Sequence record: OM135583.1 | Source: Escherichia phage EP01 | Length of the DNA stretch: 64,000 nucleotides | Reading direction: 5' to 3' (one strand) | Part shown: in pieces, positions 1 to 64,000 of the stretch | How the letters are laid out: every line of letters starts with the position of its first letter | Position numbering within the stretch: the first letter of the stretch is position 1 | Program-made: the position numbers and the translations under genes | The notes under the pieces: model-generated | What the model was told of the DNA's origin: nothing | The model's database searches: none | What the model saw: the letters and a program-made list of their open reading frames with translations, nothing else

Positions 1-2178
1 TTAGGCCGCAAGGGCCTTCATAGTTTTAGCGATTTGGGAAACTTCATCATCACTTAAAGAGTTGCGATAACCGATGAAATCGGAAACAATACGGAATTTC
101 TTGGTAAACTCAGCAACCATTTTATCACTGTTTTTTGAAGCATTATTTGATAATACATCAAAAAGATTAGTTACTGTCCAGATGTCATGACCGATGGTAC
201 CTTTTCCACCGTTGAAATATATACCCTGCAATGAACTAACCATATTACCAAGGCGAGTATATTCTTCGGAAACTTCATCTACACTGAAGTACTTCATCAT
301 AAAATCTAACTCAGGATACTTGATAATTTTATCAATATATCGTTTAGCTGAACTTGAATAACCTACATACTTATCATAATCTACATCATCAAAAGCATCT
401 ACATATAAATCACGCAAAGTTTCAAAAATACATTGACACTGACCGAGTTCTTTTACCTTTTTCTGTAAAAGTGGACGAATAACATAAAATTCATTAATGC
501 CAATAAGATTAGCCATACGAATCAAAATATTCGTAGATGGATGACAAAGCGATGTAGTACCATCCATAGAGAAAATATCAGAACGATGCATATATGCTAC
601 ATAACCAGTAATTTCATCTGCTTCTGATGTGAGCGTAAACAGTTCCTCTTTTTCCCAGCGCCCGTCTTTAATTTCAAACTTAAATGCAGTAGCAGCTTTA
701 GGACGAGGAGCTGTACTTTTTACTGCCTTTGGAATATAACTTTTAACTAAAGCTTCAATTTCTGACAAATAATGAATGTTAACTTCATCACTTTCAAACA
801 TTGCCATAATATCAGGGAGTAAATCAATCTGTGATTCTACTTCCGGATTAATAAACAGAAGACGCTCATTGTGATGAATATTTAAGGTGTTATTAAATTC
901 GCTATCATCTAATGCACGTGCTAATCCACGGACAATATTAACACGATTTTTAGTATTATCAATAACAATATTAATTTTTGTCGTATTAATACCAAACAGA
1001 CGATAGCTTGATGCAACGGCTGAAGTTTCATGACTTTGCTTAATGCGTTTTAGTCGAGGGTCAAGATTTACTTCATACACAACTCCTGCATTACATAACT
1101 TACTGTCAGGTTCAAACATGCTTTGCATCTTCTTATATGACAGATTTTTAGTCGTGAATTTGACCGAATTGCTAATCATATAATCTCGAGCAGAATATCC
1201 CATCTTCATCAATTCACGGTATGTATGACGAGGAGATGTAGATTCTTTAAATCGTTTTACATCTTCATTAAATGCCTTCTCACTAAGCTCTTTAACACGC
1301 TCAATAATATTTTTACGAGTACGATCATCCAATGAAAGAGCCTCACGCGATGGGGCAATATCAAGTGAACCCATTGGAAACTTAATATAATTCACTTCAT
1401 TGCGAATGCTTAACCAGTTACGCTCTCTAATAACGCCATCAATAGGATAAACAATACCACCATAGATAGCGTACAATCCACCACGATCTGGCCAGTATCT
1501 TTCTGGATTTACGCCGTAGTAGTCATCAAAATCCGGAAAATAATCAATTTCGCGGTCAAGACCATTAATGATAGCCAAATCTTTGAATGGTCGCATGATA
1601 TAAGAAACTTCATAAGCAAAGTTTCTAAAATCTTTTTCTTCAACTGGAACTACGATTTCAATACCAGTTTTATCGTTTGGACCCATTTCTTTTACGAATG
1701 TAGGTTTAATCTGTGGACCATCACCATCCATGTAAGCTACATAACCGCGAATTTCGCCTTTATGATATGAAGTAATACTAAATGTATCAGTATAACTAAA
1801 CGGAGATTTAGAACCTAAACCAAATCCACCAATGAAATCGTTAGATTCAGCCTTAGATGAACTAAAGTATGAATTATACAACCCAGGAGAATTATCATCA
1901 CCCTGAATATCAAAATCGCTCATACCCGGACCAAAATCTCGACAAACAAATCGCGGGTCTAATCGTCCGGGAACTTGAATGATAAATTTTTCAGGATTTC
2001 CATTGAGAGCATGTGCATCAATCATGTTGGTAATCAATTCACGTACTACTGCGCGAATCTTGTTTGTATACAAATCAGATGACAGAATTTTAAATACTTT
2101 AGGAGATGCTGTGATGCTAAATGCTTTTGATTTAGAACCATTACCAAGAATAGTTTCTTTTTCAGTGGTGATAATCAT
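1..2178 (-). CDS. rIIA: rIIA protein, 725 aa (N-terminal HATPase-like region)
   Basis: Full-length 725-aa ORF whose size, N-terminus and position next to gene 39 match T4 rIIA; stop codon at positions 1-3. Confidence 0.93.
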
Positions 2179-2188
2179 AATTTCCTCA

Positions 2189-2392
2189 TTAATTCATATT
2201 GCGTTTAATAACTTCAGCAACTTCTAGTAGTTCATCTTTAGTTGCGGTGTCGGATTGAATTTTATCTCTAATATTCTTAAAGCGGTTTTTAAACTCTTCG
2301 GCTTCTCCCATATCGAAAAAGCGTTGAATGATTCTATATTCTCGATGAACTGCTTTATCAAAAAGTTCTAAATTTACTTTATATGATTTCAT
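2189..2392 (-). CDS. small protein at the rIIA.1 position, 67 aa
   Basis: ORF between gene 39 promoter region and rIIA; early promoter immediately upstream. Confidence 0.6.
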
Positions 2393-2417
2393 TTCAATAT
2401 CCTCATTTGCCCAATTA

Positions 2418-2447
2418 ATTATACCACATCCTTGTGGTAAAGTAAAC
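2418..2447 (-). promoter_or_regulatory. sigma70-type early promoter (GTTTAC -35, 17-nt spacer with CCACA/TGTGG palindrome, GGTATAAT -10)
   Basis: Plus strand attatacc...gtaaac; drives rIIA.1-rIIA. Confidence 0.7.
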
Positions 2448-4267
2448 TACTGGCTCATCCATTCTTTACGAAGGTCAGCATTATCTCCCATGAGCATTTC
2501 AAAAAGCTCTTTCCAATTCTCAGGAAGTTTAACAACATCATATACTGGGTTTTGAATCATCTCACGATATTCAGATTTTTCCAAAGAGCCAAGTCCCTTA
2601 ATATAACGGATGCTATGTTTAGGTAGAGCATCTTTGGCACTCTCATATTCAGCGACTGTATAAAACCATTCTTGTTTTTTGCCGACCTGTGCGATGATTA
2701 CAGGAGTTTTGACAAAGCGAATTCTTCCTTGTTCAAACAGTTCTGGCCAATTACTAAAAAATCCGAGCAAAGAAGGATAAATGCTTCCTAGACCATCATG
2801 GTCAGCATCGGTCATAATAGCAATATTATGATAATTCAAGTTTTCGGCTTTTTCACCAAGAACTAATCCAGTGATTGCGCAAATATCAAACAGTTCTTTG
2901 TTTTTAAGCATATCAGCATATGACATACCCCAACTGTTGAGAACTTTACCACGCAATGGATAACCGCCATGAAGTTCTTTATCACGAACATCAATAAGAT
3001 ATCCGATAGCAGAATCACCCTCAGTCAAGAAAAGAGTAGTGTCAGCATCTTTACCGCAAAGATTCGCTTTAATATGTTTATGAACCTTAGCTTTAGAAGC
3101 CTTTTTAGCTGCTTTAGTTTCTGCTGCCTTTTCTGCCGCCAATTTACGAGCCAAGGCAGCTTCAATGATTGGCATTAAAATTGCTTCATTATTTAAAATA
3201 GCACGTGAAATCTTTTTGGCATCAAGCTGAATATGACTACGGATTTCACCAAATGGAGAAGTCAAACGCTCTTTAGTTTGAGAATCAAATCGCATGTTTT
3301 TCATATCACGAACAAACATAACGATAGTCAAACATTCTTTAACACGTGCTTTAGTTACATCAATTTTGAATTTACGTTTGATTTGTGGAATAAGGTCTTC
3401 ACAAATATCATCCATAACGCAGTCAATGTGATGGCCACCATTCTTAGTATGAATGTTATTGACGTACGTTAATTGACGAAAACCATCAGGTGAACGACCA
3501 ACCGCAATAGAACAGTTTTCTTGTTCTTGAACGATGGCGTGTTCATCATATTGGCGTGCATATTTCTTAAAATTACCCTGAACCTTTTTACCATTAAAGG
3601 TAAATTGAATATCAGGATAAACTACTGCAAGTGTTTGGAGACGATCTAGTGTAATGTCAAGATAAACCTGAGATAGCTCATTAGTTTCAAATGACATAAA
3701 ATCAGGAATGAAAGTAACACGAGTTCCTTTCCATTTTCCAGGAATAGTTTCCCAGGATTTATTTTCCATGCCATTTGAACAACGAACTACAATATTATTT
3801 TGACCGTCGCCAGTTTCACCGACAAACATCACAGAAAAAATGTTAGTTAAACTAGAACCAACACCGTTCATACCGCCAGTGACGCGTTCTTTATCATCGC
3901 CAAAGTTACCACCTGCTTTTGGAATAGTCCATGCAGCAACAGGACCAGGAATTTCTTCACCGGTAGGTGTTTTAACCATCGCCTGTGGAATACCACGACC
4001 GTTATCTTCAACTGTTACCTGATTATTTTTAATGGTAACATTAATTTTATTTGCGAATTTAAACTTAGTACGAATACCTTCATCTACTGAGTTATCGATA
4101 ATTTCATCAATAAGCTTAACAAGACCAGGTACATACTGAACACTTTCCCATTTACCAAACAGAAAGCGCTCATGCATTTCATTAGCAGAAGAGCCAATAT
4201 ACATGCCGCTACGCTTTTTGATATGTTCAATATCGCTCAGAATTTTAATTTCATTCTTAATCATCAC
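2447..4267 (-). CDS. 39: DNA topoisomerase II large (ATPase, GyrB-like) subunit, unsplit gene 39+60 form, 606 aa
   Basis: GyrB-like ATPase N-terminus (EDNGRGIP motif region); continuous 606-aa ORF, no bypass gap or mobA insertion. Confidence 0.9.
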   Translation of the reverse strand: MMIKNEIKILSDIEHIKKRSGMYIGSSANEMHERFLFGKWESVQYVPGLVKLIDEIIDNSVDEGIRTKFKFANKINVTIKNNQVTVEDNGRGIPQAMVKTPTGEEIPGPVAAWTIPKAGGNFGDDKERVTGGMNGVGSSLTNIFSVMFVGETGDGQNNIVVRCSNGMENKSWETIPGKWKGTRVTFIPDFMSFETNELSQVYLDITLDRLQTLAVVYPDIQFTFNGKKVQGNFKKYARQYDEHAIVQEQENCSIAVGRSPDGFRQLTYVNNIHTKNGGHHIDCVMDDICEDLIPQIKRKFKIDVTKARVKECLTIVMFVRDMKNMRFDSQTKERLTSPFGEIRSHIQLDAKKISRAILNNEAILMPIIEAALARKLAAEKAAETKAAKKASKAKVHKHIKANLCGKDADTTLFLTEGDSAIGYLIDVRDKELHGGYPLRGKVLNSWGMSYADMLKNKELFDICAITGLVLGEKAENLNYHNIAIMTDADHDGLGSIYPSLLGFFSNWPELFEQGRIRFVKTPVIIAQVGKKQEWFYTVAEYESAKDALPKHSIRYIKGLGSLEKSEYREMIQNPVYDVVKLPENWKELFEMLMGDNADLRKEWMSQ

Positions 4268-4316
4268 TTATCCTCGTTTGGTTTCGGGAATATTATACTC
4301 CGGTAATCATAAAGCT

Positions 4317-4334
4317 AAAGGCCCGAAGGCCTTT
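4317..4334 (-). terminator. stable UUCG-tetraloop hairpin
   Basis: aaaggcc-cgaa-ggccttt, 7-bp stem; at 3' end of lipoprotein gene. Confidence 0.45.
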
Positions 4335-4606
4335 TATTTAAAACGGATAGTCGAATCTTTGAAAAATAGACCAGAACATACGGTTCCTTCTACTTTCTGT
4401 CCGGTAGGTCCAATAGCACGAAATCCAGTATGCTGGAAATCATTTTCAGAGCAACCGAACCAATTGTATCCAGTGATTTCAATATTAGTAAAACCACTTG
4501 AAGACAAAACTTTGGTTGCATTATCAGCATCAGTACATCCTACTAAAGATACTGCTAATACTAATGCCGCGATAGAACGATTAACATATTTCATAATTTC
4601 ACTCAA
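4334..4606 (-). CDS. predicted lipoprotein, 90 aa
   Basis: Signal peptide with lipobox LVGC near N-terminus. Confidence 0.55.
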   Translation of the reverse strand: MSEIMKYVNRSIAALVLAVSLVGCTDADNATKVLSSSGFTNIEITGYNWFGCSENDFQHTGFRAIGPTGQKVEGTVCSGLFFKDSTIRFK

Positions 4607-4970
4607 ATTTAATGGCTTGAAGGAGACTAATAATTCTCAAGCGACTTCTTTCATCTTTAACTGTAAAAGAAAGAGGGTCACCAGATTTCATAGTGATAGT
4701 ACATTCAAAATCAAAATCTTCAGGAACTTCTTCGAAGAAGTCAAATTCTTCATCATAAATTAGAACATTACTCTGAAAACTGTGAAGAATTTTTCCATCA
4801 TTTCCAGATGCTGTACTAATCATTGTAACATTATGGCCTTTCATATCTTCAACGATAAATTCGCTTGTAGATATTACGGCATTAATAGAACCATTCCTAT
4901 AAATAGCAGACATTAGATATTTCTTTTCTTCGCCTTCGCGAATACGATACTTCTTACCGATTTTAAACAT
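4599..4970 (-). CDS. hypothetical protein, 123 aa
   Basis: ORF track; co-directional tight packing. Confidence 0.5.
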   Translation of the reverse strand: MFKIGKKYRIREGEEKKYLMSAIYRNGSINAVISTSEFIVEDMKGHNVTMISTASGNDGKILHSFQSNVLIYDEEFDFFEEVPEDFDFECTITMKSGDPLSFTVKDERSRLRIISLLQAIKFE

Positions 4971-4972
4971 AA

Positions 4973-5149
4973 TTACCCTTTAAGTAAGTCGTAAAAACCA
5001 CCATTCACATGCTTAGGAGCAGAAGGCCGACGAGTAGACAAACGATGACATTTAGGGCAAACATCATTTTCTCGTTCAGAAATCTTTTTAATTTTTTCAT
5101 ATTCATGCCCACAATCTTCGGATTGGCATTTATAATCATACATTGGCAT
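4973..5149 (-). CDS. FmdB-like zinc-ribbon protein, 58 aa (below ORF-track cutoff)
   Basis: Hand-translated: MPMYDYKCQSEDCGHEY...CPKCH, two CxxC pairs; AAGGA Shine-Dalgarno upstream of ATG. Confidence 0.5.
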   Translation of the reverse strand: MPMYDYKCQSEDCGHEYEKIKKISERENDVCPKCHRLSTRRPSAPKHVNGGFYDLLKG

Positions 5150-5151
5150 AA

Positions 5152-5571
5152 TTATTCCTTAAAGTGTGCTTTCAACATCTGATACAAGGACCATGCCTGT
5201 TCATTATTTTCAATAGTAACTTTCATGACTGGGAATTCTGTGAAATCTTCTATTTGTTCTTGCTCTTCCTGCTCTTGTTCTTCAGCTGCCTGGTATGGAT
5301 TTTCCACTTCATCAAAGAACCCAGCTTCGTTAGTAGAGAGCCAGATAAAGTTTTCGTCAAGGATATCAGCGCCGGCACAACGTCTGAGTACACCTGTGGA
5401 TGTCACAATTTTAGTAGGACGCCCAAGATAATCAGCATCTAAAATTTTAAAAGGTTCCATACCTAAACGTCGTGCATAGATTCCGTTATCAGTATGGTCT
5501 TTAATAAAATTTTCTTGAGCTTGTTTATTTTTAAATTGATACCATTTATTAACTTCAAATTTAATAGCCAT
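5152..5571 (-). CDS. hypothetical protein with acidic EQ-repeat, 139 aa (goF position)
   Basis: ORF track; [10 protein letters not shown] low-complexity stretch; synteny only. Confidence 0.5.
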
Positions 5572-5786
5572 TAATAAATTTCCTTCCAGTAAGTTGTACC
5601 GTCTTCAGTGATTTCACGGAATACACCGTAAATCGGTTGTTTATCACCGACTTTCTCATACACATAAACAGAAGTCAAGTGAGTAAACTTAATGGTGTGT
5701 TCCTTTTGAACCACTACCAAATCTGGATCGAATAATACATCTTCAAATTCGTCATTAGTGCAGTTCTGAACAATTTTACGTTTCAT
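5571..5786 (-). CDS. hypothetical protein, 71 aa
   Basis: ORF track; start overlaps upstream stop. Confidence 0.5.
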
Positions 5787-5799
5787 TATAATTTCCTCA

Positions 5800-6081
5800 T
5801 TAATTGAACAGTGGAGCGATGCGTTTCAGAAGAGTAGCAGCACCTTTGGCAAATTTTACATCATGAAAAACAGTTTCTTCTTCCGTTACAACACGAGCTT
5901 TAATGTTTTCACAATCCCAATTTTTGCGAACAATCTTCAAAAGCTGCAGTAAATCTTTACATTCAGCAATATCGATAACACATCCACGAGAATCTTCCAT
6001 TATCGCACGATAACCGTAAGCCATACCATAATCGTTGAAAGATTGTTCGATGATAATTAAGTTTTCCATTTTATTCTCCAA
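5800..6081 (-). CDS. hypothetical protein, 93 aa, MENKM-type N-terminus
   Basis: ORF directly downstream of a repeated promoter/RBS cassette. Confidence 0.5.
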   Translation of the reverse strand: MENKMENLIIIEQSFNDYGMAYGYRAIMEDSRGCVIDIAECKDLLQLLKIVRKNWDCENIKARVVTEEETVFHDVKFAKGAATLLKRIAPLFN

Positions 6082-6160
6082 GTTGTTTTCTGTATCAGTA
6101 GTTGATATTGATATAGTACCATAATCAACTACTGATGTATATAGTTTTATGAAAAAATTT
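6062..6160 (-). repeat. repeated promoter/stem-loop/RBS cassette, copy A
   Basis: Shares ttattctccaa...tgtatcagtagttgata...tatagtaccataa...gaaaaaatttt with copies B and C; 13-bp inverted repeat. Confidence 0.65.
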
Positions 6161-6166
6161 TAAACT

Positions 6167-6658
6167 TTATGCACAGCGAGCTTTGCTATAGTGTTTAATC
6201 CAACTTTCGGGAATGACTTTGTATGTTCCTAAAAATACTGCGTTGTACAACTTAACGCCATCTTCTACCCATTGATCGGTAATGTATGCACACATAGCGC
6301 GGGTACGGTGAACAACCCCTTCCTCACCTTCGGTAAATTCGAATTCACAAGGAGCAACGAACTTAATAGCCTGACCGAGTTTCCACTTAAAGTCTACACC
6401 TACATGCGAAGTATCAATTGTTTCAATTCCTTTAGCAGGAACAGCTTTCAAAAACGCAGATTCAAGAAATTTCGCACGAACATAGCCAAACTGAGGTTTA
6501 GACTTTCCATCTTTAGGAATGATACGCACTTTTACTTCAGAATCTTCATCTTTAACGCCGTGTTTAAGCTGAATGCTTACAATTTCAACCAATTTTCCTG
6601 CTGCTTTAGAACGGGATTTATCAGATACACGAGCAATTTCACCAATATTAATAATCAT
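6167..6658 (-). CDS. hypothetical protein, 163 aa (motB position)
   Basis: ORF track; early promoter upstream; synteny only. Confidence 0.5.
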   Translation of the reverse strand: MIINIGEIARVSDKSRSKAAGKLVEIVSIQLKHGVKDEDSEVKVRIIPKDGKSKPQFGYVRAKFLESAFLKAVPAKGIETIDTSHVGVDFKWKLGQAIKFVAPCEFEFTEGEEGVVHRTRAMCAYITDQWVEDGVKLYNAVFLGTYKVIPESWIKHYSKARCA

Positions 6659-6702
6659 AGTTATCTCTCACTTGTTAAAAAGATTTTATACTCCACAGGA
6701 CC

Positions 6703-6732
6703 ATTATACTCTGGTCCCAAGAGTTTGTAAAC
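6703..6732 (-). promoter_or_regulatory. early promoter upstream of the 163-aa gene
   Basis: GTTTAC-N17-GTATAAT on minus strand. Confidence 0.6.
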
Positions 6733-6802
6733 TTAATTTAATTCACTAAACGATGATTCAACACGGTAAATTTTCATTTTATTATCCTCAGTAGCTATGG
6801 TG

Positions 6803-6834
6803 TTATAATACCACAACTAACCGAGGAAGTAAAC
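6803..6834 (-). promoter_or_regulatory. early promoter
   Basis: GTTTAC-N17-GTATTAT on minus strand. Confidence 0.55.
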
Positions 6835-6840
6835 AACTTT

Positions 6841-7524
6841 TTATCGTTTTGTTGGAAGAGATAGAGGATCGCACTCTTCCTCTGACGGAGCATCTTCAAG
6901 ACCCATAGCATATCGCAAAGCATACTTCATCATCAAGATGTCTTTCGCACAGTCATGAATAGAATCATGTGCAACGAATCCATCTAAAGTTCCCTTTGGA
7001 AGAGGACACGTGGTCATATTACGAACAAGCAGAAGTGCTTCAATTCTGGTACGAATATCACGCTGATTCCAGAATTTACATGGTTCTAACTTAAATGTGT
7101 CAAGTTCATTCTCAGATACGCCATTAAGACGTTGAATATCGCGAATGAGATCGACTAAAATTGGAAAATCAAACGACATTCCACGGCACCAGCCTTGAGA
7201 TTTCCAAGGATCGATGTTATGTGCATTGATGTAATCATTAAATTTTACAATACCATCGATAGTGCTTACATCTTCATCTGATGGTGCAATATTTTTTCGA
7301 GCTTCAGGAGACTGATTTTTCCACCATTCGATAGTACTTTTAGTAAAAAGACGATGTCCTTTTTGGCTTTTTAAATCAAATTTGATTTTAATGCCGCGCG
7401 AAACTAATTCATCAAATGATTCAACTACTTCTGGATTAGGGTCAAAGGCAATAACAGCCAAATCAATAACAGCTGCCTTTTCACCGCTTCCCATTGTTTC
7501 AAAATCTATAATAAAATCAAACAT
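6841..7524 (-). CDS. dexA: exonuclease A (DEDD-type 3'-5' exonuclease), 227 aa
   Basis: DFETMG exonuclease motif near N-terminus; start trimmed to internal ATG at 7524 to give T4-like length. Confidence 0.8.
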   Translation of the reverse strand: MFDFIIDFETMGSGEKAAVIDLAVIAFDPNPEVVESFDELVSRGIKIKFDLKSQKGHRLFTKSTIEWWKNQSPEARKNIAPSDEDVSTIDGIVKFNDYINAHNIDPWKSQGWCRGMSFDFPILVDLIRDIQRLNGVSENELDTFKLEPCKFWNQRDIRTRIEALLLVRNMTTCPLPKGTLDGFVAHDSIHDCAKDILMMKYALRYAMGLEDAPSEEECDPLSLPTKR

Positions 7525-7777
7525 TAATAACCGCCTTATAAAGATGGCTAATTTCACCTAAAACGTAATCACTGATTGTAACAGTTTTCACTTCACCACA
7601 AAAGAATTCTAACGCAATCAAATCTCGTTCAATTTCTTCCAATTGAAGCATTAACTTACTAGACTCAATTTTCACAGTTTCATAATTTTTACTATAAGAT
7701 ATTTCATAAATTTCGCTTACTTTATCTTGAAGCAGATAAAACTGGTCTTTAGTTATTTCCACGAATAGCTTCCTCAA
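7517..7777 (-). CDS. hypothetical protein, 86 aa
   Basis: ORF track. Confidence 0.45.
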   Translation of the reverse strand: MRKLFVEITKDQFYLLQDKVSEIYEISYSKNYETVKIESSKLMLQLEEIERDLIALEFFCGEVKTVTISDYVLGEISHLYKAVINV

Positions 7778-7783
7778 ATTTAA

Positions 7784-9103
7784 TCATACGTAAAACACAT
7801 CATAACGACCACGTGTTACACCAACATAAAGAAGCTGCTGAGCTAGCTCAGCATCCGCATAATGAATACAAGGCGTATAGATAAAAGCACGATCTACAGA
7901 CATGCCCTGAGCTTTATGGAATGTTGATGCAGGAAGTGCTTTCACTTTACTAAACTGTGATTTAGCATCCCAAAAATCACTCCACGGAGCTTTTCCACCT
8001 TTATTCCAATTTTTGTAAGTTTCTGCAGTTTTACCTAAAAATAAGTTAAACTTATACAGCTCTTCATCAGATGAAATTATTTTAATCCTTTCACGATAAT
8101 ATTCATCATCGCCGTAAGTTTCTACTGTTAAATCCCAATGACGAATTAGATATTCTCCAGGAACACCACGAGCTTTAACAAATGTTGATGTATACTCTGC
8201 TTCTATAATACGAACTAATTGTCCGTTATTAAAAATAATTTCTGACACAGGCTTTCCATCAATTTTATATGTTTTAATTAATGGTTCCTGCATTACAATA
8301 ATTTCACCGACAATAAAATCTTTATCAGTTTCAAAAATCTTTTTACGAATAATGCTATTTAACTTGTCAACAGATTTATTCGTAAATGCCATTACGCGAT
8401 TTTCAAACAAATCATCTAGTGATTTAACGATTGAAAAATAATTTACCATAAAATCGCGTAAAGCGGTATCACCGGTAAATCCACGTACTCCATGCCCGTC
8501 AACAACTTTATCATAAATCCACTTACCGTTGCGAACATCAGTAGCTACATCAATAATAGGAGCATTACTGCGTTTAACTTCGGTGAGTTCACACTGATAA
8601 AAATCTTTGTGCGTAAAGAATGGACTGATATAAGCAGTATTTTCTCCTGGGTCAACAGGTCTAATTTGCTTATTATCACCTATTCCAATTATAGTACACC
8701 ATGGCGGGATGGTTGAAAGCAAAATTTTAAATAGCTTTCTATCATACATTGATACTTCGTCGCAGATTAATACTCTGCATTTAGCCAAATCCGGTACTTC
8801 TTTTTGCTCAAAAAGAACGTTTTCTTCGTATGTTACTGGGTTAATTTTGAGAATACTGTGAATAGTACTCGCTTCTTTCCCTGACAGTTTTGAAAGAATC
8901 TTTTTAGCTGCATGAGTAGGAGCTGCTAAAATAATTCCAGTTTCGCCTGTAGATATTAAAGCTTCAATGATGAACTTAGTAAGAGTAGTCTTACCGGTAC
9001 CAGCAGGTCCATTAATAGTTACATGATGTTTCTTTTCTTTAATAGCCCTCATAACAATGTTAAAGGCATTTTTCTGGCCTTCTGTCAAATCATCAAATGT
9101 CAT
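7784..9103 (-). CDS. dda: Dda DNA helicase (SF1B), 439 aa
   Basis: Walker A GPAGTGKT; length and synteny match T4 Dda. Confidence 0.92.
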   Translation of the reverse strand: MTFDDLTEGQKNAFNIVMRAIKEKKHHVTINGPAGTGKTTLTKFIIEALISTGETGIILAAPTHAAKKILSKLSGKEASTIHSILKINPVTYEENVLFEQKEVPDLAKCRVLICDEVSMYDRKLFKILLSTIPPWCTIIGIGDNKQIRPVDPGENTAYISPFFTHKDFYQCELTEVKRSNAPIIDVATDVRNGKWIYDKVVDGHGVRGFTGDTALRDFMVNYFSIVKSLDDLFENRVMAFTNKSVDKLNSIIRKKIFETDKDFIVGEIIVMQEPLIKTYKIDGKPVSEIIFNNGQLVRIIEAEYTSTFVKARGVPGEYLIRHWDLTVETYGDDEYYRERIKIISSDEELYKFNLFLGKTAETYKNWNKGGKAPWSDFWDAKSQFSKVKALPASTFHKAQGMSVDRAFIYTPCIHYADAELAQQLLYVGVTRGRYDVFYV

Positions 9104-9411
9104 CGTAAATTCCCTGCAATTGGTATACTAACAATACGCCCAGTATCTAAAATTCGCCGATATAATCTTTGTGTGTCTACATCAGGCTTAACATGTTTAA
9201 CTTCTATTTTATTAAACCAAAACTTGCGTGGAGTCTCAACTAATCTCGGAATTCCCATACCTAAAGCTAGTCGATACTGCTCTTTAAGAGTTGTAAAAAC
9301 TTTATCAGCAATCTCCCTTTCAAAAAATACAGCAGGACGATGTTCATCAAGAGGAACAGGCACCGCAAATCCATCTTTATCTCTATACACTATCGCATAT
9401 ACATAAAACAT
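9100..9411 (-). CDS. hypothetical protein, 103 aa
   Basis: ORF track; overlaps dda start by 4 nt. Confidence 0.5.
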   Translation of the reverse strand: MFYVYAIVYRDKDGFAVPVPLDEHRPAVFFEREIADKVFTTLKEQYRLALGMGIPRLVETPRKFWFNKIEVKHVKPDVDTQRLYRRILDTGRIVSIPIAGNLR

Positions 9412-9412
9412 A

Positions 9413-10159
9413 TTATCCTCGGATAAGTTTAAAAATTGAACAATTTAACGGATATCCTCTTTTCAGTTTAAGTTTATCAATAAAAGACAAGTTTTGATAC
9501 CGCTCTACACCTTGAATAATTTTATCACACATATCATATTGCATTTCTGCTTCTGACAACTTTTTCACAGTTTTCCAATCCGAGCCTTTAAGAAGAACGT
9601 TCAATTTAACAACTTCAGCGCCTTCTGCTATACGAGAACCATCAATACGAGCTTTAAGCGCTATAATCGTTAGCTTAATGTCAGATGTTTGTTTTGACTT
9701 AGAAAGCTGAGAAATGTGCTCAATTCGGTTTTCACGTTTTTTCTGTATAGCTTTAATTTGATTATAAGTCTTTTTGATTTTAGCCCATTTCTTTTCATCT
9801 AAATTTAGTTTATGAACTTTTTTCGCAGATGAACGACCAATTCGCAAAGCAAATAAATCACGCTTTTCAATCAACTCTTCTAAAGTATAATCAGAACGAA
9901 ATGTATTATACTTTTTCTTTACTGCAATAACATTCCCTTTAATATATCCAACGTTATTATCAAAACGTTCTAATGATAATTTCTCTCCTTCAATACGATT
10001 ATCAAAAGGTTCTCCCGAGTAAGCGCAAACTTTCTGATCTAAAATGTTCTTAATGTAATTGAAGTCTAAGTTAAAATCTTTAGAACGTCTTTTGGCAGAT
10101 GCCTGAGTATGCTCTAAACGACGTGTAATTTTACGAATTTGATTTTTAGACAGTTTCAT
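9413..10159 (-). CDS. basic hypothetical protein, 248 aa (srd position)
   Basis: Lys/Arg-rich ORF with early promoter upstream; synteny only. Confidence 0.5.
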   Translation of the reverse strand: MKLSKNQIRKITRRLEHTQASAKRRSKDFNLDFNYIKNILDQKVCAYSGEPFDNRIEGEKLSLERFDNNVGYIKGNVIAVKKKYNTFRSDYTLEELIEKRDLFALRIGRSSAKKVHKLNLDEKKWAKIKKTYNQIKAIQKKRENRIEHISQLSKSKQTSDIKLTIIALKARIDGSRIAEGAEVVKLNVLLKGSDWKTVKKLSEAEMQYDMCDKIIQGVERYQNLSFIDKLKLKRGYPLNCSIFKLIRG

Positions 10160-10186
10160 ATTTTTCTCACGGACGGGTTAACTACT

Positions 10187-10219
10187 TATACTATAACATT
10201 TTTACTTCAGCTTGTAAAC
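10187..10219 (-). promoter_or_regulatory. early promoter upstream of the 248-aa gene
   Basis: GTTTAC -35 with TATAGT -10. Confidence 0.55.
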
Positions 10220-10275
10220 AACTTTATGAAAAATGCTTTAAAACTTTCATGGTATAATGAATCTAAGTCCTTCCA

Positions 10276-10878
10276 TTATAGATTAAATCCTTCAAAATCA
10301 AGAGTATAGATAGTGTATGTTGAATACTTTTTATATTCATATCTATCCGCAATTCTAAATACACTTCCAGCTGGTATCATTACTTCTTGTTCATCTGAAA
10401 CTAATTCCATATTACGATAGCGATGGCTATCCGGAAACTTAAAACTTGGACTATATTCTTTACAACGTAGAGCTTTTATAGCATACTCCTGGAAATTAAA
10501 TACCATAGGAGCTTTGAATTCAAAAATAACTTGTGTATTGTATTCTAATCCAGAAGCAAAATGTAAAGCTATATTTTTATCATATGAAGCTGATACTACT
10601 TTATCAAATGTAATAATATCAATTCCTTGATTTAACGCCTGCTTAGTCTCAACTGGAACACCTCTCCAAAGAGGTTTATCGTTTGGAACCAAACGAGATT
10701 TGATTATTTCATTTAACCAAGAATGATCGTCTGGCTTATTAGTAATACAATGAATTAAAAGTTCAATTTCGGATAAATTAAATCCTTCAGAAAGTAATTC
10801 TTCACGAATAGAAGCACGCACCGATGCATCCATTGATTTGATTTTAAAATCTTTTAATTGCATTGCTGAATATTTCAT
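10276..10878 (-). CDS. modA: mono-ADP-ribosyltransferase, 200 aa
   Basis: R (LWRGV), S-x-S (VSASY) and E-x-E (EQEVMIP) ART motifs; size and synteny. Confidence 0.75.
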   Translation of the reverse strand: MKYSAMQLKDFKIKSMDASVRASIREELLSEGFNLSEIELLIHCITNKPDDHSWLNEIIKSRLVPNDKPLWRGVPVETKQALNQGIDIITFDKVVSASYDKNIALHFASGLEYNTQVIFEFKAPMVFNFQEYAIKALRCKEYSPSFKFPDSHRYRNMELVSDEQEVMIPAGSVFRIADRYEYKKYSTYTIYTLDFEGFNL

Positions 10879-11510
10879 TCAACTACCTCAATATCATACA
10901 CTTTAAATGTTCCAAACGAATCGTGTAATTTTTCTTTTGAAATAGAAGTTATTTTATACTTTCCAATTGGAATCATCCATTCTTGTTCACGCACAATCAT
11001 CATTAAGTTATCAGTACGTTCTGAATCTAATCCATCAGTATCTTCATATGTATACTTAAACTCAGTATTAGGAGAAGAAAGTATAATATCGCTGATATGG
11101 TCAGAGTAATTAAAAGCTTTATCAGTTTTTAAGCGAAGTACTATTTCAGTGAAATACTCAACATAAGAAAAACCGCACGCTGTGTGCAAACTAGTAGTAA
11201 ATGAATCTACCCTATTCGTTGAAAACACTTCTCCGACTTGTAAATCTTTAATGAGTTCTTTTGTCGATTTTGATATACCACGATATAGCTGATAAGGTGA
11301 TTTAGTTAAATGCTTTTTAACGATTTTATTCAACTGCCGGTGAAGAGCTTCATTCTTTTTGGCTTCCATACATTGCCAAAGAACTGACTGCTCGAAGTCA
11401 GTAAATTTTTCACAGACCTTTTTATACATATCATATTGAAAATCAACGCTTTCAGCTTTTATAGATAACTGTTCAACATCTGCAAGATTAATAATCATGA
11501 TAGCCTCCAT
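10875..11510 (-). CDS. modB: mono-ADP-ribosyltransferase, 211 aa
   Basis: R (LYRGI), STN and EQEWMIP motifs; tandem paralogue of modA. Confidence 0.72.
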   Translation of the reverse strand: MEAIMIINLADVEQLSIKAESVDFQYDMYKKVCEKFTDFEQSVLWQCMEAKKNEALHRQLNKIVKKHLTKSPYQLYRGISKSTKELIKDLQVGEVFSTNRVDSFTTSLHTACGFSYVEYFTEIVLRLKTDKAFNYSDHISDIILSSPNTEFKYTYEDTDGLDSERTDNLMMIVREQEWMIPIGKYKITSISKEKLHDSFGTFKVYDIEVVE

Positions 11511-11523
11511 ATACTTCAGAAGC

Positions 11524-11554
11524 TATCATATCATTGTTAGGAAGGAAAGTAAAC
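11524..11554 (-). promoter_or_regulatory. early promoter upstream of modB
   Basis: GTTTAC-N17-TATGAT. Confidence 0.55.
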
Positions 11555-11565
11555 AACTTTTTGAA

Positions 11566-11748
11566 TTATTTTGCCCAGGGAGCCCAGGGCGGAGGGTCAA
11601 GATGGTATGAAGCTAGTTCTTCTAGAAGAGCATCTGGGGCTTCAATTCCATAATTCTGTAATACTATACGGTATTCTTTCTTATAATCACTAGAATCATT
11701 CTGGATATTCGTAGAATGATTATCTTCTAACATCTCAAATAAATCCAT
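11566..11748 (-). CDS. hypothetical protein, 60 aa
   Basis: ORF track. Confidence 0.4.
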   Translation of the reverse strand: MDLFEMLEDNHSTNIQNDSSDYKKEYRIVLQNYGIEAPDALLEELASYHLDPPPWAPWAK

Positions 11749-11756
11749 ATTAATTC

Positions 11757-12227
11757 CTAGCGATAAAAACCAAAATAACGATTAGTTTCAATAATCTTTC
11801 TTTCTTCTTCGGATATTCTCCAGCGTAGTCCAACATCAAAATGAGCCCAGACCATCTTAACGAATGCATTTATATCTTTAATATCTTCAATAATGAATGT
11901 TTTACTTTTAGAAGGTTGACTCGCTAATTTAACTTTATCGTCTTCAAATAGGTCAAAAAGACCATATTCATGAGCTCTTTTATAGCCTTTGATAGTTAAA
12001 GCCTCAGAAGAAGAAAATGGTGAATCAGTATTCTGCAAAATATCTTCAGTATGCTTTATAATTAGAATAACATTTTCTGGATATTTTCTTTCTTTTATAT
12101 CTTTAATTAAAAGGTCCGGATTTTCTGCTAAAGGAATAATTAATGAGCAATTTTTGTCAAGCGTATTTACTGATTTACCTTCTTTAGACATAAATTCTAT
12201 TGAATAATGTTTTGCTACTTCAATCAT
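11757..12227 (-). CDS. hypothetical protein, 156 aa
   Basis: ORF track. Confidence 0.5.
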
Positions 12228-12380
12228 GCGATTTCCTCTTGCCTACTAATGGGCCGTCAGGAATTTTGTTTTCCTGGATATATTTCTCATTTTCTTCCAT
12301 CATTTTACTGCCAATTTTAAGAAGCAAATCTAGTGCTTCATTTGCTTTAGCCTTGGCCTCTTCTAACGTCATATCTCTGT

Positions 12381-12584
12381 TCACGATTTATCACCATAGA
12401 TGTCTCTCATCAATTTAAGCGCTGAGCGTTCTAATTTCTTTTCTTTCTCAGCACTAATCATTGATTTCATCCATTCTTCTGATTCATTCTGTATTTCTTT
12501 ATTTGCCTGTTCAACCCAACCATCATCAATGTACATTGAGTTTGGTCTACTGAACCATTCAAACATTTTCTTCAGAACTTTCAT
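12381..12584 (-). CDS. hypothetical protein, 67 aa
   Basis: ORF track. Confidence 0.4.
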
Positions 12585-13056
12585 TTATTTTACCTAAAAC
12601 AACAGTAGGAGCATCATCAAATTCATGAATTTTTAGCAAATTTGGATTTAAATTATTCCATAAAGAGGTAATAAAATATGATAGCGCATTTTCTTCCGTA
12701 ATTATAAATTTATTTCCCTTATCTACTTTCCAGTCATATATTGAATCATATGAATATAATGGCAACGGTTTATTGTTATAATATGCTTCAGCAACATCAA
12801 TATAGTTAGATTTAGTAAATGCTTGAATTGACATAAATGGAGAATTTCGTACAGTTTCAATAATTCCGATCTTTTTAAGTTTTATTTCAACATCTTCTGG
12901 AACTGGCATTGAAATAAAATCTTCTACTAGATACATGCTATTATCATATCTTTTATCAATCATTACTGCTACTGTAATTGGAATATCTTTAGCAAACGAC
13001 ATGCTATTACTGCTAATATACATTTCAAACAAAATCGCTTCCATAATTTTCCTCAA
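12559..13056 (-). CDS. hypothetical protein, 165 aa
   Basis: ORF track. Confidence 0.5.
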
Positions 13057-13394
13057 TCACAATATGTAGATGAACAACTAGAATCACAAGAACTTCCACA
13101 TGAATCGCCCGTCCATACATGAACAGGAACATTAGTGTCATATGAGTCAGAATTAGACTGTGTATTCTGCGTATTAGATGATGCAGTAGGTGTTGACCAG
13201 CGCCAAGGATTTTTATAATATTCCTGGGCTTCTTCATAAGTCATAGTAACCGCTTCTACTGTTCCATCTCCCATATAAACATATTCAACTACAGTTAAAG
13301 GAAGGTAGTCATTTGAAATAGGAACTACACCTTCTCCAGGAACTGTAGAGAAAAAATCTGTAAAGAAATTTTTAAACCAATTAAAGATAAACAT
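13053..13394 (-). CDS. hypothetical protein with Cys/Ser-rich C-terminal tail, 113 aa
   Basis: C-terminus ...[18 protein letters not shown]. Confidence 0.5.
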
Positions 13395-13606
13395 TACAAA
13401 AAGCCTCTTTGAAATTCGACTCTTTGAAATCCACCCCAGTCAGTGTATCGCATTTCAGCATTGAACTCGACTGAACCATCTGCATGCATCATGAATGAAT
13501 GCGTGACGATATCACAATCCCAGCTTTTCATACCCCATTTATCAGCGATAGCTTTATCAAGAACCTTCTGGAGGTCTTCATTTGGTTTAATCCAACGATT
13601 TAACAT
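13394..13606 (-). CDS. hypothetical protein, 70 aa
   Basis: ORF track; early promoter upstream. Confidence 0.45.
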   Translation of the reverse strand: MLNRWIKPNEDLQKVLDKAIADKWGMKSWDCDIVTHSFMMHADGSVEFNAEMRYTDWGGFQRVEFQRGFL

Positions 13607-13630
13607 AGTGTTCTCCTCTATAAGATAATT

Positions 13631-13662
13631 CTATTATACCACACTCATTTTGATATGTAAAC
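13631..13662 (-). promoter_or_regulatory. early promoter
   Basis: Plus strand ctattatacc...gtaaac. Confidence 0.55.
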
Positions 13663-13664
13663 TG

Positions 13665-13698
13665 CAAAAACGAAAAAAGGAACCCCGAAGGATTCCTT
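13665..13698 (-). terminator. intrinsic terminator downstream of soc
   Basis: Hairpin with UUCG loop in the minus-strand RNA followed by U6. Confidence 0.7.
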
Positions 13699-13705
13699 AA
13701 ATTAT

Positions 13706-13963
13706 TTAACCACCTACACCTGGTGTAGGTGTAACAGTCCAAAGACCTTCATTAGCAGTGATCCATTCAGTACGCTGATTTTCTTCATATACTGTAGAAT
13801 ATGCTGCTTTTTCAGAAGGGAATGTCTGATAATGAGCACCGGAAATTTTGTGAACATCAGAATAAAGAGGGAAAGCTACAGAAATTTCTTTACCCTGAAT
13901 TGTACCACCATCAACTGCTTGGTCAAATGTTTTGATATTAACATAACCGCGAGTACTAGCCAT
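13706..13963 (-). CDS. soc: small outer capsid protein, 85 aa
   Basis: MASTRGYVNIKTF...ISVAFPLYSDVHKISGAHYQTFPSEKAAYSTVYEENQRTEW matches T4 Soc as I recall it; late promoter upstream, terminator downstream. Confidence 0.9.
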   Translation of the reverse strand: MASTRGYVNIKTFDQAVDGGTIQGKEISVAFPLYSDVHKISGAHYQTFPSEKAAYSTVYEENQRTEWITANEGLWTVTPTPGVGG

Positions 13964-13979
13964 GTAATTCTCCTTTTAT

Positions 13980-14189
13980 TTAAATTACATGATTATTTAT
14001 AATAAATTCTCGCGGAACGTTAAAATACCCGATTTTAGTTAATATAACAACATCGCCGTTAATAATTACCGGAGAATAATCCTTTGGAGCATTAAATTTC
14101 CAATGGGCTCTAATATTATATCCATCAGAACCAAATGCTCGACTAGCCGGTCTCCCGGCTTTTTGCCATGCATAAAAATCAAATTTCAT
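13980..14189 (-). CDS. hypothetical protein, 69 aa
   Basis: ORF track; occupies the position where T4 has segF. Confidence 0.4.
   Translation of the reverse strand: MKFDFYAWQKAGRPASRAFGSDGYNIRAHWKFNAPKDYSPVIINGDVVILTKIGYFNVPREFIINNHVI
14004..14011 (-). promoter_or_regulatory. late promoter TATAAATA for soc
   Basis: Exact TATAAATA on minus strand ~40 nt upstream of soc ATG. Confidence 0.65.
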
Positions 14190-14380
14190 TTTGAATGCTC
14201 TATAATTAATTTTAAAGCTTCTTCACTGACAAAAATTTCGTCAGGACCTTCTATAATTTCAACCATACGAAGTTGATTAGTTAAGAGCTCACACACGAGC
14301 TCTTTGTTATAATCTTTAAATAGCTGGTCAATACGTTTCTTATGGGCTTTCTTAAGCTGACGTTTATTTAAACGAGCCAT
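14186..14380 (-). CDS. hypothetical protein, 64 aa
   Basis: ORF track. Confidence 0.4.
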   Translation of the reverse strand: MARLNKRQLKKAHKKRIDQLFKDYNKELVCELLTNQLRMVEIIEGPDEIFVSEEALKLIIEHSK

Positions 14381-14898
14381 TAATAGCCTCGGTCTTGACG
14401 AGCGAAGTTTTCGGCATTTTTCAGATAATAAAGTTTAAAGATTTCTTCAGCTGACATTCCAAGAGCAATGAATTTATTCATGAAAAAGTGAAATTGGTCA
14501 ATTAGTTCAAATTTAATTTCAAGTTGATCTTCAGGAGATAAATCTTGAATTTTCTTGGATTGCATTTCAGAATAACGTTTCTTCCAAGGTTTCCATACAG
14601 CAGAAGCTTCTTTTTCGCCATTACTCATACCGCCAAGAGAAGTATATAGCTCGCGAGTTTCGTCTGCGATATAATCGTCTTGGTTTCGCAGCCAAGCAAG
14701 AACTTCTCCTGCAGTTTCAAGCGAATCAGGATGACGATTTGTTTCTGGCTTATCATTAGCCAAACGAATCTGTAAAGACCGCTGCATATCAAGCATAACC
14801 TGCAGTGGGTCAATATTGTGCATAATATTCTCAGCATATGCACGATTTGCTTTATCAACACCTTCGATCAAATGAGCACATTCATTAAAGTGAGCCAT
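14380..14898 (-). CDS. 56: dCTP/dCDP pyrophosphatase (MazG-like), 172 aa
   Basis: MAHFNECAHLIEG N-terminus and synteny; start placed at ATG 14898 behind AAGGAAA. Confidence 0.85.
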   Translation of the reverse strand: MAHFNECAHLIEGVDKANRAYAENIMHNIDPLQVMLDMQRSLQIRLANDKPETNRHPDSLETAGEVLAWLRNQDDYIADETRELYTSLGGMSNGEKEASAVWKPWKKRYSEMQSKKIQDLSPEDQLEIKFELIDQFHFFMNKFIALGMSAEEIFKLYYLKNAENFARQDRGY

Positions 14899-14958
14899 TA
14901 GTTTTCCTTTCAATTCATTAATAAGTTAAATAATTATATCATTTGAGTATGTAAGCAA

Positions 14959-16298
<1,340 letters not shown>

Positions 16299-16321
16299 TA
16301 TATTATCCTCAGCAGTTTATT

Positions 16322-16353
16322 TTATAATACCACAGCAAGCTGAGAAAGTAAAC
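16322..16353 (-). promoter_or_regulatory. early promoter for the nuclease-like ORF and dam
   Basis: GTTTAC-N17-GGTATTATA. Confidence 0.6.
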
Positions 16354-16402
16354 AAATTTTGTAAAATTTGCGATAAATATTTAATTTAAAGGAGGACGAC
16401 GC

Positions 16403-16603
16403 ATGGTACAAAAATTAATGGCACTTGTTAATGCCATCAAAGGTAATAAAAAACGTATAGCTTTTACTATTTCTGCTATGATAGGAATTTTACTTTGGAA
16501 TTTTGTTTTATCGCCAGTTGCTATTGCTCATGGCGTTAGTATTCCAGTAATTACTCTTGATACATTCGTAGATTTAGCATTTGCTTTGGTTGGGTTAATT
16601 TAA
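16403..16603 (+). CDS. small hydrophobic membrane protein, 66 aa, opposite strand
   Basis: AAAGGAGG Shine-Dalgarno 7 nt before ATG; two hydrophobic segments; GATAAATA upstream. Confidence 0.4.
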   Translation: MVQKLMALVNAIKGNKKRIAFTISAMIGILLWNFVLSPVAIAHGVSIPVITLDTFVDLAFALVGLI

Positions 16604-17628
16604 ATCTTAGCATATTTAGATAGCCGCATTTTAGCCATCAACCCTTGGGCAATATTATTTTTCATATATTCCATAATTTGTTCAGGGGTTGCACCTTCCT
16701 TTCTAATCATATCATTGACATCTTTTGATTTCCAGGGAGATTTATCCCAAAACATAACCCTTTCTCCTGCATCAACTAATTTAGTCATTCGTTTAATAGT
16801 GTCAGGGTGACGAGGTTCATTATCTAAAACCCATACACGTCTATCTTTAAATGGAACAATTTCTAGGTCTAATTGACCACCCGTAATAGCTATACCATTT
16901 TCAATAAAAAGTGAATCTATAGGTCCTTCTAGAACATATACATCACCATCTTTAACCCGTTCGACTCCATAGATTTTTGTTGCCTCAGGATAAGCTTTGA
17001 TGGTGATATATTTTTGAGGAGCATCTTTCTTTAATGCACGTCCTTGAAAAGACTCAGCTTTTCCATTAGCATTATAAATTGGAATAACAAGACGAGGCTC
17101 GGGTATTTCCTTTTTATATGTTCCTGGTGCTATACTATTAACTAATTTAGGCCATTCGGTTGTAAACCAAAGATATTTCCATTTATCCTTTGGAATACAA
17201 CGAGCTTTTACGTATTTTATAATTGGATGGTCTTCCGTCAGTTTATCTAATCTAATGCATGACGGAAGAGATTTAATTATTTTCTTCTCGGGTTGTTTAG
17301 GAAGTTCTTTAGGTTTTTCTACTGGACGACTTTTACCTTTTTCTTTTCTTATTTCAAAGATATACTCACGATATAAATCAGGTTCAAACTCCTTTAAATA
17401 TATTCCGATTGGTGCATGATAGTTACAGTTATAGCAATGAATATTTCCTTCATTATTATCGCCATAATACCATCCACGAGCTTTATTTTGGTCGGTTTTT
17501 GAATCTCCACAAACAGGGCATCTAAACCGTAATTTAAAAGTTGAACTATTATTTACTTGTGTGAATTTAGGTAAATGAGCTAGCGCACGATATGCAAACT
17601 CATTATCAATCCAAGGTATTGATGACAT
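16600..17628 (-). CDS. 61: DNA primase, 342 aa
   Basis: Zinc-ribbon CPVCGDS...C..C N-terminus; size and synteny. Confidence 0.93.
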   Translation of the reverse strand: MSSIPWIDNEFAYRALAHLPKFTQVNNSSTFKLRFRCPVCGDSKTDQNKARGWYYGDNNEGNIHCYNCNYHAPIGIYLKEFEPDLYREYIFEIRKEKGKSRPVEKPKELPKQPEKKIIKSLPSCIRLDKLTEDHPIIKYVKARCIPKDKWKYLWFTTEWPKLVNSIAPGTYKKEIPEPRLVIPIYNANGKAESFQGRALKKDAPQKYITIKAYPEATKIYGVERVKDGDVYVLEGPIDSLFIENGIAITGGQLDLEIVPFKDRRVWVLDNEPRHPDTIKRMTKLVDAGERVMFWDKSPWKSKDVNDMIRKEGATPEQIMEYMKNNIAQGLMAKMRLSKYAKI

Positions 17629-17631
17629 TTT

Positions 17632-17796
17632 TTACTCTTCTTTTTCTTTAGATTCCTCTTTTTTCTTTTTAGGAATCTGTTCAGGACCTTTATTTACTAC
17701 AGCGCCTGACGTTGTTCCAGTAGAGATATTTTCAGGATTACCACCTGAATCTCCAGCTACCATATCTTCTTTAATAAATTCTTTAAACGTTTTCAT
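17632..17796 (-). CDS. small protein with internal-protein-like N-terminus (MKTFKEFIKE), 54 aa
   Basis: Hand-translated ORF below track cutoff. Confidence 0.45.
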   Translation of the reverse strand: MKTFKEFIKEDMVAGDSGGNPENISTGTTSGAVVNKGPEQIPKKKKEESKEKEE

Positions 17797-17808
17797 ATTA
17801 GCCTCTAA

Positions 17809-18102
17809 TTACTCACCTACCACTTCAGCGATGATATTTTTATTATTGAAGTTTTTATCACAATACAGAACGTAATTATACTGCATTACACCACCAGACT
17901 TAAGCTGTTTTTGTACTTCAGCTTTCATTTCAGGGCGATCACGCTCAACGATATTCATAATATCTGCTTCAATCTGAGTTTCAACCTCAGTCTGATCTGC
18001 AGTCATAGACCATTCGCACAAATCTTTATCATAACCCGCCATAGCAGGCTGAGCAGCACAAGAAGCCAAAGCAAAAATTGCAGCAAAAACAAATTTTTTC
18101 AT
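17809..18102 (-). CDS. sp: spackle periplasmic protein, 97 aa
   Basis: Signal peptide, 97 aa, synteny downstream of gene 61. Confidence 0.8.
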   Translation of the reverse strand: MKKFVFAAIFALASCAAQPAMAGYDKDLCEWSMTADQTEVETQIEADIMNIVERDRPEMKAEVQKQLKSGGVMQYNYVLYCDKNFNNKNIIAEVVGE

Positions 18103-18128
18103 GATAATCTCCTCAGTAGTTTATGTTT

Positions 18129-18160
18129 ATATAGTATCTCAATTTCCAACAAAAGTAAAC
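18129..18160 (-). promoter_or_regulatory. early promoter upstream of sp
   Basis: Plus strand tatatagtatc...gtaaac. Confidence 0.55.
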
Positions 18161-18414
18161 TATTTTATTTCCTCAAGTTCGTTAATCAATAAAAGTTCTC
18201 TGACGCTAAAAACAAAGAAAAATGTGTTCCCATCAACCAGAGCATGACCGCTAATAGAACACCCTCTGCGGAATTTAGAAACTTCACAATCTAGAACTGT
18301 AAAGGGTTTTAATCCTATGACTTTAGCTGTGCGTCTATTCAGTTCACAACCACTTGCGAATTTTTCCAAATCTTCTTCTGATTTAAACTGATATTCTCTA
18401 TTAACTAGCATCAT
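18160..18414 (-). CDS. hypothetical protein, 84 aa
   Basis: ORF track; early promoter upstream. Confidence 0.5.
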   Translation of the reverse strand: MMLVNREYQFKSEEDLEKFASGCELNRRTAKVIGLKPFTVLDCEVSKFRRGCSISGHALVDGNTFFFVFSVRELLLINELEEIK

Positions 18415-18498
18415 TTTCTTTTCTCCGCGATTAGCTGATAGAATTACTATAACACAACTCTATCAGCTTGTAAACTACTATTTTACTAGCATCAATAA

Positions 18499-18720
18499 CT
18501 ATTTCTCTAACTTGACGATTTTACGAAAGTATCTTTTGCATTGACGAATCTGTCGCTTCGTAGGGCGCACAGCAAACTTAATAAATTCCACTCGACCAAA
18601 TGGAGGGCTTTCTTCTGCTGGAATATCTAACACCAATTCCCACGTATCTGCAACAAGTGCTTTGAATTGAGTATTTTTCCTGACATTATATGGAGTAGGT
18701 TTAAATAAAACAATGTGCAT
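18499..18720 (-). CDS. hypothetical basic protein, 73 aa (start trimmed)
   Basis: Internal ATG with GAGGA SD immediately after the dmd stop. Confidence 0.45.
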   Translation of the reverse strand: MHIVLFKPTPYNVRKNTQFKALVADTWELVLDIPAEESPPFGRVEFIKFAVRPTKRQIRQCKRYFRKIVKLEK

Positions 18721-18721
18721 A

Positions 18722-18904
18722 TTATCCTCGGCAATCCACTTCGCATACTTTCTTGTCATCAATGAAAGCTTTAACTAGTGCTTTATTAACTTCTGCGTAT
18801 TGAGTAGTAGCCCATTGAACGTCATCTTTCATCATTGTGATTTCTTTAGTAAACATGCTTTCATTCTTAAACCACCCCATAAAAACTACCTTTACCAATT
18901 CCAT
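18722..18904 (-). CDS. dmd: Dmd antitoxin-like protein, 60 aa
   Basis: 60-aa ORF directly downstream of gene 41, as in T4. Confidence 0.65.
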   Translation of the reverse strand: MELVKVVFMGWFKNESMFTKEITMMKDDVQWATTQYAEVNKALVKAFIDDKKVCEVDCRG

Positions 18905-18933
18905 AACAATCTCCTCATTTAACCAACAAGACT

Positions 18934-18963
18934 ACTATACCATAGTCCTGTCAGCTTGTAAAC
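18934..18963 (-). promoter_or_regulatory. early promoter upstream of dmd
   Basis: GTTTAC-N-TGGTATAGT. Confidence 0.6.
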
Positions 18964-20390
18964 TAAAATTTTAATTCATTTGCCAAAGCATCTAACTGGG
19001 CTCGAGTAGATTCGTTTCTTTGATAGCGATTCTGCTCAGCCTGAATCTGCTGTGAACCTGCTACTTCGTTCACTTCAGTTGGAGTAGAATCTTGTTCAAT
19101 TTCTACCCATTTCTGATTTCCTTTTTGAACGCCCATCAAAAACTTATTCCATTTATTCTTATCACCATATCGTGATTTGATTTGCTTAATGAGTTGCTGT
19201 TCAGCCGCTGCTAACTCCTCGGTTTCAATGACCGCAAGCATAAAATCGGCTGTTGCTGGAAGACCGGCAGATTCTGCAATATCGCTCATGTTAACATCAG
19301 AAGAATCCCAAGCTTGCTTACCAACCTGTGCTGCAGTCCAAAGAACAGTTTCGGTTTCAACAGCTAGAGCACGCAATTCCTCTGCGATAGCTTTAACAGT
19401 TGTGTAACTATTTTCTGAGTAAACTCTGATGCGACAAGATTTACAAATGCCCAGATAGTCGACAATAATGATTGTTGGAACAAAATTCTTCTTGAGCTTC
19501 AATTCGTTCAAAAGAGAACGAAATGTATTAGCGTCTGCTCCACCAGTAGGATACTGTTTAACGATTAAACGGCCGAGAGTAGATTTCTCACGCCATTTTT
19601 CCATTTTTCCTTTATATTCAGCGTAAGAAATATGCCCATCATCAATGTCATCAAGAGAAACATCGAGCATATTAGCGTCAATACGCTTAGCACAGACTTC
19701 TTCTGCCATTTCCATTGAAATGTAAAGAACATTATGACCGAGCTGTAAATAATCTGCCGCCAATGAACACAGACCTAATGACTTACCAACGTTAACGCCA
19801 GCCATTAAAACGTTCAGTGTTCCAGTCTCAGCTCCGCCTTTAGTAATTTTATTTAGAATTTTGAGTTTAAATGGAACCTTACGAGCTTTATTCATATAAG
19901 ATAGCCAACGTGCTTCGTAGTCATCCATCCAATCATGACCAACGTAACTATCAAATGAAATTGACAATGCTTGGCGCATGATGTCAGGAATAGCACCTAC
20001 ATCTGGCATTTTCTTATTGCGTTTTTCCGGAGGAAGCTCAGCATTGGTTTGAATTTCAATTATTTTAGATGTGGCGTTAAACATCGCCCTTTGCTGAACA
20101 TATTTTTCTGTTTCTTTTACTAACCAGCTGTGGTCTTCCGGAGAATCGGTTAGTTTTGAAATAAGTGTTTTTACACCAGAATATTCTGTTTCAGTAAATG
20201 AACTATTTTCTAATGCAACATTTAACGCATTAATAGATGGAACGCTATGGTACTCATTAACATGAGATTTAATTAATTTGAATGTATTTTTAGCTGGACC
20301 ACTTTCAAAATATTCTGAATCCATATATGGCCAAACTTTTGAAAAATAAGCTTGATCAAATATGAGATGAGAAAGAATAATTTCTACCAC
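18963..20390 (-). CDS. 41: replicative DNA helicase (DnaB-like), 475 aa
   Basis: Walker A GVNVGKS; 475 aa. Confidence 0.95.
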   Translation of the reverse strand: MVEIILSHLIFDQAYFSKVWPYMDSEYFESGPAKNTFKLIKSHVNEYHSVPSINALNVALENSSFTETEYSGVKTLISKLTDSPEDHSWLVKETEKYVQQRAMFNATSKIIEIQTNAELPPEKRNKKMPDVGAIPDIMRQALSISFDSYVGHDWMDDYEARWLSYMNKARKVPFKLKILNKITKGGAETGTLNVLMAGVNVGKSLGLCSLAADYLQLGHNVLYISMEMAEEVCAKRIDANMLDVSLDDIDDGHISYAEYKGKMEKWREKSTLGRLIVKQYPTGGADANTFRSLLNELKLKKNFVPTIIIVDYLGICKSCRIRVYSENSYTTVKAIAEELRALAVETETVLWTAAQVGKQAWDSSDVNMSDIAESAGLPATADFMLAVIETEELAAAEQQLIKQIKSRYGDKNKWNKFLMGVQKGNQKWVEIEQDSTPTEVNEVAGSQQIQAEQNRYQRNESTRAQLDALANELKF

Positions 20391-20399
20391 ACTTACTCC

Positions 20400-20756
20400 T
20401 TAAAAGAATTTAAATTTTTTCTTTGACCTTTTATTAAATGCATCTTGTAGTTGCATTGTAATACATTTTTCTACATGAGGAGCTAACTCAGCTTTTCTTT
20501 CTTGGTCAAGAACAGCAAAGTCCATTACGACTTTTCCATCAACCCAATCTAATTTTGTCACATACACAATGTGTGTAGAACCATCTTCTAGTTTAATGAC
20601 AATCTCCTGGATAACATTTTCCATGGCAGATTTAATTATCTTAAGAGATTCATTAAAAAGACGTTCTTTTCTTTCTTCTTCCCCCTCCGAAGAGGGGGAT
20701 TCGTCGATAATTTCTAAATCTAAATCATCTTTATTCATTAAATTCTTCCATATCAC
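20400..20756 (-). CDS. gene 40-position protein, 118 aa
   Basis: Acidic ORF between uvsX and 41. Confidence 0.55.
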   Translation of the reverse strand: MIWKNLMNKDDLDLEIIDESPSSEGEEERKERLFNESLKIIKSAMENVIQEIVIKLEDGSTHIVYVTKLDWVDGKVVMDFAVLDQERKAELAPHVEKCITMQLQDAFNKRSKKKFKFF

Positions 20757-21912
20757 TTAACTGATCTAGGTCAGTTTCTAAATCAGCTGCTGATTTACTT
20801 TTACTTTCTGGAGATTTAAATTTTTCAACCTTTGAGTTAATCAATTCATCAACTTCAGCTTCAACAATTTCATTGCTATCAATAGCACCTAACTGATAAG
20901 CACGTTTAATAGCATCTCGGAATGGTTGATGCTTAAATAAAGGACCCCAGAATGTAGTGCAATTGGTATCTTTTGCACGCCAAGATTTTTCTTCGCGAAT
21001 CATCTCACCGGTTTCTTCGTCAAGAAATTCACGAGCATACCAACCGTTTTTAGGTTTTACTACAAATCCTAATTCAAGAGCCATATCTAACAATCCAGAA
21101 TAAGGATCGATACCACCGTCAAATTTAACATCAATAAAGAATTTACTTTTTTCTTTGACGGTACGAGATTTTTCTACATTTAGAACAAATTGATACCCCT
21201 GGAGATCAGAACCATCTTTAATCTGGCGCTTACCGATAATGAATACAGTATCAGCTGAATACATTACGCCTGTACCACCTGTCATCACGGTTTTACTAAA
21301 CATTTCAATTGTTTCAATTGTATGGTTAACCGCAACACATGGAATGTTTTTAATACTAAAATAAGGAGTAACAATACGGAATAATGACTTCAGTGATTTA
21401 GCACGAGTCATATCTGCCACAGATTTTTCATTCAAGGCATCTTCCGTTTCTTTCTTAGAAGCCATATTACCGATTGAGTCGATGAATACAATAACTTTTT
21501 CACCGCGCTCGATAGCTTCAAGCTGATTCACCATATCAATTTTCAGTTGTTCAACTGACTGGATTGGTGTATGAATTACTCGTTCCGGGTCAACTCCCAT
21601 GGATCGCAAATAAGCTGGAGTGATACCAAATTCGCTATCATAGAATAAACAAACCGCATCAGGATATTTGTTCAAATATGCCGCAACCATAGTCAAAGAC
21701 ATATTTGATTTAAAGTGTTTAGAAGGACCTGCAAAAATGGTTAAACCAGACTGCATACCACCGTCAATCGCACCTGAAATAGCGATATTAAGCATTGGAA
21801 TTTTTGTACGGATTACATCCTTTTCATTAAAGAATTTAGATGTAGTCAGTTCAGCAGTCATTTTAGAAGTGGAAGCTTTAATCAAACGGGATTTTAAATC
21901 TGCAATAGACAT
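20731..21912 (-). CDS. uvsX: UvsX recombinase (RecA-like), 393 aa
   Basis: Walker A GPSKHFKS and overall match to T4 UvsX. Confidence 0.95.
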   Translation of the reverse strand: MSIADLKSRLIKASTSKMTAELTTSKFFNEKDVIRTKIPMLNIAISGAIDGGMQSGLTIFAGPSKHFKSNMSLTMVAAYLNKYPDAVCLFYDSEFGITPAYLRSMGVDPERVIHTPIQSVEQLKIDMVNQLEAIERGEKVIVFIDSIGNMASKKETEDALNEKSVADMTRAKSLKSLFRIVTPYFSIKNIPCVAVNHTIETIEMFSKTVMTGGTGVMYSADTVFIIGKRQIKDGSDLQGYQFVLNVEKSRTVKEKSKFFIDVKFDGGIDPYSGLLDMALELGFVVKPKNGWYAREFLDEETGEMIREEKSWRAKDTNCTTFWGPLFKHQPFRDAIKRAYQLGAIDSNEIVEAEVDELINSKVEKFKSPESKSKSAADLETDLDQLSDMEEFNE

Positions 21913-21989
21913 TCATTTTTTCCATAGGCATCATTATATTTTCCTCACTGGTTAAAGATAGGGTAATTATAACACAATAAATTTAGGCA

Positions 21990-22832
21990 TTAATCAACTG
22001 CTATTGGATGAATAGCATTAAACTTATGAAACGCTTCTGATTTTTCTTTGCGCGAAACACACATACGAAGAACCTTTAATGGCTCGTCTTCTTCACCCAA
22101 CGATTTTCGTTTTTCAATATTCGATGTTTTCCAACGAGCTTGCTCTGGAAACTCTCTATTGATTTGCTCAAGAGCTCTATTATGTTTTGAATTACTACGA
22201 ATTGAGCTGCATCCACCGGGAGCCTGTGCTTTTCCAGATACAACTAGATATTTGAACAAGGCCAAATGCGGATAACCTTGATTAATTAAATTGAGAAATG
22301 CATACATATCTTCGCATAAATCAATTTTTCCATACCCAATTTGTTCTGTTGTAAGTTTCCCGAGGTCATACCATGTATTCGTGAATCCATATGAATTTTC
22401 ACGATAATTACCCCAAGATGAAGTAATTTTAAAAATAGGTAGACGAGCATGACCATGATAATACCCGCAATCCATAGCATCTTCAACGTATTGAATCAAT
22501 TCATAGAACTGTTCACGAGTTAATTGATTAATTTTATCTACGCAGCGACGATCATCTTTCTTTCGCATTGAACTCATACGAATAGTAGTATCATCATCAA
22601 CCATCCAGATTCGTTGACCTGCATACATATCAGTAATTGCTTTACGAGTTCCAGCAATTCCATTAACATCATCAGGAATAGTTATAATTTTAGCTCTAGA
22701 CCCGTAAGCGTCATAATAAGCTTTTTCTTCGTGTTCACGTACTACAATATGAGGTTCATAATCAGTCGGAAACATATCAAGGGCAGAAACTGCCCCTACG
22801 CGTTGATAGCTTGGAATTACGAATTGAATCAT
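21990..22832 (-). CDS. GT-A fold glycosyltransferase, 280 aa, at the beta-gt locus
   Basis: N-terminal VIPSYQR (GT2-like) and WMVDDD DxD motif; not the T4 beta-gt sequence. Confidence 0.7.
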   Translation of the reverse strand: MIQFVIPSYQRVGAVSALDMFPTDYEPHIVVREHEEKAYYDAYGSRAKIITIPDDVNGIAGTRKAITDMYAGQRIWMVDDDTTIRMSSMRKKDDRRCVDKINQLTREQFYELIQYVEDAMDCGYYHGHARLPIFKITSSWGNYRENSYGFTNTWYDLGKLTTEQIGYGKIDLCEDMYAFLNLINQGYPHLALFKYLVVSGKAQAPGGCSSIRSNSKHNRALEQINREFPEQARWKTSNIEKRKSLGEEDEPLKVLRMCVSRKEKSEAFHKFNAIHPIAVD

Positions 22833-23470
22833 TTAAGTGCCTTACATTTGTCAAAATGGTATCTTGTCATATTTGGCCCACGTCCTTTTAGTCCGCAATG
22901 CGGACATATTTTTTCTATCAAATTATGAGGTTTTCCTTTACGATTTTTAGACATCGTTTCTTTAATTATTTTAGCTTTTTCTGCGCCAAAAATTTCTTCA
23001 TAAGTTTTACCAGAATTTTCCTTTGCTCGATTTATAATTCCATATGCCTGCTCATTTTTACCATACATTGGATTACCTTCGCCTTTCATTCTTTTAGAAT
23101 GATCAGGACGCTTGATTCCACGAAAGGCATTTCCGCACTTATATCTTTCTTCTGGAGATAGTTTTTTACCGTACATTCCATTTAATTTGCCTGGAAAACT
23201 TCCTCCCCATGCTTCATTCTTTAAATTATATGAATCCGGACAATTAGCAGCATCTAAACAAGTTAAAATAATTTCTTCAACCTGTCTAAACATTGGTCCT
23301 TCATATAATATTTCTTTATTAAAGGATTTTATTCCATATTTCTTTTTAGCATGTTGCCAAACTACACCCGAACCATCATAATTCGGGTTGTGACCATCAT
23401 GACTTCCTATATACCACTTTTTAGTTTTAGGATGTTTATACTTATAAACATGTGGCACATTTACTTCCAT
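22829..23470 (-). mobile_element. GIY-YIG homing endonuclease gene (seg-like), 213 aa
   Basis: VYKYKH...WYIGS GIY-YIG module plus repeated NPMYGK motifs; inserted between glycosyltransferase and gene 42. Confidence 0.7.
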
Positions 23471-24201
23471 TTTCCAGTATAATCCTTTTTAGCAATATGA
23501 GTTTCACCAGTGTTCCACCAATGGTCAACTAAATAAAACTGATTTTCGTACACATGAAGACTTCCAACGTTCCATATAATAGAACCTGCTTTATATTGCC
23601 GCGATGGGTCGCCTGCATTCAAATCAGATACTAATTTATCTAATACGTATTTTTGCCATGCATAATCATTACGATAGCCTGCCCAGCAATCATTGCTTCT
23701 CATGTTAACCACTGCATTGACTTTCTTATCACGAATCAGGTACTGTACTGTATTCGTACACATGAAATCTGACATGCCATCTTTATTGTAGTCAAACTGC
23801 ATGGATGGACGAGTATAAATCATGATACCACGGCGAGAATCAGGATTTTGACCAAGTTCAGCTAAACACATATCATACTGAGCATAGTTATCTTCTGACC
23901 AAATAGCCCAACCATAATTCGAGTTAATTTCGCCTTTAGAAGATGCTACCTGTTGCCAAATCTTCGGTGTTTCACCTGGAATATCTTTAACAAACAGACT
24001 TTGAGACTTATACCATTCAAGTTCACGTTGAATGTATTCATCATTAAGAGCGCCAAAAATAAAAGGTTCATCTGCTACAAATGATGCACCAATAATTTCA
24101 ATAGTTTTAACACCGGTTTTATCAATTACGAAATCTTTTTCCTTTAATGCAATTCCCAAATGAAGACGGATTTCTTCAACTGTCATAGAATCATTAATCA
24201 T
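23461..24201 (-). CDS. 42: dCMP hydroxymethylase, 246 aa
   Basis: Thymidylate-synthase-like fold; near-identical to T4 gp42. Confidence 0.95.
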   Translation of the reverse strand: MINDSMTVEEIRLHLGIALKEKDFVIDKTGVKTIEIIGASFVADEPFIFGALNDEYIQRELEWYKSQSLFVKDIPGETPKIWQQVASSKGEINSNYGWAIWSEDNYAQYDMCLAELGQNPDSRRGIMIYTRPSMQFDYNKDGMSDFMCTNTVQYLIRDKKVNAVVNMRSNDCWAGYRNDYAWQKYVLDKLVSDLNAGDPSRQYKAGSIIWNVGSLHVYENQFYLVDHWWNTGETHIAKKDYTGKWK

Positions 24202-24354
24202 TTAAACCTCAATTGATACATTCATATTTAACTTGTAACAGTAATAAACTCCACCCTATAATAAGCGTTGGAATCATACAAGGAACTGCTACGCTATAGT
24301 ATATACTTATTATAATCATCAAGATTAAAAGCAATACTGCTAAAATTTTGCTTT

Positions 24355-24606
24355 TCATTCCTTCTCTCTGATGATAATTACTTGATTTGGCTGTGTTGAC
24401 TTTTTAGTTTCACCAGCAATTGACCAAATAAAAGTAATAAACCAACCAATGATTGACCAGTTAAACAGTAAAGATGTGAAAAAGATTCCTACTGTCGATT
24501 TTGACCCACGCATCAAGGCGATGAACCACGGAAGCATGTATATAATAATAGCCAACACGCCTGAAACTAAAACCATAAAAATTGAACCTGCTACTAAAGT
24601 TTCCAT
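24355..24606 (-). CDS. imm: immunity (superinfection exclusion) membrane protein, 83 aa
   Basis: Two TM segments, 83 aa, between 42 and 43. Confidence 0.7.
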   Translation of the reverse strand: METLVAGSIFMVLVSGVLAIIIYMLPWFIALMRGSKSTVGIFFTSLLFNWSIIGWFITFIWSIAGETKKSTQPNQVIIIREKE

Positions 24607-24613
24607 GTTTTCC

Positions 24614-25006
24614 TCACTTAGTCAAATTTTTTACACATGAATTATAAGAATTCACTACATACTCCATTGGAGCATTTTTACCAGTACGCCATTGATAATT
24701 ATTAGCCCAATTAGCCCAAAGTTCAGCACAGTAGCTTTCAATTTTTTCTTCACGTGTAATCACATCTGAATTACGATATGCTTGGGCAGATTCATCTGGA
24801 CGAATAGCTTCGTCAAAATTCGCCTGCATTTGTTCTACTGTCTGTTTTGGAGCCTCTTTATAACACTTAACATTAGGATTATAAAATTTGCTTGAACAGT
24901 TTACAATTTTTCCTACATCAGACTGATTTACTACTGGTCCTTGAGCTACACAACCAGTAAGACCCAATGCAATAACCAAAATAGCGATTTTCATTTCATT
25001 CTCCAA
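24614..25006 (-). CDS. predicted lipoprotein, 130 aa, MENEM N-terminus
   Basis: Signal peptide with lipobox LTGC; downstream of repeated promoter cassette. Confidence 0.55.
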   Translation of the reverse strand: MENEMKIAILVIALGLTGCVAQGPVVNQSDVGKIVNCSSKFYNPNVKCYKEAPKQTVEQMQANFDEAIRPDESAQAYRNSDVITREEKIESYCAELWANWANNYQWRTGKNAPMEYVVNSYNSCVKNLTK

Positions 25007-25085
25007 ATCCGTATCAGTTGATAGTTATATAGTACCATAAAGGAACCGGAATGTAAACCATTTTGTGAAAAAATTTTTAATAAAT
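24992..25085 (-). repeat. repeated promoter/RBS cassette, copy B
   Basis: See copy A. Confidence 0.65.
25028..25058 (-). promoter_or_regulatory. early promoter within repeated cassette copy B
   Basis: GTTTAC ... GGTACTATA. Confidence 0.55.
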
Positions 25086-25140
25086 TCAAAGGGCCCAGAA
25101 TCATCTATTTTTCCTAAGTATAGATTTATATTATTTGTAT

Positions 25141-25162
25141 GAAAAAGGGACCCGGAGGTCCC
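25141..25162 (-). terminator. intrinsic terminator downstream of gene 43
   Basis: GGGACC-UCCG-GGUCCC hairpin followed by U5. Confidence 0.65.
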
Positions 25163-25175
25163 TAGATTTATTCTA

Positions 25176-27872
25176 TCAGCCAAACAGGAAGTCTAACGAA
25201 GCTTTTTCCTCATAGTCCATACCTGCCGATTCACACATGCCCGCAAGCGGTTTAACAAACGATTTTTGGAACAAAGTTGAGTAGTCAATCCAAGACAGTA
25301 CATCAGAACGAATTTCTTTTGGAAGTTCCGTACCCGATGGCCAAGCAATGCACTTGTCACCAAATGGATTTCCTTCACGTAATGGAAGAACCATTACCTT
25401 ATTTCCATCCAAAATTGGAGCTACACCTAAACCACTAACAGCTCGACGATAAGTTAGCACACCGCGAATATGGAACGGACATTTAAATCCTGGCCAACCT
25501 TTATCGTCATATTTCGCTATATCGTTCGCAGTTTTTACTTCAGCAATAACTTTATAGTCAAGTTGACGATATTCTTTCTCAAAGTTCTTGTAGTATTCTT
25601 GGACAGACTCTTCACCTTCCTGAAGAATACGACGAATACTTTCTTCGAGAGCTTCTTGTACTGCTTTTGGTGTTGAACTCTGCTGAGTTTCCATACCCAT
25701 GATTTTTAGATGTGGTTCAGCAAATCGCTTATCTTCCATATCATAAACGTTCAGAGCATAACGTTTTTTCGCTTTCCAAAATCCACCGACACCCTTTGAA
25801 CCAAGTGGAGGGCAAGAAATAGCTTCACGGTCCATATGCATCAGATGCTCGCGGTTATTCATATAATCACATAACTCACGATATGCAACATCAATCATAG
25901 GTTCCATCTTTTTCTTACCAAACTGATTCATGAATTCAACTAAATCATTTTGTTCTTTAAAGCGGTCAAGACCTACTTTTTCAATAACTTTATCTACACA
26001 AACATATACCGAATCAGTATCACCTGCTGCGATGAAATCTTCACCATCAGTTCCACACACCTTATTCAGGTATTCATTAATTTTACGAGCAATCCACTGA
26101 ATACCGACTTGACCAAAAATTGTGATAGCAGTAGCATTTCGCAAATCATAGTAGCGGAAATGAATATTACCAAGAGCACCATAAAGACTGTTGATAAGAA
26201 TTTTACGGTTCAGCTGATTTGTGTTAGCAAGTGTAGCTGCTTTTTCACATTCTTCGATCAGACTATTAAGAACAGATTCAGTGTAATTCGATAATTCGTT
26301 TAAGAAATCATCATTGAACTTAACATATCGTTCAACTTCTGGTTTAGTTGAGCAAGACCCTGCGCCTTTCATAATAATCTTTTTAATAGCTTCGGCATTC
26401 ATTTCTTCAGCGAACATTTTCTTTTTCCAATCTTTACGCTGGAAAAATACTTTAGCGATTTCCTTTGGAATGATACCTTCTTGATGCTTATCGTACATCC
26501 ATCCATTCGGAGAACAAGAATATTCATCACTCGGTTTAGGAGCTGTTCCTGCGATATATTCATGAATTGGATGAACTTTAAACTGACCACGAATAGTTTC
26601 AGGACTAATGTTAACCTGACGAATAATACTCGGATACAGAGACGTCAAGTCAAAACTCATAATGTATCGACGAGCAATCGCTTTAGGTTCAAATACAAAT
26701 GCACCTGGAAAACTTTGTTTAACGTGCGAACCTTGTTGAGGAATAACCTTATGTTCACCTTTCAATGAGTTAAAAATAATAGCATCCCAAGTTTTAATAG
26801 GACTCATTACACCAGAAAAAGGCATTTTAGCGTAATAAGACATACTTAAAACTAGATCAATAAACCCGCGAATTTTATCAATTGCTTGAACTGATTCTAC
26901 GTCAATAATGTTATAACTAATGTATCGTTGATGATTAGTCTCACGAAGTTTATTAATAGGACCATCGTACGGCAATTTACCTTTTTTGGTTTCGTGCTGA
27001 GCAACTGATTCCAAAGAGAATGATGGCAAATTAGTAAATGCGAATTTTTTGTACAAATCTAAATAATCAAGAATAGATACGCCATCAATAGAATAAATTT
27101 CTTTGCTACCGTACATATTTTGAATTAGTTTAGATTTTACTCGACCGATTGGAGAGAAACGTTTCATACTACGTTCACCGAGAACCATTTTAACACGATT
27201 CATGATATACGGAACGTCAAATCCCTCAATATTCCAACCGGTAAAAATAGCAGGTCGTTTCTGTTCCCAGAGATTAATATATTCCATGAGCATATCACGC
27301 TCATTATCAAATGGCATATAAATTACTCGGTCAAGAATTTCCTGAGGAACTTCATCACCACCTTCACAGTCAAGCTTAGCAGCTAACTTTGCATCCCATT
27401 TTGATACTGAGCCGTACATTGAATTCAACAAATCAAAGACGTAAAAACGGTCGTCAATTGAATCATAATGAGTGATAGCATCAATTTCATATTCTGCTTT
27501 CATTGGGTCAGGAAATTTATCACCAGTAACCTCAATGTCGCAGTTAGCTACACGAACAAATTTTCGGTCATAAACAATTTCTGAACCATATGTATCACTG
27601 ATATAAGCGAGTTTAAAATCGTTCATACCGAGAGCTTCGAGACCGATGTCTTCCATTCGTTTCATCCAGTCTCGGGCATCTTTCATTGATGGAAATTTTT
27701 GAGGAGCACAATTTTTACCATAAATGTCTTTGTATTTTGACTCTTCCTTACAATGCCTAAACATAGTCGGAAGATATTCTACTTCACGAGTACGTTCCTT
27801 TCCATTTTCATCAATATAACGTTCAACAATATTATTTCCGACTGTTTCGATAGAGATATAAAATTCTTTCAT
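25176..27872 (-). CDS. 43: DNA polymerase (family B), 898 aa
   Basis: 898 aa with exonuclease and YGDTDS polymerase motifs. Confidence 0.97.
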   Translation of the reverse strand: MKEFYISIETVGNNIVERYIDENGKERTREVEYLPTMFRHCKEESKYKDIYGKNCAPQKFPSMKDARDWMKRMEDIGLEALGMNDFKLAYISDTYGSEIVYDRKFVRVANCDIEVTGDKFPDPMKAEYEIDAITHYDSIDDRFYVFDLLNSMYGSVSKWDAKLAAKLDCEGGDEVPQEILDRVIYMPFDNERDMLMEYINLWEQKRPAIFTGWNIEGFDVPYIMNRVKMVLGERSMKRFSPIGRVKSKLIQNMYGSKEIYSIDGVSILDYLDLYKKFAFTNLPSFSLESVAQHETKKGKLPYDGPINKLRETNHQRYISYNIIDVESVQAIDKIRGFIDLVLSMSYYAKMPFSGVMSPIKTWDAIIFNSLKGEHKVIPQQGSHVKQSFPGAFVFEPKAIARRYIMSFDLTSLYPSIIRQVNISPETIRGQFKVHPIHEYIAGTAPKPSDEYSCSPNGWMYDKHQEGIIPKEIAKVFFQRKDWKKKMFAEEMNAEAIKKIIMKGAGSCSTKPEVERYVKFNDDFLNELSNYTESVLNSLIEECEKAATLANTNQLNRKILINSLYGALGNIHFRYYDLRNATAITIFGQVGIQWIARKINEYLNKVCGTDGEDFIAAGDTDSVYVCVDKVIEKVGLDRFKEQNDLVEFMNQFGKKKMEPMIDVAYRELCDYMNNREHLMHMDREAISCPPLGSKGVGGFWKAKKRYALNVYDMEDKRFAEPHLKIMGMETQQSSTPKAVQEALEESIRRILQEGEESVQEYYKNFEKEYRQLDYKVIAEVKTANDIAKYDDKGWPGFKCPFHIRGVLTYRRAVSGLGVAPILDGNKVMVLPLREGNPFGDKCIAWPSGTELPKEIRSDVLSWIDYSTLFQKSFVKPLAGMCESAGMDYEEKASLDFLFG

Positions 27873-27930
27873 AGATATTCCTTAGTTTATAGCCCGAGTT
27901 ATTAGGCTCTTGATATATTATACTCCAAAT

Positions 27931-27947
27931 AAGGGGCCGAAGCCCCT
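27931..27947 (-). terminator. UUCG-tetraloop hairpin between regA and 43
   Basis: aaggggc-cgaa-gcccctt. Confidence 0.5.
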
Positions 27948-27950
27948 TGC

Positions 27951-28319
27951 TTAATTACCAATCGTATATTTAGGAACGAGTTTCCATTCGTGTTTTTGTT
28001 TAAAAGAAATAACTCGGAAGTTATTAGTTAAATCTTTCATAAAAGTTCTTTGACCTGGAGCGATTTCAATCAGTCCCCAATCTTCTAACAGCCATGCGAT
28101 TGAATCACGACGAACTTCATCTTCTTCTGTCATTTCAACCTGGCGACCATCCATACGAAGCATTTCTTTAAAATGAACGATATAGTATAGTCCTTTTTTC
28201 TGGAGAATATGACAGGATTGATACAGAACTTTATCTTTATTATTAGCAATTCCCATACGAGTCAAAGTTTCTTTAACTTTCAGAAAATCTTCAGGTTTTT
28301 TAAGAGTAATTTCAATCAT
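27951..28319 (-). CDS. regA: RegA translational repressor, 122 aa
   Basis: 122 aa; sequence and synteny. Confidence 0.92.
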   Translation of the reverse strand: MIEITLKKPEDFLKVKETLTRMGIANNKDKVLYQSCHILQKKGLYYIVHFKEMLRMDGRQVEMTEEDEVRRDSIAWLLEDWGLIEIAPGQRTFMKDLTNNFRVISFKQKHEWKLVPKYTIGN

Positions 28320-28320
28320 T

Positions 28321-28884
28321 TTACCATTCCAATGCTAGTTTTTTGAGTTGTTTCTGTTCTTTTACGTTCTTAGTCACTTCTTTCAAAAAATCATCCGTGA
28401 CTAAACCTTTTAGTTCTTTTAATACTAAAGGAAGTTTTCCATTTTTAGTAAGAATTGATTTATAGTTAATTGCATCATTTGTATTAACTTGATACCGCTT
28501 AGCAAGTAACTTAATAATCAATACTTCGGTAGAATCTTCGACCAGTTTTGCCCATTTACCATATCTTTTACCCCGAGGAACAGCAGCCATCAGATAATTA
28601 AAATGGGCTTCATCGCTTAAACCTGATCCAATTAAATTCATAGCATATACAGCTGGCATGCACTCCGGAAATTGTGATAATGCATTCTCAACCATGTATT
28701 TTGAATAATCTTTTTGAGCAATAGAGCATTTAGTTTTATTATTAATAGCTCCAATTATTTCAAAAAATTCATTTTCAGCTTTTTCTTTAAAAGAATCAGC
28801 AGCAGATTGGACAGCTGTCCAATCTTTTGAATACCAAGCAACTTGATGCTCGTTTAATTGAATATCATCTTCAAATAAGCTCAT
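28321..28884 (-). CDS. 62: clamp loader small subunit, 187 aa
   Basis: Size and synteny. Confidence 0.88.
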
Positions 28885-28885
28885 A

Positions 28886-29845
28886 TCACTTCCACTGCAT
28901 TTCGCATGCCAATTGAATGAAAAGATATGCTAAATGTAATTCAGTATTAGCCGCAATTCCATGATACTGGTTATTTTCACCAACAATTTCATACATACGA
29001 ATAATACTTTGCGGAGTTACGCGTGTATAGATTTCTTCGGCAAGTTTACCTACGAACCACGAATAATCAGCCGCATATTTTGGTGCTAAAGCTCTGAGCT
29101 GTTTAACATCTTTATTTTTGAGAGATTCAAGAACATCATCAATAGCACCACGATCGTTAGTAACCAGTGATAAAATACCAGCATCCAAAACACCTTTAGA
29201 TGAATAACTATCGAGCTCGCCGATAGTTTTACGAAAATCAGGAAAATTCTTTTTAACCAAAGCTGCTACAACTTTCATATCAGCTATAGCAATTCCTTCA
29301 TGCTTACAGATTTCAGTCAATCGACGAATCATCTGCTTCATCATTTCAATTTTATCTTCATCGGTCGGTTGACCGAACGTAATAACTCGGCAGCGTGACT
29401 GAAGCGGTTTAATAATACCATCAATATTGTTAGCAGTAATAATAATACTACAGTTTGAACTATAAGCTTCCATAAAGGAACGAAGATGCCGTTGAGACTC
29501 TGCTAACCCTGAACGGTCAAATTCATCAATAACGATTACTTTTTGACGACCATCAAATGAAGCTGCGCTAGCAAAATTAGTCAAAGGACCGCGAACGAAA
29601 TCAATTTTACAATCTGACCCATTCACAAACATCATATCAGCATTTACGTCATGACACAATGCTTTTGCTACGGTTGTTTTACCTGTTCCTGGAGAAGGAG
29701 AATGAAGAATAATATGTGGAATCTTACCTTTACTTGTAATAGATTTAAAGGTTTCTTTATCAAAGGCGGGAAGAATACATTCATCGATAGTAGATGGACG
29801 ATATTTCTGTTCAAGAATGTGTTCTTTTTCATTTACAGTAATCAT
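28886..29845 (-). CDS. 44: clamp loader ATPase subunit, 319 aa
   Basis: Walker A GTGKTT; start at MITVNEK behind GAGGAAA. Confidence 0.92.
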
Positions 29846-29877
29846 AATTTCCTCATTCAAGTTTTAGTGTAAATTAT

Positions 29878-29895
29878 AAAGGGCCGAAGCCCTTT
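29878..29895 (-). terminator. UUCG-tetraloop hairpin between 45 and 44
   Basis: aaagggc-cgaa-gcccttt. Confidence 0.5.
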
Positions 29896-29896
29896 A

Positions 29897-30583
29897 TTAA
29901 AAGTCGTGGGTAGAATCAGCTTCAAGAGCTACTACATAATTCGCGTGTTCACCTTCAAATTTAGCAGCGCCTTGTTTACCTTTTGCCCAGAGCAGAAGTT
30001 TATAATTTCCTGGTTGCATTTTCATATTTGCCATATTGATAATGAAATTAAATGTATTTTCACCATCATAATCACCAAGAGTCAAAGAATATTTAACACG
30101 GGTCAAAGCAGAATCTTCTACTTTATTAAAACCGTTAATTACGATTTTACCTTCTTTTACTGTGATAGCGATTGTATCAATCTGCAGACCACGAGATACA
30201 CGCAACAGCTGTTGAAGGTCTTCAGCTTTAATTTCAGTAACAACAGATGCTACCGGGAATGGAATTGGTTTATTAGGAGCAACTACTGTACTCGGATCGG
30301 CTGCTGGCCAAAAAATTGTTGAACGGGCATCAGCAATTTTAATATTTCCATCTTCTGACTGGGAAATTTCTGCATCGTCATTAACTAGGGACAGAATACC
30401 GAGAAAACCGTTCAAATCGTAAATTGCTACATCAAAATCAATAGTGTCAGAAATATTTGCTTCCGCATAAGTTGTACCATTAACTGCGCGAGTCATAATA
30501 AATTGACCGGATTTAAGCATAATACCAGAGTTAATAGTAGCGAAATTTTTGAGCAAAGCAGTAGTATCTTTAGACAGTTTCAT
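29897..30583 (-). CDS. 45: sliding clamp, 228 aa
   Basis: 228 aa; sequence and synteny. Confidence 0.95.
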   Translation of the reverse strand: MKLSKDTTALLKNFATINSGIMLKSGQFIMTRAVNGTTYAEANISDTIDFDVAIYDLNGFLGILSLVNDDAEISQSEDGNIKIADARSTIFWPAADPSTVVAPNKPIPFPVASVVTEIKAEDLQQLLRVSRGLQIDTIAITVKEGKIVINGFNKVEDSALTRVKYSLTLGDYDGENTFNFIINMANMKMQPGNYKLLLWAKGKQGAAKFEGEHANYVVALEADSTHDF

Positions 30584-30638
30584 GTAATTTCCTTCAATTC
30601 AAATGAGATTTAATTTTATAACTAATTTAATAAAGCAA

Positions 30639-31028
30639 TTAACGATTAAAATCAGCAGCAATTGTTTCCGCAACAATTTGAGCAGCAACAATTAGACGTT
30701 CATCTGCATTACCACAATAATCGTCTTCAAGGCGTTCACCGCATGAAGTCATAATAAATTTGGCACCAGCGTTTAGAGATTCTGTCGTATGTTTGCGCAT
30801 CAGTTCAATCCATTTATCACTCACTTCACGATCGATGGCTTCATAATACGCATGACGAGCAGGTGCAGATTTAATTTTGCTCTGAATAACTTCCATCGCG
30901 TTATCAGAAAGAGACAAAACCCATGCTCGACGAATTTTATTTTGGTTTTGTGGATTTGATTCAGAACGCACGTGTTTTGGCTGAATATCTTTTACATCAA
31001 CAGTATAATTCACAGTAATTTTAGTCAT
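30639..31028 (-). CDS. rpbA: RNA polymerase-binding protein A, 129 aa
   Basis: 129 aa between 45 and 46. Confidence 0.65.
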
Positions 31029-31037
31029 AATACACCT

Positions 31038-31226
31038 TTAGTCATAATAATCAGTAACAGTCCAAGCTTCATTCCTGTTGGACATTATTTTCGTATATTC
31101 TGATTTAAATGCATTCTTAAGCATAGATTCAGTAACTATATGCTCTTCATTAGAAAAATTATTTCTCAGAATATATCGTTTTATTTCAGGAATAGTTAAT
31201 AGATGCTGTCCAGTTGAATATTCCAT
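31038..31226 (-). CDS. hypothetical protein, 62 aa
   Basis: ORF track. Confidence 0.4.
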   Translation of the reverse strand: MEYSTGQHLLTIPEIKRYILRNNFSNEEHIVTESMLKNAFKSEYTKIMSNRNEAWTVTDYYD

Positions 31227-31281
31227 GTTTTTCCTCCATAGAGATTATACTCTAATAAATTAAAGCATAATCTCTTATAAA

Positions 31282-32964
31282 TTAAACCATTACAGTAAAC
31301 CGACCAACTTTCTTCATTTGAAGATGCTGACCATATTCTTGCGGGTCATGGTCTTTATGCGAAATTATAAAAACATTAGTATTTTTCATTGAATTTATAA
31401 TATTAGCTACGCCTTTAATACCTTCGGCATCAAATGACCCATCAAACACTTCATCGAGTATTAATGTACTAATACTAACACCAGATACAATAGAAGCAAT
31501 ATCACGCCAAGTAAATAAAAGAGCAATATCAATTCGTGCTTTTTCACCTTCACTAAATGAAGCATAACTAAAATCTTCACGACCACGGGATTTAATTGTC
31601 TCATTAAATTCTTCATCTAATGTAAACACATAATCCGCTTCCATTATTTTAAGATAATGGTTAATCTGCTTATTAAATAATGGAATGTACTTTTTAATAA
31701 TAGCACCTTTAATACCAGAATCTTTGAGCATATCAGTCAAAATTCCTCTGTGGTATTTTTCCATTACTAAATTAGTTTTTGTCTTAACAATTTTATCAAG
31801 TTCTTCTTGAAGCAGTGCTATTTCATCAGCATGGTCAATAAACTCAGATGATGCTTTTTCTATAGCCGCTTTAACTTTTTTAGCTTTATCTACCGTCGTG
31901 ATTAGAGATTGCTTTTTATTGCGAATATCATTTGCCAACGTCTGCTGGGTTTTAATATTATCTCGGTATTCGTCAACAAGAACTTTTAAATTATCACGAT
32001 GCGTTGAAAGCTGTTCAAATGAATGCGTACATTCAGAAACTTTATCTTTAATTTTAGAAACAACTTTATCACCAGAACTTAATTGTGACAAACAGGTTGG
32101 ACATAATCCACCTTCGTGATACATATTAATGACTTTATTATACGAGTCAATTTTTGATTTAATTAAAAATGCTTCTTGACCGATTTTATTAAATGCATCA
32201 GTCGGGTCTTCATCCAAAACAATATTAACTAATCTTTCATTAGCTTCTTCTATTTCCGATTTTAGCGTTCTAGCTTCTTTTGCCAAATCATCATACATAT
32301 TCTGCAGACGAGTAAGGTTATCACCAGTTAATTTTTTCTGGCGTTCAACGTTATCATTATATATTTTAATTTGTTGGATAATACTATCTTTTTTAACATC
32401 AAGCACTTGGTTTTGTGAATTTAATTCACGTATTAGTGCTTTATTAAGCTTATCCATTTCAGCTAATGTTCCTACCTCAAGCAGGTCTTCCACAAGCTTT
32501 CTTCGCGCAGGGGTCGACAAACCCATGAAAGGGGTATACCCTGCTGTACCAAGGACAACAATCTGCTTGAAACTGGCATATGACATTCCGATAAGCTGTT
32601 CAAATTCTGCTTGGAAATCTTTACTGCTGGCAGATTCATTAAGACGTGTACCGTTAACGGTGATTTCGAAAACGTTTGGTTTTTGTCCTCTTTTGATATA
32701 GTACTTTTTCTCATCATATTCCATCCACAGTTCAACTAAAAGTTCTTTCTTATTTGTGCTGTTTATTAATTGACCTTTCTTTACATCACGGAATGGCTTG
32801 CCAAAAAGCCCAAATGTGATGGCTTCTAACATAGTAGACTTACCACCGCCATTTCGTCCAGTAATAAGAGTTTTTTGAACCTTATCTAATTGAATGTCAA
32901 CTCCATTTTGACCAACTGACATTATATTTTTATATTTTACTCTATTAAGTTTAAATGATTTCAT
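31282..32964 (-). CDS. 46: recombination nuclease ATPase subunit (Rad50/SbcC-like), 560 aa
   Basis: Walker A GRNGGGKST, coiled-coil middle, CPTC zinc hook. Confidence 0.92.
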   Translation of the reverse strand: MKSFKLNRVKYKNIMSVGQNGVDIQLDKVQKTLITGRNGGGKSTMLEAITFGLFGKPFRDVKKGQLINSTNKKELLVELWMEYDEKKYYIKRGQKPNVFEITVNGTRLNESASSKDFQAEFEQLIGMSYASFKQIVVLGTAGYTPFMGLSTPARRKLVEDLLEVGTLAEMDKLNKALIRELNSQNQVLDVKKDSIIQQIKIYNDNVERQKKLTGDNLTRLQNMYDDLAKEARTLKSEIEEANERLVNIVLDEDPTDAFNKIGQEAFLIKSKIDSYNKVINMYHEGGLCPTCLSQLSSGDKVVSKIKDKVSECTHSFEQLSTHRDNLKVLVDEYRDNIKTQQTLANDIRNKKQSLITTVDKAKKVKAAIEKASSEFIDHADEIALLQEELDKIVKTKTNLVMEKYHRGILTDMLKDSGIKGAIIKKYIPLFNKQINHYLKIMEADYVFTLDEEFNETIKSRGREDFSYASFSEGEKARIDIALLFTWRDIASIVSGVSISTLILDEVFDGSFDAEGIKGVANIINSMKNTNVFIISHKDHDPQEYGQHLQMKKVGRFTVMV

Positions 32965-32979
32965 TTTGTATCCAATTGT

Positions 32980-33834
32980 TCACAATGAAGAAAATTCTTT
33001 AACTAAAGCCTGTAATGAAGCCTCTATTGGATATCCATTCTTAACTAACATTTTCCTAAACATCACATGTTTAGGACGATTATATGATATCCACAATTCA
33101 TACAATTTATCTTTATTATCCCAATGATAGCCTTTTCGTCTAGATGCTATATGAGCTTTTCTAATCTCCGGATTTTTCCAACTAGCAGCTACTGAATTTG
33201 ATATAGCTATTTTATATTCAGGTTTTGATAAAGCAGCACGAACAGCCTTTTGGTGTTTAATTTTATTTTCTTCGTTATTAAACCATTCCCTTGAAGCCAT
33301 TGAAATTTTTTGTTTTGTTTTAAAATTATTTAATCTTTCTTTGTTATCTTTCCTATTTTTTGCTACTGAAAAATATTTTAATGCCCTTTCTCTAGCAGCA
33401 TTTCTATTTTGCGGATTTGAATAATACTGTTGAAGCCTTTTTGATATTGTGTCACTTACATCTTGTTTTATAAAACTATATTCAGCAGCTATTAAATCAA
33501 CTTCGGCTAAAGATAAATTTTTATATGTTTTTCCTGACATCATTCTATTTAAAGCATTTAGCATTTTTCCATTTTTACCTTTTGCTAATAAGAAGTGTGC
33601 TTTAAAATGATTAAAATGACTTAAATTAACTAAATTCCATGTAGATTTTAAATATTCAGGAAATATTGATTTAGGAAGCACGTGGTGTGCTTCCGTTTTA
33701 CCTGGAGTTTTAACAGTTGAATTCATAGAAATAAAATTAATGTAAGACTTGGCGTCTTCTTCACTCAACGCTAATTTTTCAACTAATTCCTTTATTAAAA
33801 ATTCATCATTAATGTCAAGTTTAAAATTCTTCAC
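32980..33834 (-). mobile_element. HNH-type homing endonuclease gene, 284 aa, GTG start
   Basis: AHHVLPKS...NLVNLSHFNHFKAH motif and repeated basic DNA-binding modules; inserted between 46 and 47. Confidence 0.65.
33798..33834 (-). repeat. ~36-bp direct repeat copy 1, at HNH endonuclease start
   Basis: gtgaag...ttgacattaatgatgaatt on minus strand. Confidence 0.55.
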
Positions 33835-34046
33835 AAAAGATTCCTTTTAATGTATCTTTTAGACCATTCTATCATATCATCATAATCTAAAAAGTATTCA
33901 TCAAATTCAGCCATGCAAACAACACCTTGTGCTGCTTTTGATGTGATATAAATTATTCCAACATATCTAGAATCTTCTTCGGTGTAATCAATATTTGCTA
34001 TGAATTCATCGTTAATGTCAAATGTCGAAAACTTCACAGTATGCAT
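33831..34046 (-). CDS. hypothetical protein, 71 aa (start trimmed to MHTVKF)
   Basis: Stop overlaps HEG GTG start; N-terminus FSTFDINDEF mirrors the HEG N-terminus. Confidence 0.4.
   Translation of the reverse strand: MHTVKFSTFDINDEFIANIDYTEEDSRYVGIIYITSKAAQGVVCMAEFDEYFLDYDDMIEWSKRYIKRNLL
34002..34037 (-). repeat. ~36-bp direct repeat copy 2, at start of 71-aa ORF
   Basis: gtgaag...tttgacattaacgatgaattc on minus strand; roughly three quarters identical to copy 1 by eye. Confidence 0.55.
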
Positions 34047-34281
34047 CCTTAATACAAGATACAGCCATATCTTGTAATGATTTAGGTGTGTCATTATCTA
34101 AAATGTTGAAGTTAAAAGATACAGCCCAGTCAGTGCAGACCGTGACCTTTTTAATACAATTATCTTCAACCTCTAACGGTTCAAACCAATATTCAATAAT
34201 TTCTTTATGCCCAATATCATCTTTTACTTCACATTCAAAATGCTGACTCATCATAACATTTTTAAATTCATCAAAAGTCAT
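34018..34281 (-). CDS. hypothetical protein, 87 aa
   Basis: ORF track; overlaps gene 47 start. Confidence 0.5.
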   Translation of the reverse strand: MTFDEFKNVMMSQHFECEVKDDIGHKEIIEYWFEPLEVEDNCIKKVTVCTDWAVSFNFNILDNDTPKSLQDMAVSCIKDAYCEVFDI

Positions 34282-35297
34282 TGTGTTGCCTCTACATATA
34301 ACTGATTTGCATATTGAATAAGTGCTTCGCGATCAGAATCAGTGATGTCTGGAATTGCATTAATGTATTCTTCCATCAACGTCTGAAGAGATTGAACTTC
34401 AACTTCTTCGCTATCATCTGACTCGACAGAGTTATCAATCTTTGACACAACTCGTAATGAATGCACAACTTTTTCTAGTTCAGATTCGAACTTCGTCAGA
34501 TTTTTGTCTACCTCAGTTACTATAACACGTACTGATAGATTTGTAAAATCTTTATAGTCAATTTTTCCCTTAAATGGATATTGAATTCGACGATGCCAGG
34601 TAGTGTTGTTTGGAATAAATTCCATTCGTTCTGTTTCTGTATCAAACATCCAGAACCCGCGAGGGTCATTCTCGTCACCTGCAGTTAATGTCCATGGTGT
34701 CCCAATATATCTGACGTTAGCAGCCTCAGAGATAGTATGGAAGTGACCAGACCACACTTCTTTGTAAGTCTTAAGGAAATCAGGTTCAAGACCATGAGAT
34801 TTCATTCCTTTATAAAAATAGAATCCATTCAGTTCCCAGTGACCGACACAAAAAGAAGCAGATGAAGTTTTGATGTGTTCAAGAATTTCGCCAGTATTTT
34901 CTTCACACATCCAAGGAATTAAATCAATCAAACATCCGTCAAAATCTACTGTAGTAGGCTTATCATATACTTTAACATTAGGATATTTAGCCAAAAGCTC
35001 AGTAGAAGCATTTGGATGCATTACATTTTTATAGTGGAGATCGTGATTTCCTACAATAGTATGTAATGTGATTCCAGCGTCATCAAGCATTTGAACTATT
35101 TCACGTGCAAACTCCATAGTTTTATGCGTAATCGCTTTTCGCACATCAAAAATATCACCGTATTGAATCCATGTAGTAATTCCGTTTTTCTTAGAATATT
35201 CTATCGCTTGCTTAATTCCGTCAAGTTGAATACCGCGAATCCATTCATCGTCAGCTTTAACGCCTAAATGCCAATCACCTAAATTTAAAATTTTCAT
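34278..35297 (-). CDS. 47: recombination nuclease (Mre11/SbcD-like), 339 aa
   Basis: Phosphoesterase motifs DWHLG, GDIFD, GNHD. Confidence 0.93.
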   Translation of the reverse strand: MKILNLGDWHLGVKADDEWIRGIQLDGIKQAIEYSKKNGITTWIQYGDIFDVRKAITHKTMEFAREIVQMLDDAGITLHTIVGNHDLHYKNVMHPNASTELLAKYPNVKVYDKPTTVDFDGCLIDLIPWMCEENTGEILEHIKTSSASFCVGHWELNGFYFYKGMKSHGLEPDFLKTYKEVWSGHFHTISEAANVRYIGTPWTLTAGDENDPRGFWMFDTETERMEFIPNNTTWHRRIQYPFKGKIDYKDFTNLSVRVIVTEVDKNLTKFESELEKVVHSLRVVSKIDNSVESDDSEEVEVQSLQTLMEEYINAIPDITDSDREALIQYANQLYVEATQ

Positions 35298-35457
35298 ATA
35301 TCAAGAACCGTCATTGAAATGCAAAATAAAATTATTGAAATAAATCCATCTGGAGTACTAAAGAACCCAATCCAACATGCTCTAGTGAATAGATAAAATG
35401 CAAGAAAAAGTATCACATATCCAAGAAATATCATTATATCAAACTCCGTATAAAGCT

Positions 35458-35475
35458 AAAGGGCCGAAGCCCTTT
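35458..35475 (-). terminator. UUCG-tetraloop hairpin at 3' end of alpha-gt
   Basis: Same aaagggccgaagcccttt sequence as at 29878. Confidence 0.5.
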
Positions 35476-36676
35476 ATTTTGTAATAATGTCAAACTGTTC
35501 TTTAAAGCAGAAGCTTGAATCTTGATGCTGATACAGAAATTCATAAGCTTTTTCACGTTCACGGTCATAAAGAGCTCGATCAGATGACAGTTCTTTAATA
35601 CGTTCAAATGTTGATTCCATGTCATTTTCATCAAACCAAACGATACCGCTATCATGAGAAATTAACGGAGTATTATCAACACGGAATTTTAAATTTTCAC
35701 CAGTAGATTTCCAAAATACTGGAATTGTTCCGCATGCACCAAGCTCGAGATGAGTGTATTCTAAAGAACGTTGTAGATATTTTTTATCTAATTTACTCAG
35801 CTGATAACCAAATCCGGATTTACTCATACGTTCAAGCATTTCGCTATTTACATAACGATCGAGAATTTGCGTTGGCAAATTAGGAGCAATTTTAATTTGG
35901 TCTACTTGATGAAGACGATAATACTCATATGGAATTCCTTTTTCTTTAATAGGAATGAATGCTGGAGAACGTTCCAGACCTTCCATAATAGTACTTAGTC
36001 CTGCAGGTTTAAGATGTTTTTCGTGAAAATCAAACATCTGGTAAAAACCTTTCCATGTAGTCGTACGACCAATCCAACGGTTGATATTCATGTTAATTTC
36101 AGAAACATCTTTCCAGTAGGTTGATCGAACCTTCGCAATATCCATAGGAGGCTGAAAGTTATATACGGTCGGTGCTTCTTCAATATCATCAAACAAAGAA
36201 ACAGTTTCCGGATACCATTCTTTCATTAAAACTTTATTAAAATCGCCATTATCAGAATGACTAAAAATAACATCAGCTCGACGAACAGTTTCTTCTAATC
36301 CCAAATTTCGGCGTAAAGAAAGAGAAGAATGGTCATGCTGATAAACTACAACACGAACCGAAGGTTTAATATTATCAATAATTTTTTTATAGTTATTAAT
36401 TGTGTCTTCTTCGACTGAAGTAGCAGGAACTGAATTGATAATTAGAATATCACAATCATTTACCAGCTTAAGTGTTTTATCGTATTCTTTTGCCAATAAA
36501 ACCGGAATTGAAAATGATTTATAATCATGCGCGCAATTACGAGTAAATGATTTATCTTTAGCATAAACCAAAGTTACTTCATGACCATTTTTAATAAACC
36601 AATCACGTTGCTCAAGAGAAAATTTAGTTACACCGCAACCTTCAAGACCTCGAGCCATAAAAATACATACTTTCAT
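35474..36676 (-). CDS. a-gt: DNA alpha-glucosyltransferase, 400 aa
   Basis: 400 aa, near-identical to T4 alpha-gt as I recall it. Confidence 0.93.
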   Translation of the reverse strand: MKVCIFMARGLEGCGVTKFSLEQRDWFIKNGHEVTLVYAKDKSFTRNCAHDYKSFSIPVLLAKEYDKTLKLVNDCDILIINSVPATSVEEDTINNYKKIIDNIKPSVRVVVYQHDHSSLSLRRNLGLEETVRRADVIFSHSDNGDFNKVLMKEWYPETVSLFDDIEEAPTVYNFQPPMDIAKVRSTYWKDVSEINMNINRWIGRTTTWKGFYQMFDFHEKHLKPAGLSTIMEGLERSPAFIPIKEKGIPYEYYRLHQVDQIKIAPNLPTQILDRYVNSEMLERMSKSGFGYQLSKLDKKYLQRSLEYTHLELGACGTIPVFWKSTGENLKFRVDNTPLISHDSGIVWFDENDMESTFERIKELSSDRALYDREREKAYEFLYQHQDSSFCFKEQFDIITK

Positions 36677-36726
36677 TTAATATCCTCATTGTTTTGGTTT
36701 ATTTTACCAAAAATTTATAAAGCAAT

Positions 36727-36746
36727 ATAGGAGCCGAGGCTCCTAT
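36727..36746 (-). terminator. hairpin upstream of alpha-gt
   Basis: ataggagc-cgag-gctcctat. Confidence 0.4.
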
Positions 36747-36919
36747 CCACATAATACACCATACAGAGGCTCATTAGAGCTTCTAAATTTTATGCGCTTA
36801 TACGTTATAGTTCCTTCTGCTTTAGCTTTATCGTGAGCCTCTTTAAAGCGCCTCATCATTTCTACTTTAGAGGAACGAATTTTATTATAATCTATTTCAG
36901 AAGTCTGGGTGTTCATCTT

Positions 36920-37126
36920 TCACAGTTGCCACCATTTTTTGACTTGATAGGAATCAACCCACACTTTCATATTAGGGTCTGCTCTTACAATAGGAGGATT
37001 AACTTCTTTAATTGAACTATCATGGTATTCTTTTTCAGAAATTTTCACACAAAGATGGCCGTTCAAAGATTCAGTAAATCCTGCATTAATTTTAAGACGC
37101 TTGAATTTTACGTGTGTAAGCATCAA
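36920..37126 (-). CDS. hypothetical protein, 68 aa
   Basis: ORF track; overlaps neighbour. Confidence 0.35.
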   Translation of the reverse strand: MMLTHVKFKRLKINAGFTESLNGHLCVKISEKEYHDSSIKEVNPPIVRADPNMKVWVDSYQVKKWWQL

Positions 37127-37409
37127 TCATATCCTCAATCTGTGATCTAGTAGTCTTCCAAAGAATACTAATGAGTTCATCGTTATATGGCTGTTTTAGA
37201 ATATCCCGACTTTTCTTGATAGCATATTCGTATTGAGCAAAATTATTGTTTTCAGCTGCAATTTGAGCGTGTTTATAAAGACGGTTCAGTTCGCGTTTAT
37301 TTTTAGACAATAACTTATTTGCTTTTCTTTCTGCTTCAAGACGGTTCTTTTCTTCAATAGAAGAAATAAGCTTTTCCACTTCATCATTAATTTCGGGTTT
37401 ATCAGTCAT
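37092..37409 (-). CDS. hypothetical coiled-coil protein, 105 aa
   Basis: ORF track. Confidence 0.5.
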   Translation of the reverse strand: MTDKPEINDEVEKLISSIEEKNRLEAERKANKLLSKNKRELNRLYKHAQIAAENNNFAQYEYAIKKSRDILKQPYNDELISILWKTTRSQIEDMIDAYTRKIQAS

Positions 37410-37410
37410 A

Positions 37411-37629
37411 TTATTTCTCTAATATAAAATAAAAATCATCATCTGTTAAATGATACCGATAGTTTAATTCTACACCATTAGATTTAAAAGCGGTATCATA
37501 CGGATTTTCTGGATCAATATCAATGTCAAGAGCTAAAACTTCCCTGAGATACATTTTAAGTAAATAGGGAATAGCTTCAACTTCAGGTATTTCTTCCAAG
37601 AATCCGGAGAGGTTAATCGTTAGCCTCAT
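37411..37629 (-). CDS. hypothetical protein, 72 aa
   Basis: ORF track. Confidence 0.45.
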
Positions 37630-38170
37630 ATAAAAAATCCAAACTAGGAGAATCGTCTACAACACTTTTCTTTTCAGCCCCTGGTGTTCTATAGGTTGAT
37701 TCTTCGTAATGCGTCATTTTATCGTAGATGTCTTGAATAAAAGTTTCATCTACTAACGCAACCATATCGTCGTCACGACTGTCATAGACATTGTGAACGA
37801 AGTAACTATATTTCTTTGCAACTTCCTTACGTTCTTTTTTAATACGTTGGACGAATGCATTAAAACAAGCTTGAGTTATATATGCATGTGGGTTTTTATA
37901 TTTCGTTTCATCAAAATTATGAAGCCCCTTAATAGAAGCTTCTATACCATCTGCAATCATTTCTTGTTTCCAGGATTGGGTGTATCCTGAAAAGTTGAAA
38001 CGTTTAGATAAGCCTTCTGCAATAAGCATAATGGCTAATCCGATAGTATCATTCTGACGAACTACTTTATTTGGGTCTTTATTATTTGCTAATTCTGTTT
38101 TCCAATCAATAATAGCTTGTAAAAGCTCTTTATTGTTTACGTAATTATATTTAGGCTTAGTTTCTGACAT
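37613..38170 (-). CDS. 55: late-transcription sigma factor gp55, 185 aa
   Basis: [21 protein letters not shown]-terminus; start at ATG 38170. Confidence 0.92.
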
Positions 38171-38252
38171 TTTCACCTCTTAGCTCAATTCATAGATCTA
38201 TTATATCATAATATTTGAAGATCTATCTTAAAGCATAGAGGATGAATCAATT

Positions 38253-38474
38253 TCACGCATTCATTAAGTTAGCCGCTTCAAGAGCTGCATCTAGTGAATC
38301 AAATTGGTCAACGTATTCAATCAATTCGCCGTAATTAGCATATAACCACCATTGGCTAAATTCATACTCAAGGATAAATCCGTTTCCTTCAATTTGAGTT
38401 AAACCAATGCCATTTGTATTTACTTCATATCCGGCAAGACGCAAATCGTTAATAAGAGCTTCATTCATATTCAT
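38253..38474 (-). CDS. hypothetical acidic protein, 73 aa
   Basis: ORF track. Confidence 0.45.
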   Translation of the reverse strand: MNMNEALINDLRLAGYEVNTNGIGLTQIEGNGFILEYEFSQWWLYANYGELIEYVDQFDSLDAALEAANLMNA

Positions 38475-38797
38475 ACCTTAGTAATTTTCAGATCAGCAAA
38501 TTTTTTCTTGCGTTGATTTTTCATACGACGAATAGTTTTATCGGAAATTTCATGTTTTTGATAAGCTTTAGATTCTACACCAAAAGCTTTAACATCAAAT
38601 TCTGACAGGATATATTGAACCAACAATTCACGGACAGTATTTCGTCCAATCTTCTGATCATTCTGTTTCATCGTCTGATGAAGCTCTTTTTCCCATTTAT
38701 CCAAAATTTGAGGAGTTACAATATCGCCTTTTTCTAGCAGAGAAACTACTTTATCATATGCATAAGAATTGATGGCGTTTTTAATTTGAATAGTCAT
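38471..38797 (-). CDS. hypothetical protein, 108 aa
   Basis: ORF track. Confidence 0.5.
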   Translation of the reverse strand: MTIQIKNAINSYAYDKVVSLLEKGDIVTPQILDKWEKELHQTMKQNDQKIGRNTVRELLVQYILSEFDVKAFGVESKAYQKHEISDKTIRRMKNQRKKKFADLKITKV

Positions 38798-38835
38798 ACA
38801 TTATCCTCAATTGCGTTAAAATTTTATTATCCAAA

Positions 38836-38851
38836 AAGGGCCGAAGCCCTT
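38836..38851 (-). terminator. UUCG-tetraloop hairpin
   Basis: aagggc-cgaa-gccctt. Confidence 0.45.
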
Positions 38852-39050
38852 AGCTAAACTGTTTGGCACCTTTCCAGCCTTCATACATCATTGCAGCTGA
38901 TATTAATATTGCTCCTGAGCAACTTGAATATTTGTGATTCCAAAACCAGTTTAGAAAAACTTCGTCATCAATACCCTGGGCTATCATATTTTCAAAGAAC
39001 TGACGACGAGCTTCGGCAATTCGTTGCGATAATTTAGATTCAGGATTCAT
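38850..39050 (-). CDS. hypothetical protein, 66 aa (start trimmed)
   Basis: Internal ATG with GAGGA SD; avoids overlap with upstream ORF. Confidence 0.45.
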   Translation of the reverse strand: MNPESKLSQRIAEARRQFFENMIAQGIDDEVFLNWFWNHKYSSCSGAILISAAMMYEGWKGAKQFS

Positions 39051-39057
39051 ATTTTCC

Positions 39058-39351
39058 TCAGCTATAACGATAGCACTCGTTTGATTTGCGCTTAGCAACT
39101 CGTTGAGAAGTATTGTAATCAAAATCGTCATCAATGTAAACTGATTTTTTCAACTTTCTTACTTCACTACGCAATTGACGATTTAGCTCATCTTTAACTT
39201 CTGAATCAATGCCTTTCATTCTACGCCATTTATCAGAGCGAAAAATGTTTTCAACCATATCTTTATGACTTACACCATCAGGAGCTTTACGCTTTCCGAA
39301 ATAGTCATAATCACGTACTTTTAAATCTTTACGACGATACGTTTTACCCAT
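39058..39351 (-). CDS. hypothetical basic protein, 97 aa (start trimmed)
   Basis: Internal ATG preceded by AAGGA. Confidence 0.45.
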   Translation of the reverse strand: MGKTYRRKDLKVRDYDYFGKRKAPDGVSHKDMVENIFRSDKWRRMKGIDSEVKDELNRQLRSEVRKLKKSVYIDDDFDYNTSQRVAKRKSNECYRYS

Positions 39352-39548
39352 GGAGTTTAATTTCCTTAGCAACTGAACTAAATACAGCACGGTCACAAAT
39401 CATGTGTTTGTTCCATTTAAGTACAGTATAATGAACATCTAGATCATCTACTGCTGTAACAATAACAATATGTCCGTTAACACGATAATACTGGTCCCTT
39501 TTAATCTCTTTATCAACCATATCAAATCCTCAAAGGCAATTCATATGT

Positions 39549-39580
39549 TAATAATACCACAGTTTGAACTTCTTGTAAAC
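39549..39580 (-). promoter_or_regulatory. early promoter
   Basis: Plus strand taataatacc...gtaaac. Confidence 0.55.
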
Positions 39581-39660
39581 AACTTTGTGAAAATTATTTT
39601 AGGGAATGATAAGAAGTGAATGATAGTTAGAATGGTAATATACAGAATGTGAGAAAGAAA

Positions 39661-39673
39661 GGCCCAGAGGGCC
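39661..39673 (-). terminator. short GC hairpin downstream of glutaredoxin-like gene
   Basis: ggccc-aga-gggcc. Confidence 0.35.
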
Positions 39674-39677
39674 CGTC

Positions 39678-40001
39678 TTAGTCTTCTATGATATCTCTAT
39701 CATATCCAAGTGAAATGAGAGTTTCTTTGAAGTGTTTAATGTTCTTTTGTCTAGAATCATTGATGAAAATGACTGGATAACGAATGTTAAGAGATGTGAA
39801 TCCAGCGCGTTTAGCAAGAGATACAATCAGTGGACGATCATACTCAATCTTACCATTATTTGTAAGAACTTTATAGAAAGTAAAAGGAGCATTGAGCTCC
39901 TTTAGAAGTTTTGTAACTGATTGACATCCAGGACAACGACCTACTTCATCTGGAATTCCATAGACTTCAATCTTATTCTTTAAGTTCGAGTTTTGTTCCA
40001 C
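39678..40001 (-). CDS. glutaredoxin-like protein (CPGC active site), ~107 aa
   Basis: CPGCQS redox motif; no in-frame ATG outside the upstream ORF, so GTG at 40001 behind AAGGAA is proposed. Confidence 0.55.
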   Translation of the reverse strand: MEQNSNLKNKIEVYGIPDEVGRCPGCQSVTKLLKELNAPFTFYKVLTNNGKIEYDRPLIVSLAKRAGFTSLNIRYPVIFINDSRQKNIKHFKETLISLGYDRDIIED

Positions 40002-40284
40002 GAGAAATAATTCCTTGATAAGCCCAGTATGGCGGGTTAACAGAATCATCGCCAGAATTTTCTTCAGGAAAATAAACCTGGATAACAAATCCAGATGCAT
40101 CAAAGGTAAAATAAACCGTAGGTAATTCACCTAACAATTCAGCGCGGTTATTAATTTCTTCAAGTTCTCGTTCTCGTCCAGCCCAAAAACTAGGATTTAG
40201 ACTACATTCATAGAAATAATAGTCATTACCGAACATATCAAAACCCTTCCAACTCTCTACCACATACCGCTCAAAACTAATCAT
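39973..40284 (-). CDS. hypothetical protein, 103 aa
   Basis: ORF track. Confidence 0.5.
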   Translation of the reverse strand: MISFERYVVESWKGFDMFGNDYYFYECSLNPSFWAGRERELEEINNRAELLGELPTVYFTFDASGFVIQVYFPEENSGDDSVNPPYWAYQGIISRGTKLELKE

Positions 40285-40286
40285 AA

Positions 40287-40526
40287 TTAAGCCTTTTTAT
40301 CAAGAACAGCATTCAGTTTGTTAGTAATTTTATCCAGACGCTCATTGAACTCGCTAGAAGATAGTCCTTTTTCTGGAGAAATTAAGCTAATCACGAAAAA
40401 TATAGCAATAAAAGGAATAAGAAAAATAGCACCAACTGCCATAAACAAAAAGAACGTTACAGTTGTAAGAAAATCAGCTAAACCTTTACGAAATTTATAC
40501 ATATTTACCCTTAATTGATTAACCAA
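40287..40526 (-). CDS. small membrane protein, 79 aa
   Basis: Hydrophobic TM segment. Confidence 0.5.
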   Translation of the reverse strand: MVNQLRVNMYKFRKGLADFLTTVTFFLFMAVGAIFLIPFIAIFFVISLISPEKGLSSSEFNERLDKITNKLNAVLDKKA

Positions 40527-40616
40527 GCATTGATAAGTACTAAACTATACTGCGAATAAAATTCTGGACCAAAATGAAAAATCATATCATTTATAGTATC
40601 AATAATATAATTCAGT

Positions 40617-41087
40617 TTAATCATGTTTCCACACCCCATCGGTATTTGACCAAAGTCGCTGATTATCTGAACCTCGCCACAGCTTTTTGGTCGGAAGATT
40701 TTTCTCATACTTCCCATCAATAATAACATCAACATATTTAAGCATTTCTAGTTGTTTAATATCTTCAAATTTATATCCTGTCCACAACCAAATGCTTTTA
40801 TTTGGATAAAGATTTTTTACCGTTTGAACAATGCAATGAACAGCATCTCGGTTATCAGGATAAAGAGGGTCACCTCCAGTTATAGTTAATCCTTCTATAT
40901 AATCATTATTCAAACATTCAATTAATTGTTCTAGTGTTTCACCAGTGAATGGAACGCCATTTCTAGCATTCCATGTTGATTTATTATAACACCCTTCACA
41001 TTTATGCAAACACCCCGTAACGAAAAGAACGACCCTGCATCCAGGGCCATTCACAAAATCGCAGGGATAAAATCTATCGTAATTCAT
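40617..41087 (-). CDS. nrdG: anaerobic ribonucleotide reductase activase (radical SAM), 156 aa
   Basis: CLHKCEGC radical-SAM cluster motif. Confidence 0.92.
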   Translation of the reverse strand: MNYDRFYPCDFVNGPGCRVVLFVTGCLHKCEGCYNKSTWNARNGVPFTGETLEQLIECLNNDYIEGLTITGGDPLYPDNRDAVHCIVQTVKNLYPNKSIWLWTGYKFEDIKQLEMLKYVDVIIDGKYEKNLPTKKLWRGSDNQRLWSNTDGVWKHD

Positions 41088-42901
41088 TGGTGTTTAATCC
41101 TATGCATGATTTCTTTATTTTTGCCAAGATTAAATCCGCGCTCGTTCGGATTTCCCAAATAGCCACATGTTCTTCTTATTGTGTTCATCTTTTTAGGATC
41201 AGTTTCTCCACAAATAGAACAAACAAATCCGTTTTCAGTAGGAGTCATTTCATGGGTACTTCCACATGTAAAACATTTATCTACTGGCATATTAACACCA
41301 AAATAATCTAAATGTTGTGCAGCATAATCCCATACAGCCTCAAGACCTTTTAGGTTATTTTTCATATCAGGAAGTTCAACATAAGAAATGTGACCACCTG
41401 TCGCAATGAAATGATATGGTGCTTCACGAGAAATCTTTTCAAATGGAGTAATATTTTCTTCTACCGAAACGTGGAAACTGTTAGTGTACCAGCCTTTATC
41501 GGTAACATCTTTTACACTTCCATATTTTTCGGTATCAAGTTTACAGAAGCGGTAGCACAGGTTTTCAGCAGGTGTAGAATACAAACTAAAAGCAAAACCG
41601 GTTCTTTCGGTCCACTGCTTAAGACGAGCATTCATTTTAGTTAAAATTTCTTGTCCAATATCACGACCGACAAGAATATTCAATTCGTGAATACCAATGT
41701 ATCCTAGGGACACTGAACTTCTACCGTTTTTAAATAACTCAATTATGTCATCGTCAGGTTTAAGACGAACCCCGAATGCACCTTCTTGATAAAGAATAGG
41801 AGCAACAGTCGCTTTAACTCCTTTTAAGGAACTGATTCTACACATCAAAGCTTCAAAACATAAATCCATTCGTTCATTGAACAATTCGGCAAATTTCTGT
41901 TCATTGAACTGTGTTCCAATATAAGAATCTAACGCAATTCGAGGAAGATTCAGTGTTACAACACCAAGATTATTACGTCCATCAAGAATTTCATTACCAG
42001 TCGAATCTTTCCATACGCCCAAGAAACTACGGCAACCCATTGGAGAAACAGGAATAGATGAACCAGTGATAGCTTTATTGTTCTTAGCCGAAATGATGTC
42101 AGGATACATTCTTTTGCTTGCACACTCTAGAGCAAGCTGCTTAATATCATAGTTCGGATCGTCTTTATAAAGATTAACACCTTCTTCAACGAACATAACA
42201 AGTTTAGGGAAAATAGGAGTTATCCCGTCACGACCAAGACCTTTAATACGATTTTTCAGAATTGCTTTCTGAATCATTCGTTCAGTCCAGTCAGTTCCCG
42301 TACCAAATGTAATTGTTACAAAAGGCGTTTGTCCGTTTGAGCTAAAGAGAGTATTTACTTCGTATTCATAAGCTTGGAATGCATCGTATACGTCTTTTTC
42401 TGTTTTAGATTGGGCATAATTCAATGCATCAGCGATTTGCCATTTTTCTGCGTCCTCAATATGTTTTGCGTAGGTGCGTTTAACATAAGGAGAAAGGACT
42501 TTATCTACATTCGCAAAAGTCGTTCCGCCATATTGATGGGAAGCAACCTGCGCAGTAATTTGTGCCATAATTGCAGTAGCAACGCCGATTGATTTAGGAG
42601 TTTCAATCTGCGCATTACCGAGCTTAAATCCGTTCTCAAGCATTCCTTTTAAATCTACTAAACAGCAATTAGTAAATGGAAGAGCGGGGGAATAATCAAT
42701 ATCATGGAAATGGATAATTCCGCTTTCATGCGCTTTCATAATAAAAGACGGGACCATATTTTTGGCAATGTGTTTAGACACAATACCAGCCATAAGGTCC
42801 CGTTGAGTTGGAAAAACACGAGAATCTTTATTAGCATTCTCGTTTAAAAGGTCTTTATTAGTTTTATGAATTAATCCTTCAATTTCTTTTTCAATTGTCA
42901 T
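41084..42901 (-). CDS. nrdD: anaerobic ribonucleoside-triphosphate reductase, 605 aa, intronless
   Basis: C-terminal glycyl-radical region and CxxC zinc site; single continuous ORF. Confidence 0.95.
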   Translation of the reverse strand: MTIEKEIEGLIHKTNKDLLNENANKDSRVFPTQRDLMAGIVSKHIAKNMVPSFIMKAHESGIIHFHDIDYSPALPFTNCCLVDLKGMLENGFKLGNAQIETPKSIGVATAIMAQITAQVASHQYGGTTFANVDKVLSPYVKRTYAKHIEDAEKWQIADALNYAQSKTEKDVYDAFQAYEYEVNTLFSSNGQTPFVTITFGTGTDWTERMIQKAILKNRIKGLGRDGITPIFPKLVMFVEEGVNLYKDDPNYDIKQLALECASKRMYPDIISAKNNKAITGSSIPVSPMGCRSFLGVWKDSTGNEILDGRNNLGVVTLNLPRIALDSYIGTQFNEQKFAELFNERMDLCFEALMCRISSLKGVKATVAPILYQEGAFGVRLKPDDDIIELFKNGRSSVSLGYIGIHELNILVGRDIGQEILTKMNARLKQWTERTGFAFSLYSTPAENLCYRFCKLDTEKYGSVKDVTDKGWYTNSFHVSVEENITPFEKISREAPYHFIATGGHISYVELPDMKNNLKGLEAVWDYAAQHLDYFGVNMPVDKCFTCGSTHEMTPTENGFVCSICGETDPKKMNTIRRTCGYLGNPNERGFNLGKNKEIMHRIKHQ

Positions 42902-43371
42902 TTTAAACTCTTTCTAAGCTGCTTCTTAAATGAAGCTATTAATTGTGTTTTAGTGTCAGATTCATTATATTCAAATCCTCTTTGAAGCATCTCAGCCATC
43001 ATTTCCTCTTTTCCTAAACGAGAAAATTCCTTTGATTTATCTCCAACAAAGTTAGGGTGAATATTGTTTTGGGTGTAATCGGATTTTAAATAAGTAAGTA
43101 AATTTTCTAACCATTCAAGATAATCAACACCTTGTCCCTTTAAGCCAGAACGATTAAATTTATGCTTCATTTGACCTTCTGCAGCATTACAGAGATTACA
43201 CAGCAACCCACGTACCTTTCCTGCTTTTGGTCCATTTAATTCATGGTCATGGTCAAGGTGATTAGCTTGAACATCAGGATTTAGTTCTCGTTGGCAAATT
43301 AAGCATTTACCGTTTTGTGCATTATAAAATTTTTGTTTTTCTTCTTTGTACAATTTGCCAGTCAATAACAT
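42898..43371 (-). CDS. 49: endonuclease VII (Holliday junction resolvase), 157 aa
   Basis: CLICQ...HLDHDH...C..C motifs; 157 aa. Confidence 0.93.
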   Translation of the reverse strand: MLLTGKLYKEEKQKFYNAQNGKCLICQRELNPDVQANHLDHDHELNGPKAGKVRGLLCNLCNAAEGQMKHKFNRSGLKGQGVDYLEWLENLLTYLKSDYTQNNIHPNFVGDKSKEFSRLGKEEMMAEMLQRGFEYNESDTKTQLIASFKKQLRKSLK

Positions 43372-43413
43372 AATAAAACCCTTACCTTGAATAGATAAGG
43401 GTATTTATTATTT

Positions 43414-43590
43414 TCAAGTATTGTAAAACATTCGATGCAATCGCTTATATTGTCGAATCATCTTTTTAGTAGGACGAGAATAAGTTCCTATACAAGTGGT
43501 CATATTAGGGTCAGTAGGACTTCCTTTAATAAAAAGTTTCCAAACCTTACCACCATTTAACTTTTCAGTATAAACCAATTCAGTTTTCAT
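43414..43590 (-). CDS. hypothetical protein, 58 aa (below track cutoff)
   Basis: Hand-translated; ATG overlaps upstream stop (TAATG). Confidence 0.35.
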   Translation of the reverse strand: MKTELVYTEKLNGGKVWKLFIKGSPTDPNMTTCIGTYSRPTKKMIRQYKRLHRMFYNT

Positions 43591-44054
43591 TAAAATGCTC
43601 GGTCAGAAAAAGAAATTTGAGTTTCAAGCCATTCAATATATTCTGCCGCAGCTTGCATCAAATTTCCTTCATAGCCATCGTTGTTTTCTTGCGCAGCTAA
43701 TTTAGCTAATGCATATGAAATGCGTTCACCTTGAAAAGCGGCTTTAGGTTTATGAATAGCTTGATCAACTCGTTCTACAACTTCTTCAATCTCGCCATTT
43801 TCTACTGATTCAGTGTTCCATAGGCACCAATATGTAATTGGCTTATCATAGATGTTAATAACCTTTCCGTCAGAAAGTTCAATTTCAATAATTCCAGTAT
43901 CAGGTTCTATATCATCTTCACATTCTTTTGCAAGTTCACGAACTTTAAAGACAGTACCTGCACTAAGTTCCGGCCAGTAATTACACAGACCTTTATCAGC
44001 ATGATTAATTCTAAACCACTTATCTACTGTAATCATGTCCCATCTCCATATCAA
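43590..44054 (-). CDS. hypothetical protein, 154 aa (pin position)
   Basis: ORF track; synteny only. Confidence 0.5.
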   Translation of the reverse strand: MIWRWDMITVDKWFRINHADKGLCNYWPELSAGTVFKVRELAKECEDDIEPDTGIIEIELSDGKVINIYDKPITYWCLWNTESVENGEIEEVVERVDQAIHKPKAAFQGERISYALAKLAAQENNDGYEGNLMQAAAEYIEWLETQISFSDRAF

Positions 44055-44159
44055 TTAAGTCATTTATCGTAGGTTCATTATATACTGTTTCTTCATCAGT
44101 GTAAACCGGTTCTTCCGGCTCTGGCTCTACAGTTTCCCATCTAGCCGCCCACCAAGGTT

Positions 44160-44480
44160 TTATAGCGTAATCCATTCTCGTATTGTCTGAGTTACTACAC
44201 GTTCACGGGGCTCGACTAGTTCAACAGTCGGAACTGCATAATACCAGTCAGAATAGTAAGAACCTGAGCGAGATTCATTTACAGACACATGAACGTTATG
44301 TTTTGGACTAAAATAAACGCACTGCCGATATTGGCATTTGCCATCTTGTACCCAATCTTCTATTTCGACAGGTTTAAGATAATCCGAAAAATCGAAATCA
44401 TAATTTTCTGAAAATGCATCATGGTCTTCGATGATTTCACTCAGAACTGCATCAACATCTAATTTATTTTCAATAGTCAT
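44160..44480 (-). CDS. hypothetical protein, 106 aa
   Basis: ORF track. Confidence 0.5.
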   Translation of the reverse strand: MTIENKLDVDAVLSEIIEDHDAFSENYDFDFSDYLKPVEIEDWVQDGKCQYRQCVYFSPKHNVHVSVNESRSGSYYSDWYYAVPTVELVEPRERVVTQTIREWITL

Positions 44481-44490
44481 TTGTCACCAA

Positions 44491-44700
44491 TTAATTTCGC
44501 AATTTATTAAGTTCTTCATAATCAATCCAGGATTCTAATCCTGATGGCAAATCAGATTCAATTTCCCAAAGAAGCTCTTCAATTTTCTGAAGACGATCTA
44601 ATTCTTCAGCTGGAATAGTAACCATTGACGGAGTTCTTGATACACTAATATCGTAAATCATATTTACCCCAGTTTGACCATGCAATCGCCATATTTCCAT
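44491..44700 (-). CDS. hypothetical protein, 69 aa
   Basis: ORF track. Confidence 0.4.
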   Translation of the reverse strand: MEIWRLHGQTGVNMIYDISVSRTPSMVTIPAEELDRLQKIEELLWEIESDLPSGLESWIDYEELNKLRN

Positions 44701-44879
44701 TTAGAAATAGACTTTTCACCGTTAGAATAATAAACTTCGAGTTTAGCACGATTATTTTTAATTTGAATAACCTTTGCTGTCATCAAAGTTCCATACCCGT
44801 AATAAACTGCAACCTCATCACCTACATATACCGCGCTTCCGCGGTAGTCATGGATATAATCAGTTCCTTCGAGCATCAT
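44664..44879 (-). CDS. hypothetical protein, 71 aa
   Basis: ORF track. Confidence 0.4.
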   Translation of the reverse strand: MMLEGTDYIHDYRGSAVYVGDEVAVYYGYGTLMTAKVIQIKNNRAKLEVYYSNGEKSISKWKYGDCMVKLG

Positions 44880-45139
44880 TTAAAGTATTCCCGCAATTGG
44901 TCAAATCCACCAATATGACTTCCATCAGGAGCAAATACTTGTGGCATCGTCAGTCCAATTTGAGTATCACGACCCAGTTTAGTTAGAAGCTCAGCGATTT
45001 TCTCATCATCAAAAACACCTTTTTCCGGCATAATGTTGATAAATTCAAACGGCTGTTTCTTCACAGTCAAGAGACGTTTTGCATTATCGCAATACACACA
45101 TTTATGGATGTTGCTATCATAACCATATACTTTAAACAT
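44876..45139 (-). CDS. nrdC: thioredoxin/glutaredoxin, 87 aa
   Basis: MFKVYGYDSNIHKCVYCDNAKRLL with CVYC active site. Confidence 0.9.
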   Translation of the reverse strand: MFKVYGYDSNIHKCVYCDNAKRLLTVKKQPFEFINIMPEKGVFDDEKIAELLTKLGRDTQIGLTMPQVFAPDGSHIGGFDQLREYFK

Positions 45140-45140
45140 A

Positions 45141-45383
45141 TTATTCCTTAATTCCTAGTACTTGTTTAAAAGTCTCGTCGTAATCAAGACTTTGACCTGT
45201 TTGTTCTTTATGTTTGTATATAATATCACTTACTTCTGATAGCATATTTTTATATGAACGAGTTAAAGCAGATTTAAGCACGCTGTATCTATCAGGAAAT
45301 TTACCATGTTCATTATAATAAGCTATTGCTAATTCACGGACTGCTTTTTCAGCAATCTCCATATATTCTTTACGCTTTGTCAT
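45141..45383 (-). CDS. hypothetical protein, 80 aa
   Basis: ORF track. Confidence 0.45.
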
Positions 45384-45687
45384 TTTCTTCTCGGTTAAAT
45401 CGGTGTTTGCAATGACGACATTTATAACAAAGATTACTAGTCTGCCAATGAACTAATTGTACCTGTTCGGTACCACATTTTGGGCAGTTCGGAACATTCT
45501 TAGAAGCCCTTTCGCGGCGTTCAACCATAACCATAATGGCATCCCAAGCAGGAGGTTTAAAATCTAAATCGTCACAACCATGAATCTTTCCACGCATTTC
45601 CAGATCGTCTTCTTCACCAGCCATAATAATTTTAATTAGACTGGAATTACTTGAAGCTGCAATATCTTCTAATAAGCGCTTTTTCAT
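45370..45687 (-). CDS. zinc-finger protein, 105 aa
   Basis: CPKCG...CYKCRHC four-Cys motif. Confidence 0.5.
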
Positions 45688-46613
45688 TTCAATACCTCAA
45701 TAGCATTACGTAAACCATTTGCTTTGGCGGTTAAAGCCTTAAAAACTTTAGTATGCTCTTCAATCTGTTTTTCAACTTCAATTAAGCGTGTATTAAGATA
45801 TTCACGTTCTTCACTCAGGTTATCAACCTTTTCTACTTTAGGTTCTTTTACAACTGGCTTATATGTATTAGGGTTCTTCAGTTTAATTAGAATGCGTGAA
45901 CTGTACAGCATTGAACCATTATCTTCGGTTTCGTCATACATTTCCACTACGTCCATCATCTCCACCATCGTGCAGAGTTTATAAGACAACGAACGAATAG
46001 TTTTGTTATGCTTATTAATTTCTCTAGCTGTCATGGTGCCGAGATTACGTGAGTAATAATAAGGAACCTGGATATTAATTAATACTGATGAACCACCTGG
46101 CTTGTGTGTTACTTCATCAGCAATAACCCAGTCCTTAACATGAACTGTATTTGTACGGTCATCGCCCGCGGTAAATAGTTTACGAGCATGCTTAAAAAGC
46201 ATATTCACTTGGTCATTGAATTGACAAGCGAATTTATCAGCAAATTTAGTTTCAGGAATGGTAGATAACCAATCAGCCAAATGGGTCTTTTTAACATCGT
46301 TAACAATGGTAAATTCAACCAAATCGGTTATAGATGTCGCAGATTTAATGAAGCTCGGCTTCATAAAGTTTTTAATGTTATCACTAGCTACAGTAGAAGA
46401 TAACAGACGAGAACGTTTAAACCATTGAAGCAAATTGCCTAACGAATGAGAATAAGCGTTTTGAGTATCTTTACAGATATGATTTTCCTGCCCAACATAT
46501 TGAAGGAAATCACGAAGAATATTATTGATTACTGTTCTGTGTCCGATCTGATAATTACGGTGTTTAGTAATAAGACTGTCAAAATAATCAATATAATGTT
46601 TACGAGTTTTCAT
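45684..46613 (-). CDS. hypothetical protein with C-terminal coiled coil, 309 aa
   Basis: ORF track; heptad-like C-terminus. Confidence 0.55.
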   Translation of the reverse strand: MKTRKHYIDYFDSLITKHRNYQIGHRTVINNILRDFLQYVGQENHICKDTQNAYSHSLGNLLQWFKRSRLLSSTVASDNIKNFMKPSFIKSATSITDLVEFTIVNDVKKTHLADWLSTIPETKFADKFACQFNDQVNMLFKHARKLFTAGDDRTNTVHVKDWVIADEVTHKPGGSSVLINIQVPYYYSRNLGTMTAREINKHNKTIRSLSYKLCTMVEMMDVVEMYDETEDNGSMLYSSRILIKLKNPNTYKPVVKEPKVEKVDNLSEEREYLNTRLIEVEKQIEEHTKVFKALTAKANGLRNAIEVLK

Positions 46614-46665
46614 GTTCTTCTCACTTGGTTAATGATTTATGCTCCGAGCCATCCTTGGCTTTAAA

Positions 46666-47667
46666 TTACTTAATTAGCTGTAAAGCTTGTTCCAAACGAT
46701 CAAGGCGATTAACAGATTCTTCCCAAATCATTTTAGCCTGCTCATATTCTTTCTGCGCTTTATTAGAAATTTCTAGAGCATCTTTATAAGCTTTTTCTAG
46801 TGCAATAACTTCTGGACGAATTTCTATCGGTTCAGGTGAATCATCAAGATTATCCATTAGTTCCTCAAGGGTAGTTTCTTCTTTAGGAGTATTCACAATT
46901 TCATCACATTTTTGTTGGTAAATTTCTTTATCAGTCGGTGAATAAGCGCATTTCACTTCACGAAGGCTAATTATAATTTTATATCCTTCCCAACCACACA
47001 TATTCTTAAAAGGATAAGTATGAATATTTTCTACCGTTTCCATACAAAGTAATGCGGTTTCTAATTGACGAGTTATAGTGCTAGCAATTGAGAAAAATTT
47101 ATTAATATTCTTTTGGTTAGTTTCTGGTGTAAAAAATCCATAATTCACAAAAATAGATACTTTATTTTTATCAAGTTCATATTCTTTTATGATAATCATA
47201 TCAGAAGCCAAAGGATGAATTTGACGATAATCGCCATAACATAATTTAGAAGCTGATTTTAGAATCTGTCCTTTGAAAAGTCTGAAATTACTAATCCAAC
47301 GACGAGTAAAAATATTCTCAGGGTCTTCTTTATTATTAAGATGATAAGAATTAACATCACCGAACCAATTATATCCTACTACATCTTTGGTTCGTTTAAT
47401 TTCTTTCCCAAAATTACCAAGAATATCCCGATTAACCAAATATGAAAGAAGACGAGACTCTTTAAAGGTTTTCTTGATAACATCTTTATCTACACGGCTA
47501 GAAATTTTACGAATTTCATGAATAAATTTAGCAGAAGAAACAATACTCGCGTCAACGCTATTGAGCCATTGATTGATAATAGAAATAACGCTATTTTGAC
47601 CAAACACCGGTATAGCTTTATCATCAATAACACTATTGAATGATTTGATATATTCGTTACGAGTCAT
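46666..47667 (-). CDS. hypothetical protein with C-terminal coiled coil, 333 aa (start trimmed)
   Basis: Track ORF ran into the upstream promoter; ATG at 47667 behind GAGGAG. Confidence 0.55.
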   Translation of the reverse strand: MTRNEYIKSFNSVIDDKAIPVFGQNSVISIINQWLNSVDASIVSSAKFIHEIRKISSRVDKDVIKKTFKESRLLSYLVNRDILGNFGKEIKRTKDVVGYNWFGDVNSYHLNNKEDPENIFTRRWISNFRLFKGQILKSASKLCYGDYRQIHPLASDMIIIKEYELDKNKVSIFVNYGFFTPETNQKNINKFFSIASTITRQLETALLCMETVENIHTYPFKNMCGWEGYKIIISLREVKCAYSPTDKEIYQQKCDEIVNTPKEETTLEELMDNLDDSPEPIEIRPEVIALEKAYKDALEISNKAQKEYEQAKMIWEESVNRLDRLEQALQLIK

Positions 47668-47695
47668 ATTAATCTCCTCAGTAGAAAGTAAGAAC

Positions 47696-47725
47696 ATTAT
47701 ACCACATCCTTGTGGCAAAGTAAAC
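47696..47725 (-). promoter_or_regulatory. early promoter, near-identical to the one at 2418-2447
   Basis: ataccacatccttgtggcaaagtaaac; about 28 of 30 nt shared with the 2421-2450 copy. Confidence 0.7.
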
Positions 47726-48753
47726 TAGTTCAGTGCATTTAGTGCATTGTTCAGTTTAGAACGTTGCTTCGTAAGATTTTTGACTTTTTCTTGAGCTTTT
47801 TCTAGCATCTTTTCAGCTTCTAACACTTCATTAGTTGCTTTAACTAGTTCATCATCTACTGCTTTAAGAGAATTCTCAATCGCATCTGCATGCCATTTTT
47901 CAACAGGTTTAAGACTCGGATTTTCAACAGGAAGAAAACTCACTTTATTAAGTTTACATGCATCTATATTGCTTGAGCTATACATCCAAAATTTAGGATC
48001 GTTTGATGAGTAATTGGATAAATTTAAATTTAAGTTATCTTGCACTTCCTGCTTTTTCTCTTGCGGGACTTCGTCCTTTCTCAAAAAATCGTATTTAAAT
48101 GAAACGATCATATCAAGTTCATATGTTGTTGTGTCTAATTTAAATCGCTCAAAACGAGGTAAAATCTTAGACTGAACATCGGCAACAACATCCATATACT
48201 TAAATGCTTCTGTCAACTGCGATTTAAGGCATTCGCAAATTGAAAGAGAATTTTTTGTATTAGGTTTAAAGCTAATTCGTGCAGTTCTATTATTTTCTTT
48301 TAATGGTCTTACTTCCATCTGAAGAGTATAACCATCAAATTTCAGATTCTTTAAGTTAATATCAGAACCTTTTAATCGACTCGCAGTTGATAAAATTTGC
48401 TTTAATTGTCTACGGAACAGAGCAATAAATCTCCATTCAATACGATAATGATTTGGATTGAAAAATCCAGATGATAAATCGACCTTACTTTGACCAACGC
48501 CTTGAACAAATAGAGGATTTTTATAATCAATAGTTTTACAGAAATCGGTGAGCTGCTCACGAGCAGTCATTTGCGTAATATACCCTGCTTTACTAAAATT
48601 ACGCACCCATTCACTGCTATTCGTATACTTAAAGTGATGAATAACACGATTAACTTTATCAGGGTCTAAATTATTTTCACACAAAAATGTCATAACATCA
48701 CGAGTATAACTGGCATTACGAACCTTATCTTCAATTTGAGAACGAGTTTTCAT
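47725..48753 (-). CDS. hypothetical protein with C-terminal coiled coil, 342 aa
   Basis: ORF track. Confidence 0.55.
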   Translation of the reverse strand: MKTRSQIEDKVRNASYTRDVMTFLCENNLDPDKVNRVIHHFKYTNSSEWVRNFSKAGYITQMTAREQLTDFCKTIDYKNPLFVQGVGQSKVDLSSGFFNPNHYRIEWRFIALFRRQLKQILSTASRLKGSDINLKNLKFDGYTLQMEVRPLKENNRTARISFKPNTKNSLSICECLKSQLTEAFKYMDVVADVQSKILPRFERFKLDTTTYELDMIVSFKYDFLRKDEVPQEKKQEVQDNLNLNLSNYSSNDPKFWMYSSSNIDACKLNKVSFLPVENPSLKPVEKWHADAIENSLKAVDDELVKATNEVLEAEKMLEKAQEKVKNLTKQRSKLNNALNALN

Positions 48754-48761
48754 AGTGTTCC

Positions 48762-49667
48762 TTAAGATTTAAGTAAATCAACAATTTTAATTAATTTTTC
48801 ACGCTCAGATTTAGCTTTATTACTCAATCCAGATAGTCTGAAAATTTCATCGTCATACTGTTGAATAGAAATATTCAGCTCTTCAATTTGCTTATTAAAA
48901 TAATCAATTTGTTCAGAATGTTTTTCATTACTACGAACTGGTACAGGTTTCGTAAGCAATTTAGTTGAACTGGATTCATCCGGGCGATAAATCAAAATAC
49001 AATTTGAACCAATCGGGCATTTTGTACCAGATGAATATTCTAATGTTCCAGCTTCTTTTAAAACTTCAAAAGCTAAACAGAGATGATGCCCCATATTAAC
49101 ATAATCTGTAGAGTGAGCTCTGATGTAATAATCATCTCCACGAATACTAAATTTAAAGCATTTAAGGTCTTCTGTATTATTGGTCTTAAAAATCATTTGT
49201 TTATCTAGACCTTTAGCTAATCGAGCGCCCAATGCTAATAATCGTCGTTGATTTTCCCACAAATCCGCAATCATTTGATCGAATGATAATTTCGGCATTA
49301 GTCGACCATAAAGGTCATATCCTTTATTATAATTACGAAGGATTTCACTCGCATTAATACGAGACAATGCTCCAATTTTATTAAGGGCTTTCATAATGCG
49401 ATTAGATAAACTCATTCCAGATCCGCTTGTTCGCTGTAAATGTTTTTCTAATCCAAAGCCAATATCAACTTTAAACTTATCTAAAATTTCGGCATGAACA
49501 TCTCTGTCAATAACATTCAAATCCAAAGTTGGGTTAAATCTATGAAAAAATTTATCTGGCTCTCCACGACGAAATACAGTCCATTCATTCATCATTTTTT
49601 TATTAACTAAAGATTTAATTACTGCATTGACATTATTAATTACTACTGACATATTTTCCTCACTCAA
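48762..49667 (-). CDS. hypothetical protein with C-terminal coiled coil, 301 aa
   Basis: ORF track. Confidence 0.55.
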   Translation of the reverse strand: MSEENMSVVINNVNAVIKSLVNKKMMNEWTVFRRGEPDKFFHRFNPTLDLNVIDRDVHAEILDKFKVDIGFGLEKHLQRTSGSGMSLSNRIMKALNKIGALSRINASEILRNYNKGYDLYGRLMPKLSFDQMIADLWENQRRLLALGARLAKGLDKQMIFKTNNTEDLKCFKFSIRGDDYYIRAHSTDYVNMGHHLCLAFEVLKEAGTLEYSSGTKCPIGSNCILIYRPDESSSTKLLTKPVPVRSNEKHSEQIDYFNKQIEELNISIQQYDDEIFRLSGLSNKAKSEREKLIKIVDLLKS

Positions 49668-50061
49668 TTTTACTAATTACGTGGAATAAGATTGAACAGA
49701 CTATATAAGTACCACATATAGATTGAACTAATGCCATTCCAAAGAACCAAACAATATTATCAAACAGTGTCTGTTTTACGTCGAAAGGACGTAAACTTAC
49801 AGTAATATTATCACCTTTTTCTATTGAAGAATACATCTCTGGGGAAATATATTCACTAAATCTATAACCGTCTTTAAGTTCATATACAGCAATAAACGAT
49901 AAACTAGACCCCTTTCCTTGTGTTCCTGTAATGGTATTAACTACAGTAACATCATAATCTTTATAGTGCATATAATCATTAATTGCGTAATAACCATATG
50001 CAACTACTACACATAAACAACATATCAATAAATTCAATCTTTTAATTATCAACTGTTTCAT
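49660..50061 (-). CDS. membrane protein (N- and C-terminal TM), 133 aa
   Basis: Hydrophobic segments at both ends. Confidence 0.5.
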   Translation of the reverse strand: MKQLIIKRLNLLICCLCVVVAYGYYAINDYMHYKDYDVTVVNTITGTQGKGSSLSFIAVYELKDGYRFSEYISPEMYSSIEKGDNITVSLRPFDVKQTLFDNIVWFFGMALVQSICGTYIVCSILFHVISKIE

Positions 50062-50116
50062 AATAATCTCAATTAAAAGTGCTTAGAACCATTATACCAT
50101 CCTTGGTATAAAGCGG

Positions 50117-50644
50117 TTATGCGAGTACCGTCTTTAACCGTTCTTCAAACTTCCGAAGAGTATTTTGGCGTTCAGCTCTTTGCTTTTTGTAAGTTTCAAT
50201 ACGCTCTGAAATGAGAGAGTATCGTTCATTTACTGATTCTTTCATAAAATCAGGAATTTTACGAGAAGCTTTAATCTCATCAAATTTATCAATAACAGCT
50301 TGCTCTTCAGCAATTAAGTTATCATACATTAAAATATCTTTCTTGATGAACTCAATATCTTCTTGAGTTACACGAGATAATTTAGATGCTTTATCCTTTT
50401 TGTACTGTTCGTTAGTATCACGAGACCAGTGTAATGTACGATTTTTATTCGTATTTTTGTAAATTTCGACAATACCAATCTCATCAATAATAACGATCCA
50501 ATTCCAACGGGATTTGTAAATTTGTCCTCCATCAACAGTGATTTCACCTCCGATTGAGATGTCGTTAAAGAACTTGCTTTGTGCTTCAGATTTAAATTTA
50601 CCATCATTGTAATTTACCAAGTTGAAAATATCTTTAGCGTTCAT
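50117..50644 (-). CDS. hypothetical protein, 175 aa
   Basis: ORF track; early promoter upstream. Confidence 0.5.
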   Translation of the reverse strand: MNAKDIFNLVNYNDGKFKSEAQSKFFNDISIGGEITVDGGQIYKSRWNWIVIIDEIGIVEIYKNTNKNRTLHWSRDTNEQYKKDKASKLSRVTQEDIEFIKKDILMYDNLIAEEQAVIDKFDEIKASRKIPDFMKESVNERYSLISERIETYKKQRAERQNTLRKFEERLKTVLA

Positions 50645-50670
50645 TTTCTGTTCCTCCGTAGTTGATAGTT

Positions 50671-50701
50671 GTATAGTACCACAGAGGAACAGTCTTGTAA
50701 A
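50671..50701 (-). promoter_or_regulatory. early promoter
   Basis: Plus strand tatagtacca...gtaaac. Confidence 0.55.
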
Positions 50702-50704
50702 CCA

Positions 50705-51019
50705 CTAAAAGAAACTTCTTTCACAATTTTTTCCACTGAACCATGCGCTCACTGCTTTCTTAGTCTCAGGAGCAGTGTTATCCATAAACCATTCAAAGGC
50801 AGCCTTTTTATGATTCTGGAGGGCTTCTCGGGCTTTAATCTGCTCACGGTCTATTAACACTAACATATGAGCCTTTCTTGTCACCATGGGCTTCTTATGA
50901 TTTTTTGAATACTCCCAGTCATTTGTCCATCGCATTGTCGTTGCGAATTGAAATACAGCTTCTTTAATCTTAGTTTCGTAAATTTCACGAGCCTTTGAGT
51001 ATAACATCACTACCTCCAT
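50705..51019 (-). CDS. hypothetical protein, 104 aa
   Basis: ORF track. Confidence 0.45.
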   Translation of the reverse strand: MEVVMLYSKAREIYETKIKEAVFQFATTMRWTNDWEYSKNHKKPMVTRKAHMLVLIDREQIKAREALQNHKKAAFEWFMDNTAPETKKAVSAWFSGKNCERSFF

Positions 51020-51108
51020 TCACCTGTTTAATTCTAGTCATCTTTTTAATGGCAGTCCATATAATCTATTTCTGAACTGCCTTTTTGTCATAGAAGTCCT
51101 CTTATGAA

Positions 51109-52089
51109 TTATTTCAGAAGAGTAACCTCAGCAATTTCTTCCCAACCGTTTTTGTCGGTCATAATAAAGTCAGCAAGATAAAGAGCAGTACGCAGTGAAA
51201 CATTTCGTAAACGATTAACATTAACTTTCATCCATGATAATGCTTTATAAGTTTCTTCATCAGAAAGACCGCGCTTTTGCATCATGTCAGTTGAAAGAAT
51301 AACATCTTCAACCCTGACCATAATTTCTTCATTAGTGTGAACACCCAAATCCAAATAAACTGAGCGGGACACTAATGCTTGTAAGTGTGGAGCAAGTTTA
51401 GTACCACGGTCTAATTCGCGGTCAATGTCAACGTTTGTGATAAAAACAATCGTTCCTTTAAATTCAAACTCACGGTCAATGCCTTTTTCTTCTAAGTAAG
51501 AAGATGCAGTGCTCCAGCAGACTTTACGGGTCTCTCCAGTGTCCAGAGCAGCTTTTAGAAGATTAAGAATGTCCATATCAGAGAAAACATCCACATCATC
51601 AATCAAAAGGACAGAATTCTCTTCACGATTATTCCAAAGCTGTTCATAAAGACCAATACCAGAGATTTTACCATTAATGCTTTTATATTCAATGTATCCA
51701 TTATCATTTGCTTTATTTAAAGCTTTATCTAAAGAATACGTTTTACCAATACCTGCTGCGCCAGAGATAATTAATGAACGAATATTTCCATTAATAATAC
51801 CATTCGTCATCATTCCCATAACATTAAATCTTTTATTAATGCGGGTTTTCATATCTTCATATGATTCTTTAACTTCTTCAACTTTTACACCATCATATGA
51901 AATATCTGATTTGTAAACCCAAACACCGCGACGTTTACCGTCAATTTCAACAAAAACTTTACCATCTCCTTGTGCATCTACCGGAGCATTATCTGGGAAC
52001 CATTCGCCTAAAAGCTCAAAAGTTCCAGAGATTTCTTTACCGAAGTAGATACCCTTATTGATAGTTACAGTTTTCATTTTATTCTCCAA
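51109..52089 (-). CDS. P-loop ATPase (Walker A GAAGIGKT, Walker B LLIDDVD), 326 aa
   Basis: Walker motifs; MENKM N-terminus downstream of repeated promoter cassette. Confidence 0.6.
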   Translation of the reverse strand: MENKMKTVTINKGIYFGKEISGTFELLGEWFPDNAPVDAQGDGKVFVEIDGKRRGVWVYKSDISYDGVKVEEVKESYEDMKTRINKRFNVMGMMTNGIINGNIRSLIISGAAGIGKTYSLDKALNKANDNGYIEYKSINGKISGIGLYEQLWNNREENSVLLIDDVDVFSDMDILNLLKAALDTGETRKVCWSTASSYLEEKGIDREFEFKGTIVFITNVDIDRELDRGTKLAPHLQALVSRSVYLDLGVHTNEEIMVRVEDVILSTDMMQKRGLSDEETYKALSWMKVNVNRLRNVSLRTALYLADFIMTDKNGWEEIAEVTLLK

Positions 52090-52170
52090 ATCTGTATCAG
52101 TAGTTGATAGTTGTATAGTACCATAAAGCTTTATGCTTGTAAACCGTTTTGTGAAAAAATTTTAAAATAA
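52076..52170 (-). repeat. repeated promoter/RBS cassette, copy C
   Basis: See copy A. Confidence 0.65.
52115..52144 (-). promoter_or_regulatory. early promoter within repeated cassette copy C
   Basis: GTTTAC-N17-GTACTAT. Confidence 0.55.
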
Positions 52171-52205
52171 AAAAGGGGACCTCTAGGGCCCCCCTTTGTG
52201 TTGAT

Positions 52206-52691
52206 TTATTCCATTTCTACTATATGCATGTTCTTTTTGCTATCAAAATATATGTTTTTAACTATTAACTCAGAATTAATTGGCAGTAAAAACTCTCTTT
52301 CATAATCTACCATACAAAGATTATCATAAAGCTTGTTAAGCTTATCATCGTCAGTTTGGCCAGATTCTTCAATTGCGATTAAATTTTCTAAAATGTCAAT
52401 CATAGCAGTCGAATAGTCAAAAACGTTTGCATTTTTTAACACTACTAAAACATTAGTCATATAGCGTTCTGCAGCAAACGTTTCAGCTATATGAGACTCA
52501 CTGCTAAAGGAAGTTATTCTTTTAAATTTGATTCTCCTATTAACTTCAAACTTATAAGATAGCACTTCCTCTATTGTAAGTCCTCTAAAAAGTATGTCTT
52601 TAATCTCAAGTTTGTCTTTAATGTAATCATTAACACGCTTATGATTAAAATCATTAATTTTGTTGCCAAGGCATTGCATTAAAATATGCAT
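52206..52691 (-). CDS. hypothetical protein, 161 aa
   Basis: ORF track; promoter upstream, hairpin downstream. Confidence 0.5.
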   Translation of the reverse strand: MHILMQCLGNKINDFNHKRVNDYIKDKLEIKDILFRGLTIEEVLSYKFEVNRRIKFKRITSFSSESHIAETFAAERYMTNVLVVLKNANVFDYSTAMIDILENLIAIEESGQTDDDKLNKLYDNLCMVDYEREFLLPINSELIVKNIYFDSKKNMHIVEME

Positions 52692-52735
52692 TGTATTCTC
52701 CTCAATTTTTAAAGAGCAATTAATTAACTACACAT

Positions 52736-52767
52736 ATATTATAATATGCTTTGCGACAGAAGTAAAC
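52736..52767 (-). promoter_or_regulatory. early promoter
   Basis: GTTTAC-N17-TATAAT. Confidence 0.55.
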
Positions 52768-52797
52768 AACTTTGTGACGTCATTTTAAACAAAAAAG

Positions 52798-52815
52798 GGA
52801 GCCCGAAGGCTCCCT
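52798..52815 (-). terminator. UUCG-tetraloop hairpin directly after the nucleotidyltransferase-like gene
   Basis: gggagcc-cgaa-ggctccc, flanked by A/T runs. Confidence 0.5.
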
Positions 52816-52816
52816 A

Positions 52817-53830
52817 TCATTTATAATAACTTCGATGGTTTTCAAGATACACCCTCTCAAGGAAGTCATCCCAGAAACCCATGTCTACTTTTTGCTGCAT
52901 ACCGTTCTTAGAAGCTTCAATTGATGCTGCTTCTACTTGATCGACCACATCTTCCAAAAACTCTTGAACCGTTTTAAATGGATGTTTACCCAACTTCACG
53001 TCGAGAATAAATGGAGCATCTTGGAGTGGATAGACTAAGTCACCAGTTTTGTAAATTTCCAATAGTTGGAGTCCACCGCGGCAAGCATGACTCAGTGCTT
53101 TCCAGTCAATGCCCTCATTCGCTTCAGCTTTACGAGCACGTTCGCCGTATTCAGCATCAAGTTTATTCAAAGACTGCTTAAGCTCAATAAGAGAAAGAGT
53201 TGTCTGATATTTACGACCCAACACAGTATAGAACATTTGTGGGCCTGTTTTCTCATGATTATGGAACACCCATTCACAGAATTCGTTTTCTGGAAGACGA
53301 TGTTTAATATCTTCTACACGAGTACGACGTTGCTTAGTCGAACCATCTTCTCGGTAATCAACCCACTGATCGGGGATTTGATTAACTACTTTCAATACAT
53401 CACGTAATGCAGCCAAACGAGAACCCTTAACACCATATTTAGAAGCTTGCTTGCGGACATATCCTAAATAGGATTTCATGTTAGTCGTATAAAAACGAGA
53501 ACGATTGTCTTGAATAAACTTCCATACATCAGGCAAATCAGATTTAACCACTAGCTCAGGTGGAGTGTGAAGCATATCCAATGCTACAGTTTCACCATCT
53601 GCTGCTAATTTAAAGAAATACTTAAGACTGTATAGTTCATGGTCAATATCATCTTTAGTGTTTTTAGATGATGTGTTGTTAGTGTTTTTACTCATATGCT
53701 CTTTAACATTTCCGATAAGAATATCACGAGCAGGAGGAACAAAGATTTCTTTAAAATCTACATCAGATTCTGGAGTAGAAGTTCCATAAAGATGACTACC
53801 AAAATAGCTTTTCATTACTGTTTTCATCAT
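52817..53830 (-). CDS. Pol-beta superfamily nucleotidyltransferase-like protein, 337 aa
   Basis: N-terminal GSHLYGTSTPESDVDF (GS-x10-DxD) then DIDHE acidic cluster; helical C-terminal half. Confidence 0.6.
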   Translation of the reverse strand: MMKTVMKSYFGSHLYGTSTPESDVDFKEIFVPPARDILIGNVKEHMSKNTNNTSSKNTKDDIDHELYSLKYFFKLAADGETVALDMLHTPPELVVKSDLPDVWKFIQDNRSRFYTTNMKSYLGYVRKQASKYGVKGSRLAALRDVLKVVNQIPDQWVDYREDGSTKQRRTRVEDIKHRLPENEFCEWVFHNHEKTGPQMFYTVLGRKYQTTLSLIELKQSLNKLDAEYGERARKAEANEGIDWKALSHACRGGLQLLEIYKTGDLVYPLQDAPFILDVKLGKHPFKTVQEFLEDVVDQVEAASIEASKNGMQQKVDMGFWDDFLERVYLENHRSYYK

Positions 53831-54288
53831 TCAGCCTTATATTCAATAACAGGACATACTTTAGCTTTACGAGCTTTTAAAAATTCGACGATAATAGATT
53901 TCTTGGGTTTAATAGGAGGTAAACCTTTATACGCCCTATCAATATTTTCTACATGTAAAGCATAATCCTTTTTCCATTTATAATCTTTATATTTTTCATG
54001 TAGTTGTGCAGGAATAACAAATGAACCAATAATAAGTAAAACAAGCAAAATGGCAAGTATAAATGCTGATGGAATAAGAGTCCATAAACTACCAAAAATA
54101 AGCCATTTCTGCATGATTTCTGCGCAGATGATAGTTAGACCTGCGAGTATAGTACATCCGAAAAAAGAAACGAAAAATGTAGGAATAACAATAGACCAAA
54201 AATATGCACACAGTGTCTTAGGTCGTTTCCATTCATCATTAAACATTTTGAATAATTTATAGTGCCAAGAGCTTTCATTAATAATCAT
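53827..54288 (-). CDS. small 2-TM membrane protein with basic cytoplasmic tail, 153 aa
   Basis: Two long hydrophobic segments; stop overlaps nucleotidyltransferase start (ATGA). Confidence 0.55.
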   Translation of the reverse strand: MIINESSWHYKLFKMFNDEWKRPKTLCAYFWSIVIPTFFVSFFGCTILAGLTIICAEIMQKWLIFGSLWTLIPSAFILAILLVLLIIGSFVIPAQLHEKYKDYKWKKDYALHVENIDRAYKGLPPIKPKKSIIVEFLKARKAKVCPVIEYKAE

Positions 54289-54290
54289 AA

Positions 54291-54812
54291 TTATCCTTTC
54301 ATTGAAGGTGTAACAGTTGTTAAATACTTAATCATAGCTTCAGCTTCTGATTTTGATAATGAAATTTCTCCATTGTTTTGACGAATAGAAATAAAATCCG
54401 GATGACGGTCACCACCAGCTTTTAAAACACACATATAAGTATCAGTTTCATCTTCAATATCTGAAATGATTGAAGCAGTTCCGCATGAATGTGGTTTTTG
54501 ATAAATCAATACAGCTTTTCTTCCGCCATTTGACTGTTCATAAACTTTTAACACATCAAACAAATCACTTCTTTTATCAATAGCTAAAATGTTATTTTCA
54601 TCTTCAATGTTAAATCCTTCGGATACTTCATAAAGTGTCACCCATAAATCACCGATGTCAATAACAGCATTTACTTTTCCATGACTTTCAAGAGCACGGC
54701 AAATTTTCTTGATTTCGTCATAACTCATTTTAATAATATCATCTCCTTGAATAAGGAAGATGTCATTTTTAAATTCAACACGAATTAAACCGCTTTCACT
54801 TGAAATAAACAT
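54291..54812 (-). CDS. hypothetical protein, 173 aa, paralogue of the next gene
   Basis: Shares GFNIE(D/S)E core and C-terminal (S/T)K(S/D)EA.A.K.YL..V.P(S/T)M with the 185-aa neighbour. Confidence 0.55.
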   Translation of the reverse strand: MFISSESGLIRVEFKNDIFLIQGDDIIKMSYDEIKKICRALESHGKVNAVIDIGDLWVTLYEVSEGFNIEDENNILAIDKRSDLFDVLKVYEQSNGGRKAVLIYQKPHSCGTASIISDIEDETDTYMCVLKAGGDRHPDFISIRQNNGEISLSKSEAEAMIKYLTTVTPSMKG

Positions 54813-54818
54813 ATTTCC

Positions 54819-55376
54819 TCACTTTGAAATCATAGTTGGAATGACAGAATCAAGATAAGTCTTTAGCGCAATAGCTTCGTCTTTGGTAAATGTGACAATA
54901 TGTGATCGAAAATCGTCAATTTGACGAATAGTTAAGACATCTCCTTCTTCATAACATTTTGATACATTTAAAACAGTTTCATCATTCTGATTGCAAGCGT
55001 TAGTAATAATAGCATTGCAATTTTTGAGCCATTTTAAACTATGTTTTCTTTCATTAGAATAATAAAAATATTTAATCTTATCTATAAAACTATCCCAATG
55101 GATAACTGATAAGCATATTGACTCGCTTTCAATATTAAATCCTGGGCATGAAGAATAAAAATGAATTTTATGCTCATCATTAATGCTTACAATTTTATCA
55201 GTATAAGGATTTTCAATTTGGGTTAAATGAATGATTTCACTAGGCGTAAAATATAGCATATCGTCTTCTTGCGTCAAACGATACATATTATTTACTTTTT
55301 CTATAGCCAATTCACCAAAAAGTGAACTAACTTCTAATACTAATCGTTTCATATTGATTCTCTTCGACTCACTCAC
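54819..55376 (-). CDS. hypothetical protein, 185 aa, paralogue of the previous gene
   Basis: See paralogue; first gene after the early promoter at 55511-55541. Confidence 0.55.
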   Translation of the reverse strand: MSESKRINMKRLVLEVSSLFGELAIEKVNNMYRLTQEDDMLYFTPSEIIHLTQIENPYTDKIVSINDEHKIHFYSSCPGFNIESESICLSVIHWDSFIDKIKYFYYSNERKHSLKWLKNCNAIITNACNQNDETVLNVSKCYEEGDVLTIRQIDDFRSHIVTFTKDEAIALKTYLDSVIPTMISK

Positions 55377-55510
55377 AATTACATACTCCTTTGAATAATA
55401 TCAATAATGTTGTTCACCAGATTATAAGTAAACATTGGGTAATTATATTGAATCATCACATACACAACAAACAAAACTTTCATTCTCTTCTCCTTGGCAG
55501 TTGACAAGAT

Positions 55511-55541
55511 TACTATATCATAACCTTGCCAACTTGTAAAC
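55511..55541 (-). promoter_or_regulatory. early promoter heading the four-gene cassette
   Basis: GTTTAC-N17-TATAGT; ~130 nt upstream of the 185-aa gene. Confidence 0.55.
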
Positions 55542-55543
55542 CA

Positions 55544-55717
55544 TTAAATGACGTTTTCAATAAAATTCTGAAGCTTTGTGTGAGCATCAATCATGATTTT
55601 CATTTCTTCCTTTGCGAAAGCTGTACCTCTTTCACGAGAAGAATACTCATAATCAGAAACTGCATTAGCATATTCTTCAATTAGCTTCATTAAAAACATC
55701 TGCTTTTCAGTTTTCAT
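55544..55717 (-). CDS. hypothetical protein, 57 aa (below track cutoff)
   Basis: Hand-translated; AGGTGG SD; start overlaps upstream stop. Confidence 0.35.
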   Translation of the reverse strand: MKTEKQMFLMKLIEEYANAVSDYEYSSRERGTAFAKEEMKIMIDAHTKLQNFIENVI

Positions 55718-55901
55718 TATTCCACCTAATCATTTCAAGATATTGAACTAACTTAGCTTTGGATTTATCCAAATCCTTTTTAGCCGCTTCTATACCATCG
55801 TATGAATATCCTTCACAATGCTCAACTGCCAATTGGTATGAATCTATTTCAATATCACGTGCTAATTTAATGATTTTTTCAAACTGTTCACGTGTTAGCA
55901 T
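55707..55901 (-). CDS. hypothetical protein, 64 aa
   Basis: ORF track. Confidence 0.4.
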   Translation of the reverse strand: MLTREQFEKIIKLARDIEIDSYQLAVEHCEGYSYDGIEAAKKDLDKSKAKLVQYLEMIRWNNEN

Positions 55902-55903
55902 AC

Positions 55904-56143
55904 TTAAACTCTCGTATTGTGATCGATAATTTCATCAAGAAACATATCTAAAGCTTCTACAGCATTATCAACTTTAGCTTCAAGTTCTTCAGCGCCTTTA
56001 TTTGCAATGCCTGCCGAAAACCAAGCAAAGTCACTAAGTTCCTCGTCTGCTTTGCGAATTAAAGCTACCAATTCTTTAATTTTATCTGCTTGTTCTATAC
56101 TAAGCATTATTCCACCACATATGAAAGAGAGAACATTGCACAC
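55904..56143 (-). CDS. hypothetical protein, 79 aa
   Basis: ORF track. Confidence 0.4.
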
Positions 56144-56295
56144 GCCATATGAGTTGCAGCTTCATCACACATATCATAACGTTTCTTAAGAAGTTCTACA
56201 AGCTCTTCACTGGTAACTTCATCCATGTCGACGAAAAAATCACCATTAATGATGACGTAGATATTTCCTTCTTGATTAAGTGCTTCAATTTTCAT
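56107..56295 (-). CDS. hypothetical acidic protein, 62 aa (start trimmed)
   Basis: Track ORF ran into promoter; ATG at 56295 behind GAGGAG. Confidence 0.4.
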
Positions 56296-56322
56296 GATGT
56301 TCTCCTCTTTATCCGATGGTTG

Positions 56323-56353
56323 TATAGTATCACAGCTCAAATGGAAAGTAAAC
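56323..56353 (-). promoter_or_regulatory. early promoter
   Basis: Plus strand tatagtatc...gtaaac. Confidence 0.55.
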
Positions 56354-56369
56354 CGGTAAAATGAAAAAA

Positions 56370-56385
56370 GTCTCCCGAAGGAGAC
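56370..56385 (-). terminator. UUCG-tetraloop hairpin
   Basis: gtctcc-cgaa-ggagac. Confidence 0.45.
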
Positions 56386-56390
56386 TAATG

Positions 56391-56777
56391 TTATTCGAGG
56401 GAAAGAAGATACTTACTTTGATAAAACATTCCAGTAATATCATCTATCGTGCTTTGAATGGCTGGAGGCATTTCTTTGTAAATGCTGTTAGATTGGTCTA
56501 GTATACGATCAATCATTTTAATTGTGTCGGTAGGAAGTTTACTAGCATCTGGAATTGAAGGTGTGTATTTTCTACCAGAATACCCCAAATATTGCTCACC
56601 AAATTTATCAATCAAATCTGGCAACTCGGAGAAAATAAAATCGTATGCTTTGTGTCTAGCATAACTTTTAGTTTCAAAATGTGCAGAATGAAAATAAGCT
56701 TGTGCAGCCATTAATAAACCTAAGTATTCATCTGCCTTTGAAGGTTTTCCACTTTGTGAAAAGTCGCTGAATTTCAT
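56391..56777 (-). CDS. hypothetical protein, 128 aa
   Basis: ORF track; overlaps rI stop. Confidence 0.5.
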
Positions 56778-57067
56778 TCAGTCTCCAATTTAATGTTCAT
56801 AATTCTAGCGTATGATTGTGCCATCTCCGCGCCTCGCTCTATACATTCAAAATCGGAAGAGCACGGGTCATTTTTATAGGTCGTTCGCATAAAACTATAG
56901 AACTGTTCAGATGATTCTACGCTTTTATTTTCAAAAAGCATATAAACGTGTCTAATACCAGATTCCATAAATTTATCAAAATGAGGATCGACATTCGCTT
57001 CAATCGATGGAGATAAAACAAATGACAATCCTAGCATGGCAAAAAGTGCCGTTGCTTTTAAGGCCAT
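56774..57067 (-). CDS. rI: lysis inhibition regulator rI, 97 aa
   Basis: MALKATALFAMLGLSFVLSPSIEA signal anchor; 97 aa; matches T4 RI. Confidence 0.9.
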   Translation of the reverse strand: MALKATALFAMLGLSFVLSPSIEANVDPHFDKFMESGIRHVYMLFENKSVESSEQFYSFMRTTYKNDPCSSDFECIERGAEMAQSYARIMNIKLETE

Positions 57068-57079
57068 AAAGGCCTCCTA

Positions 57080-57292
57080 TCATTTTTGTCCTGTATTTAC
57101 TTTGTGCCGGTGCACGGCCTTAACTTTATCAAGGTATTTTTCAAAATTTCGCAATCTAGTATAGTCTGCCGGAGATTGGTTGAGCGATACTTCTCGACGC
57201 AAAGCTGAAATGATATTTCCAACTTCCCTACGAATTTCATCTAATTGAAGCACAGTAAGATTGCGAAGTTGCTTTTCAGTTAATTGTAGCAT
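57080..57292 (-). CDS. hypothetical protein, 70 aa
   Basis: ORF track. Confidence 0.45.
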
Positions 57293-57334
57293 ATATACCC
57301 CTTTAGTTAGATAAACCTATTTATAACTTTTGTA

Positions 57335-57916
57335 CTAACCAAGCTTTTTAGTTAATTCATTCCAATGTTTTCTACACAAAGAAACATAAATTTCATCACC
57401 AATACAGATTTGATCACCTTCTTTAACTGGTGTTCCATCTTCCATTAATCGAGCTGTCATAATCGCTTTTTTACCGCAATGACAAACTGCCTTCAGTTCA
57501 ATAAGTTTATCTGCAATCGCCAAAAGTTCTTTAGAACCTTCAAATAATTTTCCGGCGAAATCAGTCCTTAGACCATAAGCCATAACAGGAACATTATATG
57601 TATCGACAATTCGGCTTAATTGATGCACCTGTTCAGTTTTTAAAAACTGTGCTTCATCTACAAATACACAATGAATATCTTTTTGTGCTTCAGCCCATTT
57701 ATAGAACTCAAAAATATCCATATCATCTGTAATAATATTCGCTTCCTGTTTAATTCCAATGCGAGAAACGACTTCACAGACAGAATCGCGAGTATCAATA
57801 GCAGGCTTAAGAACTAATACACTCATTCCACGTTCTTTATAATTATGCGCAGCAGTCAAAAGAGAAGCAGATTTTCCAGCATTCATTGCTGCATAAGTAA
57901 AAATTAAACTCGCCAT
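57335..57916 (-). CDS. tk: thymidine kinase, 193 aa
   Basis: P-loop AAMNAGKS and C-terminal zinc-ribbon cysteines; 193 aa. Confidence 0.95.
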   Translation of the reverse strand: MASLIFTYAAMNAGKSASLLTAAHNYKERGMSVLVLKPAIDTRDSVCEVVSRIGIKQEANIITDDMDIFEFYKWAEAQKDIHCVFVDEAQFLKTEQVHQLSRIVDTYNVPVMAYGLRTDFAGKLFEGSKELLAIADKLIELKAVCHCGKKAIMTARLMEDGTPVKEGDQICIGDEIYVSLCRKHWNELTKKLG

Positions 57917-57917
57917 C

Positions 57918-58106
57918 TTAGTCCTTAGTTAAATTTTCTAAATATGTTTCTAAATCATTTTCAGCTTTATCGATAGATTTTACTAATTCGTAGTATGTTT
58001 CAGCATCTCCATAATCCGAAGCCAATTCAAAAGATAAATCTCGTTCTAAACTAATAATTTCGCTGATTAAAAATCGTATTTCATTCTTTTGTTCGCGAGT
58101 AATCAT
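57918..58106 (-). CDS. hypothetical acidic protein, 62 aa
   Basis: ORF track. Confidence 0.4.
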   Translation of the reverse strand: MITREQKNEIRFLISEIISLERDLSFELASDYGDAETYYELVKSIDKAENDLETYLENLTKD

Positions 58107-58309
58107 AAGGAATTTATATAATCAATAAGTTCTTGTTCTTTATCGTCGAAATCTTTACACAGTTCTTCGTATTCGTCGGTATTAAAAGGACCGCATTCAT
58201 CGCAAACTTTTTCCAATTCACTATTTTTATCAATAACTTCGTGAATAAGAGAAAACAGTCTGTCTTTTTGTTCTTTACTTAAACTCATAACCATGTAACC
58301 TTTAAGCAA
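58103..58309 (-). CDS. hypothetical acidic protein, 68 aa
   Basis: ORF track. Confidence 0.4.
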   Translation of the reverse strand: MLKGYMVMSLSKEQKDRLFSLIHEVIDKNSELEKVCDECGPFNTDEYEELCKDFDDKEQELIDYINSL

Positions 58310-58497
58310 TATTCTTCTACATGTTGTTTACGACCTTTCCTATCAATAAAGGTATATTCAACGAATGTTCCAATATAGTCTTTATCTACATCATGTGGAC
58401 TATTAATTGGGCATTTAGTACGGCAAATGCGTTCCCATTGACGAATAATTTCCGCTTTATTTTTAGGGTCAAACGGATGCGGGTAATGTGCTTTCAT
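58285..58497 (-). CDS. hypothetical protein, 70 aa
   Basis: ORF track. Confidence 0.4.
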   Translation of the reverse strand: MKAHYPHPFDPKNKAEIIRQWERICRTKCPINSPHDVDKDYIGTFVEYTFIDRKGRKQHVEEYCLKVTWL

Positions 58498-58948
58498 AAT
58501 CCACCACTATTAAATCAATATCAGGAGTAAACATGTCGATTAATTTAGAAACCTTATCCCAATCGCCTCCAGCAATACCGCAACCTATGCGTGGAATGTA
58601 AATTACTGGTTTAAACAAAAGGGTTTCTGCCTGTAAATTTAATTCTATCATGCAATTTACTAAAGCACCATAATCAAGATTAGGACCCGGTTCGTATTGC
58701 GTATACAGATTATAGCATATACCAAATCCCGTAGGACTATGCTTAAAAACAATAGACATATCGCCTAATTTATCACGAGAACCGTATTCGGTAGTGGTTT
58801 TATCTATTTCTAAAATTTTGGGATAGGCTCTTGCTAATTGACCCGCTACGCCAGAGCCCATTGTGTGGAAGCAGTTGCACCCATGCGCAATAATATTACC
58901 TTGAAGAAATAGGGCGACAATATCGCCCTTGATATATTTTACAATCAT
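58469..58948 (-). CDS. macro-domain (ADP-ribose binding/processing) protein, 159 aa
   Basis: HGCNCFHTMGSGVAGQLA and IGCGIAGGDW glycine-rich macro-domain signatures. Confidence 0.6.
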   Translation of the reverse strand: MIVKYIKGDIVALFLQGNIIAHGCNCFHTMGSGVAGQLARAYPKILEIDKTTTEYGSRDKLGDMSIVFKHSPTGFGICYNLYTQYEPGPNLDYGALVNCMIELNLQAETLLFKPVIYIPRIGCGIAGGDWDKVSKLIDMFTPDIDLIVVDYESTLPASV

Positions 58949-59286
58949 CTAGTACTCAATCCTCGATTATAAGAATCTACCAAACGGTCAACCATTGAAT
59001 GACAAGCGGCTTTATCTTTCTCCTCCGCAACTGAACATTCTAAGGTATTCCACTTTTTAGCATATCGTTTTAATAAAGTATCATTTTTGTATCTGCTTGA
59101 TTTATCTCTTTCTCCGTCTTTATATGCATATATTAATTTCTGCGCAAATTCAGCTTGGCATGCTTTATTTTTCCCGCAATAATCCGCGGCAGTACGGTTT
59201 ACATACTCTCTAACTTCAGAATATGATATATCTGCTAACGCAGAAAATGAAATTAATCCTACACATAAAACCAAAATTTTAGTCAT
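58945..59286 (-). CDS. secreted protein with signal peptide, 113 aa
   Basis: Hydrophobic N-terminus ending ALA; four Cys. Confidence 0.5.
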   Translation of the reverse strand: MTKILVLCVGLISFSALADISYSEVREYVNRTAADYCGKNKACQAEFAQKLIYAYKDGERDKSSRYKNDTLLKRYAKKWNTLECSVAEEKDKAACHSMVDRLVDSYNRGLSTR

Positions 59287-59824
59287 TTACTATTTCCAGT
59301 AGTTTATTATTTTTAAGGTAGTTAGCCTTTTCTAGGACTTCAGAAGCATATTTAGAACCTGCTTTAACATTCCATCCCGAATTATAAGAGGATATTGCCT
59401 TTCTTATATCGCCCTTATGTATATTTAACCAATAAGAAAGTTCAATGTACGCCCAGGAAGCTGAATTGGACCGTTTATTCAACATTCTTTTTATTTCGGC
59501 ATCGGTCATATTATAACCAAGTTCCTTAACTCTTGCTCGCATAGTCGGCAAATAATTTTGGAACATTCCATAGGCATGATGCTTTGGTTTAGATTTTAAA
59601 TTAACTCCGGCAGAGCTTTCTTGCCATAAAATAGCAGCCATTATATGACCTAATCCGCTCTTGTGGATATTTTTGTGTGTTTTATATTTTCCATCCTTAG
59701 AAAATTGTTCCCCGAATTGATACGCGTAACGCATGTTATCGAGTTGGACATTACTGAAAGTATGCTCGGAGCTATGTGCCATCATAGAAATGGCCAATAG
59801 ACCAGCGAGTAGTGCTTTTCTCAT
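59279..59824 (-). CDS. lytic transglycosylase (SLT-domain)-like periplasmic protein, 181 aa
   Basis: Signal peptide; AILWQESS and YGMFQ motifs resembling SLT catalytic E-S and YGLMQ. Confidence 0.6.
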   Translation of the reverse strand: MRKALLAGLLAISMMAHSSEHTFSNVQLDNMRYAYQFGEQFSKDGKYKTHKNIHKSGLGHIMAAILWQESSAGVNLKSKPKHHAYGMFQNYLPTMRARVKELGYNMTDAEIKRMLNKRSNSASWAYIELSYWLNIHKGDIRKAISSYNSGWNVKAGSKYASEVLEKANYLKNNKLLEIVND

Positions 59825-59831
59825 GCTTACC

Positions 59832-60293
59832 TCATTGAGTTTTAATTACTGCTTTAGAAGCCTTTCCTGGTAAACGACGACTGTTGATAATTGCCATCCT
59901 GCACTGAAGTGACGGGTCTTTGAACTTCGCATTAGGTTTACAAACTGTAAATCCAAGCCAAAGATTTCCATCTGTGATTTCTAAACGTCCAGGACGATAT
60001 TCAACCCCATCAATAAAATCCTCATCAATGTCAGGACGTGGAGGCATACTCAGGAATTCATTAACTTCTAAAACGTGGTCTTTTATTTTATGGAATAATT
60101 CAAAAACATATGTCTCATCAATCTCCCGTTGAATTGCACGATCAAGAAGATGCTGAGAATATTTTAGATGAAACGATGAGACCCCTGCTGCTTTTGATGC
60201 CTCACGAATCTCATTGTTAATTTGACGAAACTCCGACTCAAAGTGACGACGGAGCTTATTTCGACGGATAAAAACTTCTGTGTTGATAGTCAT
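59832..60293 (-). CDS. regB: RegB endoribonuclease, 153 aa
   Basis: 153 aa; near-identical to T4 RegB as I recall it. Confidence 0.92.
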   Translation of the reverse strand: MTINTEVFIRRNKLRRHFESEFRQINNEIREASKAAGVSSFHLKYSQHLLDRAIQREIDETYVFELFHKIKDHVLEVNEFLSMPPRPDIDEDFIDGVEYRPGRLEITDGNLWLGFTVCKPNAKFKDPSLQCRMAIINSRRLPGKASKAVIKTQ

Positions 60294-60319
60294 GTTATTC
60301 TCCTCTTAACTGATAGAAA

Positions 60320-60349
60320 AATTATACCACAGTCAAGAGGAAAAGTAAA
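60320..60349 (-). promoter_or_regulatory. early promoter upstream of regB
   Basis: GTTTAC-N-TGGTATAAT. Confidence 0.65.
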
Positions 60350-60352
60350 CAG

Positions 60353-60630
60353 TTATTCTTTAAATCTAATCAATTTATTCATAGACTTTGAAACTTCTGC
60401 ACGAACCTCATGTAAGTTTTTAAGCTGTTCAAGACGCTGCTCATAGTAAGCAATTTCATCTTCTTCGAGACAGTCCTGTGAATCTTCTTTAAGATAACGC
60501 GCATAGTCCTGGAAAGCGTTACGAATTACTTCCTGGAAATCATCAAGACTTTGAATTTTCTTAGGAGCAACAGATACACGACGAGGGGCAGTATAATACT
60601 CATAACCAAGCCCTGCGCTTAATTGAGCCA
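60353..60630 (-). CDS. hypothetical protein, 92 aa (start trimmed)
   Basis: ATG overlaps stop of upstream ORF (TAATG). Confidence 0.45.
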
Positions 60631-60897
60631 TTAATATTTTTCCTCTGGTTGGAACACAGCACGACAAGCCCACATACTGGCTTCTTTGAGTTTAGTTTTA
60701 GCAATAGTTAACTGATCAAGGCTTTCAGCATAATTCTTCGCGAATTCACAGTCTTCACAATTATCTAGTGCTTCCCAGAATTCATCATATAAAGCATCAA
60801 AGATAAGTCCTAAACGAACTTCAGCATCTTTGATAGCATTCACTTTACCGATTTTCTCTTCAGTATGTGGCTTATAACCCTTAATATCTTCAATCAT
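60631..60897 (-). CDS. hypothetical acidic protein, 88 aa
   Basis: ORF track. Confidence 0.45.
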
Positions 60898-61111
60898 ATT
60901 TTACTTCCTCACCAGTACCCAAATCATATTCAACTAAACGAATAGGTTCATGAATGCCATATCCCTGAACAGAAATTTCTGTCGTAGGATAAATTCCACT
61001 AATATCACCCATGTTCCACGCTTCATTAAATTGCTGTTCGCCTGAATTACTAAACCACTCGGCGAAAGCATTTAGCACATCTTCAGAACCTTCAATAATT
61101 ATCTTTGCCAT
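60890..61111 (-). CDS. hypothetical protein, 73 aa
   Basis: ORF track. Confidence 0.4.
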   Translation of the reverse strand: MAKIIIEGSEDVLNAFAEWFSNSGEQQFNEAWNMGDISGIYPTTEISVQGYGIHEPIRLVEYDLGTGEEVKYD

Positions 61112-61485
61112 TACAAACTCTCAGTAAAGGTACGAGCGATAACGTCGCGCTGCTGTTCCGGAGTCAGAGAGTTAAAGCGAACTGCATAACCGGATACACG
61201 GATGGTCAGCTGCGGATATTTTTCCGGATGCTTAACTGCATCTTCCAGAGTTTCGCGACGCAGAACGTTAACGTTCAGGTGTTGACCACCTTCAATTTTA
61301 ACTGTAGGTTGTGTTTCAATTTCAATTTCACGGGCATGCAAACCATAGAAAATTTCTGGGTCTACAAAAGAGTCCTCTTTAAAAGTTTTAGAGACAATAA
61401 TTCGTGCTTGAATACCATCTTCAAAATAAATAGTACCTTTATGCGTGCCTTCAAGAATTTGATATGCTTTCATATAACCTCTCAA
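61111..61485 (-). CDS. autonomous glycyl-radical cofactor (GrcA/YfiD-like), 124 aa
   Basis: C-terminal [13 protein letters not shown] glycyl-radical motif; 3' half visibly more GC-rich than flanks. Confidence 0.8.
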
Positions 61486-61862
61486 TTAGAAAATAAATTT
61501 ATCCAAGATTGCTCTTTAATTAAAAATGGCTCAGAATCATATGCCATTAAACTTTGGGTGATTAGTCCTTTAAAAGGTCCATCAATAAATTCCATGGCAA
61601 AATATGGAATTTTATTCATTAATCTTGCATTAGGAGCAGTGCACAAAACTCTACATCCTTTGAATACGCCTTTTTGTAATTTGTATTGCTTAGGATAAAA
61701 TTCGCTCAAGACATTGTTATTTGCCAAAATTTCAAAATGATTCACCAATTTATTTTTAATAGTTTTTGGCGAAAAATAAAGATATTCGAAAAGCTGAGTG
61801 TCTGTCATCATTGCATTCCAATTACGAAAAACTGTGGACGAGTAATACCACCAATGCAGCAT
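61482..61862 (-). CDS. hypothetical protein, 126 aa
   Basis: ORF track. Confidence 0.45.
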
Positions 61863-62395
61863 TTACTATTGCAACAGTGGTGCACAGTTTCAATATGAAT
61901 ATCGTAAATTTTATCCATATCAGGAGATTTAACAGGCTCATCGATTATATACAAAATCCGCGAAAGCGATAAACCTCTGAACTTGCTTCCTTTATTACCG
62001 ATAAAGCTACGGACAGAATCAGTAAATAAGCGGAATCGAATATCATCGCTAGAATAACGAGAAAATTCTTTTTTAATGTGGCCCGCAGAAATTTTAGCGT
62101 AAGCTGAAGTATTAGAAAGAACAATAACTGTTCCACCATCATACAGCCAATTAGCAGCAAAGTTAGTCACAGCAGTTGATTTACCAGATTGTCTGCCACC
62201 ATCTAAACGAAGTGTGCAATACTGTTTGAGTAAGTCTTCAAATGGTGGGATATAATCGTTTTTACAAATTTCTTCTACTCTAGCATCAGAATGGTGTGTA
62301 AAAGCATTCATCAGGGATAGATAAGGACCAGTTAAAAATGTTCTCATTTTGTTATCTCTAAATTTGGGCCATTCCGTGGCGCATGAATTGTCCAT
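61808..62395 (-). CDS. P-loop NTPase-like protein, 195 aa (start uncertain, 62395 or 62347)
   Basis: Walker A GRQSGKST and Walker B-like ILYIIDEP. Confidence 0.5.
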   Translation of the reverse strand: MDNSCATEWPKFRDNKMRTFLTGPYLSLMNAFTHHSDARVEEICKNDYIPPFEDLLKQYCTLRLDGGRQSGKSTAVTNFAANWLYDGGTVIVLSNTSAYAKISAGHIKKEFSRYSSDDIRFRLFTDSVRSFIGNKGSKFRGLSLSRILYIIDEPVKSPDMDKIYDIHIETVHHCCNSKCCIGGITRPQFFVIGMQ

Positions 62396-62524
62396 TTCTG
62401 TATTTACCCATTACCGCACTTGGGCTCGACCTTATTACAGGTTGGCGGGAATCCCTCACAGAATTATGAGGTCCAGCTTGTTCCCATGTTATTTGAATGT
62501 AAATAGGCCTAAGTATAGGCCTTA

Positions 62525-63103
62525 TTAATTACCACGGGCTGCATTAGCAACGGCATAAGCGTACTGAACATTAGCGTCCTTAAACGTACCTTTAGAGGTA
62601 TCTATTTCTGCCTTAAAGCCGCCTTTAGCCATAACATCGGCAAATTCTTTACGGAAAGCCATTGCATCAAGACCTTTCCATGATGATTTGTGCTTGGCGA
62701 ATTCAAGACCAGCGTAGTTGACAGCCTTAGCTAATTTATTATCAATGACCCATTTACCGGCTTTAGGCACAAACTTCGGACCTTTTTGTTTAGAGAACAG
62801 TTTTAAATTCCAGCGACGAAGATCACTGTCGGCTTTAACAAAAGCTGCGTCTAAGTTACTAGCAACAACATCTTCAATATGAGCAAATTTAAGTCCGTCA
62901 ACTTCAATATTTAGATCGTTACGCCAGCGAAGTCCTTCCCAAGCGAAAGCTTTAAAGTCAGAAGCTTTTGTGGCTAGATATCGTTCAAGTGGAGCAGTTT
63001 TAGGGTCAAAGCCGTTTCCGCCACGATAAGTCCACTCATCTTTATTAATGCCTTTGGCCTTTACTACAGAAGCTTCAGCAATAAATTCTTGATACGTTTT
63101 CAT
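62525..63103 (-). CDS. ipIII: internal protein III-like, 192 aa, with capsid targeting sequence
   Basis: N-terminal MKTYQEFIAE targeting/protease-site motif; basic protein. Confidence 0.75.
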   Translation of the reverse strand: MKTYQEFIAEASVVKAKGINKDEWTYRGGNGFDPKTAPLERYLATKASDFKAFAWEGLRWRNDLNIEVDGLKFAHIEDVVASNLDAAFVKADSDLRRWNLKLFSKQKGPKFVPKAGKWVIDNKLAKAVNYAGLEFAKHKSSWKGLDAMAFRKEFADVMAKGGFKAEIDTSKGTFKDANVQYAYAVANAARGN

Positions 63104-63129
63104 TTTTGTTCCTATTGTTTTAATTCATG

Positions 63130-63447
63130 TTATTCTTTAGGGAAGTTTTTAGAGTATGCGTCATAAAGTTTATTACCGATGCGTCGGAAAACTCTAGCTG
63201 CAAAACGGTTTTCAGGGTTTTTAATCATGATTTGCATCATGTAAGTTCCTGCATCCGAAAGAGCTTCTTCATAGTACCCATTAATTTCTTTAAGAGTCCT
63301 ACGTTTACCACCAGGACCATCAACAGTAATTTTCCATTTACCTGTAGAAGTGCGACTTGGCGGCTCAACTTGTTCAATCCAGATATAACCGCCTTCTACA
63401 CGTTGTCCTTGGGCAGATTCTGCAATAAATTCTTTAAACGTTTTCAT
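63130..63447 (-). CDS. ipII: internal protein II-like, 105 aa, with capsid targeting sequence
   Basis: N-terminal MKTFKEFIAE; basic; adjacent to ipIII and e. Confidence 0.7.
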   Translation of the reverse strand: MKTFKEFIAESAQGQRVEGGYIWIEQVEPPSRTSTGKWKITVDGPGGKRRTLKEINGYYEEALSDAGTYMMQIMIKNPENRFAARVFRRIGNKLYDAYSKNFPKE

Positions 63448-63483
63448 ATGGTTCCTTTAAATATTTTAATTAGTAACTATGAA

Positions 63484-63514
63484 TATACTATCACAGTTCT
63501 AGGAGAAAGTAAAC
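63484..63514 (-). promoter_or_regulatory. early promoter upstream of ipII
   Basis: GTTTAC ... TAGTAT. Confidence 0.55.
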
Positions 63515-63518
63515 AACT

Positions 63519-64000
<482 letters not shown>

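Follow-up and report, generated by a model that had tools for sequence, protein, structure and literature searches.

Where do genes begin when their reading frames run open into their own promoters? This question is raised by two open reading frames of Escherichia phage EP01 (OM135583.1). The window analysed here is a 64,000-nt stretch of this Tequatrovirus (T4-like) genome, and the genes of the region compared lie on its minus strand. An ORF listing, which we reproduced, gives frames 46666..47718 (350 aa) and 56107..56340 (77 aa), both on the minus strand and both opening with TTG. The preliminary description held that these frames begin inside promoter elements and should be trimmed to the first ATG preceded by a Shine-Dalgarno (SD) sequence, giving starts at 47667 and 56295. 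We find that the raw ORFs are very probably by-products of a rule that takes the first ATG, GTG or TTG after a stop, and that the genes concerned, nrdC.4 and mobD.5, start at the two downstream ATGs.

The surroundings are typical of the genus. Megablast against GenBank phages finds that approximately 500-650 Tequatrovirus genomes match 45600-49700 and 55900-56800 at 90-99% identity, and comparison with T4 (NC_000866) gives the gene order after tk as rI.1, rI, rI.-1, mobD.5, mobD.4 and mobD.3, then further on nrdC.11, and further still nrdC.6, nrdC.5, nrdC.4 and nrdC.3 (Table 1). NrdC.4 is orthologous to T4 NP_049702, with the order nrdC.5 / nrdC.4 / nrdC.3 conserved, and MobD.5 to NP_049715, with synteny downstream of rI.-1 confirmed; identity to the T4 counterparts is 96% for NrdC.4 and 95% for MobD.5, full length and gap-free. 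NrdC.4 and NrdC.3 are paralogues and share one PHROG. Pfam has no family for NrdC.4 or MobD.5, and our search for relatives with a solved structure returned none for either protein. Many records of T4-like phages name nrdC.2-nrdC.6 'thioredoxin' and mobD.4/mobD.5 'molybdopterin-guanine dinucleotide biosynthesis protein MobD', but Pfam detects neither thioredoxin nor MobD-type domains in NrdC.4 or MobD.5, and these labels appear to derive from the locus names (nrdC.x, mobD.x), not from homology.

Table 1. Features at and around the nrdC.4 and mobD.5 starts, in window coordinates and in the direction of transcription.
Feature	Position	Strand	Basis or remark
tk	57335-57916	-	order from T4 NC_000866 comparison
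rI.-1	56391-56777	-	T4 comparison
rI.-1 stop TAA	56393-56391	-	sequence
Intrinsic terminator after rI.-1	56364..56386	-	AGTCTCC-TTCG-GGAGACT hairpin 56386-56369, then T run
mobD.5 T4-type early promoter	56324..56353	-	sequence and T4 early pattern; T4 orthologous site annotated
mobD.5 promoter -35 GTTTAC	56353-56348	-	sequence
Raw-ORF TTG (mobD.5)	56340-56338	-	within 17-nt spacer of mobD.5 promoter
mobD.5 promoter TGa	56332-56330	-	sequence
mobD.5 promoter -10 TACTAT	56329-56324	-	sequence
Predicted mobD.5 mRNA 5' leader, 22 nt	56296..56317	-	sequence; transcription start inferred
mobD.5 Shine-Dalgarno GAGGAG	56307-56302	-	ATG 6 nt further on
mobD.5 CDS	56107..56295	-	ATG 56295, 62 aa, phrog_3024
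nrdC.5	47725-48753	-	T4 comparison; belongs to DUF7235
nrdC.5 stop TAG	47727-47725	-	sequence
nrdC.4 T4-type early promoter	47696..47725	-	sequence and T4 early pattern; T4 orthologous site annotated
nrdC.4 promoter -35 GTTTAC	47725-47720	-	shares G of nrdC.5 TAG stop
Raw-ORF TTG (nrdC.4)	47718-47716	-	within 17-nt spacer of nrdC.4 promoter
nrdC.4 promoter TGg	47704-47702	-	sequence
nrdC.4 promoter -10 TATAAT	47701-47696	-	sequence
In-frame ATG (nrdC.4)	47697-47695	-	last bases of TATAAT plus G; overlaps nrdC.4 -10 box
Predicted nrdC.4 mRNA 5' leader, 22 nt	47668..47689	-	sequence; transcription start inferred
nrdC.4 Shine-Dalgarno GAGGAG	47679-47674	-	ATG 6 nt further on
nrdC.4 CDS	46666..47667	-	ATG 47667, TAA 46668-46666, 333 aa, phrog_1435
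nrdC.3	45684-46613	-	T4 comparison

The first point to settle is whether the raw starts do lie within promoters. Both TTGs sit in the 17-nt spacers of promoter-like elements, as had been described, and each element combines GTTTAC (TTTACW in sigma-70 register), the 17-nt spacer, TGn and TAnnAT. The elements point along transcription, with an SD sequence and ATG shortly downstream, and the distance from -10 box to ATG, 29 nt at both sites, equals the median of the window's 18 promoter/gene pairs. T4 early promoters are characterised in a published account (PMC2988021) as being of the -35/TGn/-10 type with UP elements. We searched the whole window for the T4 early pattern, GTTTAC-N15-TGnTAnnnT with at most one mismatch, alongside shuffled controls. 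It occurs 21 times, in every case on the minus strand, against a mean of 2.2 and a maximum of 7 in the shuffles, and the nrdC.4 and mobD.5 sites both match it with no mismatch.

Could such elements nonetheless be chance matches, with the genes expressed by read-through only and a position 'inside a promoter' devoid of meaning? A generic sigma-70 scan does give some reason for caution, being barely enriched in this AT-rich DNA (69 found versus 60.8 expected in shuffles); the nrdC.4 promoter appears in that scan as TTTACT-17-TATAAT with an upstream TG and 10 of 12 matches. The T4 early pattern, however, shows about 10-fold enrichment and never falls on the opposite strand, and motifs, spacing and position are kept across three genera in which the proteins are only ~45-50% identical. 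Moreover, the orthologous T4 sites are annotated early promoters, and a 5' end belonging to the mobD.5 promoter has been detected by primer extension: Durand et al. 2006 (PMC1702504) assign a reverse-transcriptase stop in RNA from T4-infected cells to this promoter and describe its transcript as insensitive to RegB. Coincidence is thus an exceedingly improbable explanation, and by the criteria of pattern and placement the two elements are T4 early promoters of the sigma-70 -35/TGn/-10 class. The GGAG in both SD sequences was also considered as a target of the RegB endonuclease, and set aside.

Two further features of the nrdC.4 promoter deserve comment. A hairpin in its spacer (47717-47700) looked terminator-like in a sequence scan, but has three G-C pairs only, lacks a proper T run and is built from bases within the conserved promoter, and was rejected as a terminator. 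Separately, another early promoter of the window (2447..2418, minus strand) is identical to the nrdC.4 promoter at 29 of 30 positions, whole spacer included (CCACAAGGATGTGG). That promoter likewise adjoins a TAG stop, while its flanks are unrelated to the nrdC.4 site, and the pair may represent a duplicated or exchanged promoter module.

If the promoters are real, what of the TTGs within them? One possibility is that the raw ORFs are right and that translation from TTG 47718 and TTG 56340 yields proteins of 350 and 77 aa. The frames are open from both codons, one GenBank record (JLBYU24) starts a 234-nt mobD.5 at the TTG, and the record of phage Elenatom has a 29-aa remnant starting at the nrdC.4 TTG. 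Against this, no SD-like sequence lies upstream of either TTG, both codons are upstream of the predicted transcription starts of the promoters that contain them, and the mobD.5 site is additionally preceded by a terminator, which is also annotated in U76612.1 and SA20RB.

Comparison across phages bears directly on this possibility. The preliminary description had proposed checking annotated relatives, and we compared the starts of NrdC.4 and MobD.5 relatives by tblastn of GenBank phages, reaching other genera; both the T4 reference and these genera favour the downstream ATGs. Relatives of nrdC.4 in other genera keep GTTTAC...TATAAT, GAGGAG and an N-terminus of the form MTR(N/T)EYI, whereas the upstream frame is not conserved. 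In Gaprivervirus TH40 the stretch from the preceding stop to the nrdC.4 ATG (MTRNEY) contains no in-frame ATG, GTG or TTG, and in Dhakavirus AnYang an in-frame TAA lies nine codons upstream of that ATG; in all the Tequatrovirus relatives that we examined, the upstream frame of nrdC.4 stays open. For mobD.5, a C-to-T change in the leader of Tequatrovirus Kelasse creates an in-frame TAA upstream of the ATG, and in Gaprivervirus ECML-359 the promoter spacer contains an in-frame TAA and an upstream start is lacking. Five near-identical loci for each protein were found in IMG/VR, too uniform to test the upstream frame.

Protein family profiles likewise leave out both extensions. The 334-position profile phrog_1435 aligns, from its position 1, with residue 18 onwards of the 350-aa ORF, and matches the trimmed NrdC.4 at E = 3e-167 (residues 1-333 on profile positions 1-334 of 334). 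The 62-position phrog_3024 matches, again from position 1, residues 16-77 of the raw 77-aa ORF, and the trimmed MobD.5 at E = 2.7e-43 (residues 1-62 on positions 1-62 of 62). In the paralogue NrdC.3 (MKTRKHYIDYF...), residue 3 aligns to residue 19 of the 350-aa ORF. Finally, the mobD.5 leader is free of any annotated feature in nearly all of the annotated relatives sampled (see below). On these comparative grounds the TTG starts are refuted as a conserved feature, and we give translation from them almost no credence in EP01.

A more serious competitor exists for nrdC.4. The rule of taking the first ATG with an SD sequence, as originally put forward, picks the right codon at 47667 but is not strictly unambiguous, because a further in-frame ATG, at 47697, has AAGGA 9 nt upstream. 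NrdC.4 might start wholly or partly at this codon, as a 343-aa protein carrying the N-terminal peptide MFLLSTEEINMTR..., on transcripts that read through from upstream. The nrdC.5-nrdC.4 junction lacks a terminator, and read-through transcripts would therefore carry ATG 47697. However, nrdC.4's own promoter is predicted to start transcription downstream of this codon, and in read-through RNA the AAGGA would be held in the 7-bp hairpin formed by the spacer (47717-47700). Conservation also speaks against it: ATG 47697 is absent or out of frame in TH40 and replaced by an in-frame stop in AnYang, while the downstream SD/ATG and MTRxEY are conserved, and the PHROG profile begins only at residue 11 of the 343-aa form. 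Among the only variants seen in these ten additional codons are a radical Asn-to-Ile substitution and an insertion of 3 nt between SD and ATG.

The remaining argument for ATG 47697 comes from public annotation, which we surveyed with the leader alone as query in an evenly spread sample of 60 records, 57 of them annotated. A CDS covers the nrdC.4 leader in 22 of the 57 (~39%); no feature is annotated there in 33, and only a promoter or -10 feature in two. All four of the overlapping CDS that we checked start ten codons early, at the equivalent of ATG 47697: those of RB32, AR1 and SA20RB are 1032 nt long, and that of fPS-65 is 1035 nt because of a 3-nt leader insertion. SA20RB and fPS-65 also mark the nrdC.4 promoter site as a promoter. 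The AR1 record, however, states 'best matched to RB32', so the long form has been copied by homology in at least one record, and the 22 CDS reflect the choice of gene callers rather than experiment. Over the mobD.5 leader, by comparison, 55 of 57 annotated relatives sampled have no feature, one has a promoter and one (JLBYU24, above) a CDS.

Taken together, these observations make it very improbable that ATG 47697 is a real start, and were it one, its use would probably be minor. Slightly less probable again is the more general proposal that read-through allows Tequatroviruses to make a minor, N-terminally extended 343-aa isoform of NrdC.4 from this codon. If such an isoform did exist, the same six bases would have a double role, as a promoter element in the DNA and within a translation start site in the longer mRNAs.

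Overextended starts occur in public records too, and the survey shows nrdC.4 annotated too long in a sizeable fraction of the Tequatrovirus genomes deposited. The point is practical rather than conceptual - where early regions of phages are dense with promoters, coordinates from a mechanical ORF list are unsafe guides to where genes start.

Does the reach of these frames into their promoters reflect selection for N-terminal extensions? Among ORFs of at least 40 aa, just these two begin within a promoter match; a 42-aa ORF at 55507 (mobD.2) opens between a -10 box and the predicted transcription start. For the 18 promoter/gene pairs, we asked whether the ORF rule would put the start on the predicted transcription start or upstream of it. 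It does so in the gene frame for three of 18 (nrdC.4, mobD.5 and the mobD.2 ORF) and in the two control frames for five and three of 18 (8/36 in total). Overextension is thus an accident expected of AT-rich leaders, with no sign of selected N-terminal extensions; the promoters themselves, unlike the overextension, are far above chance.

Other raw ORFs of the window, all on the minus strand, are overextended through the same rule. That at 55507 opens with TTG, the proper ATG of mobD.2 being at 55483, and that at 52089 opens with a TTG overlapping the SD sequence, the proper ATG of nrdC.10 being at 52077, in agreement with the T4 start. The frame at 56143 opens with GTG and trims to 56107 (mobD.4), and those at 49667, 25006 and 11510 trim to 49652 (nrdC.6), 24994 and 11498 respectively.

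The following scheme would account for both loci. The frame of an early gene stays open by chance through its 5' leader and into its own sigma-70-type early promoter, whose spacer happens to hold an in-frame TTG that the ORF rule would take as a start. Transcription usually starts about 7 nt after the -10 box. Host RNA polymerase would accordingly be expected to start near 47689 and 56317: the predicted transcription start of nrdC.4 is A 47689, 7 nt past the -10 box, and that of mobD.5 is A 56317. Messengers initiated there would contain neither of the upstream TTGs nor ATG 47697. The leaders are predicted to be essentially unstructured (-2.8 kcal/mol over 40 nt for nrdC.4 and -0.6 kcal/mol over 40 nt for mobD.5), and ribosomes would attach to GAGGAG in the 22-nt leader, with initiation 6 nt further on, yielding NrdC.4 of 333 aa and MobD.5 of 62 aa. 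Under this scheme the downstream ATGs would be used exclusively in EP01. In the searchable literature we found neither N-terminal proteomics nor ribosome profiling for EP01 or T4, and no 5'-end data apart from the primer-extension stop at the mobD.5 promoter, and the conclusion on the starts, though strong, is therefore comparative and contextual. What the comparison does establish is that the upstream codons are ruled out as conserved starts.

How do the two sites relate to known phage systems? The published PeSL (promoter-early stem-loop) terminator/promoter cassettes of T4-like phages, as laid out in Arbiol 2010 (PMC2839356) and Comeau 2014 (PMC4122927), have a stem-loop just upstream of a TTTACW-N17-TAYWAT promoter and carry an SD sequence and a start codon at their 3' end. 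The mobD.5 site has this layout, with its hairpin at 56386-56369 and its promoter at 56353-56324. The nrdC.4 site departs from it in having no stem-loop upstream, because its -35 box abuts the nrdC.5 stop codon.

The PeSL layout recurs elsewhere in the neighbourhood, beside a gene that T4 lacks. In the interval from nrdC.11 to nrdC.10, which is empty of genes in T4, EP01 carries a 161-aa ModB-like ADP-ribosyltransferase gene (52206-52691, minus strand). On either side (52815-52738 and 52197-52115) it is bordered by a terminator hairpin and an early promoter, as a PeSL-type mobile cassette would be. Its product matches phrog_832 (E = 1.4e-23), is ~30% identical to T4 ModB and shows, by eye, R / S-x-S / E-x-E-like motifs; at 90% identity or more the gene is found in only ~43 phage records, T2 included. 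A second difference from T4 lies between mobD.1 and nrdC.11, where T4 has the homing endonuclease gene mobD and EP01 instead has, at 53827-54812 (minus strand), one gene for a y05I-like putative transcription factor of 173 aa (PF24449, PF24448) and another for a membrane protein of 153 aa (phrog_944).

The nrdC.4 locus itself has been altered by deletion in Escherichia phage Elenatom (PP925844.1, locus 1195-1300), where nrdC.4 is missing. Codons 8-10 of nrdC.4 run straight into the nrdC.3 leader, the junction being an 8-bp direct repeat, AAATCATT, a microhomology whose copies correspond to window positions 47644-47637 and about 46636-46629. What remains is the nrdC.4 promoter and SD sequence before a 12-codon stub, followed by nrdC.3, and the record gives a 29-aa 'hypothetical protein' from the TTG in the promoter spacer. 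This microhomology deletion is unrelated to the PeSL cassettes.

T4 itself provides close counterparts of both sites. The T4 record U76612.1 carries minus_35 and minus_10 signals labelled 'early promoter 50.0' directly before nrdC.4, and a terminator followed by the -35/-10 signals of 'early promoter 57.9' directly before the 189-nt mobD.5, which that record names mobD.6. The trimmed EP01 starts match the CDS lengths of the T4 reference (NC_000866), 1002 and 189 nt. At nrdC.4 (NC_000866 49914..50915; U76612.1 8543-9602) the two phages share an identical stretch that opens with the nrdC.5 stop, takes in the -35 box, spacer, TGgTATAAT, leader and GAGGAG, and reaches codon 13 of nrdC.4; they differ only by scattered coding substitutions in the same 1002-nt CDS, and the raw T4 ORF would overextend likewise. 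At mobD.5 (NC_000866 58534..58722) T4 has the same order of hairpin, GTTTAC, 17-nt spacer, TACTAT, GAGGAG and ATG; two substitutions distinguish the spacers (CCAT/TGAT in EP01, CCGT/TGGT in T4), and the terminator tail is one T shorter in EP01. Since both promoters and both starts have stood in T4 records for decades, nothing here is new for T4 biology: the reading of the two sites is correct but already known, with promoters, terminator and starts in the T4 records and the cassette architecture published. What the present analysis adds to them is the comparative exclusion of the upstream codons as conserved starts and the survey of overextended nrdC.4 annotations.

Follow-up and report, generated by a model that had tools for sequence, protein, structure and literature searches.

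Tk.4 of a T4-like phage, a macro domain with a predicted glutamine-type active site and a probable part in counter-defence

The 159-residue Tk.4 protein encoded in the 64,000-nucleotide stretch of Escherichia phage EP01 DNA analysed here (OM135583.1; the window) is a macro domain that stands alone, belongs to the ALC1/TARG1-like class and probably acts as a counter-defence enzyme (AdfM). It is likely that the protein protects the phage against DarT2-type DNA ADP-ribosylation by the enzymatic removal of thymidine-linked ADP-ribose, a reading tempered by an identity of only 57% to the T4 allele, on which the genetics were done. The identity of tk.4 and its likely anti-DarTG2 role are already in the literature. 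The modest new points here are the lysine-less active site of the T-even enzyme, which appears to be of the SCO6735 type, and the sharply bounded allele replacement at a locus that is a hotspot for allele swaps. The present analysis established the macro fold, its class and which residues are conserved, and the need for tk.4 on a DarTG2 host was established by others, for the T4 allele alone.

The tk.4 gene and its surroundings

The window is from a Tequatrovirus (T4-like phage). The 3 kb around the gene are 96–99% identical to many Tequatrovirus genomes, and the gene order rI.-1, rI, rI.1, tk, tk.1, tk.2, tk.3, tk.4, vs, vs.1, regB is common to the window and T4; the synteny vs-tk.4-tk.3-tk.2-tk.1-tk also matches UFV-AREG1. 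The ORF is assigned on its sequence as tk.4, the orthologue of T4 Tk.4/AdfM, with an ATG as its start codon.

58469..58948, minus strand: tk.4 coding sequence, 159 aa (ORF, Pfam Macro, synteny, 57–58% amino acid identity to T4 NP_049723)
58945..58948, minus strand: ATGA overlap of the vs stop codon and the tk.4 start codon (sequence and ORF coordinates)

T4 Tk.4 (NP_049723) lies at the same locus, vs-tk.4-tk.3, and has the same fold class, with 155 residues as against 159. It is the same as window Tk.4 in the first 14 residues, in HGCNCFHTMGSGVAGQL and in the NLYTQ and PRIG.GI..G.WD motifs, and differs from it in that the window protein has four extra C-terminal residues and a gene that overlaps tk.3 by 29 nt (4 nt in T4). 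Escherichia phage PBM-1 encodes a protein identical to window Tk.4. In public records the gene is labelled ‘macro domain protein’, ‘macro domain-containing protein’ or ‘phosphatase’, and the RefSeq entry for T4 carries the remark ‘A1pp phosphatase motif’.

The ATGA overlap of stop and start suggests translational coupling of vs and tk.4 within the regB-vs.1-vs-tk.4-tk gene string. The gene directly upstream, vs (58945-59286), is the valyl-tRNA synthetase modifier gene, and in minimal medium it was the T4 gene with the strongest depletion in the HIDEN-SEQ preprint (bioRxiv 10.1101/2025.11.20.689424). On the other side, tk.3 (58285-58497) is a DUF7202 protein, and tk.1 (57918-58106) and tk.2 (58103-58309) both match DUF7438, a Pfam family of unassigned function (E 2e-14 and 1e-19), and are therefore tandem paralogues; tk.2 apparently uses TTG as its start in the window and, at 76% amino acid identity, is the second most divergent gene from T4. 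A promoter and terminator scan of 57200-61500 was uninformative: it gave 12 promoter-like sites, where shuffled sequences led one to expect 16.4.

At the RNA level, a perfect 8-bp hairpin, AGGGCGAT-ATT-GTCGCCCT, is found at 58911-58929 (both strands), within tk.4 codons 7-13, and a second predicted stem (58946-58990, upstream of tk.4) spans the Shine-Dalgarno sequence and the start codon. Since both are identical in T4 while the remainder of tk.4 diverges, they might be RNA-level regulatory elements. In Hfq RIL-seq data the tk.4 mRNA of T2 was reported to occur in chimeras with ArcZ, an sRNA of the host, and the protein has been detected in infected cells.

Macro fold and active site

That Tk.4 is a macrodomain, as the initial annotation had it for this 159-residue protein, is practically certain. 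The Pfam Macro family (PF01661) matches it at 32 bits (E=1.3e-7), where the curated gathering cut-off is 22, and the match takes in nearly all of the profile (positions 2-117 of 118); PHROG 335 matches at E=1.2e-71, and the protein has the alpha/beta macro fold, its nearest structural neighbours belonging to the ALC1/TARG1-like class, clearly apart from the MacroD and PARG types. Both glycine-rich motifs that had been read from the sequence at the outset, NCFHTMGSGVAGQLA (58832-58876) and IGCGIAGGDW (58559-58588), translate exactly as they were quoted.

58832..58876, minus strand: loop 1, NCFHTMGSGVAGQLA, residues 25-39, carrying N25, the conserved Asn of the active site, and G31, G33 and A35 of the first Gly-rich motif
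58697..58711, minus strand: NLYTQ motif, residues 80-84, with Q84 at the catalytic-Lys position (DarG Lys80, TARG1 Lys84)
58559..58588, minus strand: loop 2, IGCGIAGGDW, residues 121-130, the second Gly-rich motif, with A126 at the TARG1 Asp125 site

The two glycine-rich motifs, N25-x5-G31-x-G33-V-A35 and G122-x-G124-x-x-G127-G128, are conserved across the family. Among 67 aligned members N25, G33, A35, G122, G124 and W130 are invariant and G128 is kept in 62, and all 14 of the invariant columns are retained in window Tk.4, an acidic protein (pI 5.0). N25 moreover aligns with N23 of PhiKZ gp104, although the alignment is a weak one (23 bits).

It is at residue 84 that the family parts company with DarG and TARG1. 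When the family is aligned with DarG-type sequences by hhalign, Q84 pairs with the lysine of the FPTK motif in DarG, the catalytic Lys80, and in an hmmsearch with the family profile it pairs both with K84 of TARG1 (LITK) and with the Gln of BT1257 (NMIGQ); in the family-profile alignment to TARG1 PRIGCGLDRLQW, A126 pairs with the catalytic Asp125. The glutamine is invariant in all 67 aligned family members, in 120/120 top database matches and in 80/80 bacterial relatives, the Q84 column lying outside the search pattern with which the latter were collected. Judged from these alignments, the active site of Tk.4 is of the SCO6735/BT1257 Gln type (Asn25 and Gln84, with no Lys/Asp dyad) and not DarG-like, where Q84 is equated with SCO6735 Gln85 solely through DarG K80 and TARG1 K84, to which both residues align, and the equivalences of N25 with SCO6735 Asn27 and of G128 with SCO6735 Gly128 are likewise indirect.

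What such a site can do is known from SCO6735 of Streptomyces coelicolor (PDB 5E3B), an ALC1-like enzyme that hydrolyses thymidine-ADPr on DNA and a profile match at E=3.8e-15. In this enzyme Gln85 replaces the catalytic lysine, and the Q85A and N27S substitutions abolish activity; it frees thymidines in ssDNA of their ADP-ribose, the proposed route being water-mediated with the Gln positioning the distal ribose, and according to its authors it is the Gln that sets SCO6735/ALC1 homologues apart from TARG1/DarG homologues (PMC9411070). Like Tk.4, SCO6735 stands alone, has Gln for the catalytic Lys, lacks the TARG1 Lys/Asp dyad and has no cognate DarT. Unlike Tk.4, it is bacterial and induced by DNA damage, and it has a longer ‘mobile loop’ in which K89 and K94 are proposed to bind DNA. 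The loop after Q84 in Tk.4 has no lysines, and this, like the acidity of the protein, counts against the removal of ADP-ribose from DNA as the best explanation. BT1257 of Bacteroides thetaiotaomicron (PDB 2AFC/2FG1) differs from Tk.4 in a 6-residue insertion after the Gln loop. The missing lysine of T4 Tk.4 passes without comment in the preprint on that protein (bioRxiv 10.1101/2025.11.20.689424).

The same residue bears on the ‘phosphatase’ and ‘A1pp’ annotations, by which Tk.4 would be an ADP-ribose-1''-phosphate phosphatase, or an O-acetyl-ADP-ribose deacetylase, acting on small metabolites. H22 and T29 of Tk.4 do align with the residues of Poa1p targeted in the H23A and S30A mutants, but Q84 aligns with a Ser in Poa1p, whereas in the DNA-ADPr hydrolase type its counterpart is a Gln that is essential. 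We know of no pathway in T4 infection that generates Appr-1''-p. Moreover, the phosphatase reading is without biological support in T4, where the tk.4 phenotype is specific to a DNA-modifying toxin (bioRxiv 10.1101/2025.11.20.689424), and it is accordingly held to be very improbable.

DarG is the sole NCBIfam and PADLOC match of Tk.4, and in both cases only the N-terminal macrodomain part is matched. The NCBIfam DarG model NF048014, whose cut-off is 250, gives 27.7 bits and is matched at positions 2-142 of its 338, and the PADLOC DarG model is matched over positions 3-144 of 329. Since the matches stop at the N-terminal macrodomain, Tk.4 is without the DarT-binding domain. DarG macrodomains of known structure (Mtb 5M3I, T. 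aquaticus 5M31 and the T. africanus DarTG 7OMU) have Lys80 where Tk.4 has Gln84, and DarG moreover binds DarT through a C-terminal domain and has darT as its neighbour, two features that Tk.4 lacks. Membership of DarG was rejected: Tk.4 has no catalytic lysine, no C-terminal domain, a score below the cut-off and no toxin neighbour. A tblastn search with one P. aeruginosa DarT2 query found no DarT2 homologue in the 64-kb window, nor within 4 kb of the 80 bacterial loci, and gave chance matches only (E > 2) in both. A toxin-antitoxin reading was set aside on these searches, whose sensitivity is that of a single query.

Protection against DarT2 and the competing readings

The genetics come from T4. 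In a 2025 preprint using HIDEN-SEQ, tk.4 was the single gene scored as conditionally essential on a DarTG2 host, and a clean tk.4 knockout turned DarTG2-sensitive; the knockout is viable, and tk.4 was found only in the DarTG2 screen (bioRxiv 10.1101/2025.11.20.689424). The gene was accordingly renamed adfM, for anti-DarT factor Macrodomain. The removal of ADP-ribose from DNA thymidines by T4 AdfM is the inference of that preprint, made without an assay and with peer review pending, and in the literature searched no biochemical study of any Tk.4-family protein was found. The suggestion in the initial annotation that the protein could reverse host ADP-ribosylation-based defence agrees with the published genetics of the T4 orthologue, whose knockout is sensitive to DarTG2.

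In the preferred mechanism, the DarT2 toxin of the host would put ADP-ribose on thymidines of single-stranded phage DNA, such that replication is blocked. Tk.4 most likely binds the ADP-ribose by way of its two glycine-rich loops and would hydrolyse the thymine-ribose bond, restoring normal DNA, chemistry that is presumed for the T4 and window alleles alike. Because the active site appears to be of the SCO6735 type, with Asn25 and Gln84 and no Lys/Asp dyad, catalysis would be water-mediated, the Gln positioning the distal ribose, and would not follow the Lys-dependent route of DarG and TARG1. Lacking both a domain for DarT binding and a toxin gene as its partner, the protein would be an orphan ‘antitoxin-like’ eraser. 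The specificity of the window allele could differ from that of the T4 allele, since the two are only 57% identical.

Two known phage proteins play a comparable part. PhiKZ gp104, also named ‘AdfM’, is like Tk.4 a phage-encoded orphan macrodomain that counters DarTG2, and is imported into the phage nucleus (PMC13309987); in vitro it removes DarT2-made ADP-ribose from a TNTC oligonucleotide, an activity reduced by N23A (PMC13309987, Cell Reports). It is, however, of the DarG type, with the FPTK lysine and a match to Mtb DarG at E=9e-25, whereas Tk.4 is of the Gln type, and the two can barely be aligned (23 bits). The two ‘AdfM’ proteins are therefore of different macrodomain lineages. AdfN (T4 gp30.3; PMC11825919), encoded in the gene 30 region of T4 (30.3), belongs to the same phage group and resembles Tk.4 in role, in that this antitoxin-like ADP-ribosylglycohydrolase is an orphan and clears phage DNA of DarT marks, but it has the unrelated NADAR fold and acts on guanosine-linked DarT1 marks, not thymidine-linked DarT2 marks.

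A protein of this kind might also act on the toxin itself, and neutralise DarT2 mainly by stoichiometric binding, or by binding and catalysis together. Catalytically dead variants of SCO6735 (Q85A), DarG (K80A) and TARG1 (K84A) inhibit DarT in vitro, SCO6735 most strongly (PMC9411070), and AdfA and AdfB, the other known small anti-DarT factors, act through binding (PMC11825919). The segments in which the T4 and window proteins differ (residues 63-79, 101-112 and 131-159) would moreover suit a selected toxin-contact surface. We nevertheless consider this unlikely: N25, Q84 and both Gly loops do not vary among hundreds of homologues from phages and bacteria, a sign that catalysis is under selection, Tk.4 is without the DarT-binding C-terminal domain, and the single-query search found no DarT2 homologue within 4 kb of its bacterial relatives.

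Removal of thymidine-linked marks from DNA might, on the other hand, be too narrow a description, with the substrate broader or different (uracil-linked RNA ADP-ribose, or the marks of other DarT-like or secreted toxins) and DarTG2 only one target. Uracil-linked ADP-ribose on RNA is likewise removed by SCO6735, TARG1 and DarG (PMC13036486), the Tk.4 family is found in 2859 of 50,697 phage records from many host genera, and the orphan Tk.4-like genes of diverse bacteria suggest a general ‘immunity’ role. Against this stand the single reported phenotype of T4 tk.4, which is DarTG2 (bioRxiv 10.1101/2025.11.20.689424), and the fact that the mRNA ADP-ribosylating CmdTAC system still restricts T4 (PMC11618068), from which it follows that Tk.4 erases no adenine-N6 marks. 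A wider or different substrate is thus improbable, a little more so than action by toxin binding.

The initial annotation had also offered that Tk.4 edits modifications made by the phage itself, pointing to ModA/ModB ADP-ribosyltransferases at 10276-11510. The transferases are indeed there, in that ORFs 10276-10878 and 10875-11510 match ModA/ModB-type ADP-ribosyltransferases (PHROG 832) and the 200-aa ORF carries the ModA residues R72, S109, F127, F129 and E165 (as given in PMC8120803). The 211-aa ModB ORF may begin at an internal Met (residue 5), and the pair is flanked by Srd and Mrh (9413-10159, 11757-12227), Srd being an anti-sigma factor that also has weaker matches to HNH-endonuclease families. 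ModA and ModB are encoded in the same genome as Tk.4, and the co-occurrence of transferase and eraser in phages has been discussed (PMC9503650), such that Tk.4 could in principle edit the ADP-ribosylation of host proteins by Alt, ModA and ModB, or RNAylation by ModB. The chemistry does not agree. ModA and ModB are R-S-E transferases with arginine as the target (PMC8120803), and arginine-linked ADP-ribose is removed by ARH/DraG-type enzymes in a reaction ‘not catalyzed by human macrodomains’ (PMC10789625), while enzymes of the TARG1 class have Glu/Asp esters, thymine or uracil as their targets (PMC9411070, PMC13036486, PMC10789625). The modA/modB genes lie 47 kb from tk.4, which makes the argument from proximity a weak one, and they belong to different transcription units. 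Together with a knockout that is viable and a gene recovered only in the DarTG2 screen (bioRxiv 10.1101/2025.11.20.689424), this leaves the editing of phage-made marks as scarcely credible, and that claim is not upheld.

Allele replacement, relatives and origin

Window Tk.4 and T4 Tk.4 share 57-58% of their amino acids, and the genes 64% of their DNA (T4 reference for tk.4: NC_000866 60922-61389). Most of the neighbouring proteins are far closer to T4, at 99% for tk, 94% for vs, 99% for vs.1, 99% for regB and 100% for rI, with tk.1 (89%) and tk.2 (76%) somewhat lower.

58500..58860, no strand: divergence island, 45-70% nucleotide identity to T4 in a 60-nt sliding comparison

In the first ~90 nt of tk.4, and in most of the 60-nt segments flanking the gene, nucleotide identity to T4 is 92-100%. 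There is a mosaic breakpoint inside tk.4 and, given the high identity in most segments on either side, the replacement of the allele does not extend beyond the body of the gene. At 64% nucleotide identity, synonymous sites are saturated between the alleles. The pattern is not peculiar to this pair of phages: several well-populated classes of tk.4 allele exist in T4-like phages, with mutual identities of 45-60%, and over phage records the identity to window Tk.4 is bimodal, with 312 records at 90% or above, 7 at 80-90%, 103 at 60-80% and 2437 below 60%. As far as sequence comparison can tell, the divergence fits modular exchange at a counter-defence locus. The three segments in which T4 and the window differ fall outside both Gly loops and NLYTQ, and the surfaces they form could contact the toxin or the DNA.

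Beyond T4-like phages the family is broad. It comprises 794 clusters in a collection of 5.8 billion proteins and, by tblastn, occurs in ~5.6% of the phage records searched, the hosts being Escherichia, Klebsiella, Salmonella, Pseudomonas, Vibrio, Acinetobacter and others. A genome scan gave >566 bacterial loci with relatives, in Rhodobacteraceae, Desulfobacter, Verrucomicrobia, Planctomycetes and others, of which the 80 kept are 33-44% identical and stand alone (median length 151 aa). The NxYTQ motif is invariant in these 80, and such proteins are common in marine Rhodobacteraceae (Ruegeria, Pelagimonas, Roseovarius), Desulfobacter, Verrucomicrobia and Planctomycetes. With the 80 relatives standing alone and no DarT2 homologue detected within 4 kb of them, the family looks like orphan ‘immunity-type’ macrodomains and not antitoxins, an ‘immunity’ role having been proposed earlier for SCO6735 (PMC9411070).

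The SCO6735-type Gln active site implies that T-even AdfM may have an origin separate from DarG and from the AdfM of PhiKZ. In such a history, T-even AdfM would derive from stand-alone bacterial macrodomains like SCO6735 and BT1257, with their Gln-based, water-mediated catalysis, and would be independent of the DarG-derived PhiKZ AdfM. It is conceivable, though doubtful, that the allele swaps are an adaptation to DarT2 variants or to other thymine- or uracil-ADP-ribosylating toxins, coupled with descent of AdfM from bacterial ‘immunity’ macrodomains. If true, Tk.4 alleles would differ in the defence systems that they neutralise.

DarT toxins, which ADP-ribosylate DNA, are widespread as a defence against phages, and to them the T-even phages have layered answers in AdfA, AdfN and AdfM. 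With the family present in ~5.6% of sequenced phage genomes, its activity matters for the host range of phages and for which of them are chosen for therapy.

Follow-up and report, generated by a model that had tools for sequence, protein, structure and literature searches.

Here we show that the vs.6 gene of Escherichia phage EP01 contains an interior tract of 175 nt that is identical to the grcA gene of Escherichia coli. The analysis covered a 64,000-nt stretch of the phage DNA (sequence record OM135583.1; hereafter the window). The gene itself and its biochemical role are already known. We think it very probable that an old phage gene has had this interior recently overwritten by host grcA through homologous recombination, and that the tract has followed the host gene thereafter. 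The identity and the boundaries of the tract, the direction of its transfer, its incongruence with the flanking DNA and the existence of a second host-phage pair are all shown by the sequence comparisons.

The tract lies within a minus-strand open reading frame at 61111-61485, which is vs.6 (Y06I of T4). The 124-aa length given for it in an earlier note on this sequence corresponds to a reading that begins at a TTG, which is not the real start. Because a GAGG Shine-Dalgarno sequence (61478-61481, minus strand), identified from the sequence, stands four bases before an ATG at 61473, and because the T4 vs.6 CDS is annotated alike, the CDS runs over 61111-61473 on the minus strand and specifies 120 aa followed by TAA, a GrcA/YfiD-type autonomous glycyl radical cofactor orthologous to T4 Y06I. 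Upstream, the phage-type vs.7 (61482-61862, minus strand, GC about 0.30) ends in a TGA at 61482-61484; downstream, the TAA of vs.6 (61111-61113) overlaps the ATG (61109-61111) of vs.5 (60890-61111, minus strand), which is not homologous to the sequence flanking grcA in E. coli. The order of reading frames in the window, vs.8, vs.7, vs.6, vs.5, vs.4, vs.3 and regB, agrees with the annotated loci of T4, RB69, ime09 and AR1, so that vs.6 still lies, within the regB-vs.8 block, where vs.7 and vs.5 adjoin it; its near-identity to T4 Vs.6 further indicates orthology. Over 2 kb the best match is Escherichia phage KIT06 (97.9%), and the window belongs to a T4-type phage of the genus Tequatrovirus. Two further features of the region were seen in passing. 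On the plus strand a 197-aa TTG reading frame (61105-61698) runs antisense to vs.6 and vs.7 and, in DNA this AT-rich, is most likely spurious. Upstream of vs.8 there is a 192-aa ORF (62525-63103), and KIT06 has the internal head protein IpIII annotated at the matching position; for comparison, T4 carries denV between ipII and vs.8, whereas the window showed no ORF of the size of denV in the interval from vs.8 to the lysozyme gene e (63519-63998).

The product of vs.6 is, like GrcA/YfiD (TIGR04365, IPR011140), a small stand-alone protein with a C-terminal glycyl-radical domain. Pfam Gly_radical (PF01228) matches residues 60-101 with 67.2 bits against a cutoff of 22.2, and the RVSGYAV radical-glycine motif is present, at the C-terminal end of the reading frame where the earlier note had placed it. 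The protein matches E. coli GrcA (YfiD, PDB 6owr) with E = 5e-42, the last 60 aa of the two being identical, and the PFL chains 1cm5 and 1h16 align with it over PflB residues 697-759 (E = 5e-26), collinear over the C-terminal ~60 aa. In contrast, identity to E. coli GrcA falls to about 30% over the N-terminal 60 residues, a part that is 7 residues shorter and shows phage-like codon usage, although homology in the region preceding the identical block is weak but detectable (ARIIVSK versus ARCIVAK). It is because this N-terminal half is divergent and phage-type that the protein, at 154.6 bits, does not reach the NCBIfam GrcA equivalog cutoff of 170. The closest relative with a tested function is the T4 homologue, to which the earlier note had also referred: it is identical at 119/120 aa, with P where the window has T54, occupies the same vs.8-vs.7-vs.6-vs.5-vs.4-vs.3-regB position and has an E. 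coli-like 3' tract too, differing by CGT versus CGC and by GAA versus GAG at the third-from-last codon.

According to the account of Wagner et al. (2001) given in PMC8683613, YfiD and T4 Y06I (Y06I_BPT4) are both activated by PFL activase and restore oxygen-cleaved PFL. Because of the 119/120 identity to the tested T4 protein, and of a C-terminal domain identical to the host's, the protein encoded in the window should, judging by sequence, likewise be activated and rescue oxygen-cleaved PFL. In that case the C-terminal glycyl-radical domain of vs.6 would be activated by the host pyruvate formate-lyase activase, and activated vs.6 would then serve as a 'spare part', taking the place of the C-terminus that host PflB has lost to oxygen cleavage. 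A side observation concerns phage RB55, where a 13-nt deletion (GTTATGCAGTTCG; in the region at about 1123-1475 of its locus) removes the GYAVR radical motif and shifts the frame, and where the record annotates no vs.6 CDS. Either vs.6 appears to be dispensable in the laboratory or the deletion is a sequencing error.

The two halves of the gene differ sharply in composition. When GC was measured in 120-nt windows it was 0.47-0.51 at 61100-61299 versus 0.275-0.30 at 61380-61579. GC of the tract, 61121-61295, is 0.497 (z = 3.6), against 0.326 in the 5' part of vs.6 and 0.345 for the window as a whole, and comparison with all 175-nt stretches of the 64 kb shows that it is the only one to reach this value. 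Between adjacent 175-nt windows, the GC step of 0.171 at vs.6 falls in the top 0.18% of the window. Third codon positions follow the same pattern: GC3 is 0.44 within the tract but drops to 0.17 in the 5' part. The GC-rich 3' half, which the earlier note had described from the letters, is thus borne out by measurement.

At the nucleotide level, the tract (61121-61295, minus strand) is a perfect 175-nt match to nt 200-374 of E. coli K-12 grcA; it encodes the start of the conserved (I)EGGQH... block, the RVSGYAV motif and most of the C-terminus to ...RTFT. The alignment to host grcA that had been proposed as a check gave 98.4% identity over 61111-61295 (185 nt) in all 5426 complete E. coli genomes. 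On the 5' side, identity collapses at AAA ATT, where E. coli has CGC GTT, and gives way to the phage-type 5' half (61296-61473, minus strand), which is AT-rich with a GC of 0.33 and a GC3 of 0.17. On the 3' side, the limit is set by the last 10 nt of the gene (61111-61120, minus strand), which read GAG AGT TTG plus TAA where E. coli has GAA AGC CTG, with phage-type synonymous bases at 61120, 61117 and 61116 in the last three sense codons. This end haplotype varies among phages (GAA AGT TTG in T4, GAG AGT CTG in KIT06 and RB10, GAG AGC TTG in ime09), and homology between host and phage ends at the vs.6 stop codon, with none beyond. Host-like composition, near-identity at synonymous sites and sharp edges therefore occur together within a single gene. 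The earlier note had placed the host-like block at about 61111-61300, which holds for 61121-61295 but not for the phage-type last 10 nt; it had also suggested recent acquisition or gene conversion from the host grcA/pfl region, of which the grcA part stands on the 175-nt perfect match and the pfl part does not. Neither pflB nor tdcE can be accepted as the donor, pflB being only about 80% identical.

Could the 3' half simply have been held constant, after a single ancient acquisition of vs.6, by strong constraint on the protein, on codon usage or on an RNA element? The C-terminal glycyl-radical domain is indeed highly conserved as a protein in all phages and bacteria. However, synonymous sites in this block vary freely among bacteria and among other phage lineages. 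Over the 59 codons of the tract, the window and E. coli K-12 show no codon differences, whereas E. coli differs from Citrobacter, Klebsiella, Enterobacter, Salmonella and Yersinia at 15-27 synonymous codons and unconverted phage genes differ at 23-28 codons. Since bacteria vary to this extent among themselves, purifying constraint at the protein level cannot explain the identity of the tract. An RNA element behind the nucleotide conservation was likewise rejected, there being no Rfam match in 60500-62000. Furthermore, the genes on either side of vs.6 have diverged by 30% in these phages, and Klebsiella phages carry the synonymous variants of Klebsiella. We therefore regard long-standing constraint as a very improbable explanation.

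The direction of transfer follows from the bacterial gene. E. coli grcA diverges from its relatives concordantly in its 5' half and in the tract, with identities of 0.889 and 0.914, respectively, to Citrobacter and of 0.844 and 0.829 to Salmonella, and E. coli's own copy of the tract has a GC of 0.497, equal to that of the phage tract. Because of this concordance and of the GC value, the tract is native to E. coli and was transferred from host to phage. Transfer from phage to E. coli is rejected on the same grounds, the host gene being equally diverged in both halves. The identity might instead be an artefact of host reads in a chimeric assembly, but more than 600 phage records, sequenced independently of one another and with the T4 record X04567.1 among them, contain the tract. 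We found nothing specific to the window in favour of either an artefact or a reverse transfer, and taken together they are scarcely credible.

Recent replacement by host DNA is also what the wider set of E. coli phages indicates. GenBank records served as the population sample, since no more than about 10 contigs of Tequatrovirus or Mosigvirus in IMG/VR contain the tract. Matches to E. coli grcA at 95-99% identity occur in 604 GenBank phage records, with the left boundary always the same. A comparison of 13 Tequatrovirus and 7 Mosigvirus genomes gave a mean divergence between the two genera of 29% in vs.7, 30% in vs.5 and 33% in vs.4, compared with 10.8% in the vs.6 5' half and 1.3% in the tract. 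The tract is no more diverged between the genera (1.3%) than within them (1.0-1.6%), and its history is incongruent with that of the flanking phage DNA (1.3% versus 29-33%). As a separate observation, the vs.6 5' half (61296-61473; 10.8%) and vs.8 (61866-62350; 14%) are closer between Tequatrovirus and Mosigvirus than vs.7, vs.5 and vs.4 (29-33%), a local mosaic for which the tract that both genera share with the host may have been the seed.

Ten of the 20 phages carry a tract without any difference from one or the other of two E. coli alleles, which differ at one Arg codon (CGC in K-12, CGT in SK1144); the CGT allele was present in five of 11 grcA matches sampled at even steps down the ranking. 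The window carries a perfect copy of the K-12 (CGC) allele, and T4 a 178-nt perfect match to the CGT allele. Each allele is found in Tequatrovirus as well as in Mosigvirus, and next to differing 5' haplotypes. The sole common polymorphism of the phage tract, CGC/CGT, thus has the same site and the same bases as the sole E. coli difference seen here, a match that rests on a single site. In addition, two tract variants, TCA (in L097, RB10 and ChristianSchoenbein) and ATT (in moha and LF82-9), are shared by phages of both Tequatrovirus and Mosigvirus and occur in none of the 5426 E. coli genomes. This led us to reject the view that they are rare E. coli alleles and weakens a purely host-driven model; as they are confined to phages, part of the uniformity of the tract must come from phage-phage exchange or recurrent mutation. 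RB10 and RB55, both of which are listed with E. coli B as host, have different tract alleles, and if they were long propagated on that strain conversion is not fast on a laboratory time scale.

These variants bear on whether exchange with the host still goes on. It is conceivable that there was one host-to-phage transfer in the E. coli T-even phages and one in the Klebsiella phages, each followed by spread from phage to phage only, without continuing exchange with the host. The presence of TCA and ATT in both genera and their absence from 5426 E. coli genomes would fit such a history, as would a left boundary that is identical in every phage examined. However, a coincidence of site and bases like that of CGC/CGT in phages and E. 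coli would be expected roughly 1 time in 500 if the two were independent, half of the phages (10/20) lack any difference from a host allele, and the Klebsiella phage PSE-D1 resembles a mosaic of two alleles of K. pneumoniae. We consider the single-transfer history unlikely, and lean, if only slightly, towards a tract in continuing concerted evolution with the chromosomal grcA of the lineage's current host.

The second host-phage pair is provided by Jiaodavirus, a genus of Klebsiella phages, which were compared with K. pneumoniae grcA DNA obtained via protein look-ups. Here the GC step, from 0.36-0.37 to 0.53-0.55, is larger than in the window and the tract boundaries are the same. Jiaodavirus phages show 4 mismatches to K. 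pneumoniae grcA in 170 nt and exact runs of 104-140 nt. In PSE-D1, which has these 4 mismatches, one K. pneumoniae allele is matched exactly over 104 nt and another over 65 nt, so that it looks like a mosaic of the two; a Jiaodavirus contig from IMG/VR (L119) has a 140-nt exact run to K. pneumoniae grcA. Against E. coli grcA, the Jiaodavirus tract shows 18-23 differing positions (18-21 in PSE-D1 and L119), and its amino-acid allele is that of Klebsiella, LLDAVEHPEKYPQ (LLDAVE), not that of E. coli. The same kind of mosaic has therefore arisen repeatedly, with different hosts.

Other phage lineages supply the unconverted baseline. In most of them, namely T5-like phages, Krischvirus, Slopekvirus and Winklervirus, identity to the closest grcA of any bacterium over the 3' 189 nt of the gene is no more than 70-83%, compared with 95-96%, and to E. 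coli specifically, in Tequatrovirus and Mosigvirus. GrcA-like genes occur in many phage lineages, and their N-terminal halves form a phage-specific group; that of vs.6 has 50-75% identity among T4-like genera and about 30% to host GrcA. The vs.6 gene is thus old in phages and its tract is young.

Several other records deserve mention. Krischvirus phages JSE and Cognac are 97.4% identical in the 5' part of vs.6 and only 74.6% in the 3' 189 nt, and in JSE vs.6 is immediately followed by a homing endonuclease gene. The region concerned lies at 1267-2261 of the JSE locus and at 1267-1683 of the Cognac locus. Here too the 3' half has been replaced, possibly through the endonuclease and from phage to phage rather than from the host. 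Eight IMG/VR contigs from human-associated metagenomes encode phage GrcA homologues in flanks with a GC of 0.29-0.38, carry a C-terminal allele of Pasteurellaceae type (NNPDKYPQ...VITRTFTESL) and have 79-84% nucleotide identity to Pasteurellaceae grcA (Haemophilus parainfluenzae or Aggregatibacter); they may represent older, partly ameliorated host-derived tracts. The record of Pseudomonas phage vB_PSGBLB0006 has a T4-type vs.6 (96.5% over the full gene), and that of Listeria phage LM 4-14-1 (6.3 kb) matches over the 3' half only, at 74%, as T5-like coliphages do; in both cases the host label or the record is probably wrong. Finally, a full-length grcA is found on a plasmid-labelled record, 'plasmid unnamed4' (275 kb) of Klebsiella sp. 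WOUb02, which may be a chromid, a second copy or a misassembly.

How might such a tract be formed? What we propose on the mechanism of recombination, its frequency and whether its outcome is adaptive or a by-product of homology is what we infer from the patterns above. Short stretches of homologous DNA are enough for T4 to recombine efficiently, as marker rescue from plasmids illustrates. Ancestral vs.6 would already have shared short exact runs with host grcA, of up to 17-23 nt, and a gene-conversion patch templated by host grcA could have replaced the interior of the homologous region, its left edge falling at the start of the block coding for EGGQH and its right edge a few bases before the stop codon. 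The patch would have been unable to pass the ends of the homology, which would explain both the fixed left edge and the retention of the last three codons. Once installed, about 175 bp of perfect homology would ease repeated exchange with the host or with co-infecting phages. Through this easier exchange the tract would evolve in concert with the host gene, so that its allele is the one found in the host genus: of E. coli type in Tequatrovirus and Mosigvirus, of K. pneumoniae type in Jiaodavirus.

The closest known parallel is the patchy psbA of cyanophages, where intragenic phage-host and phage-phage recombination has produced patchy GC (PMC3900582). As with vs.6, this is a host-derived metabolic gene in T4-like phages with host-like segments (PMC3900582). 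It differs in that vs.6 has a block perfectly identical to a present-day host allele, with fixed boundaries, and resides in a classical coliphage whose DNA is otherwise unlike that of its host, with a parallel in two host genera. Conversion driven by homing endonucleases in T-even phages resembles the vs.6 case in giving short tracts incongruent with their flanks, but in vs.6 the donor is the bacterial chromosome and no endonuclease gene adjoins vs.6 in the window. A search of one literature library found no paper on the nucleotide identity, the conversion tract or host tracking, and an earlier mention in Wagner 2001 or in the 2003 T4 genome review is possible.

Our work indicates that, in nature, homologous recombination repeatedly carries sequence from the host chromosome into lytic T4-type phages: hundreds of isolates have the tract, and Klebsiella phages have it in the Klebsiella allele. 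To our knowledge, there is hardly any nucleotide sequence that T-even phage DNA has in common with the host chromosome, and it is for this reason that perfect identity to a chromosomal gene over 175-178 nt is unusual. The pair vs.6 and grcA accordingly offers a simple system for measuring the frequency of host-to-phage copying. If concerted evolution does continue, homologous recombination of T-even phages with the host chromosome would have left in the tract a natural record that can be dated. The tract would also mark the host genus that a phage had recently used, and its perfect homology would foster exchange between phage genera that are otherwise diverged. It also raises the question of whether a host-matched glycyl-radical domain is selected, for recognition by host PflA and PflB, or is a neutral consequence of homology.
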